Assembly: GCF_003334765.1 (NCBI RefSeq)
Contig: NZ_QOWT01000006.1
DNA length: 64,000 nt
From: Escherichia coli
GTDB lineage: Bacteria > Pseudomonadota > Gammaproteobacteria > Enterobacterales > Enterobacteriaceae
Direction: 5' to 3' (one strand)
Made by a program: the position numbers and the translations under genes. Below, one piece after another: positions 1 through 64,000 of the stretch. Within the stretch, counting starts at the first letter, position 1; each line of letters begins with the position of its first letter. Below the pieces are notes generated by a model. It did not search any database. It saw only the letters and a list, made by a program, of their open reading frames with translations, and was not told the DNA's origin.

Positions 1-493
1 CCAGCCTGCCCGTGGCGCTGTAGCCGTATTCCCGCGTCTGTCGCGGGCCGCTGATGCGCACCAGGTCGCCGTTGTCATTCCACCCGTAGTCACGGTCATA
101 CACCAGGCTGTTCAGGTGCTGGCTCTGTAACTGGCCTGCGGGGGTGTATGTGCTGGTCAGTTTATATGCGGCATTACTGCCTGCCATGCTGCCGAAGCTG
201 CGCACCGTCTCACGGTGCAGGCGGTCGCGCGTGAACTCCAGCAGCGGCGTCCCGCCCAGCTTCATGCCCGCAAGATAGCCGCTGCCGTAGGTCAGCCACT
301 CCACCGGCGGCAGACTGTCCGGCGTGACGCGGTTTGCCAGCCCCTGTTCGTTGTACGCATGTCCGGTCTCATGGTGCCACAGCAGTTCCCCCGTCTCCGG
401 GTTCTCCACCGTCTGGCGTTCGCCGGTCAGGCGGCCTTTATCGTCATAGCCGTAGTGGACCGACACGCGGTGGCCTCCCCCGGCAGCAGCGGC
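1..493 (-). pseudogene. rhsE: Rhs-family core (YD-repeat) fragment; frame is open from 493 to the window edge and continues beyond it; no intact 5' end
   Basis: Minus-strand translation gives YD-repeat motifs (..VHYGYDDKGRL.., ..REYGYSATGRL..). An in-frame stop at 494-496 separates it from the vgrG-like ORF, which is in another frame. The name rests on synteny with yncH/yncG/ansP. Confidence 0.65.
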
Positions 494-538
494 TCAAAGT
501 GAATGCTCCGCCCGCCGTTGTCGTTGAGTACCAGTGCA

Positions 539-1309
539 TCATCGCGTAGCTGTAAGCGGATAGTCCTGGTGCTGGCCTTCCTGTTCAAAACGTCCGGCCC
601 AGCCGGGGCGTTTAAAGGTGTAGTCTTTGGTCACCACGGAAGAAGGGCGGATTTGTGCGCTGTAGCGGAACTGGCTGATGCAGAGGGTGCTCACCTCGGT
701 ACGGGTGTTCGGGTTCCATGGGATTTCAAAAGATTCGGGCAGATGGCGGACTGTGTCGCACAGCACCAGGCTCTGGTCGGTACTTTTGTAAGCATGCTCC
801 TCATAAAAGAAGATGCCTTCCTCCGCCGCCATCCGGCACAGGAAATCGTAATCAGTCTCACCGTACTGGACACAAAACTCACGGGAAGGATGCGGCTCGC
901 TGAACAGCGGACTCCATTCGGTCACCCCGTTTTCCTGCAACATCGTGCCGAGGATGCTTTTGATGTCCTCGTTCTGGAAGATACGGAAGTTCTGGCGCAG
1001 ACCGGCACGCCACAGCGGCGGGTGCACCTTCATGCTGTACAGCATCTGGTTTTTGTCGTTCTCCCCGAGTTCAAACCAGGTCACCACGCCTTTCACCCGG
1101 CGCTGTACTTCATCGCCCTGCCATATCGTCAGGTAGGCCATTTTGTCCAGCACCTGCGCAAATTCAAGGGAGAGAAACTGCTGGCTGACCAGGGAGAGAT
1201 CGAGGGAAAAGAGCGAAGAGAGTGACTGGTTCAGATGAAAGGAAACCACCGCAAAAGCATCCGGCGGCAGGCCGTCCACTTCCAGTGTGAAACGTAATCC
1301 GGTTGACAT
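539..1309 (-). pseudogene. VgrG (type VI secretion spike) N-terminal fragment, truncated after about 256 codons
   Basis: ORF-track protein MSTGLRFTLEVDGLPPDAF... Start moved to the ATG at 1309, which has a CCTCC (GGAGG on minus) Shine-Dalgarno 5 nt upstream. The ORF stops at 539, far short of a full-length VgrG. Confidence 0.65.
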
Positions 1310-2128
1310 AGCAACCTCCGTGAAAATGAATAATAATCCGCACATATTGCATGTACAACATGTCGGGCGGATGAGATAAGCGAGTCGACATCTGGCGTTA
1401 CCGGGGAATATCAGAAAAATGTCATGGTTATGTGATGATTTAGTCTGGGATTTTACTTCAGAGAAACGGGTGTCTGTTTAGTCAACAAAATAATCACAAA
1501 CGCAACGGATGGGTTCTCGACGTTATTCACGACAGGCTCGTACATTACAGCGAGTAATAAAAAACCTGATATGCAAAGTCAAACCAATATTCATAATGTC
1601 TTTTTATTCACAACAATAAATAATTCAATAACAATCATTGAAATGAATGATGGTTTGTATAAGGAATATACGCTACCGCCCCACCCTGATAACATGATCT
1701 GCACATTGCCATCTTAACGTCGTTAAACACTAGCTTAATAGTGGATATTTCAAATTAGGAATTTATTAAATTCACCTGATGAATATAATAAGCAAATAGC
1801 ATAGAAAATAATGACAACTCCCCCGAGGGGACCATTTCCAAAGCACTGCACCACCACCTGGTGCCGGATGATCTTGCTTCAGTGGTAAGAGTACCTGATG
1901 CATTGTTCCCAAAATGGTGTTTTCCCCTGCCCCTCCAATAATGTGTAGCTCTCACTTGATAATCTATTGATTAGGTTATATTAAGAATCAACATTTAAAA
2001 TACATTCATTTTCTTGAATAAATCAACATGTTTATTAATCAATTGCTGTTTTAGCTCTGACTCATCAAGCTCTCCATATTTGTCCTACAGATAATTGCGA
2101 ATAAATACAGAGAACGCCATTTATCCTT

Positions 2129-2341
2129 TTAGCATACCTGCCGGATATTTTTATTTGTATTAATATTAATTGCATCTCCAACTCCGAGCATATCCATCAT
2201 TAAAAACATTTTGAGATTATAGAATGCCTGTGATAACAACTGAAACATCTGCACAATGTGAATAGTTAGTTTCTTTTCAGAGGAAATGAAATAGACACGC
2301 TGAATGAAAAGGAGAGTGATATAAATTAAAAAACATACCAT
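2129..2341 (-). CDS. yncH: small 70-aa protein of unknown function
   Basis: 70-codon ORF in an AT-rich segment; size and position between the rhs remnant and yncG match yncH. Confidence 0.5.
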   Translation of the reverse strand: MVCFLIYITLLFIQRVYFISSEKKLTIHIVQMFQLLSQAFYNLKMFLMMDMLGVGDAININTNKNIRQVC

Positions 2342-2416
2342 GAATTTAATTAATTACGCCCATCATTGTGGATAAAGTTACTGAATAATAAATAACATAA
2401 TCTTCTGGTATCCCAC

Positions 2417-3034
2417 TCAAATAATTTCATTCCTTTTTAATACTTCTTGTAATTTCGGTAACTGACATACAGCATCAGCAATCGCACTGATATTCGTGGC
2501 ATTATCCTGAAACCATTCATGCCCAGGCCCCCATGTGCGCATAGTGCAAAGATAACAGTCCACCAGCGTTAGTTGCTCACCAAACGCATAAGGTTCAGCA
2601 GTGAGCTGCGAATTCAACCAGATATAAAGCGATTTTCGATATTCAATAACATTCTTCTTTAACTGTTCAGGTGCGTCAGGAGCCCAACGCTCAGGGTAAT
2701 CGGCGAAAGTGAATGTTGGATAGACATTAGCAACCAGCCAGACCAATTGCCGTTGAAACAGCTGACGTTCGGCGCGCCCAACCGGTGGCGCAAGGTCCGG
2801 GCGACGATCGAGAACCATCAATGCAATCGCCGCTGTCTCCGTCATAATCTCGTCATTTTCCAATGCCAGTGTCGGAACCTGACACAACGGGTTCAGGGTT
2901 TTCAATAACTCGCGTGAAGCTCCCTCGTGGTCAAAACCACTGACATCAACGAACTGATAAGGAATATCAGCCAGTGTTAGCATCAGCTCACTGATTGTAG
3001 AGCCCCATCCGGGTACGCCATACACCTTAATCAT
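2417..3034 (-). CDS. yncG: glutathione S-transferase homologue
   Basis: 205-aa ORF with a thioredoxin-like N-terminus (MIKVYGVPGWGSTISEL); synteny next to ansP. Confidence 0.8.
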   Translation of the reverse strand: MIKVYGVPGWGSTISELMLTLADIPYQFVDVSGFDHEGASRELLKTLNPLCQVPTLALENDEIMTETAAIALMVLDRRPDLAPPVGRAERQLFQRQLVWLVANVYPTFTFADYPERWAPDAPEQLKKNVIEYRKSLYIWLNSQLTAEPYAFGEQLTLVDCYLCTMRTWGPGHEWFQDNATNISAIADAVCQLPKLQEVLKRNEII

Positions 3035-3300
3035 ATGCCCCTCACAATCTTTTAAAGATTAAGTGTAGGACAGTACACAGGTTAACCAGCAAAAGGATTT
3101 GTCATTTTTTCGTCAGTTGTATTAATCCCCTTCAGGATTGTAAGGGGATGTTTTGCATCGTTTATCGATAACGGGTAGGATGCTGCGCCGATAGTTTTAT
3201 ACCCATAAAGAATAATGGTGATAACTATCATCGCCAGGATGAATAAACATTGTTCATGGCAACTTATATGACTTTTTCATTAAAGCAATCAGGGAGAGCA

Positions 3301-4800
3301 ATGAGTAAACACGACACCGACACTTCAGATCAACACGCCGCGAAACGCCGCTGGCTTAATGCCCACGAAGAGGGGTATCACAAAGCGATGGGCAATCGCC
3401 AGGTGCAGATGATCGCCATTGGCGGCGCGATTGGCACCGGCTTGTTTTTAGGTGCAGGAGCCCGACTGCAAATGGCGGGGCCCGCACTGGCACTGGTTTA
3501 TTTAATTTGTGGCTTGTTTTCGTTTTTTATTCTGCGTGCATTGGGTGAGCTGGTGCTACACCGCCCTTCCAGTGGCAGTTTTGTTTCTTATGCCCGTGAG
3601 TTTTTGGGTGAGAAAGCCGCTTATGTTGCTGGCTGGATGTACTTCATCAACTGGGCGATGACGGGGATTGTTGATATTACCGCCGTCGCTCTGTATATGC
3701 ATTACTGGGGTGCGTTTGGCGGCGTGCCGCAGTGGGTCTTTGCGCTCGCTGCACTTACCATCGTTGGCACCATGAATATGATCGGTGTGAAATGGTTTGC
3801 GGAGATGGAGTTCTGGTTTGCGCTTATTAAAGTGCTCGCCATTGTGACCTTTTTGGTCGTGGGTACAGTGTTCCTCGGTAGTGGTCAGCCGCTGGATGGC
3901 AACACCACTGGCTTTCATTTAATCACCGATAATGGCGGCTTCTTCCCCCACGGTTTGCTGCCTGCGCTGGTGTTGATTCAGGGCGTAGTGTTTGCTTTTG
4001 CCTCCATTGAAATGGTGGGTACAGCTGCCGGAGAATGTAAAGATCCGCAGACCATGGTGCCTAAAGCCATTAACAGTGTGATTTGGCGTATTGGCCTGTT
4101 TTACGTCGGCTCCGTGGTGTTGCTGGTTATGTTATTGCCGTGGAGCGCGTATCAGGCGGGGCAAAGTCCGTTCGTGACGTTTTTCTCTAAACTGGGTGTG
4201 CCATATATCGGCAGCATTATGAACATTGTGGTGCTGACCGCTGCCCTCTCCAGCCTGAATTCAGGTCTGTACTGCACCGGACGTATTCTGCGCTCAATGG
4301 CGATGGGCGGTTCCGCACCGAGTTTTATGGCGAAAATGAGTCGTCAGCATGTGCCGTATGCCGGGATTCTGGCGACACTAGTTGTGTATGTCGTCGGCGT
4401 ATTCCTCAACTATCTGGTGCCGTCGCGCGTATTTGAGATTGTGTTGAACTTCGCGTCGCTGGGAATCATCGCTTCATGGGCGTTTATCATCGTGTGCCAG
4501 ATGCGCCTGCGTAAAGCGATTAAAGAAGGCAAAGCAGCGGATGTCAGTTTTAAACTGCCTGGCGCGCCCTTCACTTCCTGGCTGACATTACTGTTTTTAC
4601 TGAGTGTCCTTGTGCTGATGGCGTTCGATTACCCGAACGGGACTTATACTATCGCGGCGCTGCCGATTATCGGTATTTTGCTGGTTATAGGCTGGTTTGG
4701 TGTGCGCAAACGCGTTGCTGAAATTCACAGCACTGCGCCAGTCGTCGAGGAAGATGAAGAAAAACAGGAAATTGTGTTTAAGCCTGAAACGGCGAGTTAA
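3301..4800 (+). CDS. ansP: L-asparagine permease (APC family amino acid transporter)
   Basis: 499 codons from the ATG at 3301, preceded by AGGGAGAG. Multi-TM protein; the track ORF starts 17 codons further upstream but 3301 has the better RBS and gives the expected length. Confidence 0.9.
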   Translation: MSKHDTDTSDQHAAKRRWLNAHEEGYHKAMGNRQVQMIAIGGAIGTGLFLGAGARLQMAGPALALVYLICGLFSFFILRALGELVLHRPSSGSFVSYAREFLGEKAAYVAGWMYFINWAMTGIVDITAVALYMHYWGAFGGVPQWVFALAALTIVGTMNMIGVKWFAEMEFWFALIKVLAIVTFLVVGTVFLGSGQPLDGNTTGFHLITDNGGFFPHGLLPALVLIQGVVFAFASIEMVGTAAGECKDPQTMVPKAINSVIWRIGLFYVGSVVLLVMLLPWSAYQAGQSPFVTFFSKLGVPYIGSIMNIVVLTAALSSLNSGLYCTGRILRSMAMGGSAPSFMAKMSRQHVPYAGILATLVVYVVGVFLNYLVPSRVFEIVLNFASLGIIASWAFIIVCQMRLRKAIKEGKAADVSFKLPGAPFTSWLTLLFLLSVLVLMAFDYPNGTYTIAALPIIGILLVIGWFGVRKRVAEIHSTAPVVEEDEEKQEIVFKPETAS

Positions 4801-4810
4801 TTGCAAAATT

Positions 4811-4829
4811 GCCCGGCTACGTGCCGGGC
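4811..4829. terminator. GC-rich hairpin (gcccggc-tacgt-gccgggc) between convergent ansP and yncE
   Basis: Perfect 7-bp stem seen directly. The U-tract is weak on the plus strand and TTTT follows on the minus strand, so it may serve yncE or both genes. Confidence 0.35.
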
Positions 4830-4912
4830 AAATTCAGATTACTGACGAAAGTGCCGGATACGCCGTGATAAAAGGCAGGCAAGTCTCACCGTTTTCACCC
4901 TCGCCATATCTA

Positions 4913-5974
4913 TTACAGCGCAATACGAATCACATCGTCTGGCTGGGTAGCTTCCTGCTGTTTAGTGGATTTTTGTTTCACACTGACATACAGCGTTTTG
5001 CCATCGGCAGACAGCGCCAGGCTGTTTGGATGAGTCGGCGTATCGAACGTTTTCACCACTTTATAGCTTTTCGCGTCAATCACACTGACTTTACCTGCCT
5101 GACGATGCGTTACGTAGGCTTCATTACGCGCGGGGTTAAACAGCACAGCCAGTGATTCCGGTGCCGCAACCTTCGTCAGAATATTGCCATTACGGGTATC
5201 GACCACTAACACTTCTGCGGCTTTAGAATCGGTGATAAATGCACGCTGCCTGGCGGTATCAAGGCTAATGTTGATAAAGAAGTGCTCTTTGCCGTCATCC
5301 AGCAGCTTTTTACGGCTGAGGATTTTATTGTCGGCGGTGTCGATGGTAATCAATTCGCCGTCAGCGTTAGTGGTGTAAAGACGTTTGCCTTCGCTATCCA
5401 GCGCCAGACCGGTACTCATTTTACCGGTGTTCTGGATGGCGGTTTTCAGTTTGATATTCCCGCCATCAACGACCCAAATCACGCTCTCTTTACCAATACC
5501 ACTGATGTAAACGGTGTTCGTGGCATCGTCAGCTACCAGCTCACGCGGTTGCAGCGGGCGCACCTCTTCCGTGCGCTTACGATCATCCAGCACCAGACGG
5601 CCTTTCACTTCGCCCGTTTTGGCATCTATCGCCGTGACCGCGCTGTTTACGGTGTTACCAAACCACAACGTCTGAGTCGTGTTATTGATGGTGGCACCAA
5701 ACGGCTTGAGATCGTTATGGATCGCCTGCGTCACTTCCAGAGTGACCGGATCAAGACGATAAACCACGCCACCTTTATCCAGTTTGCGGCTTTGCGAAGT
5801 GGCGAGCCACAGCGCGTTTTCTTGCTGGCTATAAGCCATTTCGTAGGCACCTTTACCTACCGCTTTACGCAGCATTTCTTCTGCGGCCTGCGTACTGAAT
5901 GATGAAACAACAAGCAATGAACCTAACAGTAATGAACCACGCAGGCGCGATGAAAACAGATGACGTAAATGCAT
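4913..5974 (-). CDS. yncE: secreted seven-bladed beta-propeller protein (PQQ-like repeats)
   Basis: 353-aa ORF with a signal peptide (MHLRHLFSSRLRGSLLLGSLLVVSSFSTQA) and repeated propeller blades; divergent from yncD. Confidence 0.85.
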   Translation of the reverse strand: MHLRHLFSSRLRGSLLLGSLLVVSSFSTQAAEEMLRKAVGKGAYEMAYSQQENALWLATSQSRKLDKGGVVYRLDPVTLEVTQAIHNDLKPFGATINNTTQTLWFGNTVNSAVTAIDAKTGEVKGRLVLDDRKRTEEVRPLQPRELVADDATNTVYISGIGKESVIWVVDGGNIKLKTAIQNTGKMSTGLALDSEGKRLYTTNADGELITIDTADNKILSRKKLLDDGKEHFFINISLDTARQRAFITDSKAAEVLVVDTRNGNILTKVAAPESLAVLFNPARNEAYVTHRQAGKVSVIDAKSYKVVKTFDTPTHPNSLALSADGKTLYVSVKQKSTKQQEATQPDDVIRIAL

Positions 5975-6058
5975 GACGACTCCCTTTGATGAACCGATAT
6001 TTTTGCTGCTTCACAATGCTTCGCTAAGCGTAATCATCGTTACGCTCTTGTTATAAAT

Positions 6059-6077
6059 GGGAATGGTAATCATTATT
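6059..6077. promoter_or_regulatory. Fur-box-like sequence in the yncE/yncD divergent promoter
   Basis: gggaatggtaatcattatt matches the 19-bp Fur consensus GATAATGATAATCATTATC at 15 of 19 positions. It lies 85 bp upstream of yncE and 139 bp upstream of the TonB-dependent receptor yncD. Confidence 0.4.
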
Positions 6078-6215
6078 TTCTCAAATGTGGAGCATTTCTT
6101 GCCGTTACGACTACAATTTTCTCAATTACTTAACGTATTGTGCCGTTTCATTTTCCATAAATTTACAATTTCATTACCATGACGGCGTTTTCCCATTCTT
6201 AACCTGGCTTTTTTC

Positions 6216-8318
6216 ATGAAGATTTTTTCCGTCCGACAGACCGTTTTGCCCGCACTGCTTGTCCTTTCCCCCGTTGTTTTTGCCGCTGATGAACAGACTA
6301 TGATTGTCAGTGCCGCACCGCAGGTGGTTTCAGAACTGGATACCCCAGCAGCAGTAAGCGTGGTGGATGGCGAGGAGATGCGCCTGGCAACACCGCGCAT
6401 TAACTTGTCCGAATCACTGACCGGCGTGCCTGGTTTGCAGGTACAAAACCGGCAGAACTATGCGCAAGATTTACAGCTGTCGATTCGCGGATTTGGCTCC
6501 CGCTCCACTTACGGTATTCGCGGTATTCGCCTGTATGTGGACGGTATTCCCGCCACCATGCCCGACGGGCAAGGGCAAACATCCAACATCGATTTAAGCA
6601 GTGTGCAAAATGTGGAAGTGCTGCGTGGCCCCTTCTCTGCCCTGTATGGCAACGCGTCTGGTGGGGTAATGAATGTCACCACCCAGACCGGACAACAGCC
6701 ACCAACCATTGAAGCCAGTAGTTACTACGGCAGTTTTGGCAGCTGGCGCTATGGGCTGAAAGCAACGGGCGCAACGGGAGACGGCACACAGCCTGGCGAT
6801 GTCGATTACACCGTCTCAACCACGCGTTTTACGACCCACGGCTATCGTGACCATAGTGGCGCACAGAAAAATTTAGCCAATGCCAAACTGGGCGTACGCA
6901 TTGATGAAGCCAGCAAATTAAGTCTGATTTTCAATAGTGTGGATATCAAAGCAGATGACCCAGGTGGGCTAACCAAAGCAGAATGGAAGGCTAATCCACA
7001 ACAAGCGCCTCGTGCAGAACAGTACGACACGCGAAAAACCATCAAGCAAACTCAGGCTGGGTTGCGCTATGAGCGTAGCCTGAGTTCGCGGGATGATATG
7101 AGTGTGATGATGTATGCCGGAGAGCGAGAAACGACCCAGTACCAGTCAATACCCATGGCACCACAACTTAACCCGTCACATGCGGGCGGCGTGATTACCC
7201 TGCAACGCCATTACCAGGGAATAGACAGCCGCTGGACACACCGTGGTGAACTGGGCGTTCCGGTCACGTTCACTACCGGCCTGAACTACGAAAACATGAG
7301 TGAAAACCGCAAGGGCTACAATAACTTCCGCCTGAATAGCGGCATGCCGGAGTACGGGCAAAAAGGTGAGTTGCGTCGCGACGAACGCAATCTGATGTGG
7401 AACATCGATCCCTATTTACAGACGCAGTGGCAGCTGAGCGAAAAACTGTCGCTGGATGCTGGCGTGCGCTACAGCTCCGTGTGGTTTGATTCCAACGACC
7501 ATTACGTTACTCCGGGTAACGGCGATGACAGCGGTGATGCCAGTTATCATAAATGGCTACCTGCCGGTTCGTTAAAATATGCAATGACCGATGCCTGGAA
7601 TATCTATCTGGCAGCCGGGCGAGGTTTTGAAACGCCGACGATTAATGAGCTGTCTTATCGTGCTGATGGGCAAAGCGGTATGAACTTAGGTTTAAAACCA
7701 TCCACCAACGATACAATTGAGATCGGCAGTAAAACGCGTATTGGTGATGGGCTGCTTAGTCTCGCATTGTTTCAGACCGACACTGATGATGAAATTGTTG
7801 TCGATAGCAGTAGCGGTGGGCGTACGACTTACAAAAATGCCGGAAAGACCCGTCGTCAAGGCGCTGAACTGGCATGGGATCAACGTTTCGCAGGAGATTT
7901 TCGCGTAAACGCGTCCTGGACCTGGCTTGATGCGACCTATCGCAGCAATGTTTGCAATGAACAGGATTGTAACGGTAATCGGATGCCAGGGATCGCCCGT
8001 AATATGGGCTTTGCGTCGATAGGTTATGTACCGGAAGATGGTTGGTATGCAGGCACGGAAGCGCGTTATATGGGCGATATTATGGCAGATGATGAAAATA
8101 CGGCAAAAGCGCCGTCTTATACTCTCGTCGGCTTATTCACCGGGTATAAATACAATTACCACAATTTAACTGTGGATTTATTTGGTCGTGTCGATAATTT
8201 ATTCGATAAAGAATACGTTGGTTCTGTCATTGTCAATGAGTCAAACGGGCGATATTACGAACCTTCGCCCGGACGAAATTATGGTGTCGGCATGAATATT
8301 GCGTGGAGATTTGAGTAA
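6216..8318 (+). CDS. yncD: TonB-dependent outer-membrane receptor
   Basis: 700-aa ORF with a signal peptide, plug domain and beta-barrel. Confidence 0.85.
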   Translation: MKIFSVRQTVLPALLVLSPVVFAADEQTMIVSAAPQVVSELDTPAAVSVVDGEEMRLATPRINLSESLTGVPGLQVQNRQNYAQDLQLSIRGFGSRSTYGIRGIRLYVDGIPATMPDGQGQTSNIDLSSVQNVEVLRGPFSALYGNASGGVMNVTTQTGQQPPTIEASSYYGSFGSWRYGLKATGATGDGTQPGDVDYTVSTTRFTTHGYRDHSGAQKNLANAKLGVRIDEASKLSLIFNSVDIKADDPGGLTKAEWKANPQQAPRAEQYDTRKTIKQTQAGLRYERSLSSRDDMSVMMYAGERETTQYQSIPMAPQLNPSHAGGVITLQRHYQGIDSRWTHRGELGVPVTFTTGLNYENMSENRKGYNNFRLNSGMPEYGQKGELRRDERNLMWNIDPYLQTQWQLSEKLSLDAGVRYSSVWFDSNDHYVTPGNGDDSGDASYHKWLPAGSLKYAMTDAWNIYLAAGRGFETPTINELSYRADGQSGMNLGLKPSTNDTIEIGSKTRIGDGLLSLALFQTDTDDEIVVDSSSGGRTTYKNAGKTRRQGAELAWDQRFAGDFRVNASWTWLDATYRSNVCNEQDCNGNRMPGIARNMGFASIGYVPEDGWYAGTEARYMGDIMADDENTAKAPSYTLVGLFTGYKYNYHNLTVDLFGRVDNLFDKEYVGSVIVNESNGRYYEPSPGRNYGVGMNIAWRFE

Positions 8319-8328
8319 TTACCTTGAT

Positions 8329-8350
8329 GCCCGGTATTTGCCGGGCATTT
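8329..8350 (+). terminator. hairpin gcccggtatttgccgggc followed by ATTT, downstream of yncD
   Basis: Inverted repeat seen directly 11 nt after the yncD stop; the U-tract is short. Confidence 0.4.
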
Positions 8351-8353
8351 ACT

Positions 8354-9019
8354 TTAACGATTGTATTGCTGGTATAAAATAGCAATATTTTGTTGCATAA
8401 TTTCAGCAAGACAATGTCTGCATCCCTCTTTGTCTTTTGCTTTTAACGCAGCGAGTAACAGATGATAGTTTTCTATATGCTCCCGTAATTCCGCTGGATT
8501 AATCGCTTCATAGAGATAATGTAAACCAGGCCCCATCCTGACCCACAGTTGCTCAATCATCTCACACAGGATGGGCATATTTGAGCGATGATAAATCGCT
8601 AAGCGAAATAGCCTGTTTACATTAATGATTTGTTCCATGTCGCCCTTTTCTTGCGCCTGCTGTAATTTCTCGAGCAATTCCTGGAGTTCCGCAAGGTCTT
8701 GCGGGGTGAGGTTTTCAACAGCCAGAGCAACTGCCATTAATTCCAGTTCGTAGCGGATCCGATTGATTTCGTCTAATTGACGTTTCCCCACTTCCGGAAC
8801 TGTAAATGCTTGTGCAGGTGCGACAGAAAGCGCATTCACCGAAACCAGACGTAATAATGCTTCACGCACAGGTGTAATACTCATACCTAATTGCTCCGCC
8901 AGATTTTTAGTAATCAGGCGTGCGCCAGGTTTTAATGCGCCAATACTAAGCTGATGTTTCAGGTCGTTCTCAACCTGCAGAGTCAAACTGACATGTTTCA
9001 TTTTTCCCGTTCCAGGCAT
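8354..9019 (-). CDS. mcbR: GntR/FadR-family transcriptional regulator
   Basis: 221 codons from the internal ATG at 9019 (MPGTGKMKHVSLTLQ...); N-terminal winged helix plus FCD domain. The track ORF starts 19 codons upstream. Confidence 0.8.
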   Translation of the reverse strand: MPGTGKMKHVSLTLQVENDLKHQLSIGALKPGARLITKNLAEQLGMSITPVREALLRLVSVNALSVAPAQAFTVPEVGKRQLDEINRIRYELELMAVALAVENLTPQDLAELQELLEKLQQAQEKGDMEQIINVNRLFRLAIYHRSNMPILCEMIEQLWVRMGPGLHYLYEAINPAELREHIENYHLLLAALKAKDKEGCRHCLAEIMQQNIAILYQQYNR

Positions 9020-9216
9020 TTTAATTCCTTCGCGTGTTTTCTGTCCAACCCTGCCTGCATGGCAGAAGGAATTCACCTGGTGTATTAAAGTGAATAATCA
9101 TAAACCACTCACCTTTGTTGTTATTAGCAGCAGAACAATGATGTGGTTAGTTAATTAAAGCTGAAAATAAGCTTTTTGCCTGGATTTTTATGGCGGCTTA
9201 CGCCGCCGTTGAAACT

Positions 9217-10254
9217 TTAATCATCACCCGCCACGCGGATCACCACTTTGCCGAAGTTTTTACCCTTCAGCAGGCCGATAAACGTCTGTGGCGCATTCTC
9301 TAAACCGTCAGTAATTTCTTCGCGGTAGTGGATTTTATCCTCTTTCACCCATTGCCCCATCTCCCTCTGAAACTCATGGATGCGGTGACCATAATCCTGA
9401 GCGATAATAAAACCTTGCAAGCGAATACGTTTTTTCAGCACTGTAGCCATCAACAGAGGTAAACGATCCGGACCGGGTGGTAGCTCTGTAGCGTTATAGC
9501 TGCTCACTAATCCGCAGACGGGAATGCGCGCAGATGTATTAAGTAACGGTAGCACCGCATCGAATACCTTACCGCCCACGTTTTCATAATAGATATCAAT
9601 ACCTTTTGGGCACGCTTTCGCCAGTTGTTCGGCAAAATCATCCGCGTGGTGATCAAGACAAACATCGAAGCCTAACACCTCGGTAGCATGGCGGCATTTT
9701 TCCGCGCCACCGGCTACCCCCACCACTCTGCAACCTTTAAGTTTGCCGATTTGCCCCACCGTCGCCCCCACTGGTCCTGTCGCCGCAGCTACCACCAACG
9801 TTTCGCCCTCTTTAGGCTGACCGATATCCAGTAGGCCCATATAAGCGGTAAAGCCTGGCATCCCTAGCACACCCAGCGACCACGATGGATTTTGCGGATG
9901 ATCGCCAAGTTTCACCAGATCATCACCACTGGATATGTCATAGTCTTGCCATCCACTGTAGCCCAGCACCCAGTCGCCAGACTGATAATCAGGATGATTC
10001 GACTCCACGACACGGCTCACCGTACCGCCGACCATCACGCCGCCAATATCAACAGGCGGTGAATAAGATGGCTCATCGCTCATACGTCCACGCATATACG
10101 GGTCCAGGGACAAATAAACTGTGCGCAGTAACACCTGTCCTTCACCCGGTGTGGCGACATCATCTTCTTCAAGACGGAAATTCTCCGGAACAGGTGCGCC
10201 ATGTGGACGCGAGGCCAGAACCCAACGTCGATTACGCTGCTTTTGTTGCCCCAT
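9217..10254 (-). CDS. curA: NADPH-dependent curcumin/dihydrocurcumin reductase (MDR superfamily)
   Basis: 345 codons from the ATG at 10254 (MGQQKQRNRR...); Rossmann motif AAATGPVGATVGQ. Confidence 0.85.
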   Translation of the reverse strand: MGQQKQRNRRWVLASRPHGAPVPENFRLEEDDVATPGEGQVLLRTVYLSLDPYMRGRMSDEPSYSPPVDIGGVMVGGTVSRVVESNHPDYQSGDWVLGYSGWQDYDISSGDDLVKLGDHPQNPSWSLGVLGMPGFTAYMGLLDIGQPKEGETLVVAAATGPVGATVGQIGKLKGCRVVGVAGGAEKCRHATEVLGFDVCLDHHADDFAEQLAKACPKGIDIYYENVGGKVFDAVLPLLNTSARIPVCGLVSSYNATELPPGPDRLPLLMATVLKKRIRLQGFIIAQDYGHRIHEFQREMGQWVKEDKIHYREEITDGLENAPQTFIGLLKGKNFGKVVIRVAGDD

Positions 10255-20538: not shown

Positions 20539-22500
20539 TTACCCTTTTCGCTTCGGCAATGTTTTCAGCAGCTCATCCGGACTTACGGATGCCACTACGC
20601 TTCCCGGTAACGGCATTTTCAGTATGTGATTTTTGATTTTGCCAATGACGTGCATCTCGCATGGGCGGCAATCAAACTTTAGCGTTAATACTTCATCGCC
20701 GTTAACCAGTTGCATTGGCGTCGCCTTCCAGCTTTTGATATTGCCTTTCGCCTGTTTCGGGCACAGATTAAAGGCAAAGCGCAGACAATGCTTGGTGATC
20801 ATCACCGGGACTTCGCCCTTCTCTTCATGTGCTTCATACGCCGCGTCAATCAGCTGCACACCATAGCGATGATAAAATTCACGCGCTTTCTGGTTGTATA
20901 CGTTCGCGAGGAAACTCAGATGCGTTTGCGGATAAACCGGCGCAGGATCAGCAACCGGTTTACGGCTGCCGCGCTGGTAACTGGCAAGACGCGCAGCATC
21001 CAGCATGTCAGCAGCTTCACGGCGGAACTGGTTTAACAGACTGTTTGGTACAAACAGCGCCCCCGGCAAATTAATTTGCACATCGCGGGCGTAATAGAGG
21101 GTTTGCCCCAGTTTTGCCAGACCATCCTTCAGATTGTTCATTGCTTTTTCGGCGTTATTGGCTTCGTCGAACTGCCCGTCCAGCGTATGCGTGATGCTGA
21201 CACCCTCTTCACTGGTGAGGGTCAGAATCAGTTGTTCCTGCCAGCCGCCCAGTTCAATGTCTACCGCCACCCGACGTTCGCTGGAGGTTTTTGTCAGTGC
21301 CTGCTGCCAGTTATGATCAAGATTACGGTTTAGTGGGTGATGTGGACGAATTTTGTGCAAATCTGCTGGCATTTCATTGGGCCAGACGCGGTACTGATTT
21401 TCTCCGGTTTTCTCGACCGTATTGGCACGAAAACCGACGACTTCACGTTTAATCAACACGTTCAGGCCATCGCCATTTGCCAGTGGCTCGGTAACGGCAA
21501 CATCGAGATGATCTTTCGCCACTTTCACTACTTCGCCTACCGGCAGGCCGATAAATTTCGGCGAATCGAACGCGCCAATATCGCCTTTACGGGCATTCAC
21601 AAAATAATCTGTGCTACCACGGTGGAAAGTCTTTTCCGTCGATGGAACAAAGAAATGTTCAGTACGACCTGATGAAGCGCGCGCCAGATCGCCACGTTCT
21701 TCAATAATGGCATCAAGCATCTGGCGATAATGGGCGGTGATATTCTTCACGTAGCTCATATCTTTGTAACGCCCTTCAATCTTGAAGGAGCGTACACCAG
21801 CATCAATCAGCGCGCCGAGGTTGGCAGTCTGATCGTTATCTTTCATCGACAGCAGATGTTTTTCATAGGAAACCACCCGCCCCTGATCGTCTTTCAATGT
21901 GTATGGCAAACGGCACGCCTGCGAGCAATCGCCACGGTTGGCGCTACGCCCTGTTTGCGCATGAGAAATGTAGCACTGACCCGAATAGGCCACGCACAGT
22001 GCCCCATGAATAAAGAATTCAATGGTCGCGTCCGTAGCCTGGTGAATCGCGCGGATCTGATCAAGATTCAGCTCTCGCGCCAGCACAATCTGCGTGAAGC
22101 CAACATCAGAGAGGAACTTCGCTTTTTCAACTGTACGAATGTCGCACTGCGTACTGGCGTGCAGTTCAATCGGCGGAATATCAAGTTCCAGAATCCCCAT
22201 ATCCTGAACAATCAGCGCATCGACACCGGTCTGGTAGAGGTCAGTAATCAGCCGTTGCGCGGGTTCCAGCTCATCATCATGCAAAATGGTGTTAAGCGTG
22301 ACGAAAATTTTTGCACCATAACGATGGGCAAACGGCACCAGCTCGGCAATATCTTTCAAGCTATTACTGGCATTATGACGGGCACCAAAACCAGGGCCGC
22401 CGATATAAACAGCATCGGCACCGTGCAAAATAGCTTCGCGGGCAATGGCGGCATCGCGTGCCGGGCTTAACAGTTCAAGTCGATGAGAAGATACGGTCAC
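20539..22500 (-). CDS. trhP: peptidase U32-family protein (tRNA hydroxylation protein)
   Basis: Large ORF with a U32 collagenase-like domain. Both candidate starts are GTG (22500 and 22542); 22500 was chosen because it gives the expected ~653 aa. Confidence 0.8.
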   Translation of the reverse strand: MTVSSHRLELLSPARDAAIAREAILHGADAVYIGGPGFGARHNASNSLKDIAELVPFAHRYGAKIFVTLNTILHDDELEPAQRLITDLYQTGVDALIVQDMGILELDIPPIELHASTQCDIRTVEKAKFLSDVGFTQIVLARELNLDQIRAIHQATDATIEFFIHGALCVAYSGQCYISHAQTGRSANRGDCSQACRLPYTLKDDQGRVVSYEKHLLSMKDNDQTANLGALIDAGVRSFKIEGRYKDMSYVKNITAHYRQMLDAIIEERGDLARASSGRTEHFFVPSTEKTFHRGSTDYFVNARKGDIGAFDSPKFIGLPVGEVVKVAKDHLDVAVTEPLANGDGLNVLIKREVVGFRANTVEKTGENQYRVWPNEMPADLHKIRPHHPLNRNLDHNWQQALTKTSSERRVAVDIELGGWQEQLILTLTSEEGVSITHTLDGQFDEANNAEKAMNNLKDGLAKLGQTLYYARDVQINLPGALFVPNSLLNQFRREAADMLDAARLASYQRGSRKPVADPAPVYPQTHLSFLANVYNQKAREFYHRYGVQLIDAAYEAHEEKGEVPVMITKHCLRFAFNLCPKQAKGNIKSWKATPMQLVNGDEVLTLKFDCRPCEMHVIGKIKNHILKMPLPGSVVASVSPDELLKTLPKRKG

Positions 22501-22572
22501 ATTCTTATCCAGTAGCTGAAAAATGGCGGCTATTTTAGCCACAAGCGCGACGTTGCGAAATAGTTTTCCCGC

Positions 22573-23109
22573 TTAACTGCGCGGGTAATGGATGAGGGAA
22601 TGAAAATGTACGGTTTGCTCCCCACCATTACGATAGATATGCGTGACGTCTGCAGCAAATCGAACGCCTTCCCCACAATTAAGGGTCTGCCATTCCCCAT
22701 CAACGCACAGATCAAGTTGTCCATCAATGACGACGACATGTTCGATTACCCCCTTCTCATGGGGCGTCGATTCGCTTATTGCACCAGATGCCATCTGAAT
22801 CGAGAAGTGTTCAAAGCAGAGTTGTGGATCATAAGGAAACAGCGAAGTGATCACCATCGCCTGCTGTTGTGGATCATAAACTGAAGGCGTAGCGGACTGC
22901 GGCGGAGAAATAAATGTTGAAAATGGTACGTTCAACCCGGTGGCAATTTTCCATAATGTCGCGACCGTCGGACTGGACTCATTACGCTCAATCTGCCCTA
23001 ACATTGCTTTAGAAACGCCCGTCGCTTCTGCCAGTCGCGAAAGACTCCAGCCGCGCTGCTGGCGTAGTTGTTTAAGTGTGGTGGATAAAAAGCGAGCGAG
23101 ATTTTCCAT
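22573..23109 (-). CDS. ydcN: XRE-family HTH regulator with C-terminal cupin domain
   Basis: 178-aa ORF with an N-terminal HTH (LSRLAEATGVSKAMLGQIERNES) and a cupin fold. Confidence 0.8.
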   Translation of the reverse strand: MENLARFLSTTLKQLRQQRGWSLSRLAEATGVSKAMLGQIERNESSPTVATLWKIATGLNVPFSTFISPPQSATPSVYDPQQQAMVITSLFPYDPQLCFEHFSIQMASGAISESTPHEKGVIEHVVVIDGQLDLCVDGEWQTLNCGEGVRFAADVTHIYRNGGEQTVHFHSLIHYPRS

Positions 23110-23200
23110 GCGACTCCTCCGGCAAAACGGAAGTTTATCACTTGTGCGTTATAACGGACAAATGCTACGGTGCCTGTACGCTATAACGCACGAGGTGACT

Positions 23201-24376
23201 ATGCGTCTGTTTTCTATTCCTCCACCCACGCTACTGGCGGGGTTTCTGGCGGTATTAATTGGCTACGCCAGTTCAGCGGCAATAATCTGGCAAGCAGCGA
23301 TTGTCGCCGGAGCCACCACTGCACAAATCTCTGGCTGGATGACGGCGCTGGGGCTGGCAATGGGCGTCAGTACGCTGACTCTGACATTATGGTATCGCGT
23401 ACCTGTTCTCACCGCATGGTCAACGCCTGGCGCGGCTTTGTTGGTCACCGGATTGCAGGGACTAACACTTAACGAAGCCATCGGCGTTTTTATTGTCACC
23501 AACGCGCTAATAGTCCTCTGCGGCATAACGGGACTCTTTGCTCGTCTGATGCGCATTATTCCGCACTCGCTTGCGGCGGCAATGCTTGCCGGGATTTTAT
23601 TACGCTTTGGTTTACAGGCGTTTGCCAGTCTGGACGGTCAATTTACGTTGTGTGGAAGTATGTTGCTGGTATGGCTGGCAACCAAGGCCGTTGCGCCGCG
23701 CTATGCGGTAATTGCCGCGATGATTATTGGGATCGTGATCGTCATCGCGCAAGGTGACGTTGTCACAACTGATGTTGTCTTTAAACCCGTTCTCCCCACT
23801 TATATTACCCCTGATTTTTCGTTTGCTCACAGCCTGAGCGTTGCACTCCCCCTTTTTCTGGTGACGATGGCATCGCAAAACGCACCGGGTATCGCAGCAA
23901 TGAAAGCAGCTGGATATTCGGCTCCTGTTTCGCCATTAATTGTATTTACTGGATTGCTGGCACTGGTTTTTTCCCCTTTCGGCGTTTATTCCGTCGGTAT
24001 TGCGGCAATCACCGCGGCTATTTGCCAAAGCCCGGAAGCGCATCCGGATAAAGATCAACGTTGGCTGGCCGCTGCCGTTGCAGGCATTTTCTATTTGCTC
24101 GCAGGTCTGTTTGGTAGTGCCATTACCGGGATGATGGCTGCCCTGCCCGTAAGTTGGATCCAGATGCTGGCAGGTCTGGCGCTGTTAAGTACCATCGGCG
24201 GCAGTTTGTATCAGGCGCTGCATAATGAGCGTGAGCGAGACGCGGCGGTGGTGGCATTTCTGGTAACGGCAAGTGGATTGACGCTGGTCGGGATTGGTTC
24301 TGCGTTTTGGGGATTAATTGCCGGAGGCGTTTGTTACGTGGTGTTGAATTTAATCGCTGACAGAAACCGATATTGA
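23201..24376 (+). CDS. ydcO: BenE-family membrane transporter
   Basis: 391 codons from the ATG at 23201 with a GAGGTG Shine-Dalgarno (MRLFSIPPPTLLAGF...). The longer track ORF would overlap ydcN on the opposite strand. Confidence 0.8.
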   Translation: MRLFSIPPPTLLAGFLAVLIGYASSAAIIWQAAIVAGATTAQISGWMTALGLAMGVSTLTLTLWYRVPVLTAWSTPGAALLVTGLQGLTLNEAIGVFIVTNALIVLCGITGLFARLMRIIPHSLAAAMLAGILLRFGLQAFASLDGQFTLCGSMLLVWLATKAVAPRYAVIAAMIIGIVIVIAQGDVVTTDVVFKPVLPTYITPDFSFAHSLSVALPLFLVTMASQNAPGIAAMKAAGYSAPVSPLIVFTGLLALVFSPFGVYSVGIAAITAAICQSPEAHPDKDQRWLAAAVAGIFYLLAGLFGSAITGMMAALPVSWIQMLAGLALLSTIGGSLYQALHNERERDAAVVAFLVTASGLTLVGIGSAFWGLIAGGVCYVVLNLIADRNRY

Positions 24377-24379
24377 CAT

Positions 24380-26125
24380 CCTCCACGCCCTGAAGGACGT
24401 GGATCCCTGCTACGTTCAGGCTGTCGCCTGAATCATTTCGGTGGGTTCCTGCTTCAACGGGCGGCCTGACTGCACCATCTCTCCACAGGCAAGAACGGCG
24501 TGCCCCGCCGCTAAAATGTTGCGAGCGCCATTTACATCGGCGTTCGCTGTATATCCACATACCTGGCATCTGAATTTACTTTGTGACAGGCGGTTCTCTT
24601 TCGCTGTATGACCACAGTACGCGCAACGCTGGCTTGTATACGCTGGCGGAACAGCAAGCACCTGACCGCCACGCCAGAGCTGCTTGTACGCAAGCTGGCG
24701 GCGCATTTCATACCAGCCCTGATCCAGTATCGAACGGTTTAAACCTGATTTTGCCCGGACATTGCGCCCCGGCTGGCTGACCGTACCCGCTGCTGACTTT
24801 GACATGTTGCTGACCTTCAAATCCTCAATGACTATCATTGCGTGGTTTTTGCTGACGGCCGTTGTGACTTTGTGAAGGTAGTCCCTGCGGATATTTGCGA
24901 TACAGGAATGCAGTCGCTGTATTTTGCGTTTCTGCTTTTGCCAGTTGTTGCTGAATTTGACCTTGCGGCTTAACTGTCGCTGAAGTCTCGCCAGCTTCTT
25001 CTGGTTTTTCTGAAAACTGTTTACAGGCTCAAAGACTGTGCCATCTGACAGCGTGGCGAGTTTAGCCACGCCAGCATCCAGCCCGACCATTGATGCTGAA
25101 GGGTGAACCGGAGTTGATACTTCACTTTCTGTCTGAATACTGATGTACCACTTACCGCAGGACTGGCTGACAGTGACATTTTTCACAACACCCGTGACCT
25201 GACGGCTGTTCCGGTAGCGCATCCAGCCCAGTTTCGGCAGAAAAATACGGCTGTTTTCCTGATCGAGCTTAACGCCCTGCGGGTAGCGGAATGCATCATT
25301 CTGTCCCCGCTTTTTGAATCGGGGAAAAGCAGCCCGCTTCCGGAAGAAGTTTTTGTAAGCCCGCTCAAGGTCTTTCAGTGACTGTTGCAATGGCTGTGAG
25401 GGAGAATCTTTAAGCCATTGCGTTTCAGTGGCATTTTTCCACTCAACCAGCCAGGAAGCCATTTTCCCGTAAGGGATGTATTTATTACCGGCCTCATGAT
25501 TCTCATTCTGACGTGCCAGAGCACGATTGAAAACGAAACGACATGCGCCTGCGAAGCGCCTCATTTCACACTCCTGTTGACCACCGGGTCTTAACTGGAA
25601 TTTAAATGCCTGTAATCGTTTCACAGGTCAAATGATACTTTGGTCTGTGAAAAAAGAAACCGATATCCGGCGTGGAAGGCATTGTGTTTTCCTGATGCAT
25701 GTTCACCTGCTCTTTGTCACCAGATACCGACGCCAGATTTTTGACCATGACGCGACAGAAAAACTACGCACTTACTTTTCAAATGTATGTGCTGATTTTG
25801 AAGCTGAACTGGTTGAAATGGATGGCGAACCAGATCACGTCCATTTGTTAATTAACTATCCTCCCAAACTGGCGATATCCAGTCTGGTAAACAGCCTCAA
25901 AGGCGTATCGGGTAGGTGACTGCGACGAGATCGACCAGATATTGCATTCAGGTATTACTACAAAGGCGTTTTGTGGAGTCCTGGCTATTTTGCCAGTAGC
26001 TGCGGAGGTGCGCCAATATCCGTCATCCGCCAATACATTGAACAACAGCAAACACCTGGTCAGGTGGAAAACCGCGCCTTATATCCCCGCCCTGAAGGAT
26101 GGGGTTTTACGGCGCACCGGATAAA
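24380..26125. mobile_element. IS200/IS605-family insertion sequence (IS609-like) with intact tnpB and frameshifted tnpA
   Basis: Divergent tnpB and tnpA; subterminal imperfect palindromes with a shared core gccctgaagga at 24383-24402 and 26085-26104 in direct orientation, as expected for hairpin ends of this family. The exact ends are approximate. Confidence 0.6.
24416..25624 (-). CDS. insQ: TnpB (IS605 OrfB-family RuvC-like nuclease with C-terminal zinc finger)
   Basis: 402-aa ORF with N-terminal ..AFKFQLRP.. and a C-terminal CAYCGH...CQVCGY zinc finger. Confidence 0.85.
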
Positions 26126-26136
26126 AAGCGCCATCT
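25632..26136 (+). pseudogene. insP: IS200-type TnpA (HuH transposase) disrupted by a frameshift
   Basis: First piece (25632-25919) carries the HuH motif HVHLL; the conserved C-terminus (..LWSPGYFASSCGGAPISVIRQYIEQQ) is in a different frame downstream. Confidence 0.65.
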
Positions 26137-26147
26137 AACGATGGCGC
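26121..26147 (-). terminator. intrinsic terminator downstream of ydcL
   Basis: Hairpin gcgccatc-gtta-gatggcgc followed on the minus strand by TTTTT, 9 nt after the ydcL stop. Confidence 0.5.
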
Positions 26148-26155
26148 GTCTGGAA

Positions 26156-26824
26156 CTACTTTTTGTTAACGTCAAACATGGTGGCATCGGTCGCCATGTC
26201 ATCAATAACTTGTTTAATATTTTCGAAAGCCATTGGCGTACTTTCGTTATTCAGGTCTTTACCTTCGCCCTGACGAACGACTTTGATAACCGGTTTATTA
26301 GTCGCTGCATCAATCAGCTCACCTTCAAAATAGAGGCGAGTATCCATGGTACGGTGGCCTGTAGCCATTTGCGTCCCCGCAACCACTAATGCAACAGGAA
26401 CCACTTCATAGAATTGCAGCCCTTCTTTGCTGGTATCTACACCGGTAATGGCCCCACGGAAAATCAGACTACGCGGCCCAGCGGTGGTAACCAGTGGTTT
26501 ACGCTGCGCTATCGCTTCTTTCATTTCGGTGTTGGTATAGTTCAAAATTTTATCCAGAACTTTCTGCCCTACCTGGGTCGACGGTTTCGGTACCGGATAA
26601 TAAGTGATTGGGTTCCAGACGATGCTGTCATATTTGCTTTGATCAAAACTCGGGTCTACCCAACGTAAAACAGGTTTACCTGTAGCCGAGGTTGTTTCTT
26701 TTAAATCAGAGTAATTGTTTAAAAAACCAGAATATTTATCTGGCTGGGTGATTTTAGAGGCACAACCAGACAGAGCCAATAAGCCGCATAAAGCTGCAAC
26801 TTTCGCAAATGATGTGGTACGCAT
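26156..26824 (-). CDS. ydcL: lipoprotein of unknown function
   Basis: 222-aa ORF with a lipobox (LALSGC) after the signal peptide. Confidence 0.75.
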   Translation of the reverse strand: MRTTSFAKVAALCGLLALSGCASKITQPDKYSGFLNNYSDLKETTSATGKPVLRWVDPSFDQSKYDSIVWNPITYYPVPKPSTQVGQKVLDKILNYTNTEMKEAIAQRKPLVTTAGPRSLIFRGAITGVDTSKEGLQFYEVVPVALVVAGTQMATGHRTMDTRLYFEGELIDAATNKPVIKVVRQGEGKDLNNESTPMAFENIKQVIDDMATDATMFDVNKK

Positions 26825-27125
26825 GAATAGTTTCCTGAGATGATTATATTACTTTCTAAGTTATAGCAAAAAGCGCCGCTTCGTGTTGTGGCAAAAAAAG
26901 TGTTGGTGAAAATAAATTTTTCAGCCCCTTTTCAGACGACATAGTCAATGCCGAAAAAGGGGCTAAGTCAATCATCAGTACTTAAATTTCAGTAAGTTAA
27001 GCTGCTAAAAACTTCGACTACTGTGATTAATTTCACATCCCTTCGATAAAAAATATGCTTACCGAAAAGAAGAACAGTAAATCATCTCAGCGTGGGGAAT
27101 TTTCACGCGTTTTGTGCTTACCGGG

Positions 27126-27719
27126 TCATTTTTTACGTGCCAGCATCGTGGCGAAACGCAGTTTAATACGATTACCGTTGGCGTCGGTGCGGTGCAGCTC
27201 GCCGACGTCTTCATTGTATTTCACCCTCTCCCAGCCTTCGTAATATCGACGTAATTCTCCCTCTTTGAAGGCAAACGGGAAGCCGACGGTACATGGATAA
27301 TCAGCGGTATCCATCGCCGCCACAATCAGGTTGTAACCACCAGGTTTAGTGCAACGTTGCATATTGGCAATCAACCCGGGGATGGTTTTAGCCTCAAGGA
27401 ACATCAGCACCACAGTCGAAAGAATAAAATCGTACTGTCTATCAAATGTGAGGTTATTCAGATCAACGACTCGGGTGTGTAAATTATCCAGATTTTCAAT
27501 GGATTTAATGCGCTCGACGTTGGCGATACTCATAGCATTTTTATCCCATGCGTCAACATCATAACCATTGGCTGCCAGGTAAAGACTGTTACGACCATTG
27601 CCACAGCCCAGATCCAGCGTTTTACCCGGTTTAACCACTTTCACCGCTTCCAGTACTTCAGAGTGTGTGCGGGTTAATTCATATTTATCAGTAAAATAGT
27701 TTTCGTCACGAATGATCAT
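27126..27719 (-). CDS. tehB: tellurite resistance SAM-dependent methyltransferase
   Basis: 197-aa ORF with SAM-binding motif [11 protein letters not shown]; overlaps the tehA stop by 4 nt. Confidence 0.9.
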
Positions 27720-28708
27720 TCTTTGTCCTCTGCTTTCATTAAAACGGCGCGCTCGGTTCTGACTAACAATTTTCCCTGCATCAGAAGCGCAAAAGTACGG
27801 ATGAGCAGTATTGCAATAATAAAATTGGTAAAGATAAACAGCGGCACCGCCAGCGTATGGAAAAATCCATTATCGCTGCCACTCCCCAGATGCAAACCGG
27901 TGGTTGCCAGTGCAGATACGCCGAACGAGAAACTCCAGAATGAAGCATTAAATGGCTGGGAGAGATACCATGGCATCAGACGTAGCATAAACAGCAGTTG
28001 CAGCAGTCCATAACCGAAAAGCATTTTCGCCAGCGTGTCACCCTCGCCGCCGTTGACGCTCAGCCAGGCACTACAAGCCACCAGCGCAGGAGCGAGCTGA
28101 ATGCCGAGTGATGTCCGCAGTGCCGTGGGTAATTCTCCCGAACTGCGCAGACGCTGCAAGATCACCGGTTCAAGGCTTAGCCATGAGAAAACGCCTGCGC
28201 CTAAAAACACCAGACCGGCGTCGGTGTAGCCCAACGCACCACAGGCCATTGCGCTGATAAAGTTGTTGGCAACTGTCGGCAGATACAGTCCAGGCGTGGT
28301 AGCTTCTTCAGGGTGAGATCCGCGCCATAATCCCGCAGTTTGCCAGGCGGCATAAGCCAACTGAACCACGACACCAAAACTGAACAGGCACACCGCCAGT
28401 GGGCGAAACCACGGAACAAAACCAATCGCCACCAGCATCGTCGTTGCCGGAAACAAACTCACAAAACTGCTCAGCACTGGATGGCGAACTTCCGCCAGCA
28501 CGCTATGCGGAAAGCGTATGAGTCGGGCAATAAATGCGCTAGTCAATAATCCCCAGATGATCATCGCCAGAATCACCAGCCCATCCCCTAACCAGTGGCT
28601 GACCTGCCAAACCTGGCTGGCATAGCGCCAGGCAAATCCCATCCCTATCGTCCCCAACACAATACCAAAGTAGCCTGCCGGCAAATTGAGCACTTTATCG
28701 CTCTGCAT
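27716..28708 (-). CDS. tehA: tellurite resistance / dicarboxylate-type membrane transporter (TDT family)
   Basis: 330 codons from the internal ATG at 28708 ([15 protein letters not shown]...); ten predicted TM helices. Confidence 0.85.
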
Positions 28709-28831
28709 CTTCTTACTCATTTTGTTTAATTTATAAAGTATATTTGAAATGCATTTTATGGAATTTTCTCGAGCATAGCCAGAGCCGCAGAATTTGCTAC
28801 GGTTATAGTAAGTCACCTGTGGGAAAACGCT

Positions 28832-29812
28832 ATGCGCAAATATCGTCTAAGTGAAGAACAGCGAGCCTTTAGTTATCAGGAAGATGGCACTAAAAAAAAT
28901 GTGTTATTACGGCAGATTATCGCCATTAGCGATTTTAACGATGTGATAGCAGGAACCGCTGGCGGCTGGATCGATCGCGAAACGGTGTTAGCACAAGAAG
29001 GAAATTGCTGGATTTACGACCAGAATGCTATTGCGTTCGGCGGAGCGGTGATTTCCGGTAATACGCGTATCACCGGCACCAGCGTGCTGTGGGGAGAGGT
29101 TTACGCAACGGATAACGTCTGGATCGATAATAGTGAAATCAGCCAGGGTGCATATATAAGTGACAGCGTCACCATTCATGACTCATTAGTTTACGGGCAA
29201 TGTAGAATATTTGGTCACGCCTTAATTGATCAACATTCTATGATCGTCGCCGCACAAGGCTTAACGCCCGACCATCAACTCCTGCTCCAAATTTATGATC
29301 GCGCAAGGGTTAGCGCCTCGCGTATTGTCCACCAGGCACAAATTTATGGCGATGCCGTCGTCCGGTATGCTTTTATTGAACATCGCGCCGAAGTTTTTGA
29401 TTTTGCCAGTATTGAAGGTAATGAAGAGAACAATGTCTGGCTATGCGATTGCGCTAAAGTCTACGGTCACGCGCAGGTGAAAGCTGGCATAGAAGAAGAT
29501 GCCATTCCGACGATTCATTACAGTTCGCAGGTGGCGGAATATGCCATTGTGGAAGGTAATTGTGTGTTAAAACATCATGTCTTGGTTGGCGGAAATGCCG
29601 TGGTACGTGGCGGACCGATTCTGCTCGACGAGCACGTTGTCATACAAGGTGAGAGCCGTATTACAGGTGCGGTGATAATTGAAAACCATGTGGAGTTAAC
29701 CGACCACGCCGTCGTTGAAGCCTTTGATGGCGACACGGTTCATGTCCGTGGTCCAAAAGTCATTAACGGCGAGGAGCGCATTACGCGAACGCCGCTGGCA
29801 GGGTTATTGTGA
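28832..29812 (+). CDS. ydcK: left-handed beta-helix (hexapeptide-repeat) protein of unknown function
   Basis: 326-aa ORF with repeated hexapeptide units; its end overlaps the convergent rimL by 9 nt. Confidence 0.75.
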
Positions 29813-30343
29813 ATCGATAATACGCGCGTATAAGTTCACATCATCATAGGCATCATTCAGGAACTCAGCCTGTTTCAGGCAACCTTCAAGGATAAAACCA
29901 TTGCGCAAAGCGACCTGGTTGCTTTGCGGATTGTCCACCCGACATTTGATCACGAAGCGTCTAAGTTCACCAGACTGGGCGTAATGATGAATCAATGCCT
30001 GCAGCGCCTGAGAAATGATCCCCTGCCCCTGATGAGATTCGTCCAGCCAGTAGCCTATTTCAGCGGTTTTATTCAGTGGTTCAATACGATTAAACGAGAT
30101 AACGCCGATAAGTTCATCTTCTTTGAAAATCATGAACATTTTGGCATAGCCGCGTTGATGCAACATCACATTACCCTGCACCGTTTTTCGCGTGTCCTCT
30201 TCACTTTGAACAAACTGCGGCCAGTTTAGCGACTGCTGTAACCAGGTTTTATTTTTACAGATTAACTGATAAAGAGGTTTGACGTGATTTTCTGCAACAG
30301 CATGTAATTCAAGTGATTCGCTTACTTTTATCGTTTCAGTCAT
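29804..30343 (-). CDS. rimL: ribosomal protein L7/L12 serine N-acetyltransferase (GNAT)
   Basis: 179 codons from the internal ATG ([16 protein letters not shown]...); GNAT motifs. Confidence 0.85.
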
Positions 30344-30405
30344 CTTATCTCCAGTCAATCCATGCAGTTGTTAAAAAAGCCGCCTGGCTGGCGGCTTAGG
30401 AAAGT

Positions 30406-30630
30406 TTACACCTCTTTGACGCTCTCCTGCTGCAGGATTTTGAGCATCTCATCTTTTAACTGTAGCTTTTGTTTTTTCATGCGGACCACTTCCGCATTGT
30501 ACCCTCGACCGTCGGAACCTTCCTTTCTGGCAATTTCATGATCAAGTTTATTGTGTTTATCGAACAAGGACATAAAGCGAGGATTTTCGTTTTTCAGACG
30601 GGATATTAAATCTCGGTATTCTGGAAACAT
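30406..30630 (-). CDS. ydcH: small DUF465 protein
   Basis: 74-aa ORF (MFPEYRDLISRLKNENPRF...). Confidence 0.6.
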   Translation of the reverse strand: MFPEYRDLISRLKNENPRFMSLFDKHNKLDHEIARKEGSDGRGYNAEVVRMKKQKLQLKDEMLKILQQESVKEV

Positions 30631-30769
30631 ACGCACTCCCTGTTAGTGGCTGACAAGGTGTATCTGAAATACACACCATCAGATTACTCATTTAACTTAG
30701 GGAAAAATGCGAGCGGGATCGTGTTTAACCAGACGGCACCTCCCGAAGAAGGTGCCGAAGAAAAAACGA

Positions 30770-32425
30770 TTAACTCATCACGCGGTCGTCAACATACTGA
30801 CGTTTATCCGGCGCTGGCGGGAAATACTGATACAGCCATGTTTCACTGATAGCGTCCCCCTGACAACGTAGATACATCCGCATATCGACCGGATCAGTGG
30901 AGTCCGAAGTCGGATACCAGTCAAACTGAATACGATAACCATCGATGGGTTCAATATAGAGAATTTCGATTTGCTTCGCTTCCCCACTGGAAAGCGTAAT
31001 CACCGGCTCAATGCCTTTTGGCGCGGCAGCTTTCAGATCACCACCAACGAAATCGACGGCAAAACGACGCGCCCATTTTTCGGGATAGTGTTCACCTGGC
31101 GCCCAACCTTCCGAGAAACCGCCCATGCCGGTACGCGTCGCCATAACGCGCGCTAATGGGCAATGAACAGGCGGTTGCGCACTCCAGTACAGACGATACT
31201 GGAATGCAAACTCATCACCTGCTTTTACAGCTTTTTCTGGCTGCCAGAAGCAGACAATGTTATCCAGCGTTTCGCCCGTTGTTGGGATTTCCATCAGGCC
31301 GATGGTGCCCTTACCCCACTTGTTACGCGGTTCCACCCACAGACTTGGGCGTTTGTTATACCAGCCCATAATGTCCTGATAATGGGAGAAGTCACGATCC
31401 AGTTGCAATAAACCAAACCCTTTCGGGTTGTTGTCGGTGTAAGCATTGAACTGCAATTTTTGCGGATTATTCAGCGGACGGCAAATCCACTCGCCGTTGC
31501 CCCGCCACATGGACAGACGATCAGAGTCATGAATTTGCGGATGAATTGTATCGCACATCCGACGTTCATTAGTACCGCAGCTGAACATACTGGTCATCGG
31601 CGCAATGCCCAGCTGTTTAATGTCTTTGCGCGCATACAGGTGATTTTCCACATCCATAATCACCTGACTTTTCTCACAATGGATAGTGAACTTATAGGCA
31701 CCAGTAATGCTGGCGCTATCGAGCAACGCATAAACGGTAAAGGTAGTTGCCCCCGGTTTTACCGTATCAAACCAGAAGGCGGTAAAGTCGGGGAACTCTT
31801 CTTTACTGTCGGTGTAAGTGTCGATCGCCAGGCCGCGGGCCGACAAACCGTATTGATATGTATCATCAACGGCGCGGAAATAACTCGCGCCGAGAAATGA
31901 TACTACATCACGGCGCGCCAGTTCGGGGGCTTTAAACACGCGAAAACCGGCAAAGCCGAGATCGCTTTGCCCTTCTAATTGTTTTGTATCAACACCTGCA
32001 TCGTTGTATTTGAACAACTCCGGGCGAAAGTGAATTTCACGCGCCAGATGTGTTGCTGGATCTACAGAAAACATACGAACGCGGCGACGGAATCCCATTC
32101 CCATATGGAAGAACTGAGCGTCCAGTTGACGGTTCTCAACGTTATGCCAGAGCGATTTTTCGGCGTCGTATTGAATACTGTTATAAGCCTGCGGCGTCAT
32201 TGTCGCCAGCGTGTCAGGTAACGGACGAGGCGCACCACGCCACGCTGTTTGCGCTAAGTCGTGCGCCATTGACTGTAGAATGGAGAAGTCAAAACGCTGG
32301 GTTTGCCCGTCGGCAATATCAGAATCTGCCGCGAATGCCGCCTGAGAAAAAAGAGAAGCAATGCCGCTGGTACCGCACACGGCGGCCATAGCCATTGAAC
32401 CTTTAATAAATCGTCTACGATCCAT
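30770..32425 (-). CDS. opgD: periplasmic osmoregulated glucan biosynthesis protein D (Tat-exported)
   Basis: 551-aa ORF with a twin-arginine signal ([18 protein letters not shown]...AFA). Confidence 0.9.
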
Positions 32426-32649
32426 ACCTGAAAGTGAGTCCTTCTGGTGTTGTGAATGGTCCCGCGCTGGTCGTTTTCAGCGGCAAGAAAGTGCTTATTT
32501 ATGACCGCTCACTCTAGACAATATTTATTAATAATCCAATTGTTGAACTGAGAGAATATGCATAAATCGGCATTTTTTTTATGTCGATGGGATGAGCCTG
32601 ATTCGTTTGTAAAATCAGGCAAATTTTTGCAAAGGCGGATGGTCAGATT

Positions 32650-33993
32650 TTAAAGCAAACCACAGCGACGTTTACTGCGTTCTTCCGCTTCCTGGTAAAG
32701 CTGGAACTCATCCAAAACCGGACAACCCAACGCCTGCTCAAATGCTTCGCGACTGGCATTACCGTGACTGCGTGTCTGCGTTTCATTACCCAGATTTGAC
32801 TGGAAGATCCCCGCCGCGCTAACGGGCAAGAAATCTTCATAGGTGATGGGTTGCGCCACTACCCAACCACGTTCAATTAAGGGCTGTGGATCGTCTCCAG
32901 GATGAATCGCCTGACGATGCGCCTCACCCGAAGGCGTCAGACGGTACCGGAACCATGCCAACCCTTGCTGACGCATTAAAAACTCACTGTCAGGAAAAGT
33001 GCGGAAGGTTTCCTGTAAATGCATTTGGTGAGTGAGATTATCCTGCCCGGTTCCAGCGTTACGCAGAAGATCATCATACAGTTGTCGCCCTTTCGGCGTT
33101 AATGCCACGCCACGCTGCTCAATTTCACCAAAGCGCGCGGTATGCGTGCCCTGTTTCTGCCCCGCAAACAACACCGTCTCTTCCAGTGCTTTAAAGCTGG
33201 TCTGGCGTAGTAAAATCGGTACCTCGCGGCGCGGCGGCCCCTCGATGAGAATTTTGGGTTCAATTCCGCATTCAGGCATCATCGACTGCACCCGGTCAAT
33301 ATCCAGCGTACGTGGCGTCAGGTGGTTGATATGGCATCCAGGAAAACAGACCACATCAGCAATCAACCGATGTTCGTTGTGCAATGCGCGATAGGTTTCT
33401 TCATCTACCGTTGCTGACTGGTGCCAGCGAAACGTTTCCAGGGCTTCCTGCACAAACTCCTGTGCCTGTGTTTCGTTAAAACCGCCCTGCTGCTCATATT
33501 CCTCTAACAGTTGTCGACAACGTGGGGTGAAGATATCGCGCTGACGCAGAATCTCCGCCGCTTTCTGGCGCAAAATTTCGTTCTCGATAAGCTCAAGGCG
33601 GAGTAAGGAGGTAAAAACGCGGAAGGGATTACGCGCCAGAGAAGCATCATCAATGGGCCGAAATGCTGTCGAATGTACCGGCACCCCTGCCTGCGAGAGA
33701 TCGTAATAGCTCACCGGGTACATCCCCATAATGGCAAACATCCGCCGAAGAGTAGCAAGCTCTTGTGCAGTCCCAACGCGAATCGCCCCATGACGTTCAA
33801 CATTCAGTCGCGCCAGCTCGTCTGCATTTACCATTTTTTCGTGCAGTTGAGGATTGTTTTCCAGCACAGCCAGATTCACATCAGCTACCAGTTCCAGCAG
33901 CGTGCCATATTGCGGAACTTCTTGCTGGTACATGGCTGACATTGCCTGCGAAAACTGTTCCCGAATCTCATCCGCCGTGATGCTGTTCGCCAT
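32650..33993 (-). CDS. ydcJ: DUF1338-family metalloenzyme-like protein (putative 2-oxoadipate dioxygenase/decarboxylase family)
   Basis: 447-aa ORF; the family assignment is from recollection of YdcJ as a DUF1338 member, not from a motif I can verify here. Confidence 0.75.
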   Translation of the reverse strand: MANSITADEIREQFSQAMSAMYQQEVPQYGTLLELVADVNLAVLENNPQLHEKMVNADELARLNVERHGAIRVGTAQELATLRRMFAIMGMYPVSYYDLSQAGVPVHSTAFRPIDDASLARNPFRVFTSLLRLELIENEILRQKAAEILRQRDIFTPRCRQLLEEYEQQGGFNETQAQEFVQEALETFRWHQSATVDEETYRALHNEHRLIADVVCFPGCHINHLTPRTLDIDRVQSMMPECGIEPKILIEGPPRREVPILLRQTSFKALEETVLFAGQKQGTHTARFGEIEQRGVALTPKGRQLYDDLLRNAGTGQDNLTHQMHLQETFRTFPDSEFLMRQQGLAWFRYRLTPSGEAHRQAIHPGDDPQPLIERGWVVAQPITYEDFLPVSAAGIFQSNLGNETQTRSHGNASREAFEQALGCPVLDEFQLYQEAEERSKRRCGLL

Positions 33994-34209
33994 AGTGTCT
34001 GCCTCCAGTGGTCAGTAATCTGGAGTGTAGGTAACCGCATTCACTCTTGCGGGAAGAATTTACAAACTGTGATCTCGCCGCGAAAACATCAATATTATCC
34101 ATTTTGCTGTAACATAATTGCTTTAATTGTTAATAATATTTTGCAATCAAGTTATCATAATCAAACAACTTCACTTGTCAGCGACACCGCTTCGTTTTTA
34201 ACATCGCTT

Positions 34210-35133
34210 ATGGAAAAAAATAGTCTGTTTAGTCAGCGCATCCGTTTGCGCCACCTTCATACATTCGTAGCTGTCGCACAACAAGGAACTTTGGGGCGCG
34301 CGGCTGAAACCCTTAATTTGAGTCAACCTGCGCTCTCTAAGACATTGAATGAACTGGAGCAGCTGACTGGCGCTCGCTTGTTTGAGCGTGGTCGTCAGGG
34401 GGCGCAACTTACCTTACCCGGCGAACAATTTTTAACGCATGCAGTCAGAGTTCTTGACGCCATCAACACTGCCGGACGGTCGCTTCATCGTAAAGAAGGT
34501 CTTAATAATGATGTCGTCAGGGTTGGTGCACTACCTACTGCGGCACTGGGGATATTACCTTCGGTTATAGGTCAGTTTCATCAGCAACAAAAAGAGACGA
34601 CCTTGCAAGTTGCGACAATGAGTAACCCTATGATTCTGGCGGGTTTAAAAACCGGGGAAATCGATATCGGCATTGGTCGGATGTCAGATCCTGAACTGAT
34701 GACCGGGCTTAATTACGAACTGCTGTTTCTTGAATCGTTGAAGCTGGTTGTCCGCCCTAATCACCCGCTACTTCAGGAGAACGTAACGCTAAGCCGGGTG
34801 CTGGAATGGCCGGTCGTTGTATCACCAGAAGGCACTGCGCCACGCCAGCATTCAGATGCATTAGTGCAGAGCCAGGGCTGTAAAATTCCTTCGGGTTGTA
34901 TCGAAACGCTGTCTGCTTCGCTATCTCGTCAACTTACGGTTGAATACGATTACGTGTGGTTTGTCCCTTCTGGCGCTGTAAAAGACGACCTGCGTCATGC
35001 CACGCTGGTGGCCCTGCCTGTTCCGGGACATGGTGCAGGCGAACCGATTGGAATACTGACCCGCGTAGATGCGACGTTCTCTTCTGGTTGCCAGTTGATG
35101 ATTAACGCTATTCGAAAATCAATGCCGTTCTGA
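34210..35133 (+). CDS. ydcI: LysR-family transcriptional regulator
   Basis: 307 codons from the internal ATG at 34210 (MEKNSLFSQRIRLRHLHTFVAVAQQGTLGRAAETLNLSQPALSKTL...); classic LysR HTH. Confidence 0.8.
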   Translation: MEKNSLFSQRIRLRHLHTFVAVAQQGTLGRAAETLNLSQPALSKTLNELEQLTGARLFERGRQGAQLTLPGEQFLTHAVRVLDAINTAGRSLHRKEGLNNDVVRVGALPTAALGILPSVIGQFHQQQKETTLQVATMSNPMILAGLKTGEIDIGIGRMSDPELMTGLNYELLFLESLKLVVRPNHPLLQENVTLSRVLEWPVVVSPEGTAPRQHSDALVQSQGCKIPSGCIETLSASLSRQLTVEYDYVWFVPSGAVKDDLRHATLVALPVPGHGAGEPIGILTRVDATFSSGCQLMINAIRKSMPF

Positions 35134-35170
35134 AAGGTGAAGGGATCTGTCGATCCCTCCTTGAACATTT

Positions 35171-36811
35171 TCACACCGTAGCGAAACTAACTGGTTCACC
35201 CGCTCCGCGAGGTTCTGCCGACACAGAATGTTTGTGCAGACGGAATACATCCACCGCCTCAGTTAATCGTGCCGCCTGTTCTTCAAGGGACACCGCCGCC
35301 GCTGAGGCCTCTTCTACCAGAGAAGCATTCTGTTGCGTCACCTTATCCATTTCAGAAATCGCCTGGCTAACCTGCGTTATGCCTCTACTTTGTTCATCCG
35401 AGGCGGCGGCGATTTCCTGCATGATATGTGTGACACTCGCGACGGCATCAACAATAGTGCTCATGGTTTTCCCGGCCGTTGCCACCTCATCCGACCCCAG
35501 GTCAATTAACCTGACTGATTCACTGATCAAGCCTTCAATCTCTTTCGCCGCCTGAGCGCTGCGACTTGCGAGTGTCCGTACTTCGCTGGCGACAACGGCA
35601 AATCCACGCCCTTGCTCACCCGCTCGCGCGGCTTCAACGGCAGCATTCAGTGCCAGAATATTCGTCTGGAAAGCAATACTGTTGATGACGGCGGTGATCT
35701 CAGAAATTTTCTTCGAACTCGTGGAGATAGCGCCCATCGTTTTTACTACACCGGAAACCGTCTGCCCGCCATCGCTGGCTTTAATAGAAGCCTCTTGCGC
35801 CAGTTTGCTGGCATGATGCGCGTTATCCGCATTCTGTTTCACCGTCGCAGTGAGTTGCTCCATGCTGGCGGCAGTTTGTTCGATAGCCGCCGCTTGTTCT
35901 TCGGTGCGAGATGACAGGTCCGCATTGCCAGCTGAAATTTCGCTGGTGCCACGATAAATCTCTTCCGCGCCCTGTCGAACAGTCCCTACTGTCATCCCCA
36001 GTGAATGCTGCATTTGCTGTAAATGACGACTTAAGCGACCGATTTCATTACGACCCGCCGGTTCATCATTCATCGTCAGATCGCCACTGGCGATTTTTTC
36101 AATCCGTTGTGCGGCATGTTGCAGTGGACGAATGACGATCCGACGTAGCACCATAAATGTTATCAGCGTCATGACCAGGGCAAGCACAAACGCGCCAATC
36201 ATGAACATCCCACCCAGGCGGGTGCGCTGATGGGCCAGTTCCGCCAGTTGGTTGGCTCTGGTGCTACGTATCTTAACGGCTTTGTTCAAAATATCGGTAT
36301 AAGCATTATCCAGCGGTCGGATCTGCTCACTTTCATGATTGATAATCGCTTCAAACATGCCATTTTTGGCATATTTCAACATAGGTTGCATACCCGTGAT
36401 ATAAGCCTGAAAGCGTTGATTTAATTCAGTGTCGAGGGCTTCATCAGCAGGTGTTTTCACCGGTCGATTCTGATAAGCACGATAACCTTGCTGCGACTGT
36501 TTAATCTCCGATTCGGCTTGCGCAATATTTCGCTTCATTGCTTCCATTTCCGCAATACGACTCGCAGCCCCGGCCTGAATCATATTGATCCGGGCTGAAC
36601 GCAAAAAATCTGAACTGTTCGCTAACCCGGTCCGAATCTCAATCTCCGCAGTAACATCACGCTGATCGCGATCGGCCTGCCAGAGGAAATAGCCAGCCAG
36701 GGCTGAACTTAATGCGAATAGAACTAAGATACCGCCTAGAATGCAGGCAAATAACGGAACCAACCTGATGTGATGCAAAAAACCTAATCGCTGTGAGGGA
36801 GTTGTATTCAT
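35171..36811 (-). CDS. trg: methyl-accepting chemotaxis protein III (ribose/galactose sensor)
   Basis: 546-aa ORF with two TM segments, a HAMP domain and a conserved methyl-accepting signalling domain. Confidence 0.9.
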
Positions 36812-36850
36812 TACCGTTGTCTCTCGTCCAGGTTTACTCCTGATAGAAAG

Positions 36851-36877
36851 TCATCGGCACTTGACGGTAATTACTTA
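36851..36877 (-). promoter_or_regulatory. candidate sigma-28 (FliA) promoter of trg
   Basis: Minus-strand TAAGTAAT-N11-GCCGATGA against consensus TAAAGTTT-N11-GCCGATAA (-10 element 7 of 8), positioned about 40 nt upstream of the trg ATG. Confidence 0.4.
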
Positions 36878-37099
36878 TGACCAAAAACCTCTTTGCGTCA
36901 CATTTTTACAACAATTATTGCATAGAAAATTAATGCTATTGGAATGAAGAGAGTAACGAATGGCTAAACTGGCTAACCCGAATGACGAAAAATTCTGGAA
37001 AACAGCACGCAATTTCGTGAAGTGATTATTTTCGTCCCTAAGGAAACCTCATAGGATGCCTGCGGGTGCCTGAGACTTTCTGTTTTCAGGCTAACCGGG

Positions 37100-37151
37100 A
37101 ATCAGAAAGACGAAGGCCCCGACCGATATTTCTATCAACCGAGGCCAACGA

Positions 37152-37170
<19 letters not shown>
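37100..37170 (-). ncRNA. sokB: expected position of the Sok-type antisense RNA of the hokB locus (approximate)
   Basis: Inferred from hok/sok family architecture (antisense RNA overlapping the mok translation start). No promoter or terminator could be resolved confidently, so the coordinates are approximate. Confidence 0.25.
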
Positions 37171-37359
<189 letters not shown>

Positions 37360-37365
37360 GGGCAA

Positions 37366-37390
37366 GCGCGGGGATTTTCCCCGCGCATTT
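37366..37390 (+). terminator. hairpin gcgcgggg-atttt-ccccgcgc plus ATTT downstream of hokB
   Basis: Perfect 8-bp GC stem seen directly, 7 nt after the hokB stop. Confidence 0.5.
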
Positions 37391-37430
37391 GACTAGCAGA
37401 TTCATTTTCTCATGGCACCCCTTTTACACT

Positions 37431-37604
37431 TCAGTTAGTGCATGTTTTTTTCGATGCACTAATAGAACCATCATTACAGACAAATTTGCCGCCTGCCGTA
37501 CAGTGTGAGATCCCCCCTTTCGAACCAGAACAGGGTTTGCGCCCGGCATCGGCATAAAAGGAAACAAGCGTTCCCATAAACAAAATAAGTGCCAGTTTTT
37601 TCAT
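37431..37604 (-). CDS. ydcA: small secreted protein of unknown function (57 aa)
   Basis: ATG at 37604 with a GGAGG Shine-Dalgarno; encodes MKKLALILFMGTLVSFYADAGRKPCSGSKGG... (signal peptide, Cys-rich). Confidence 0.6.
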   Translation of the reverse strand: MKKLALILFMGTLVSFYADAGRKPCSGSKGGISHCTAGGKFVCNDGSISASKKTCTN

Positions 37605-37774
37605 ATAACCTCCATGGTTTATCGAATCTTATGTTCGATTTGAACGTTATACGCTGGTTTATTTTGATACCGTTGATGAGATCAAAGATCGGGTGAATTG
37701 ATTAAAAATAAGCCAGATGGACGTATGGGCAAGGATTATGGTTTTATTTATCATACAAATAAATATAATAGGCG

Positions 37775-37838
37775 CTTCCGATGTAGACCCGTATTCTTCG
37801 CCTGTACCACGGGTCGGTTTTAGTACAGGCGTTTTCTT
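37775..37838 (+). ncRNA. rydC: RydC-like Hfq-dependent small RNA (about 64 nt)
   Basis: TATAAT -10 at 37764-37769, then cuuccgauguagacccguauucuucgccuguaccacgggucgguuuuaguacaggcguuuucuu with a 9-bp terminator stem (cgcctgtac / gtacaggcg) and U-tract. Lies in the ydcA-cybB intergenic region, where I recall RydC mapping in K-12. Confidence 0.65.
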
Positions 37839-37848
37839 TAAATATCCT

Positions 37849-38379
37849 TCAGGAACGTTTACGCGGCATCATGCGTAGAAGTGTGTTGTCCTTCCAGAAA
37901 TAGTGGTGTGCCAGTGCAGCCGCAGCGTGCAACCCGATGACAAAATATCCCAGATTCGCCAGCGTTTCATGCCACGACTTTAAGCTATCTACCCGTTCGA
38001 AATTGGCCTCTGAAGCGTAAGGCATCGTCAAACCAAACGCAAACCACGGGTTGCCCCGGTTATACATCATCACCAAACCAATCACTGGCAGCGCAATAAA
38101 CAGGAGATAAATCACCAAATGTCCCAAATGCGCCAGTCCCGTCATCATCGGTTTTGGCTTAGGTATAATCGGCGGGGTTGGGTATTTCAGCCTTAACAAA
38201 AGACGAACGACCATCAGCACGAGAATTGAGATGCCACAGGAAACATGAATCATGTTGATGAGTGGCCGATCGCTACGTGGGAAGAAACCACGAAACTCCA
38301 TTGCGCAATACGCTGCGATAACCAGTAAAAAGACCAGCCAGTGAATGCTGATTTGTAACCTTGAATATTTATTTTCCAT
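37849..38379 (-). CDS. cybB: cytochrome b561
   Basis: 176 codons from the internal ATG (MENKYSRLQISIHWLVF...); four TM helices with conserved His ligands. Confidence 0.85.
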   Translation of the reverse strand: MENKYSRLQISIHWLVFLLVIAAYCAMEFRGFFPRSDRPLINMIHVSCGISILVLMVVRLLLRLKYPTPPIIPKPKPMMTGLAHLGHLVIYLLFIALPVIGLVMMYNRGNPWFAFGLTMPYASEANFERVDSLKSWHETLANLGYFVIGLHAAAALAHHYFWKDNTLLRMMPRKRS

Positions 38380-38555
38380 AACATTTCCTGCTTTAACATA
38401 ATTTTCCGTTAACATAACGGGCTTTTCTCAAAATTTCATTAAATATTGTTCACCCGTTTTCAGTACGTTACGTTTCACTGTGAGAATGGAGATTGCCCAT
38501 CCCGCCATCCTGGTCTAAGCCTGGAAAGGATCAATTTTCATCCGAACGTTCCTGA

Positions 38556-39568
<1,013 letters not shown>

Positions 39569-39576
39569 CGCGCACA

Positions 39577-39604
39577 GGCGGAGGAAAAAACCTCCGCCTC
39601 TTTC
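39577..39604 (+). terminator. hairpin ggcggagg-aaaaaa-cctccgcc plus TCTTTC in the convergent gapC/aldA intergenic region
   Basis: Perfect 8-bp stem seen directly. Confidence 0.5.
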
Positions 39605-39609
39605 ACTCA

Positions 39610-41049
39610 TTAAGACTGTAAATAAACCACCTGGGTCTGCAGATATTCATGCAAGCCATGTTTACCATCTGCGCCGCCAATACCGGATTTACGCCATCCG
39701 GCGTGGAAGCCTTGCATAGCTTCGAAGTTTTCACGGTTGATGTAAGTTTCACCAAACTTCAGCCCTTTAATGGCTTTCATCGCGACGTTCAGATTTTGGG
39801 TATAGATTGATGAGGTCAGGCCGTAATCACTGTCATTAGCCATTGAGATAGCATCTTCCAGCGTGTCAAATGCGACAACTGGCAGCACCGGGCCAAAGGT
39901 TTCCTCATGCATAATCGACATTTCCTGGCGAACATCCAGCAGCAATGTCGGCGGATAATAATATCCTTTCCCCTCTACCGCTTTGCCACCGAACGCCACT
40001 CTCGCCCCTTCTTCTACTGCGCGCGCCACTTTTTGCTCGACCCTTTCCAGCGCCGCGGCGTTAATCAACGGCCCCATCGCAATGTCGTTGCGTTCAGCGG
40101 GGTTACCAAATTGAACCGCCTGCATCGCTTCACCCAGCCGATTGACGAACTGATCATAAATGCCTTTCTGTACATAAACACGTTCTGCACAGTTACACAC
40201 TTGCCCACTATTAATGACGCGTGAATCAACGATGGCTTTGACTGCCAGTTCAAGATCGGCATCGTCCATTACGATAGCTGGTGCTTTACCCCCCAATTCC
40301 AGACACACTTTGGTGATGTTTTTTGCCGCAGTCGCCATGATCTTCTCACCTGCAGAGACGCTGCCTGTCATACTGACCATTGCGACCTTTGGGTTACCCG
40401 CCAGTTCTTGCCCAACGGTTTCACCACGCCCCAGTACAAGGTTAAACACGCCGCGCGGAAGGCCTATTTCATCGACGATTTTGGCGAATGCAATCGCATT
40501 GTTTGGCGTAAATTCACTAGGTTTAATGACGATGGTATTACCGGTCAAAAGAGCGGGAGCCATTTTGCGGGCAATGAGGAAGAACGGGAAGTTCCACGGC
40601 AGAATGCCGGTAGTCACACCAAGCGCACGTTTAAACAAAAGAATATTTTCTCCTGGACGATCGCTTTGAATAATCTCGCCCTCGTAACGCCGTGCCCACT
40701 CCGCCATGTAATCGATATAGTCGGCAGTAAAAGCCACTTCGACTTCAGCCAGCTGCTGGATCTTGCCCCCTTCTTCAACAATCAGCGCACTGATTTCACT
40801 GGCGCGTTCGCGGATCCCGGCGGAGATTTTGCGCAACCAACTGGCGCGTTCAATAGCAGGCAACGCTTCCCATTCTGGTTGTGCACGTTCTGCTGCATCG
40901 ATTGCCTTACGGGCATCCTCGGCCTGACCATCGGGTATGCGGGAAATGACAGCCTCTGTAGCAGGGTTTACCACATCAATCCATGCGTCTCCACGCCAGG
41001 TAACAAACTGTCCATCGATATACATAGGATGTTGAACGGGTACTGACAT
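39610..41049 (-). CDS. aldA: lactaldehyde dehydrogenase (NAD-dependent aldehyde dehydrogenase A)
   Basis: 479-aa ORF with ALDH motifs ELGGKAP and GQVCNCAER. Confidence 0.9.
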   Translation of the reverse strand: MSVPVQHPMYIDGQFVTWRGDAWIDVVNPATEAVISRIPDGQAEDARKAIDAAERAQPEWEALPAIERASWLRKISAGIRERASEISALIVEEGGKIQQLAEVEVAFTADYIDYMAEWARRYEGEIIQSDRPGENILLFKRALGVTTGILPWNFPFFLIARKMAPALLTGNTIVIKPSEFTPNNAIAFAKIVDEIGLPRGVFNLVLGRGETVGQELAGNPKVAMVSMTGSVSAGEKIMATAAKNITKVCLELGGKAPAIVMDDADLELAVKAIVDSRVINSGQVCNCAERVYVQKGIYDQFVNRLGEAMQAVQFGNPAERNDIAMGPLINAAALERVEQKVARAVEEGARVAFGGKAVEGKGYYYPPTLLLDVRQEMSIMHEETFGPVLPVVAFDTLEDAISMANDSDYGLTSSIYTQNLNVAMKAIKGLKFGETYINRENFEAMQGFHAGWRKSGIGGADGKHGLHEYLQTQVVYLQS

Positions 41050-41245
41050 GGGCGACTCCTGTGATTTATATGTTTGTTTTCGGTGAATACATTGTTAATT
41101 AACATCAATCATCAGAGAGACGGCATCGTGAAAGGACAATTCTGTGAAGGGCTTCATAAAAACAAGTGTAAAAGGAATAAAAGGCAGAAATAAAAGTCAG
41201 GAGTCATGCCCGTTTGCAAACAAGTGGTTCACAAACGGGCAATTT

Positions 41246-42046
41246 TTAACGTAACGAGCGACTTTCCATCGCCTCGATGAGCACCGCATCATGTTTCAGC
41301 GTTTGCCATGCATGGATGACTTCTGCCGGAAAATCAACGTGAACGATAAAATCTCGCCCGCGGGGACCGTAGCCATCGCTATCATCGCGTAAACGCGGCA
41401 GCTCGCCAGTGAGTAGTGAGAGATAACGCTCAACTGGCCATAATCCTTGTAACTGATTAATAAAGATTACACTGTCTGCGTTATTTCCTAACTGAGGAAC
41501 GAATCCGGGATAACTTAACCAGCGTGGTGCATCGGGATTGTCCCCAGTCATACGGCGGAACGTCGCCATCGTGCGCCGCTGCATGGTGGGGTCCTGAACA
41601 ACGATAGCCGTATGAACTCGTTCTACGGCCTGATTCAATAGCGCGATGCTAAAGCGTGCGTTTTCACCGCAGTTTGTTGACTGGTCTTCAATCCAGATTT
41701 TTTCATGCGGAATGTGCCAGAACTGATGAGCGATATCCGCCAGGATGGTCGCTTCTGCTCTGCCAGTGGTGCGGATAGTGTTGTAGTGCGGATGCTGTGC
41801 GATGGCGCTATACAAAAAAGTTGTCGAGTGACCGATACCACCACTAATCAGTAAAGGAATTTGCTGATCGCGGGCAATCTTACATGCCGCATCGATAGTC
41901 GGCATAACCGCATTGCCTGCAAGGATCACGCAATCGGCCTGATACGGCACCTCACCGGAGAAATCATCCTGCGCCAGCCACTGTCCGATAACATTTATGG
42001 CATCTATAGTTGCCGGCGAAAGCGTCGGAAACGGGGTAATGTTCAT
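41246..42046 (-). CDS. ydcF: DUF218-family protein
   Basis: 266-aa ORF; synteny between aldA and hrpA. Confidence 0.8.
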
Positions 42047-42260
42047 GGTTCCTCCTTATCGTTCCCTTAAGAATACTGCGTGAGATAATAGTGAGAAGCG
42101 GAGCACTCTGAAAGGAGGAAATCGTATGTCCTTAACCGCCACTCCGCAAGCCTGACATATCTTTTAAGGAAATGCTGTAGATAAACATTATTCATCTTGC
42201 AGCAGAGAATTGTATTTTTCTGAATTCCTGAATTTTTACCCTTACCGTTTTAGAATTAAT

Positions 42261-42296
42261 AAAAAACCCGGCGCTAAATGCTTACCGGGTTTTTTC
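42261..42296 (-). terminator. bidirectional intrinsic terminator after hrpA
   Basis: aaaaaa-cccggcgctaaatgcttaccggg-ttttttc: hairpin flanked by an A-run and a T-run, 22 nt downstream of the hrpA stop. Confidence 0.55.
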
Positions 42297-42317
42297 TTTA
42301 TCAGGCAAATAGCAGGG

Positions 42318-45300
42318 TTAACCGCTAATCTGCTCCATCGCCTGCAAAATACGCTTATCTGAAATCGGATAAGGCGTACCAAGTTGTTGAGCGAAGTAAC
42401 TAACGCGCAACTCTTCTATCATCCAACGGATCTCTTTCACGTCTTCATCCTCACGACGTGCGGGCGGCAGTTTGTTGATCCATTGCTGCCACGCCTGCTG
42501 GACGTTTTCGACTTTCAGCATCTGCGCACGGTCGCGATGTGGATCAACCGCCAGTTTTTCCAGCCGTTTTTCAATCGCCTGCAAATATCGCAGCGTGTCG
42601 CCCAGCCGTTTGAAGCCGTTACCAGTGACAAAACCGCGATATACCAACCCGCCCATCTGCGCTTTAATGTCAGAAAGCCCCAGCGCCATGGTCATATCCA
42701 CCCGCCCTTTCAGACGTTTGTTGATATTGAACACTGCCGTAAGGATTTGCTCGACCTGCTTCGCAATATCCACCACCGTGTCGTTCAGTTCGGCACGCAC
42801 TTTTTCATGCAGCGCAGCAAAGCCTTCTTCCGTCCAGACCGGGCCACCATTGGCGTCGATCAATTTATCCACACCGCAGGAGATACAGTCGTCGATCAGC
42901 TCCAGCACTTTGCCATACGGGTTAAAGTACAGTCCCAGCTTGGCTTTGTTCGGTAACTTTTCATGTAAATATTTGATTGGCGATGGAATATTCAGCAGCA
43001 GTAGACGGCGAAGACCGTTCCACATTGCCTGCTTTTGCTCCAGCGGGTTATCAAACAGTTTGATCGCCACACTGTCGCGCTCATCCACCAGCGCCGGCCA
43101 CGCCTTCACTTTGTAGTTGCCACGCTTCTGTTCGTAGCTTTCCGGCAGCTGACCAAAACTCCAGATATGTAAGCCGCTCTGCTCGATACCGTCATCCGCC
43201 ACCGCAGATAGCGTTTCCTGCACTTTGCCTTTCAGCGCATCTTTCAGATCTTGTAGCGAGCGCCCTTCTTTTAGCTTCTTGTTTTTGTCATCCACCACGC
43301 GGAAGGTAATTTTCAGGTGATCGGGCACCTGATCCCAGTGCCAGTCTTCGCGGTCAACGGTAACGCCGGTCATCCGCCGTAACTCGCGCTCAAGGCTGTC
43401 GAGCAACGGTAACTCCAGCGGTTTGACGCGGCCTAAAAACGCTTCGGCATAGTTTGGCGCGGGTACAAAATTACGGCGTACCGGTTTCGGCAACGATTTA
43501 ATCAGAGCAATCACCAGTTCGCGGCGCAGACCGGGGATCTGCCATTCAAACCCGCTTTCCTCAACCTGGTTAAGTAACGGCAGCGGAATATGTACGGTCA
43601 CACCGTCAGCATCCGCGCCGGGCTCAAACTGATAGCTCAAACGCAGCTTGAGATTGCCCTGATGCCAGAAGTTCGGGTAATCCAGCTTGCTGATTTTTTC
43701 TGCGCCCTCTTTGATCAACATGCTTTTTTCAAAGTTGAGCAAATCAGGCGTTTCGCGGCTGACTTTTTTCCACCAGCTGTCGAAGTGGCGAGCGGAGATT
43801 ACATCGTGGCTGATGCGCTGGTCGTAGAACTCAAACAACGTTTCGTCATCAACCAGAATATCGCGGCGACGTGATTTGTGTTCCAGCTCTTCTACTTCCG
43901 CCCGTAGTTTCAGGTTTTCACGGAAGAATGCGTGACGCGTCTGCCAGTCACCTTCCACCAGCGCGTGGCGAATAAAGAGTTCACGACATAACGCCGGATC
44001 GATCTGGCTGTAGTTGACCTTGCGCGCGGCAACAATCGGCAAACCATAAACAGTGACTTTTTCCGTTGCCATCACCGCGCCCTGCGCCCGTTCCCAGTGC
44101 GGTTCGCTGTAGGTGCGTTTAATCAAATGCTGAGCAACTGGCTCCACCCATTCCGGGTCGATACGCGCAGCAATGCGCCCCCACAGGCGGCTGGTTTCTA
44201 CCAGTTCCGCCACCATTACCCATTTAGGCGGTTTTTTGAATAAACCAGAACCGGGGAAGATGGAGAAACGCGCGTTACGTGCGCCGGTATATTCTTGTTT
44301 ATCGGCATCTTTCATGCCGATATGGGAAAGTAAACCGGTCAGCAACGCAATGTGAATTTCGCGATACTCCGCCGGTTCGCTGTTAACCGGAATGCCAAGT
44401 TCTTTCACCACCTGACGCAACTGGGTGTAGATATCCTGCCATTCGCGCACGCGCAGATAGTTGAGATAATCGGTACGACACAGGCGACGGAAGGCGTTGG
44501 AAGAAAGCGCCTTTTGCTGCTCGCCAAGATAATTCCACAGATTCACAAACGCGAGAAAGTCAGACTCTTTGTCGTGGAAGCGACGATGTTTTTCGTCCGA
44601 TGCCTGCTGTTTGTCCATCGGACGTTCGCGCGGATCCTGAATGGAGAGCGCGGACGTGATAATCATCGCCTCACGCACGCAGCCATGTTTTTGCGCTTCC
44701 AGCACCATACGCGCCAGACGTGGGTCGACAGGCAACTGCGAGAGCTGGCGACCGAGCGGCGTCAGTTTATAGGCGCTGGCCTGTTCATCAGTGGTGATCG
44801 CGCCCAGCTCTTCGAGCAGACGCACGCCATCCTGGATATTGCGTTTATCCGGTGCTTCGACAAACGGGAACGCAGCGATATCGCCCAGCCCCAGCGCGGT
44901 CATCTGCAAAATAACCGAGGCCAGGTTGGTACGCAGAATCTCCGGATCGGTAAACTCCGGGCGCGAGAGGAAATCGTCTTCGGAATAGAGACGAATACAG
45001 ATCCCTTCGGACACACGACCACAGCGGCCTTTACGCTGATTGGCAGACGCCTGGGAAATCGGCTCAATCGGCAAACGCTGCACTTTGGTGCGATAGCTGT
45101 AGCGGCTGATACGCGCTGTACCGGGGTCGATAACGTATTTAATCCCCGGTACGGTCAGCGACGTTTCCGCGACGTTGGTCGCCAGCACAATGCGCCGTCC
45201 GCTGTGCGACTGGAATACCCTATTTTGTTCGCTGTTCGAAAGCCGCGCATAAAGCGGCAAGATTTCGGTATGGCGTAAGTTCAGCTTGTTCAGCGCATCG

Positions 45301-46220
45301 GCGGTATCGCGGATTTCCCGCTCGCCGCTCATAAAGATCAGAATGTCGCCATGGCTTTCCTGACTCAGTTCGTCTACGGCGTCAAAAATCGCCTGCAACT
45401 GATCGCGCTCGGTGTCATCGGCTTCTTCAACAATCGGGCGATAGCGCACTTCCACCGGATAGGTCCGACCGGAGACTTCAATAATCGGCGCATTATTAAA
45501 GTGGCGCGAAAAGCGTTCCGGGTCGATAGTCGCGGAAGTGATAATGATTTTTAGGTCAGGACGCCGCGGCAGCAACTCTTTCAAATAGCCGAGCAAAAAA
45601 TCGATATTCAGGCTGCGTTCGTGCGCTTCGTCAATAATGATAGTGTCGTACTGCATCAGCAGGCGGTCTTGCTGGATCTCCGCCAGCAGGATACCGTCGG
45701 TCATCAGCTTGACCATCGTGTTATCACTTACGTGATCGCTGAAACGCACTTTGTAACCGATGCAACCGCCCGGCTCCGTTTTCAGCTCTTCCGCAATACG
45801 GTTCGCCACTGTTCTTGCCGCCAGACGACGCGGCTGGGTATGGCCGATCAGTCCTTTAATCCCGCGCCCCAGCTCCATACAGATTTTCGGTAACTGAGTC
45901 GTTTTACCAGAACCCGTTTCCCCGGCGACGATCACCACCTGGTGATCACGAATCGCTTCGAGAATGTCCTGTTTTTTCTGACTAACCGGTAAATTGTCAG
46001 GATAAGTAATTTCCGGTCGTGCCGCTTCACGCAGCAGGACTTTCCCTGCCGCCTGGTCAATCTCTTTCGCCATCTCCTGGAAAATGGCCTGTTGTGCATC
46101 AGGATTTTTAACCTTCTTCACGCCGTGCAGACGGCGAGAAAAACGCAGTCTGTCACGCAGCATCAGCGAATCCAGCCGCTGCTGCAAGGCCGTAAAGGTC
46201 AATTTTTGTTGTTCTGTCAT
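42318..46220 (-). CDS. hrpA: ATP-dependent DEAH-box RNA helicase
   Basis: 1300-aa ORF with Walker A GETGSGKTTQLP, DEAH box (IIIDEAHERS) and helicase C-terminal domains. Confidence 0.9.
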   Translation of the reverse strand: MTEQQKLTFTALQQRLDSLMLRDRLRFSRRLHGVKKVKNPDAQQAIFQEMAKEIDQAAGKVLLREAARPEITYPDNLPVSQKKQDILEAIRDHQVVIVAGETGSGKTTQLPKICMELGRGIKGLIGHTQPRRLAARTVANRIAEELKTEPGGCIGYKVRFSDHVSDNTMVKLMTDGILLAEIQQDRLLMQYDTIIIDEAHERSLNIDFLLGYLKELLPRRPDLKIIITSATIDPERFSRHFNNAPIIEVSGRTYPVEVRYRPIVEEADDTERDQLQAIFDAVDELSQESHGDILIFMSGEREIRDTADALNKLNLRHTEILPLYARLSNSEQNRVFQSHSGRRIVLATNVAETSLTVPGIKYVIDPGTARISRYSYRTKVQRLPIEPISQASANQRKGRCGRVSEGICIRLYSEDDFLSRPEFTDPEILRTNLASVILQMTALGLGDIAAFPFVEAPDKRNIQDGVRLLEELGAITTDEQASAYKLTPLGRQLSQLPVDPRLARMVLEAQKHGCVREAMIITSALSIQDPRERPMDKQQASDEKHRRFHDKESDFLAFVNLWNYLGEQQKALSSNAFRRLCRTDYLNYLRVREWQDIYTQLRQVVKELGIPVNSEPAEYREIHIALLTGLLSHIGMKDADKQEYTGARNARFSIFPGSGLFKKPPKWVMVAELVETSRLWGRIAARIDPEWVEPVAQHLIKRTYSEPHWERAQGAVMATEKVTVYGLPIVAARKVNYSQIDPALCRELFIRHALVEGDWQTRHAFFRENLKLRAEVEELEHKSRRRDILVDDETLFEFYDQRISHDVISARHFDSWWKKVSRETPDLLNFEKSMLIKEGAEKISKLDYPNFWHQGNLKLRLSYQFEPGADADGVTVHIPLPLLNQVEESGFEWQIPGLRRELVIALIKSLPKPVRRNFVPAPNYAEAFLGRVKPLELPLLDSLERELRRMTGVTVDREDWHWDQVPDHLKITFRVVDDKNKKLKEGRSLQDLKDALKGKVQETLSAVADDGIEQSGLHIWSFGQLPESYEQKRGNYKVKAWPALVDERDSVAIKLFDNPLEQKQAMWNGLRRLLLLNIPSPIKYLHEKLPNKAKLGLYFNPYGKVLELIDDCISCGVDKLIDANGGPVWTEEGFAALHEKVRAELNDTVVDIAKQVEQILTAVFNINKRLKGRVDMTMALGLSDIKAQMGGLVYRGFVTGNGFKRLGDTLRYLQAIEKRLEKLAVDPHRDRAQMLKVENVQQAWQQWINKLPPARREDEDVKEIRWMIEELRVSYFAQQLGTPYPISDKRILQAMEQISG

Positions 46221-46411
46221 AACGTTAGTGGGCAGTAGTCTGCCTGATTAATTTTCTTTTAAATGATAGATATAGAGTACCACATCGCGGCTTTCTATGC
46301 GTTGTTCAATAAATTCGAACATAGGCTTCGATTTATTGCGCTATCTCTGTGGCAGGATTGTGAATAAAGTGTCAACAAGCAACGGGGCATCGCCCATTCA
46401 AACATCTATAA

Positions 46412-47026
<615 letters not shown>

Positions 47027-47079
47027 CCGGACACGGTCTTGATGTGGACTGTAGATATTCAGTCCACATCTCAATCCAC

Positions 47080-50143
<3,064 letters not shown>

Positions 50144-50158
50144 TTTCTCTATTTTCCT

Positions 50159-51055
50159 TCAGTAACAGCAGTAGCGTATAAAATAAAAAAATACCGGAGC
50201 GGTGAAAATTAATGAGTCAATCCTGTCAAGGAGTCCGCCATGTCCTGGCAATAGTTTTCCGCTATCTTTAACACCAATATCTCGTTTGATGGCTGACATC
50301 ACGACATCGCCGCAAAAACCACTAATACCAATTAACAAACCCGCTAATAATGCCTGTAATGTATTTAGCGGTGTCAGTAACGGTCCGATAATCAGTGACG
50401 CAATCATGATGGTGATGACGCCGCCCATCAGACCTTCCAATGTTTTTCCCGGGCTGACTTTAGGGACCACTTTTCTTCTGCCGCAGGATTTTCCCCATAA
50501 ATACTGTGCAATATCGTTTGACTCGGTTAATGCCAAAAGAAATAACACCAGTAACGCCCCGCCCTGGATATTTGTGGTTGGCAACATTAATAACCAGGCG
50601 GCATGACTCAAGGCGAAAACGGTCATTATCCAGCCCCAAAAAATGGCGCTCACGGTATGCAGAAAACCAGAGGGGTCACCCACTAAAACTTGCCCGGTGG
50701 CTAATATCAGAAACCCAGCCAAAGGTATAAATAACAGAAACAGCTCAAAGCAATTAAAACCGATAAGCAAATAGTTAAGAGGAATACCCCAATATAACCA
50801 ACGCGGAAAATGTACAGATATAAGCGTACAATATTCTTTCAATGCCAGAAAACTTATCAGCGCAAAAAACGTCAACGTCATCCAGCGTGGACCTGAAATC
50901 ACCATTGAAAAACAAATGACGATGCCCCACCAGGTACGAATACGTAATGTAACCTCACCCCCTTTTCTCTCCGGTAACCGCCATAGCAGAAAACGGTTTA
51001 TCAGCGTTGCTAAAATTAACAACGCGAAAAGTGTTGCCAGAGATTTTTCCAGCAT
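50159..51055 (-). CDS. ynbB: CDP-diglyceride synthetase (CdsA) paralogue
   Basis: 298-aa multi-TM ORF with C-terminal CTP-transferase signature region (KRDIGVKDSGKLLPGHGGLLDRIDS). Confidence 0.8.
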   Translation of the reverse strand: MLEKSLATLFALLILATLINRFLLWRLPERKGGEVTLRIRTWWGIVICFSMVISGPRWMTLTFFALISFLALKEYCTLISVHFPRWLYWGIPLNYLLIGFNCFELFLLFIPLAGFLILATGQVLVGDPSGFLHTVSAIFWGWIMTVFALSHAAWLLMLPTTNIQGGALLVLFLLALTESNDIAQYLWGKSCGRRKVVPKVSPGKTLEGLMGGVITIMIASLIIGPLLTPLNTLQALLAGLLIGISGFCGDVVMSAIKRDIGVKDSGKLLPGHGGLLDRIDSLIFTAPVFFYFIRYCCY

Positions 51056-51666
51056 TATATTTCAGCGCTCATAAGAAGCACACTCCGACAACGATTAATC
51101 GCAGTCCAGAGAAGCAGAATTGAAGCAATGCTCCATAAAAGATTATTCCACTGCATCCACTGTGGATAAATGGCAACGGCCAGACCCCACAGACCAAATA
51201 TTAACGCGCGATCGCTTTTGCCAAATGGACCGGCATAACTGCGAACACCGTTAATCGTCTGCGCGAGTAAACCGCAAAACTCGGTCAATATGGTGCAAAA
51301 TAACATGAGTATCACGAGTGATGCGTTACTTTCCGGTAAAAATAAAAATGGTAAATAGAGCGCAATATCGGAAATAACATCGCCAGTCTCATTCAAAATC
51401 GCCCCCAGACGTGTTTGCTGGTTGCACTCACGCGCCAACATGCCATCCAGCGCATTGAGCGCCATACGGATAAAAAGCACGATGGGCAATAGCAAAAAGA
51501 GGATGGGTTGTGCCGCCAACATCAACAGCAATCCGGTAAGAAGAGAAAGCGCCAGTGCAGCAAGAGTGATGTGATTCGCTGTAACGTGGTGCTTATAAAG
51601 CCAAAACATCGTCGGCCTTAACAGCGACTGAAAGAGCGGTTTTATCTGGTAGAGCGTCATTATCAA
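51055..51666 (-). CDS. ynbA: CDP-alcohol phosphatidyltransferase-family membrane enzyme
   Basis: 203-aa ORF with motif DGMLARECNQQTRLGAILNETGDVISD (D-G-x2-A-R...G-x3-D-x3-D); its stop overlaps the ynbB start by 1 nt. Confidence 0.8.
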   Translation of the reverse strand: MIMTLYQIKPLFQSLLRPTMFWLYKHHVTANHITLAALALSLLTGLLLMLAAQPILFLLLPIVLFIRMALNALDGMLARECNQQTRLGAILNETGDVISDIALYLPFLFLPESNASLVILMLFCTILTEFCGLLAQTINGVRSYAGPFGKSDRALIFGLWGLAVAIYPQWMQWNNLLWSIASILLLWTAINRCRSVLLMSAEI

Positions 51667-51830
51667 TCCTTGATAATTCGGTTTGCGCTATGGTGCATCA
51701 ATTCCCCTGACGGAGATATCGCAACACGCCGTTTCATTAAAAATTCAGAATATATCAAGGTATTGGGGACTCACTGTCAGGAATGATTATCCCCAATTAA
51801 TCAGATAGTTAAAAAACATTACGTTGTGGA

Positions 51831-54143
51831 TCAATACAACTCATCAAGTTTTCTCATCGCTTGTTCCCGTATTGCGCGCGTCTTACCGTTAAGCGCCAGC
51901 TGGCGGACTAAATCCAGTTCAGGGTTAACAAGCTCTAACGCCAGCAAAGGATCACGTTTCAGCCTCGCCTTTAATACATCAACTGGAAAACGGGGATTAT
52001 TCATCGCCACAATCCACCACTCGGGATCAATTTCTGCCGCCAGTACTGCAGGCGGTGTGTGGCGGTTGTTAAGTGCGCCGAACTTGAAAAATGTGAGATT
52101 GCTTTTCGCCAGTGTACTCCACCATATACGATCCGGTTGTTTTGCCAGTACATCCAGTTGTGCTAACGCATCGGGGTCTAGTGCATAATAAACACGTAAC
52201 GCTTCGTCAACCTGCGCACGGGAACTGTTTTCCTGCCTCAGAAAAAACTTCGCCCAAATATCATTGCGTGGCGTGTTTTGCTGTAATTCCTTGAGAACAA
52301 CAGCGGGTAAATTATCCCAACTAATTAATGCACTCTCTAAAAAGTCCCAGTCGTCCGAACGTATCAGGGCGGTGGCATTTAATAGCATCTGGTCATCAAC
52401 TTCGCCGTGGCTAATCAGCTCAGACAAAATCATATCAGCGCTGGTTTCATATGCATCTGAATCTGCTTTCGGATTATTTTTCCGATGCGATAAAGCACGT
52501 TGCCAAATTTTTTGTTTCATCGACGTGCTCAGATACTGATTTTTCGCCAGATTACTCCACCCTTCAGGATCGTTGAAACGTGTCAATAACCGTTGTAAAG
52601 CAGCGTCAGAGTGAATTACCTGCATATCCCGACAGCAAAAGTAGGCCGGGGATTTTTTCTCCATCCTTTTAACAAAATTAAACTGTAAGTTATCTGGCAA
52701 TGCTAAAAATAACACACGTATTAGATCATCGTCATTCTCGAATTTTTGGTATAAATAGCCTGCAACTTTGTCACTCTCTTGTGGCGTCATCCGCAACAAT
52801 TGACCATGGTGTTTCATCTCTGCCAGCTTGAACGCTAAGCTTGTGACAACATTGTTTGATGAATCGTTCGCCAACTGCATTGCCTGATTGTAGGTGAGTT
52901 GTCCTCCAGCACCGACCTGACGAATAGAGGAATCATCACTGCGGATATAGCCATCAATAATGGATTCAGGCAATAACCACGCATCTTTATAAAGCTCCTG
53001 AATGATCATATCCCAATCTCTTTTCGCCAGAGTCATGACGATATCCAGAGGGAGATTTTCACGTAGCGCAAGATTCAACGGACCGACACCATCAGGTAGA
53101 CGACTCATTCGCGTCATTATTTCGACAGAGAGCGGTTCACGGTCGAGCAACCCCAGAACAACAGGCTGGTAACCCAATTGCTGATCGGTCAACTCCAGAA
53201 TCTCATTGTCAGGCATATATCTCGCCATACTTTCAATCGTTTGTTCATCATTGCTATTAATAAGTTGTTTGCGTAGGTTAGCTGAAATTCCTTTAAGCCT
53301 TGGGAGAGTTCGCATTACGGCAAGATCAAATGTCGCAATGTCTCGTCCTTCAAATGCAGCAACTTTGCCTTCATCCAGCATTTGCAATTCTTGCACTAAC
53401 TCAGGAGAAGGCTTAGGGCGAAACAGCGCTTCTTTTTTCATCTGATTACAGACATTCCCTGCCATGCGAATATTGCTTCGCTTAAAAATTTCTTTCAGAG
53501 CATCTTCATCATTAATTAGCCCCCAATAATATGCATCAGGATTTATTATCATCAGCGCTTTTTTGACATTTTCAGTGTCATGTTTGTCACTCGCACGGAC
53601 CATGAATTCACTATTTGTCGAAGACGCAACAACAGGTGCAATTATGTCATTGATAAATATCCCACGCGCATTAATACTCCCCTTAATCGTAGACGGATTA
53701 TCGTAATATGAGTCGATAAATACCAGTCCACTTGCATTTATCGAACCGGTAATTAACAGTGGTGAATCCGCAACTATATTCGTTGCCGTCACGTTACCGA
53801 GAATAACCCATGGATTAGAAAGAGAGAAAGTGGAAATATTACCTTTGACTGTCAAATTCCCAAGAACAATCAATTTTTGATTACTCTCTATATTACCTTC
53901 TACCACTAAATCGCCACGATGCACTTTCCAGTTCGATGCAGATAAACCGAAGGGGACAAGATTCACGCTACTGTTGATAGCTTGTTCAACTTGTTGTTTA
54001 TCTTCAGCGGTAGCCGCAGAAAAAAATGATTCAATATCAACTGCATTTGCAACACATCGAAGTTCCGCCTGTACTGGTAGACTCAGCATAAACAGGGGCA
54101 GTAAACGTATCCAGCCGCAATTCCTGGCCTTAAACATATGCAC
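51831..54143 (-). CDS. ydbD: large secreted protein of unknown function
   Basis: 770-aa ORF with a signal peptide (MHMFKARNCGWIRLLPLFMLSLPVQA). Confidence 0.75.
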   Translation of the reverse strand: MHMFKARNCGWIRLLPLFMLSLPVQAELRCVANAVDIESFFSAATAEDKQQVEQAINSSVNLVPFGLSASNWKVHRGDLVVEGNIESNQKLIVLGNLTVKGNISTFSLSNPWVILGNVTATNIVADSPLLITGSINASGLVFIDSYYDNPSTIKGSINARGIFINDIIAPVVASSTNSEFMVRASDKHDTENVKKALMIINPDAYYWGLINDEDALKEIFKRSNIRMAGNVCNQMKKEALFRPKPSPELVQELQMLDEGKVAAFEGRDIATFDLAVMRTLPRLKGISANLRKQLINSNDEQTIESMARYMPDNEILELTDQQLGYQPVVLGLLDREPLSVEIMTRMSRLPDGVGPLNLALRENLPLDIVMTLAKRDWDMIIQELYKDAWLLPESIIDGYIRSDDSSIRQVGAGGQLTYNQAMQLANDSSNNVVTSLAFKLAEMKHHGQLLRMTPQESDKVAGYLYQKFENDDDLIRVLFLALPDNLQFNFVKRMEKKSPAYFCCRDMQVIHSDAALQRLLTRFNDPEGWSNLAKNQYLSTSMKQKIWQRALSHRKNNPKADSDAYETSADMILSELISHGEVDDQMLLNATALIRSDDWDFLESALISWDNLPAVVLKELQQNTPRNDIWAKFFLRQENSSRAQVDEALRVYYALDPDALAQLDVLAKQPDRIWWSTLAKSNLTFFKFGALNNRHTPPAVLAAEIDPEWWIVAMNNPRFPVDVLKARLKRDPLLALELVNPELDLVRQLALNGKTRAIREQAMRKLDELY

Positions 54144-54199
54144 TCCATGCCATTAAAAAAGAAAAAAAGGGAAATGCATCTTTCCCTTTTGTATATTCG

Positions 54200-55060
54200 T
54201 TATTCTCGCGAAATACCATCCAACGTAGACAACACTTCCTCAGAAAGATGCAATTTTTCAGCAGCCATATTCTCCCGTAAATGCGCAACCGAAGACGTCC
54301 CTGGGATCAGCAAAATATTCGGTGAACGCTGTAACAGCCACGCCAGCGCCACCTGCATTGGTGTTGCACCCAGGCTCGCAGCAACATCGGAAAGTGTGGA
54401 CGATTGCAGCGGTGTAAAGCCCCCGAGCGGGAAGAACGGCACGTAGGCAATGCCATCGTGGGCCAAAGCATCAATCATTGCATCATCAGCACGGTGCGCG
54501 ATGTTGTATTCGTTTTGCACACAGACAATTTCGGCAATCTTGCGCGCCTCTGCAACCTGCGTCGGTGTGACGTTGCTCAGGCCAATATGTTTTACCAGGC
54601 CTTGTTGTTGCATCTCTGCCAGCACGGTCAGGCTGGCCTCAATCGATCCTTCCGCTGGGCCATGACCATCCCCCATCATAACGCGCAGGTTAACCACATC
54701 CAGCACGTCCAGCCCGAGATTACGTAGATTATCGTGCACCGCTTTTTGCAGCTCTGCCGGAGAAAATGCGGGCAACCAGGATGCGTCCTCTCCACGCCGC
54801 GCACCAATTTTAGTGACAATTGTCAGGTCGTCAGAGTAAGGATAAAGCGCTTCGCGGATAATCTGATTGGTGACGTGCGGACCATAAAAGTCGCTGGTAT
54901 CAATATGATTGACGCCCAATGCCAGCGCCTCACGCAGCACGGTTATAGCGACGTGGCGATCTCGTGGGGGGCCAAAAACTCCAGGACCTGCCAGTTGCAT
55001 CGCGCCATAACCAAGACGGTTAACGGATTTTGTACCGAGAGTAAATGTATTGCTGCTCAT
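54200..55060 (-). CDS. ydbC: NAD(P)-dependent aldo-keto reductase
   Basis: 286-aa ORF with an AKR fold (MSSNTFTLGTKSVNRLGYGAMQLAG...). Confidence 0.85.
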   Translation of the reverse strand: MSSNTFTLGTKSVNRLGYGAMQLAGPGVFGPPRDRHVAITVLREALALGVNHIDTSDFYGPHVTNQIIREALYPYSDDLTIVTKIGARRGEDASWLPAFSPAELQKAVHDNLRNLGLDVLDVVNLRVMMGDGHGPAEGSIEASLTVLAEMQQQGLVKHIGLSNVTPTQVAEARKIAEIVCVQNEYNIAHRADDAMIDALAHDGIAYVPFFPLGGFTPLQSSTLSDVAASLGATPMQVALAWLLQRSPNILLIPGTSSVAHLRENMAAEKLHLSEEVLSTLDGISRE

Positions 55061-55210
55061 CGCACCCTGCCCTGTAATAAAACGGATTAAGAAAAATCAG
55101 TATAGAAACGAAAAGAGATAAATAATGCGAAGGTGTAAACAAGATTACTGGATGAGTTGCTCTATTGTCCTGAAAGACACAAAACAAAACGCGTCACGTA
55201 CCACATCCGG

Positions 55211-55246
55211 CAATAAAAAAACCGCAACCTGTATCAGCGTTGCGGT
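55211..55246 (-). terminator. intrinsic terminator after ydbA
   Basis: Hairpin ccgcaac-ctgtatcagcg-ttgcgg followed on the minus strand by TTTTTTT, 22 nt after the ydbA stop. Confidence 0.55.
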
Positions 55247-55267
55247 TTAGGGATCACATGCTAAAAA

Positions 55268-58200
55268 TTAGAACGTTTTCTTGAAGTTCAGCATCACGCC
55301 TTTATCGCTGATGCCATCCTCTTTCCAGTTGTACGCATCCAGATTCAGCGAACTTTCTTTGCTGCTGTACTTCACGCCGACGCTTGTCAGGCTATTGATG
55401 CCGCCGCCCTTCTGACCGTCATCGACGTTAAAGTGCTGACTGCCTGCGCCTGCCAGGCTTGCCGTACGCTGGCTCTTCGCGTAGCTCAGGTTCGGCCCGC
55501 CTTCCAGCGTAGCGCTAGCGCTCCAGCCGTCTTTACCTGCGTAGTCCAGTTTCAGCCCGACGATGCTGTCCACCGCCGTTTCGCTGCCACTGTTCATATT
55601 CAGGTTAAAGTCTCCGGCATTGCGCTCCTGATAGCCACCTTCCAGTGTGTGACGCAGTTTTACACCCGCATATGGCGTAACCTTCAGTCCTTCGCTCGGT
55701 TCGAAAGTCTTCGCCCCTTCGCTGCGGAACTCCAGGTACTGCTGTTTCACGTCGGTATCAGCCGTTTTGTTCGTGTTGCCAAATGCAATCGAGCGGCTGC
55801 TGTCAAGGTTGTGAACGTCGTAACGCAAGGCGTTATTCCAGTTCATGCCGTTATCGAACGACATCTGATGTTTCAGGCCAAAAAACTGGCTATAACCGCC
55901 TGTAACGCCATTATCACCCGCTTTCTGCGCACCATCACCATCGAGACGAGCGATACCGTACTCCAGACTCATCGTCTGGCTTTCGCTCAGGTCGATAGTT
56001 TTACGCAATGCCAGCATGTCGTATTCGGTATTATTACCTAACTCGGCACGCGGATCGCCTTTCGCGACAACGTTGAACGCCAGACCGTTACCCACTTTCG
56101 GCGCGGCATCTGCCAGCATACTAAAGCGGTTGCTTAACACGCGCGCTTCGCGGAATACCGTGGTCGCCTGGCTACCGCTGACCTGTTTCAGAGCACTGTT
56201 CAGTTCAGCAGTCGTGCCGACGTTCAGGCTGGTAAACAGTTCGTTGTTGGTGTAACCCGCATCCAGTGCTTTCGCGATGTCATTCACCGAGGCATCTGTT
56301 GCCACATCGGTGTAGGCATTTTTGCTCATGGTGACGTCAACGTTACCGCTGGCATCGGTGCTGCCTTTGGCAGTCCATACCACGGACGTTGAGGTGATGG
56401 CGTCAGCGTCGGTCAGGTTGCTACCTTCCACTACGTTATCAAAACTCACAGTGGTGTCTGCCGTACCAGCGGTAAAGCCCGTGTTAATCTCCACGCCGTT
56501 CATGCTGGCATTGTTAACCTTCAGCTTCCCGGCGCTGCCGTTAACGTTGGTACCGACGACATAGCCGTTGAGGTTGTTCATGCTGCCACCAGCCTCATCA
56601 CTTCCCGACGTTACACTAACCGTATTGGGCTTCGGCACATCCGGCAACGTATAGTCGCCATAATGCACTTCGCTGCTATTACCGTTGTTACCGTTCATAC
56701 CTTCAACATTGATGCTGTCGCCCTGCTTGATCAGTCCAGAACCCGTAACCCCATCGGCAATCACCACCGTGCCGTTGTTAACCACATGACCTACTGTACC
56801 CAGTACGCTAAATGCAAACGAGTCATTGGCGAAGATATTGATGGTGCCGTTGTTTTCGATTACCGCATCCGCCGTGGCGTTGGCATCGAGTTGCATACCG
56901 ATCATACCCGTGTCAGTAGTGCCTGCGGTACCGAGGTTGATGGTGCCATTGTTAACCAGCTGCGCGTTCTTATCACCTTCCATAGCCACAGCACCGGTGC
57001 CGCTGATGTTCATGATGCCGTCATTCTGGGCAATAAAGTTGCTGTGGGTGACTTTCACGGCACTGGCGCTGTCGTGATCGAAGTTGATGACCCCGTTATC
57101 CTGGTTCCAGAAGAAGGCATTCTGATCGCCGGCATTATTAGCGCTGACTACCAGTGACTTCGCAGAAACATCAATCGTTCCGTCATTGATAAAACGACCA
57201 TTTCCGCCCCACATATTAACGGCTCCGTTGTGGGAAGAATTACTGATGTTCATGTGACCGGTATTATAAAGCGTACCGGACTGGTTGATGTGCACAGCAT
57301 TCTTGTCGTTATCAAGAATAAACTCGCCGCGGTTATTGAAAGCTGAATTATTATTAACTTCCAGCATCCCGGTGTTGTTACCCTCACTACTACTTCCGAG
57401 GTTCCAGGTTCCTTCGTTATTTGCCACTGCAGTACCTGTCAGCGCAGCACCTCTCATAATCGCCCCGTCAGTTTGATTATTAAAGACCCCGCCAGCCGAC
57501 ATCATCCGCCCTGTTACACTGCCACTATTATTGAATACCCCCGCGTTCTGCACGATTTTATTGATGGTTCCGGTGTTGTTCACTAACGAACTATCAGCAC
57601 CAGCATTCATGGTAATTTGCGCAGTCATTTCTCCGGCATTATTGAGGATTCCACCGCTAACATCGACGTTATTCGTCATCACCCCGGCATTTTTAATGAC
57701 GGCACCCTTGTCAAGTTTTACTAAGTTATTGATGATGCCACCGCTGGTATTTTCCAGAAGACCGCTTGATACCGTAATTTGATCACCGGAAAGCGTTCCG
57801 CTATTAACAACATTCCCAGCCAGCTTATCAGTCACAGCAGCAGATTTATTTAGCGTTACAGTTTCTCCGCTTCGTGTAATCGTATCGCCACCGGTATAGA
57901 TCAGTGAGGTGAAATCATCTGTATTATTGTACTCATTCCCCGATTGGCACACGCCGAAAGTGCAGATTGTACCATAGTTAACAATTGTTCCTGTGCCATC
58001 GTTATAAAACGCCTGACCAGTACCAACATTGATATTGATAACACCCGTCTGGTCGTTGATAGCAGTACCATGCTCATAAACAGCCATCCCTACCAGAGTA
58101 TTTGCTGCCAGACTATCGTCATAATTACCATTTTTTTCGAGGTTAATCGTCCCCTGGTTAATAACTGTATTGCTGGCGCCATAGGCCGCCATACCTGCGC

Positions 58201-61036
58201 CGGCGTTATAAATAGTTATAACACCGCCCAATTGGTTAATTGCTGTTGCATTTTTCCCTGCACCACTATAACTATCAGTACCAACTCCCACACCTGTACC
58301 GAAGTCAATGGCGCTGTTGCTAGCTATATCTCGCATTGCGGTAGTGTCATTTGCATCTACCCACATAGAATCCAGTGTAATTTTACCCTGATTTTCTGCT
58401 GTTGAATCTGCTATAGCAAGCATGCCGACACTACCACGACCATACAAATCAATGATGCCGCTGTCAGTATTGATAATTGTGCTATTCGATTGAGCGACTA
58501 ACCCTGTTATGCTACTGACATCGTTATTAAAAATAAATGAATTCGATGTGCCCGTTGAATACTTGTTAAATACGCTATGTTGTTCCGTCACTTTACCTGT
58601 GATCGTACCTGCATTAGTGGCGCTCCCTCCGTTAGTAGCCAGTAAAACAATGGGAGACGGTGCCGGATCTTTACCATTTTGTAATAACGAGATCGTGCCA
58701 CTATTTATACCTGTTGTATTTTCACCAGTAACAAAAGCAAAACCTAAATTCTGAATTTCAACAGTACCTTTATTAACAATTTTCGCACCGGAATCAGCAT
58801 AAGTAAGTTCTGGGGTTCTTGTCCCATGATGTTCAAAACTGTCAATATCCTGCATTGTTAGCGTAGCGCCACTGCCAATTTCCAGCAAAGCTTTATCCTG
58901 TACCCGAATAACCCCGGCAAACCCCAGAGGGAATTCTCCGCTGATTGTCGTATCTCCATTCAGATATACCGACGACTCACCACTAACGACAATAACGCTG
59001 GTATAACTATATCCTGTGCGCAAGGAAGTAACCTGCGACCCATCTGCAAGCGCGTTTTTCTCTCCAATCAGTTCAAGTCCACCATTCATATTAACGGTAT
59101 TGCCATCGCCAATCACAACCAGACCTGACGTTTTCTCTGCGCTGCCATCAAATAAATTACTCTGACGAGAAGTAACCTCACTGTCTGATACAACAGTTAA
59201 CTTTCCATCCAGCGTCACGTTATTATCACTGCCGTAAACGTTGATACCCACGGATGGATCGAAGAAATATTCCGCCGCATTGTCTGCGGTTTTATCCTTA
59301 TCAACCAGAACGTTACCAGTGATATTCACTGTATTCGCATCGCCAGAAACGTTTATGCCCGTCGCTTTCTGCCCGACCACTTTTAGATCTTTTGCCGCCA
59401 GCGTCACGCTGTTATTGTTGCCATTAAGATCTACCCCGGTCGAGAAATCGCCAACCTGCATACTGCCTGCCAGCGAAACCTTCCCACTGTTGGTTGTGAT
59501 GCTGAACCCTGTCGCTTCATTGCTAACGTTAACATCACCCGTATTGGATACTGTTGCCCCCTCACCGTTGATGAGCACGCCAATCGATCCAGTATCGGAA
59601 ACAACAATATCTCCTTTGTTGTTAACCGTGCCGTTGTCACCAATGTTCTCAACACCATGCGCACCGCCTGTAACAGTCAGGCTACCATCCAGATTTACAA
59701 TGCCGATATTGCCCGCGATTTTGGTACCCGTGGAATCTTTTCCATCAACAGTGGTTTTTCCACTGTTATTCGCGGTGGCGTCGTTACCGTTGATCTGAGT
59801 GCCGGTGCCGCCATTGGTGATAGTGCTCTCGCCTTCGTTATTGACGATGGCCTGGTCGCCGTCAATCTGGATACCGATGGACTCCGGATCGGTGACGGTC
59901 ATGGTGCCCTTGTTATCCACCGTTGCGCTGTCGCCGGTGATATCAATACCGTGACCGCCGCCGCTGACATCCAGATCGCCGTCCTGAATAACTTTTCCGT
60001 TATTACCGTTGATTTCCGTACCGGTGGAATCCTTGCCGTCAACGGTGGTTTTGCCGTTGTTGTTTGCCGTGGCGTCATCACCATTAATCTGGGTGCCGGT
60101 GCCACCGTTGGTGATGGTGCTCTCGCCTTCGTTATTGACGATGGCCTTGTCACCGTCGATCTGGATACCCATGGACTCCGGATCGGTGACGGTCATGGTG
60201 CCCTTGTTATCCACCGTCGCGCTGTCACCGGTGATATCAATACCGTGACCGCCGCCGCTGACATCCAGATCGCCGTCCTGAATCACTTTCCCGTTATTAC
60301 CGTTGATTTCCGTACCGGTGGAATCTTTACCGTCAACGGTGGTTTTGCCATTGTTGTTTACTGTGGCATTATCACCCGTAATAACAAGCTCACCGTTGTG
60401 ATTATATTGCCACTTCGTTGCGCCATCTGCGCTCACCCCTTCAAGGGCAACAGTGTTATTCGCTTCATCAATCTGCCAAAGATTAATCGTTGCCTTACGA
60501 CCATTGCTATCTTGCAGAGATATAGTCCCGTCAGCATTCTCGGTATAAGTAAAAACTGAATCGCGAATAGTTAACGTTTTTTCTGTTTTATCGAGAATAA
60601 CGTCATTATTAAACGAAACCGGTTTGGGAGGTGTAGGCGTATCATCCGGATCGTCCGGTATTATCTCATCTCCGCCAGGAGTTGGGGGAACTGGAGTGTC
60701 GTCTGATTCATCATCAGGGGGTGTCGGTGGGAGTGGAGAATTGTTGCGATGATGATGATCATCATCGTCGTTTAGTTCCACTACGGCTAAGGCCGTGATT
60801 AACGCAGCAGCGCCTGTGGAAAGCCATGGCATCAGGTTTTGTTCGACTAAAGGAGAGCATTCAGAGGGTAAGCGTTTAAGCTCTTCCGGACTGAGTTTTC
60901 CTGGGTCTGCCGGACAAGTCACATTGGTATTTTTCTTTTCACCTGTGGTGGTTTCTACCTCTGTGATATCTGCCGCCCAACCCTGACCACTCAGAGCTAA
61001 TGCAATACAGGCCGACAATAGAGTTTTCCTTTGCAT
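55268..61036 (-). CDS. ydbA: type V autotransporter (large repeat-rich passenger plus C-terminal beta-barrel), uninterrupted
   Basis: 1922-aa ORF with a signal peptide (MQRKTLLSACIALALSGQGWA), a Pro/Asp-rich linker, a Gly/Asn/Thr-rich beta-helical passenger with tandem repeats, and a C-terminal barrel ending ..NFKKTF. Confidence 0.85.
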   Translation of the reverse strand: MQRKTLLSACIALALSGQGWAADITEVETTTGEKKNTNVTCPADPGKLSPEELKRLPSECSPLVEQNLMPWLSTGAAALITALAVVELNDDDDHHHRNNSPLPPTPPDDESDDTPVPPTPGGDEIIPDDPDDTPTPPKPVSFNNDVILDKTEKTLTIRDSVFTYTENADGTISLQDSNGRKATINLWQIDEANNTVALEGVSADGATKWQYNHNGELVITGDNATVNNNGKTTVDGKDSTGTEINGNNGKVIQDGDLDVSGGGHGIDITGDSATVDNKGTMTVTDPESMGIQIDGDKAIVNNEGESTITNGGTGTQINGDDATANNNGKTTVDGKDSTGTEINGNNGKVIQDGDLDVSGGGHGIDITGDSATVDNKGTMTVTDPESIGIQIDGDQAIVNNEGESTITNGGTGTQINGNDATANNSGKTTVDGKDSTGTKIAGNIGIVNLDGSLTVTGGAHGVENIGDNGTVNNKGDIVVSDTGSIGVLINGEGATVSNTGDVNVSNEATGFSITTNSGKVSLAGSMQVGDFSTGVDLNGNNNSVTLAAKDLKVVGQKATGINVSGDANTVNITGNVLVDKDKTADNAAEYFFDPSVGINVYGSDNNVTLDGKLTVVSDSEVTSRQSNLFDGSAEKTSGLVVIGDGNTVNMNGGLELIGEKNALADGSQVTSLRTGYSYTSVIVVSGESSVYLNGDTTISGEFPLGFAGVIRVQDKALLEIGSGATLTMQDIDSFEHHGTRTPELTYADSGAKIVNKGTVEIQNLGFAFVTGENTTGINSGTISLLQNGKDPAPSPIVLLATNGGSATNAGTITGKVTEQHSVFNKYSTGTSNSFIFNNDVSSITGLVAQSNSTIINTDSGIIDLYGRGSVGMLAIADSTAENQGKITLDSMWVDANDTTAMRDIASNSAIDFGTGVGVGTDSYSGAGKNATAINQLGGVITIYNAGAGMAAYGASNTVINQGTINLEKNGNYDDSLAANTLVGMAVYEHGTAINDQTGVININVGTGQAFYNDGTGTIVNYGTICTFGVCQSGNEYNNTDDFTSLIYTGGDTITRSGETVTLNKSAAVTDKLAGNVVNSGTLSGDQITVSSGLLENTSGGIINNLVKLDKGAVIKNAGVMTNNVDVSGGILNNAGEMTAQITMNAGADSSLVNNTGTINKIVQNAGVFNNSGSVTGRMMSAGGVFNNQTDGAIMRGAALTGTAVANNEGTWNLGSSSEGNNTGMLEVNNNSAFNNRGEFILDNDKNAVHINQSGTLYNTGHMNISNSSHNGAVNMWGGNGRFINDGTIDVSAKSLVVSANNAGDQNAFFWNQDNGVINFDHDSASAVKVTHSNFIAQNDGIMNISGTGAVAMEGDKNAQLVNNGTINLGTAGTTDTGMIGMQLDANATADAVIENNGTINIFANDSFAFSVLGTVGHVVNNGTVVIADGVTGSGLIKQGDSINVEGMNGNNGNSSEVHYGDYTLPDVPKPNTVSVTSGSDEAGGSMNNLNGYVVGTNVNGSAGKLKVNNASMNGVEINTGFTAGTADTTVSFDNVVEGSNLTDADAITSTSVVWTAKGSTDASGNVDVTMSKNAYTDVATDASVNDIAKALDAGYTNNELFTSLNVGTTAELNSALKQVSGSQATTVFREARVLSNRFSMLADAAPKVGNGLAFNVVAKGDPRAELGNNTEYDMLALRKTIDLSESQTMSLEYGIARLDGDGAQKAGDNGVTGGYSQFFGLKHQMSFDNGMNWNNALRYDVHNLDSSRSIAFGNTNKTADTDVKQQYLEFRSEGAKTFEPSEGLKVTPYAGVKLRHTLEGGYQERNAGDFNLNMNSGSETAVDSIVGLKLDYAGKDGWSASATLEGGPNLSYAKSQRTASLAGAGSQHFNVDDGQKGGGINSLTSVGVKYSSKESSLNLDAYNWKEDGISDKGVMLNFKKTF
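59816..60403. repeat. two tandem 294-bp (98-codon) near-identical repeats inside ydbA, flanked by more diverged copies
   Basis: Copy 59816-60109 versus 60110-60403 is about 95% identical by eye; encodes repeated NNGKTTVDGKDSTGTEINGNNGKVIQDGDLDVSGGGHGIDITGDSATVDNKGTMTVTDPES... units. Confidence 0.8.
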
Positions 61037-61197
61037 AATAAATCCTTCTGGCGAATATAAAGAAAGCCGGATGCACTAACCCGACCAATTAGTTATTTAA
61101 AACATAGAAGACATCCAATATTGCCAGTAGATTATTATCTAATCAAACATACTTTCCTATAATTCACAATTATAATTCAGGTGAATAAAAAAAGACC

Positions 61198-61263
61198 ATG
61201 AAATATATAAATTGTGTATATAATATAAATTACAAATTAAAACCACATTCTCATTATAAATAA
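61198..61263 (+). CDS. ynbG: 21-codon micro-ORF (MKYINCVYNINYKLKPHSHYK) in the AT-rich ydbA-paaY intergenic region
   Basis: ATG to TAA seen directly; size and location fit the small protein ynbG as I recall it. There is no strong Shine-Dalgarno, and neither the sequence identity nor expression is verified. Confidence 0.35.
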   Translation: MKYINCVYNINYKLKPHSHYK

Positions 61264-61299
61264 TTATATGATGAAAAAACGGTATGAATTAATACTCAA

Positions 61300-61340
61300 A
61301 TAAATAAAGCAGAGCTTAAACATAACTCTGCTTTATAATT
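61300..61340. terminator. hairpin aagcagag-N11-ctctgctt with T-rich flanks between the micro-ORF and convergent paaY
   Basis: Inverted repeat seen directly; T-rich sequence follows on both strands. Confidence 0.4.
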
Positions 61341-61366
61341 AAAGGGACAAAATAATTTTACATCTG

Positions 61367-61957
61367 TTACTGTTTCGGTCGCAGATTCTCATCAAATACC
61401 AGGCGTTTCCTGCCAGGTTCAATTTCCCGCAATGGCTCGACTTGATGTAACGTCTGCTTACAGCGTGTCACCAGCACCTGGTACTCATGCGTACCCTGCT
61501 TTTTCCATGCCAACTCCTGCTCACTGAGTTCACGAATCGCTTTCGCCGGGCTGCCGACAATCAGGTAATTAGCTGGCATTTCTGCTTTGGCTTTCACAAA
61601 TGCGGATGCACCAACAATGCTGTTCTCGCCAATCACCGCACCGTCCATCACTACCGCGTTCATTCCCACTAATGCATTGCGGCGGATAATGCAGCCGTGA
61701 AGGATAGCGCTATGACCAATATGTCCATCTTCTCCTACAACAGTATCCTGCTCGGGAAAACCGTGCATAACGCAATTATCCTGAATGTTCGCGCCATCTT
61801 TCACCACGATACGACCAAAATCGCCACGCAGGCTGGCATTTGGCCCAACGTAAACGCCCTTGCCGAGAATAACATCGCCGATCAATACCGCTGTCGGATG
61901 GACAAAACTCTCTTCTGGCACAACCGGAGTCAGACCGTCTATCTGATAAATTGGCAT
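61367..61957 (-). CDS. paaY: hexapeptide-repeat protein of the phenylacetate cluster (acyl-CoA thioesterase-like)
   Basis: 196-aa ORF with a left-handed beta-helix repeat; follows paaX with a 19-nt overlap. Confidence 0.85.
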
Positions 61958-62889
61958 AACGCCTCCTGTTCAATATTCAAGCCGCCAAAACGTTGAAAAT
62001 ACAGGCTTCCCGGCGCAGGCAGTTCACCGACCGAGGTTTCACCTTTTTCACTAACGAACGCTAAAGCAGCAGGCGCTACGCGCTGATAAATGTTGATACA
62101 CAGCTGACGCGCCGTATGCCCTGCCCAGTGTGCCGGAAGCAACTCCTCCGGCAACAATGGGTCTTTAAGGACGACACGGCGATAAAAATGGATCAGTAAA
62201 AGCTGAATATGAAATGCCCGCTCCGGGGTTAACTCGTCTGCCGCCTCTTTTAAAAGCGGCACCAGCGGGCGGAATGACTGAATAAAGGTTTCGTACATGG
62301 CATTTTGTTCAGTTAAATGCCAGCACTCTTCTACTCTGGCACGCAGTGCTGCGCGAGAAAGCGCCAGTGGTATTTGCGCTTCAAAACAAATCACGTTATC
62401 CGCCACACCCGCTTCATGCAAAAGTGTCTGTACATCGGCCAGTTTTTGCGACGGCGATGCCATCAGGCTGGGTGCCAGTGCGCCAAAACCTTGCCAGATC
62501 AACTGCTTTTTGACATCAGCCAGCGTTGATTTATCTAAACCTTCCGAGAGCAACAGGAGCCATTTACCATCCCATGCAGGTTGCTCTGCGCGATAAATTT
62601 TACTTTCTGCCCGTCGCGTCAGGCGCAAGCCTTTATCACTGAGGCTATAGAAACTGCGTCGCCCGATGCGGGAAACATCCAGCCAGCCTTCTTTATTAAG
62701 ACGAAACAAAGCGGTGCGCACGAAACGCTCACCAAATCCCAGCCCTTCCAGCAAAGCAGCCAGACTACCCAACCAGATTTCACCACCACGATGGGAAAGC
62801 GAATCACCATACAGAGAGGAGATCAAAGATGTGCCACTGACCGGAACAGCGTTTACAGCATGTTGGATAAAAGTATCAAGTTTACTCAT
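61939..62889 (-). CDS. paaX: phenylacetate catabolism transcriptional repressor
   Basis: 316-aa ORF ([29 protein letters not shown]...). Confidence 0.85.
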
Positions 62890-62989
62890 TCGCTTCAGTC
62901 TGTTGTTATTGTTGTGATTTATGAATCATAGCACAGGTCGTATCGACTTCTGGCCCTGGCGCTTTACCCCACCAGGGCCAGACGATACA

Positions 62990-64000
62990 TCAGGCACCAA
63001 CAATATTGCGCAGATCAAACACCCGACACGCCTTGCCTTCTGAACGCGGGATACTGCCACAGTTAACGATCATCACATCGGTAGAGATCCCCACCATCGA
63101 CTTAATCCGATGGCGCAGCTGGTGGCATACCTGGCAACGCTGCTCATGCGTCAATGTCAGGCTACTTTCTTTCAACTCCACTTTCACAGAAAGTGAATCA
63201 AGATGCCCCCGGCGGTTCACCTCCAGTTGGTAATGCGGCGATAAATGTTCGAATTTGACAATCTCTTCTTCCAGTTGTGACGGAAAGACATTTACACCGC
63301 GAATAATCAACATGTCATCGCTGCGTCCGCTGATGCGATCCATGCGGCGCATAGTCCGCGCCGTTCCTGGTAACAGTCGGGTTAAATCACGCGTGCGGTA
63401 ACGAATGACCGGCAATGCTTCTTTGGTCAGCGTGGTGAATAACAGTTCGCCATGTTCACCATCGGCAAGCGGTGTGCCGTCATGAGGATTAACAATTTCA
63501 GGATAGAAATGATCTTCCCAAATGGTTGGGCCGTCGGTAGTTTCCAGACACTCCATCGCCACCCCCGGCCCCATCACTTCTGACAGGCCATAAATATCCA
63601 GTGCGGTGATCCCCAGGCGACGCTCAATCTCTTTACGCATGGCCTGTGTCCACGGCTCAGCACCAAATACTCCAACCCGCAGCGAGCAACCGCTGGCATC
63701 ACCGCCCAACTGCCGCTCCAGCTCTTCAATCAGGTTAAGGCAATAAGATGGCGTAACCATGATCATATCTGGTTGAAAATCACGGATCAGTTGCGCTTGT
63801 TTTTCCGTCTGCCCGCCAGACATCGGGATCACCGTAGCGCCCAGACGTTCGGCACCATAGTGCGCACCCAGCCCACCAGTAAACAGGCCGTAACCATAGG
63901 CAACATGAATTTTGTCTTTGGGCGAGCCCCCTGCCGCACGCAAAGAACGCGCTACAATATTGGCCCAGTTATCAATATCGTTTTGCGTATAGCCGACAAC
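62990..64000 (-). CDS. paaK: phenylacetate-CoA ligase, C-terminal part; the 5' end lies beyond the window
   Basis: The frame is open to the window edge; the adenylate-forming enzyme C-terminal domain is present. Confidence 0.85.
   Translation of the reverse strand, partial: VVGYTQNDIDNWANIVARSLRAAGGSPKDKIHVAYGYGLFTGGLGAHYGAERLGATVIPMSGGQTEKQAQLIRDFQPDMIMVTPSYCLNLIEELERQLGGDASGCSLRVGVFGAEPWTQAMRKEIERRLGITALDIYGLSEVMGPGVAMECLETTDGPTIWEDHFYPEIVNPHDGTPLADGEHGELLFTTLTKEALPVIRYRTRDLTRLLPGTARTMRRMDRISGRSDDMLIIRGVNVFPSQLEEEIVKFEHLSPHYQLEVNRRGHLDSLSVKVELKESSLTLTHEQRCQVCHQLRHRIKSMVGISTDVMIVNCGSIPRSEGKACRVFDLRNIVGA

Follow-up and report, generated by a model that had tools for sequence, protein, structure and literature searches.

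Self-associating autotransporters of the AIDA-I type are marked by imperfect repeats of about 19 residues and by a partner heptosyltransferase. Ag43, TibA and AIDA-I are all type Va monomers whose stalk is a beta-helix, and Salmonella BigA has a domain set made up of a BigA_N domain, a long beta-helix, a BigA_beta domain and a type Va barrel. The BigA passenger has been described as AIDA-I-like and its barrel has been grouped with that of NalP (PMC3419190). In Escherichia coli K-12, ydbA is a pseudogene (b4492; ydbA_1/ydbA_2) in the locus order paaY - 21-aa ORF - ydbA - pdxI - ydbD. The K-12 spacer between paaY and ydbA is one of 78 ‘promoter islands’ (1463061_385), which are AT-rich, H-NS-bound and transcriptionally poor, and H-NS binding to this one is found in both the Kahramanoglou and the Oshima data sets (PMC3661553). 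In K-12, ydbA RNA is also raised 7.7-fold in an rpoZ (omega subunit) mutant (PMC5811629).

Against this background we examined a stretch of 64,000 nucleotides of E. coli DNA, hereafter the window, in which ydbA is whole. The gene and the site at which K-12 departs from it are as follows:

55268-61036, minus strand: ydbA coding sequence, uninterrupted, 1922 aa (open reading frame list and translation)
58766-58812, minus strand: 47 nt that are absent from K-12 at the IS2/IS30 site; identity runs to gene position 2224 and picks up again at 2272

The frame comprises 1922 codons and a stop, starts with ATG and has an AAGGA 6 nt upstream. Its product matches WP_001573416.1 of E. coli O141:H4 P13-6 with 100% identity from end to end; in that genome the locus reads paaY - 21-aa ORF (opposite strand) - WP_001573416.1 - pdxI/ydbC - ydbD; since only 3 of 14,733 flanking bases differ, the window comes from a close relative. 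Position between paaY and pdxI/ydbC, together with near-identity to the K-12 fragments, identifies the gene as the ortholog of ydbA. The original prediction was right on the name, on the continuous frame and on the disruption by insertion sequences of the K-12 MG1655 copy, which IS2 and IS30 split; the window allele lacks that insertion.

The two alleles are identical over 5722 of 5769 nt, with zero differences in the 258 nt upstream, gene nucleotides 1-948 and 1243-2224, and the last 3498 nt. Outside the repeat array and the insertion site, the window ydbA is thus the K-12 gene base for base. The K-12 insert measures 2606 nt and sits where the 47 nt listed above are missing. An apparently variable 5' end, with the first 655-660 nt seemingly unmatched in most genomes, proved to be an artefact of the joining of repeat pieces, the K-12 5' end being identical, and was rejected.

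The feature is an intact ydbA allele; the gene, its family and its intact form are all known already, and the finding is ordinary, though real. We consider it likely, taking all lines of evidence together, that the window encodes an intact type Va autotransporter of the BigA/YdbA family, with a repeat array shortened by one unit and an upstream spacer that is probably silenced by H-NS.

Domain architecture and predicted fold

Family membership is indicated by the presence of both BigA_N (PF25784, E = 8e-33) and BigA_beta (PF25783, E = 3e-25). YdbA scores 1075.9 bits against the NCBIfam model for BigA proper (NF033178, auto_BigA), for which the cut-off is 3400 bits, and is therefore a relative of Salmonella BigA rather than BigA itself; although the two share the same domain set, only the C-terminal 800 residues align well. 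As neither half of the protein had a match in sequence searches of the PDB, we turned to AlphaFold2 (AF2) models and fold searches, which together with Pfam and the translation delineate the following segments around the repeat array:

60971-61036, minus strand: Sec-type signal peptide, residues 1-22 (MQRKTLLSACIALALSGQGWA, followed by AD), identified by eye in the translation and conserved among family members
60773-60916, minus strand: N-terminal module, residues 41-88, containing two cysteines in the motif CP..LS..E..LP..C and then, at 68-88, a hydrophobic segment rich in Gly and Ala
60620-60772, minus strand: acidic, His- and Pro-rich linker, residues 89-139, predicted to be disordered (AF2 pLDDT below 50)
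60377-60619, minus strand: BigA_N small beta-barrel domain, residues 140-220 (AF2 pLDDT ~85)
56567-59500, minus strand: remaining beta-helical passenger, residues ~513-1490, modelled by AF2 to residue 560 and beyond that assigned from sequence character
56315-56566, minus strand: BigA_beta sandwich domain, residues 1491-1574
56108-56173, minus strand: alpha-helical linker before the barrel, residues 1622-1643 (helix 145-166 of the AF2 C-terminal fragment)
55277-56083, minus strand: outer-membrane beta-barrel (translocator), residues ~1652-1920 (Pfam PF03797, E = 1e-18, with AF2 and Foldseek)

These segments bear out the predicted succession of signal peptide, linker, repeat-rich passenger and barrel, and the signal peptide, beta-helical passenger and C-terminal barrel that mark a type Va autotransporter are each recognizable in them. 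The signal peptide opens with MQRK, continues with a hydrophobic core and ends at GWA/AD, a reading made by inspection of the translation and the homologues. A lipobox reading of LSAC (residues 7-10) was rejected, the preceding hydrophobic stretch being too short and the Cys missing in several homologues. At the other end, the Pfam Autotransporter beta-domain match spans residues 1696-1892, and in the AF2 model of the C-terminal 445 residues (pLDDT 84) a long helix leads into about 12 long strands, in keeping with a 12-strand barrel preceded by a pore-filling helix. Foldseek matched this barrel to the translocators of EstA, AaaA, EspP, NalP and BrkA (E = 2e-9 to 1e-5), as well as to Hbp.

Between these ends, the AF2 model of the first 560 residues lacks confident structure over residues 1-135, which include most of the linker, a region that in homologues contains PPDDGG repeats and is variable in length. 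From residue 221 the passenger is modelled as a three-stranded beta-helix (pLDDT above 95 over residues 221-540), whose rungs recur at 24, 25, 24 and 25 residues and run to the end of the modelled part. A fold search with this model returned the Ag43 and TibA passengers as the best solved-structure matches; the solved matches to the YdbA passenger (Ag43, TibA and AIDA-I; 4kh3, 7koh and 4q1q) nevertheless have low TM-scores, 0.12-0.19. The published description of the BigA passenger and barrel agrees with these models, and YdbA shares with Ag43, TibA and AIDA-I the monomeric type Va form and the beta-helical stalk. However, its rung period of 24-25 residues is unlike the AIDA-type repeats, and its neighbours are paaY and pdxI, with no glycosyltransferase gene nearby, so YdbA falls outside the AIDA-I-type group.

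By analogy with the family, the Sec signal peptide would carry YdbA into the periplasm, where the C-terminal 12-strand barrel would insert into the outer membrane with the linker helix filling its pore. The passenger would then be threaded outward and fold into a long three-faced beta-helix, placing the BigA_N barrel and the disordered acidic, proline-rich tail at its far, N-terminal end. The fold suggests that YdbA may act in adhesion or aggregation; our search of the literature on YdbA and BigA found no data on expression, export, surface display or adhesion.

The N-terminal module has no match in the copy of Pfam-A that we searched, and AF2 confidence is below 50 across residues 41-88. An alignment of 18 distant family members shows C41, P42, L48, L56, C60, W71 and G75 to be invariant, and the hydrophobic segment has a mean Kyte-Doolittle value of 1.78, above that of the signal peptide. 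The module and the barrel are both conserved in distant relatives. As a speculation that we rate as having only a slim chance of being right, the module of the BigA/YdbA family, taken together with the acidic, proline-rich spacer of variable length behind it, could attach the distal end of the passenger to a membrane, which could be that of the cell itself during export or a target membrane afterwards.

The repeat array and its most recent change

Tandem Repeats Finder reports an array at 59717-60376 (period 294, 2.2 copies, 90% matches, score 1082), and a position-by-position self-comparison places it at gene offsets 654-1535, where it consists of three units, which we compare below with the K-12 units K1 to K4:

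60089-60382, minus strand: repeat unit W1 (294 nt, 98 aa), zero differences from K-12 unit K1
59795-60088, minus strand: repeat unit W2, a chimera of the 5' part of K-12 unit K2 and the 3' part of K3
59501-59794, minus strand: diverged unit W3, the same as K-12 unit K4 and with 61% identity to W2

W1 and W2 are 92.9% identical, with 21 differences over 294 nt (93.2% in the best register). The original prediction had given about 95% for units at 59816-60403, a register in which we find only 88.1%. It had also proposed more diverged copies on both flanks; such a copy is present on the 3' side of the gene (W3), whereas on the 5' side the array adjoins the non-repeat BigA_N domain. The 98-aa unit models as exactly four rungs of 24+25+24+25 residues, and gain or loss of a unit should thus alter the length of the stalk while keeping the fold, by approximately 1.9 nm per unit if the usual rise of 4.8 Å per rung applies.

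The differences between W1 and W2 comprise 17 synonymous and 4 non-synonymous changes (pS 0.25, pN 0.018, pN/pS ~0.07). Such a pS between units far exceeds the synonymous divergence that separates E. coli strains. Since 21 nucleotides differ, and nearly all the changes are synonymous, the duplication that produced W1 and W2 must be old; judged from their sequences, the close units are old and held by purifying selection. This is contrary to the original prediction of recent 294-bp duplications.

K-12, like most related genomes, has three close units; in K-12 these are K1, K2 and K3, which differ from one another at 20-25 nt and are followed by the diverged K4, whereas the window has two. W2 differs from K2 at 11 positions and from K3 at 9, which sum to the 20 differences between K2 and K3. 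Its informative sites are K2-like up to unit position 98 and K3-like from 222, with a single switch that falls inside a stretch of 123 nt over which K2 and K3 do not differ. If units 2 and 3 of the common three-unit array underwent a single homologous exchange, the product would be K1, a K2/K3 chimera and K4, which is the order seen in the window. As W2 is accounted for in full by K2 and K3, the most recent event was a loss rather than a gain of a unit, an interpretation that we hold to be likely as part of the overall reading, while noting that an assembly collapse would write the same sequence. The parent array need not have been exactly that of K-12: W2-type units also terminate longer arrays, namely those of ET82 (three units) and FG31-1 (seven units, frameshifted), and strain 1409 has K1, K2 and a third unit close to W2, so the parent may have been 1409-like rather than exactly K-12-like.

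Copy number at this locus is variable across the species. Some part of ydbA is matched in 3127 of 5426 complete genomes (2299 have no match), and the 294-nt unit is present in 2393, with 1 to about 14 matched unit places per genome. An even sample of 60 genomes gave unit counts of 1, 2, 3, 5, 6, 7 and 9, those with a K1-identical first unit having almost always 3, and public proteins of 1687-2500 aa contain 1-6 copies of the unit core motif. Arrays were read directly in 13 loci. There are 10,492 members in the 90% protein cluster, and 441 contigs carry the exact 1922-aa protein, while W2 at 99% identity or above occurs in only 19 of the complete genomes. Variation in repeat number between strains, which recombination-driven length change predicts and which the original prediction had proposed, is therefore real, and in-frame tandem units of 294 nt (98 codons) that differ in number between strains place YdbA among the length-variable repeat surface proteins, of which such a repeat polymorphism is typical.

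Two other accounts of the window array have to be set against the loss of a unit. Under the first, a recent tandem duplication in the window strain made the two near-identical units, as two adjacent in-frame 294-nt units with 4 amino-acid differences might suggest. This is highly improbable given the 21 differing nucleotides and pS of 0.25, and given that the K-12 allele, otherwise identical, has three units. Moreover, W2 is an exact K2/K3 chimera, and copying of W1 and W2 can yield neither the 3' half of K2 nor the 5' half of K3: neither W1 nor W2 has the 3' variants of K2, and the K-12 array could therefore not arise from a two-unit array by duplication in a single step. Under the second, the true array has three units and a short-read-first assembler skipped a 294-bp loop to produce a false two-unit array. 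The exact runs of 71 and 123 nt shared by K2 and K3 match or exceed typical k-mers for reads of 100-150 nt, P13-6 itself is a Unicycler hybrid assembly of Illumina and PacBio RSII reads (PMC8798679), and many of the 441 contigs with the exact protein are presumably short-read drafts.

The K-12 laboratory derivatives count both for a loss by exchange between units and for such a collapse. MC1061, which has kept IS2 and IS30, shows the same two-unit array with the same chimera as the window, and a second chimera, which switches within the other run common to K2 and K3 (unit positions 6-76), is present in a J53 derivative and in the natural strain 2452; the chimeras of the two laboratory derivatives thus sit at exactly the two shared runs. 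DH10B descends from MC1061 yet has three units, which means that the MC1061 chimera is either an artefact or confined to that one stock. On the other hand, the same protein is found in at least 4 complete genomes from different laboratories (in France, China, Hong Kong and Korea), and again in the window, 3 sites apart from P13-6; the W2 unit type is present in the frameshifted seven-unit array of FG31-1 and so exists in other arrays; and W2 is rare, nearly all K-12 assemblies retaining three units. Flanking SNPs in the genomes carrying W2 amount to 0-2 differences per 6 kb, too few to decide whether these form a single clade. On balance we regard a collapse as rather unlikely and favour a genuine loss of one unit.

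Upstream spacer and the state of the gene

Upstream of ydbA lie the following elements:

61037-61366, no strand assigned: AT-rich paaY-ydbA spacer of 330 bp, 25.2% GC against 49% for the whole window
61198-61263, plus strand: 21-aa ORF WP_010723099.1 (translation MKYINCVYNINYKLKPHSHYK), annotated by RefSeq in P13-6, K-12 and others
61304-61336, minus strand: terminator-like hairpin directly after paaY, with a 13-pair stem and then a T-rich tail (consensus scan)

The 258 nt next to ydbA are identical to the sequence of the K-12 promoter island, which is bound by H-NS in ChIP data; together with the low GC content, this supports the original prediction of a 330-bp AT-rich upstream region of the H-NS type. 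The binding was measured in K-12, where the downstream ydbA is broken, unlike in the window. Transcription most likely starts in this spacer. A scan for the sigma-70 consensus gave 11 sites where 10.5 were expected, and the claim of a promoter island is instead taken from the literature. Of the published sigma-54 sites, that in the 3' part of paaY is present in the window at 61497-61513; a search of the window for the second, intragenic K-12 site did not find it, the 5' half of K3, with the K3-specific patch that makes this site, having been lost. A scan of 54000-62500 against Rfam gave no match with E up to 0.1. As the K-12 spacer is an H-NS-covered promoter island, ydbA is probably silent in laboratory culture, and the original suggestion that this strain may express the full adhesin-like protein is not supported.

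Silencing raises the question of whether even the intact ydbA is a relic without current function that is heading for loss, with the changes in the array and the insertions being neutral decay. The gene is broken independently in different strains, by IS2+IS30, IS3, IS2+IS1, ISKpn26 and frameshifts; the 2299 complete genomes without a match, the H-NS-bound promoter of K-12 and a published survey that found full-length ydbA in only about 42% of phylogroup A genomes (PMC4951805) would all fit such a fate. However, the repeat units bear the mark of strong purifying selection in their low pN/pS, and the 5.8-kb frame stays open with an identical protein on hundreds of public contigs, which argues for maintained function in many lineages. 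The conservation of the N-terminal module and barrel in distant family members also speaks against decay. We therefore deem a functionless relic unlikely, and prefer the reading of YdbA as an intact, selected autotransporter that is probably silenced under laboratory conditions.

Implications for the YdbA family

The window shows whole a gene that K-12 has as a pseudogene, in a form already known from the 441 public contigs with the exact protein. In practical terms, calls of two units at ydbA from short-read or hybrid assemblies should not be trusted without a spanning read, and the clusters of ‘synonymous SNPs’ in ydbA in resequencing studies of K-12 are probably the same unit-to-unit exchange or mis-mapping. 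The array itself is best read as a set of old, selected four-rung modules, with units gained and lost via exchange between neighbours. If the N-terminal module does attach the passenger to a membrane, the BigA/YdbA proteins would be autotransporters anchored at two points, and the count of these four-rung units would set how far they reach.

Apparent unit loss and exchange in the 294-bp array

One 294-bp unit is missing from ydbA in two K-12 laboratory-strain assemblies, those of MC1061 and of a J53 derivative (loci L004 and L012), with crossover intervals of the loss that differ between the two, and DH10B (L007) has retained all three units. These losses reflect either rapid, genuine turnover of units in laboratory stocks or repeated assembly collapse. 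An evolved K-12 isolate has been reported to carry I485M in ydbA together with seven synonymous changes (K-12 resequencing; PMC10763504, PMC7858067). Since residue 485, in the K-12 unit K3, aligns with M289 of unit K1, the reported ‘mutations’ look, at the level of sequence, like K1 sequence showing up within K3, the source of which looks to be unit-to-unit conversion or mis-mapped reads.

Arrays far longer than that of the window occur in strains 510016 (L005; seven strict matches to the unit core, and 14 places by BLAST) and FG31-1 (L006; seven units), and their units are mosaics of segments resembling K1, K2 and the window unit W2. The ydbA gene is interrupted by IS2 and IS1 in the former and frameshifted in the latter. 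At window positions 58766-58812 lie 47 nt of ydbA that are missing from K-12 where IS2 and IS30 sit, and K-12 ydbA would therefore not be restored even by precise excision of these elements.

Sigma-54 sites and the flanks of ydbA

Two sigma-54 sites and a small ORF concern this locus:

Window 61497-61513, minus strand: published sigma-54 binding site within paaY, 464 nt upstream of ydbA
K-12 locus (L002) 1565-1581: second, intragenic sigma-54 site, CCGGTACGGAAATTGCT, in unit K3
Window 61198-61263, plus strand: annotated 21-aa ORF, MKYINCVYNINYKLKPHSHYK (WP_010723099.1), opposite in strand to ydbA, within the AT-rich spacer

The paaY-internal site is unchanged in the window from its published sequence. 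The intragenic site requires a K3-specific patch, and it is absent from the window because the presumed contraction, the loss of one unit relative to the three close units of K-12, took out that half of K3. The spacer ORF is annotated in some strains in a shorter, 57-nt form. Downstream, 207 nt separate the stop codon of ydbA from the start of pdxI (window 55061-55267). A consensus scan of this interval picked up no minus-strand hairpin resembling a terminator; transcription may read through past the ydbA stop into pdxI.

Database names and the N-terminal module

Many ydbA-type autotransporter genes are called ‘EntS/YbdA MFS transporter’ in RefSeq (H21, H22, H32, H33, H37, H114 and others among the matches to the window gene), apparently a spreading confusion of the names ydbA and ybdA. 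One further entry bears on the N-terminus:

L003 751-6609 (strain CUVET17-972): CDS annotated as a complete BigA/YdbA protein

This CDS starts at Met69, adjoining an IS3 element; it therefore lacks a signal peptide, and the gene is actually 5'-truncated. The intact N-terminus of the window gene bears a further module:

Window 60773-60916 (residues 41-88): two-Cys motif and Gly/Ala-rich hydrophobic segment, directly C-terminal of the signal peptide

The module has no match in the copy of Pfam-A searched, and AF2 gave no confident model for these residues. Both of its parts are kept in distant BigA/YdbA relatives, which number only 64 representatives at 50% clustering, and both cysteines are invariant. 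In hydrophobicity the Gly/Ala-rich segment exceeds even the signal peptide, an odd property in a passenger with two membranes to cross.

Follow-up and report, generated by a model that had tools for sequence, protein, structure and literature searches.

ynbG, a 21-codon reading frame in the AT-rich paaY-ydbA spacer of Escherichia coli, is probably young and unconstrained

Does a reading frame of 21 codons, set in an extremely AT-rich spacer, encode a small protein that selection has kept, a leader peptide, or a chance product of the composition of its DNA? The question is raised by the spacer between paaY and ydbA of Escherichia coli, for which an earlier note on this DNA had proposed either the small protein ynbG or a leader peptide coupled to the silencing of ydbA. 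Here, we examine that spacer within a 64-kb stretch of E. coli DNA (the window, to which all positions refer unless otherwise stated), together with its counterparts in other genomes. Already on record, in the literature and the K-12 annotation, are the gene ynbG, the context of the terminator and the H-NS-bound promoter island. What is new here is the chance expectation of the ORF, its distribution (the segment in 41% of complete genomes, the 21-codon allele in about 21%), the broken alleles, an outgroup that has no such ORF, and the observation that no part of the spacer is less conserved than the ORF. The answer that we favour is that ynbG is probably a young, unconstrained and chance-born ORF, weakly expressed in silenced AT-rich DNA.

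The spacer and its reading frame

The features discussed below are as follows.

61037..61366, no strand: spacer between paaY and ydbA, 330 bp, GC 0.252 (composition)
61034..61049, minus strand: ribosome binding site and start codon of ydbA (AGAAGGA at 61049-61043, start codon at 61036-61034)
61065..61086, minus strand: hairpin in the presumed 5' leader of ydbA, 15 nt upstream of the ydbA Shine-Dalgarno and followed by UUUCUUUAU (folding)
61171..61176, plus strand: TATAAT, candidate -10 element of a putative plus-strand transcript (alignment)
61179..61184, plus strand: AGGTGA, the sole Shine-Dalgarno-like element, 13 nt 5' of the ATG and followed by an A-run at 61187-61193 (candidate, read from the sequence)
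61198..61263, plus strand: ynbG, 21 codons and a stop, ATG start, translation MKYINCVYNINYKLKPHSHYK, 66 bp, GC 13.6%
61304..61336, minus strand: intrinsic terminator hairpin of paaXY, 13 pairs, U-tract at 61303-61294 on the minus strand (terminator scan and folding)

The spacer is limited by the start codon of ydbA (ORF 55268..61036, minus strand, 1922 aa) and the stop of paaY (ORF 61367..61957, minus strand), and its description as a very AT-rich stretch of 330 bp was right, coordinates included. Its GC content of 0.252 is the minimum among all 330-nt stretches of the 64-kb window, whose mean is 0.493, and the core of the spacer (61100-61299) falls to 0.215. Both this AT-richness and the hairpin at 61304-61336 are far above chance expectation. 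Read from paaY to ydbA, the spacer consists of the paaY stop, the paaXY terminator, about 200 bp at 20-25% GC, the leader hairpin, and the ribosome binding site and start of ydbA, and it is 100% identical to that of MG1655.

The 21-codon ORF at 61198-61263 is confirmed, with the translation MKYINCVYNINYKLKPHSHYK, and the micro-ORF is the already known K-12 small gene ynbG (b4674), as had been suggested. The peptide is identical to MG1655 YnbG (YP_002791240.1, 'uncharacterized protein YnbG'), and in the MG1655 annotation ynbG likewise occupies the paaY-ydbA interval, antisense to the two genes. An exact look-up of the peptide returned 'Uncharacterized protein YnbG' (UniRef YNBG_ECOLI) in at least 1000 contigs, and in other genomes the RefSeq/PGAP identifier of the product is WP_010723099.1; a search for b4674 gave nothing relevant. 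The strand, left unstated in the earlier note, is the plus strand, so that ynbG is divergent from ydbA and convergent with paaY. Peptide, spacer, position and antisense orientation are thus the same as in K-12, and the difference from MG1655 lies in ydbA alone, which is intact here (1922 aa) and is there a pseudogene split by IS2 and IS30.

How surprising is such an ORF? When the spacer was shuffled 5000 times with its dinucleotides preserved, 82% of the shuffles held an ATG ORF of at least 21 codons, and therefore the length of ynbG is expected by chance. We counted 13 codons among the 21 that consist of A and T alone, and the peptide is rich in N, Y, K and I, as AT-rich DNA encodes. It is hydrophilic and aromatic (N, Y, K, H), and has no hydrophobic segment, unlike most characterised small proteins of E. 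coli. The NCBIfam scan of the peptide found no family, and the Rfam scan of 60900-61500 at a permissive threshold gave chance-level matches alone (best E = 0.6, far under the gathering scores). In the plasmid collection there were two weak matches to the segment, both in large non-mobilizable E. coli replicons, so that there is no sign of a mobile element.

A type I toxin was also considered for ynbG. The small toxins Ibs, Ldr and ShoB share with it a short intergenic ORF and the potential for overlapping transcription from the opposite strand; however, YnbG has neither their hydrophobic helix nor a repeat family or duplicated locus. The idea is ruled out by the non-hydrophobic peptide, by the single copy of the locus and by the lack of a matching Rfam antitoxin RNA.

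Hairpins, strands and the ydbA leader

The hairpin with T-rich flanks that had been placed at 61300-61340 is present, with 13 pairs at 61304-61336. Its folding energy is -16.0 kcal/mol for the minus strand and -14.2 kcal/mol for the plus strand (z -5.2 and -5.9, respectively, against shuffled sequences), and it passes the terminator scan on the minus strand alone, where it is followed by UUUAUUUAUUU. Where paaY is intact, the counterparts of this hairpin fold at -15.8 to -17.7 kcal/mol, including that of a divergent Escherichia locus (L017, described below) in which the stem sequence differs and still pairs; where the paa cluster is deleted or truncated, the values are -4.8 to -10.8 kcal/mol. 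Because the scan is passed on the minus strand and the strength tracks paaY, the hairpin is read as chiefly the paaXY terminator.

The hairpin is symmetric, with A and T tracts on both sides, and therefore it probably also ends plus-strand ynbG transcripts. The geometry is that of a bidirectional terminator: a stable hairpin with an A-tract and a T-tract lies between the convergent stops of paaY (61367) and ynbG (61263). The likeness to known bidirectional intrinsic terminators is that a single hairpin between convergent stops folds well on both strands. The difference is that here the U-tract is better on the paaY side, which is the sole strand to pass the scan, and that the strength follows paaY; termination itself is predicted.

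In strains 536, Nissle 1917, D8 and Combat2C1 (loci L005 and L012-L014) and in S65EC and 4/1-1 (L004 and L015), the paa cluster is deleted and the spacer abuts ydbL, or no more than a fragment of paaY remains. Mismatches accumulate in the former paaXY terminator hairpin of these strains.

The second hairpin, at 61065-61086, is assigned to the presumed leader of ydbA. Its folding energy is -9.4 kcal/mol for the minus strand vs -2.2 kcal/mol for the plus strand, and exchanges of G-U for G-C pairs maintain it in every allele; in L017 a 23-nt insertion in the loop lengthens the stem. A U-rich run comes after this hairpin, which could serve to attenuate or terminate read-through transcription, or else to stabilise the mRNA. 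The adjacent segment with the ribosome binding site and start codon of ydbA (61034..61049) is 100% conserved in all alleles.

The gene downstream of this leader, which encodes an autotransporter/adhesin, varies in coding length from about 5.0 to 8.5 kb between strains (loci L002-L005 and L012-L015) because of internal repeats. Its RefSeq product names are inconsistent and some of them are plainly wrong ('EntS/YbdA MFS transporter').

Could the translation of ynbG then control ydbA through a nearby hairpin, by attenuation? Upstream of ydbA there is indeed a short ORF close to a hairpin whose flanks are T-rich, much as the very short ORF of an attenuation leader peptide such as pheM lies beside a terminator-like hairpin. 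However, ynbG (plus strand) and ydbA (minus strand) are read in opposite directions, and ynbG therefore cannot lie in the leader of the ydbA mRNA. The hairpin at 61304-61336 stands between ynbG and paaY, on the far side from ydbA, and its strength tracks the presence of paaY; the hairpin nearer to ydbA, at 61065-61086, folds on the other strand alone. Besides being on the wrong strand, ynbG differs from pheM-type leaders in having no alternative pairings that involve the ORF and no regulatory codon run, and it is not conserved with ydbA: the ORF is absent from the 536, Nissle and S65EC types, where ydbA is intact, and from L017, which keeps ydbA. The suggestion of a leader peptide coupled to ydbA silencing is therefore refuted by strand and geometry, and we give attenuation of ydbA by ynbG practically no chance of being right.

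Alleles across genomes and dispensability

Is the frame conserved, then, as a functional peptide would lead one to expect? A 151-nt segment around ynbG was compared with 5426 complete E. coli genomes, with annotation taken from sampled rows. A match of any kind was found in 2246 of the 5426 genomes (41%), at a median of one place per genome, and the remaining 59% are without the segment; about 21% of the 5426 carry the 21-codon allele. By identity to the window, the matches are distributed as follows.

At least 99% identity: 1162 genomes; ORF annotated in 30 of 30 sampled rows
95-99% identity: 7 genomes; none sampled
90-95% identity: 83 genomes; ORF annotated in 2 of 3 sampled rows, as an 18-aa remnant
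80-90% identity: 141 genomes; ORF annotated in 0 of 3 sampled rows
60-80% identity: 853 genomes; ORF annotated in no sampled row

Conservation of the 21 codons across strains, which had been proposed as a check, is largely not found, for elsewhere the alleles are truncated, frameshifted or without the ATG. In the BKQ37E-type allele a 1-nt deletion gives ATG AAT ATA TGA, and the PGAP annotation there is a remnant of 18 aa that starts at an internal ATG. The RIVM_C039629-type allele is frameshifted and has 29 aa, and the alignment shows that the Nissle/536-type and S65EC-type alleles are without the ATG and carry further indels. The strains 536, Nissle and S65EC we take to belong to phylogroup B2, and likewise D8, Combat2C1 and 4/1-1. 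Two outgroups came from a species-level collection of genomes. One is L017, read as a cryptic-clade Escherichia, which is 89.6% identical across paaK-ydbA and keeps paaY, the spacer and ydbA, and has no ynbG ORF. In the other, Pseudocitrobacter faecalis (L018), paaX and paaY are kept together with a ydbA homologue and an AT-rich spacer, which shows no sequence similarity.

Since the frame is not conserved across strains, a conserved function of the peptide is argued against; the identity of the ORF as ynbG is not. In 9 of 9 comparisons the ORF segment was the least conserved part of the spacer, with an identity of 0.44-0.89, vs 0.63-1.00 for the flanks downstream of the ORF and 0.68-1.00 for the ydbA leader in the same nine comparisons. 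Among the alleles that retain the frame, a hand count from the alignments gave 8 nonsynonymous changes and 1 synonymous change over about 5 independent alleles. Taken together, the low conservation of the segment and the 8:1 count give no sign of purifying selection on YnbG, the sample being small and the count indicative, not a formal test. The pattern is that of a de novo ORF, in that homologous DNA is present and the ORF absent in L017 and in the Nissle/536 and S65EC types. As far as the alignments go, the simplest history would have the ATG gained on the branch toward the K-12-like alleles, with drift of the frame ever after.

Downstream of the ORF (61264-61366), the BKQ37E and CAVP773 alleles (L008 and L010) show 100% identity to K-12, but within and upstream of it (61101-61263) they diverge by about 10%, which suggests a possible recombination breakpoint inside their spacers. 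In the Pseudocitrobacter locus, a highly repetitive stretch at about 740-1050 of L018, between paaK and paaX, holds long repeat-peptide ORFs on both strands (units of PSPSGRGRRPHQT...).

The genomes that lack ydbA show what happens to the whole region, for which one further feature is needed.

55277..61365, no strand: indel unit comprising nearly all of ydbA and the whole spacer (BLAST of L006 and L007 vs the window; annotation)

In ydbA-less E. coli, 55277-61365 is missing as one block, and 13 unrelated bases join the paaY stop to the last 9 nt of ydbA, which are left and are followed by pdxI. In these genomes paaY presumably relies on the former terminator hairpin of ydbA (AAACCGCAAC...GTTGCGGTTT). 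A viable reduced-genome strain, DGF-298, is likewise without the paaY-ydbA region that contains ynbG (PMC10652928).

Insertions in ynbG were absent from a TraDIS library, and the gene was called potentially essential (Goodall et al., PMC5821084). In InducTn-seq, the log2FC of ynbG was +0.84 with p = 0.33 (PMC12055562 supplement), and the authors of that study placed ynbG (66 bp, 13.6% GC) among the short AT-rich genes flagged by TraDIS only, which they considered probable false positives (PMC12055562). Potential essentiality is ruled out by the natural deletions, by DGF-298 and by InducTn-seq, and the hints of it are an artefact of DNA that is short and AT-rich. ynbG is dispensable.

A second very AT-rich stretch of the window, at about 1960-2400 with GC <0.30, covers yncH (ORF 2129..2341, minus strand), beside yncG. 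Like ynbG, yncH is among the short AT-rich genes that were called essential by TraDIS alone (PMC12055562).

Silencing, expression and what ynbG may be

The spacer is an AT-rich stretch of at least 300 bp that adjoins a gene of foreign or variable origin, as is the case for the 'promoter islands' of K-12. By our own conversion between genome versions (offset 1,977 bp, from the lengths of the two assemblies), we take the promoter-island entry 1463061_385 to be exactly this spacer. The paaY/ydbA spacer is one of the 78 promoter islands of K-12 (Panyukov and Ozoline, 2013; PMC3661553), which are AT-rich, bound by RNA polymerase and H-NS, and poorly transcribed, and whose adjoining genes are scored as foreign (PMC3661553). 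In Table 1 of that paper the entry reads 1463061_385 paaY(+)/ydbA(+), with 'K' in the H-NS column, that is, binding by ChIP-chip (PMC3661553). The likeness is thus direct, the spacer itself being listed as AT-rich and H-NS-bound, with poor transcript output and a foreign-scored neighbour. There are two differences, namely that the ynbG ORF was not considered in that work (PMC3661553), and that promoter islands were defined by promoter density with PlatProm, whereas our simple sigma-70 consensus scan of 800 bp gave 3 promoter-like sites vs 2.3 expected, which is no excess.

What could transcribe and translate ynbG? The TATAAT at 61171-61176 is the same in 10 of 10 alleles compared, those without the ORF included; the consensus scan scored no promoter there, and the hexamer has neither a good -35 nor an extended -10 element. 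A minus-strand promoter-like site found by the same scan, at 61229-61202, overlaps ynbG and points toward ydbA. As for translation, the earlier remark that there is no strong Shine-Dalgarno holds: the sole candidate is AGGTGA, 13 nt before the ATG, with an A-run between the two.

A 'constitutive ynbG promoter', CTGACA-17-AATAAC, has been published (Shimada et al., 2014; PMC3946193). In the window it maps to 59964-59992 on the plus strand, antisense within the coding repeats of ydbA and 1.2 kb away, and as a proximal promoter of ynbG it is therefore ruled out. That it was assigned to ynbG is probably due only to the pseudogene status of ydbA in K-12. The site may be an antisense promoter inside the gene. 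A second copy with one mismatch lies 294 bp apart from it, at 60258-60286 on the plus strand, also within ydbA.

The conserved TATAAT leads to a different reading of the locus, in which the conserved unit is not the peptide but a plus-strand RNA of about 160 nt, running from downstream of TATAAT 61171-61176 to the bidirectional terminator and modulating ydbA. Its transcription would interfere with the promoter, or the RNA would pair with paaXY-ydbA read-through transcripts, and the ATG would merely have been acquired in the K-12 lineage. In its favour, the identity of the hexamer in all ten alleles concerns the plus strand, the minus-strand mirror not being conserved; the symmetric terminator folds on the plus strand at -14.2 kcal/mol; and the site at 61229-61202, which overlaps ynbG, faces ydbA. 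However, the TATAAT is without an acceptable -35 or extended -10 and is not called as a promoter by the scan, conservation within the spacer is lowest in the stretch from it to the terminator, no Rfam family matches the RNA, and the read counts of ynbG are very low. A single hexamer conserved in some five independent lineages is weak evidence for such an RNA, and we regard this reading as very unlikely.

In RNA-seq of MG1655, ynbG has normalised counts of about 7-18 in each sample (PMC9578424 supplement). Such low counts are consistent with silencing of the locus. In the study of Hemm et al. 2008, candidate small ORFs were reportedly tagged on the chromosome and epitope-tagged small proteins detected, and ynbG is said to have been named after it. 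If that detection holds, ynbG is truly translated in K-12, and a lineage-specific function is then conceivable. The same study is the one cited for ynbG by Goodall et al. (PMC5821084).

Then, could YnbG be a small protein with a function specific to the lineage of K-12-like E. coli, made under some particular condition and acting, like other small proteins, on a larger protein or complex? The gene was annotated and named after an experimental screen for small proteins, the allele is invariant in about 1160 genomes, and an in-frame derivative of 18 aa is kept in the BKQ37E type. Against this stand the loss, truncation or frameshift of the ORF in every other lineage and the absence of the whole segment from 59% of genomes, the position of ynbG as the most variable part of the spacer with its 8:1 ratio of nonsynonymous to synonymous changes by hand count, and a composition that is what AT-rich DNA gives. 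Moreover, the peptide has no NCBIfam match and lacks the hydrophobic segment of most characterised E. coli small proteins, InducTn-seq showed no fitness effect, and DGF-298 is viable without the gene. A function of this kind is unlikely in our view, if less so than the regulatory RNA.

We therefore return to ynbG as a young, unconstrained ORF. In the steps that we propose, it would have originated by chance in stop-poor AT-rich DNA, in a lineage that includes K-12; it would be weakly transcribed from one of many promoter-like sites, with transcription ending at the terminator shared with paaXY; its translation would be inefficient, from an unstructured A-rich leader without a good Shine-Dalgarno; and the peptide would have no selected function. 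Since purifying selection on the peptide is not detectable, ynbG is more a proto-gene than a conserved effector. Two points stand against this reading. Some 1160 genomes share the 21-codon allele essentially without variation, which close relatedness alone may explain, and the frame of the BKQ37E type is kept after a new ATG, which could mean weak retention of the C-terminal 17 residues.

More tentatively, and as a possibility to which we lean rather less than half-way, ynbG may be a within-species gene birth caught in the act, in an H-NS-silenced promoter island, with the further possibility of an older, conserved divergent transcript that influences ydbA. If this is true, the start codon exists in the K-12-like lineage alone, the ORF was truncated, frameshifted or never formed in the sister alleles, and the product is already translated, provided that the published detection of the tagged protein holds.

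For E. coli, the consequence is that neither conservation nor possible essentiality should be attributed to ynbG as a small-protein gene. The gene is confined to about a fifth of the complete genomes, it is the fastest-evolving part of its spacer, and it is removed together with ydbA in most lineages. It is a cautionary case for the annotation of small ORFs in AT-rich silenced DNA and, at best, a modest instance in nature of how ORFs turn over or are born inside one species.
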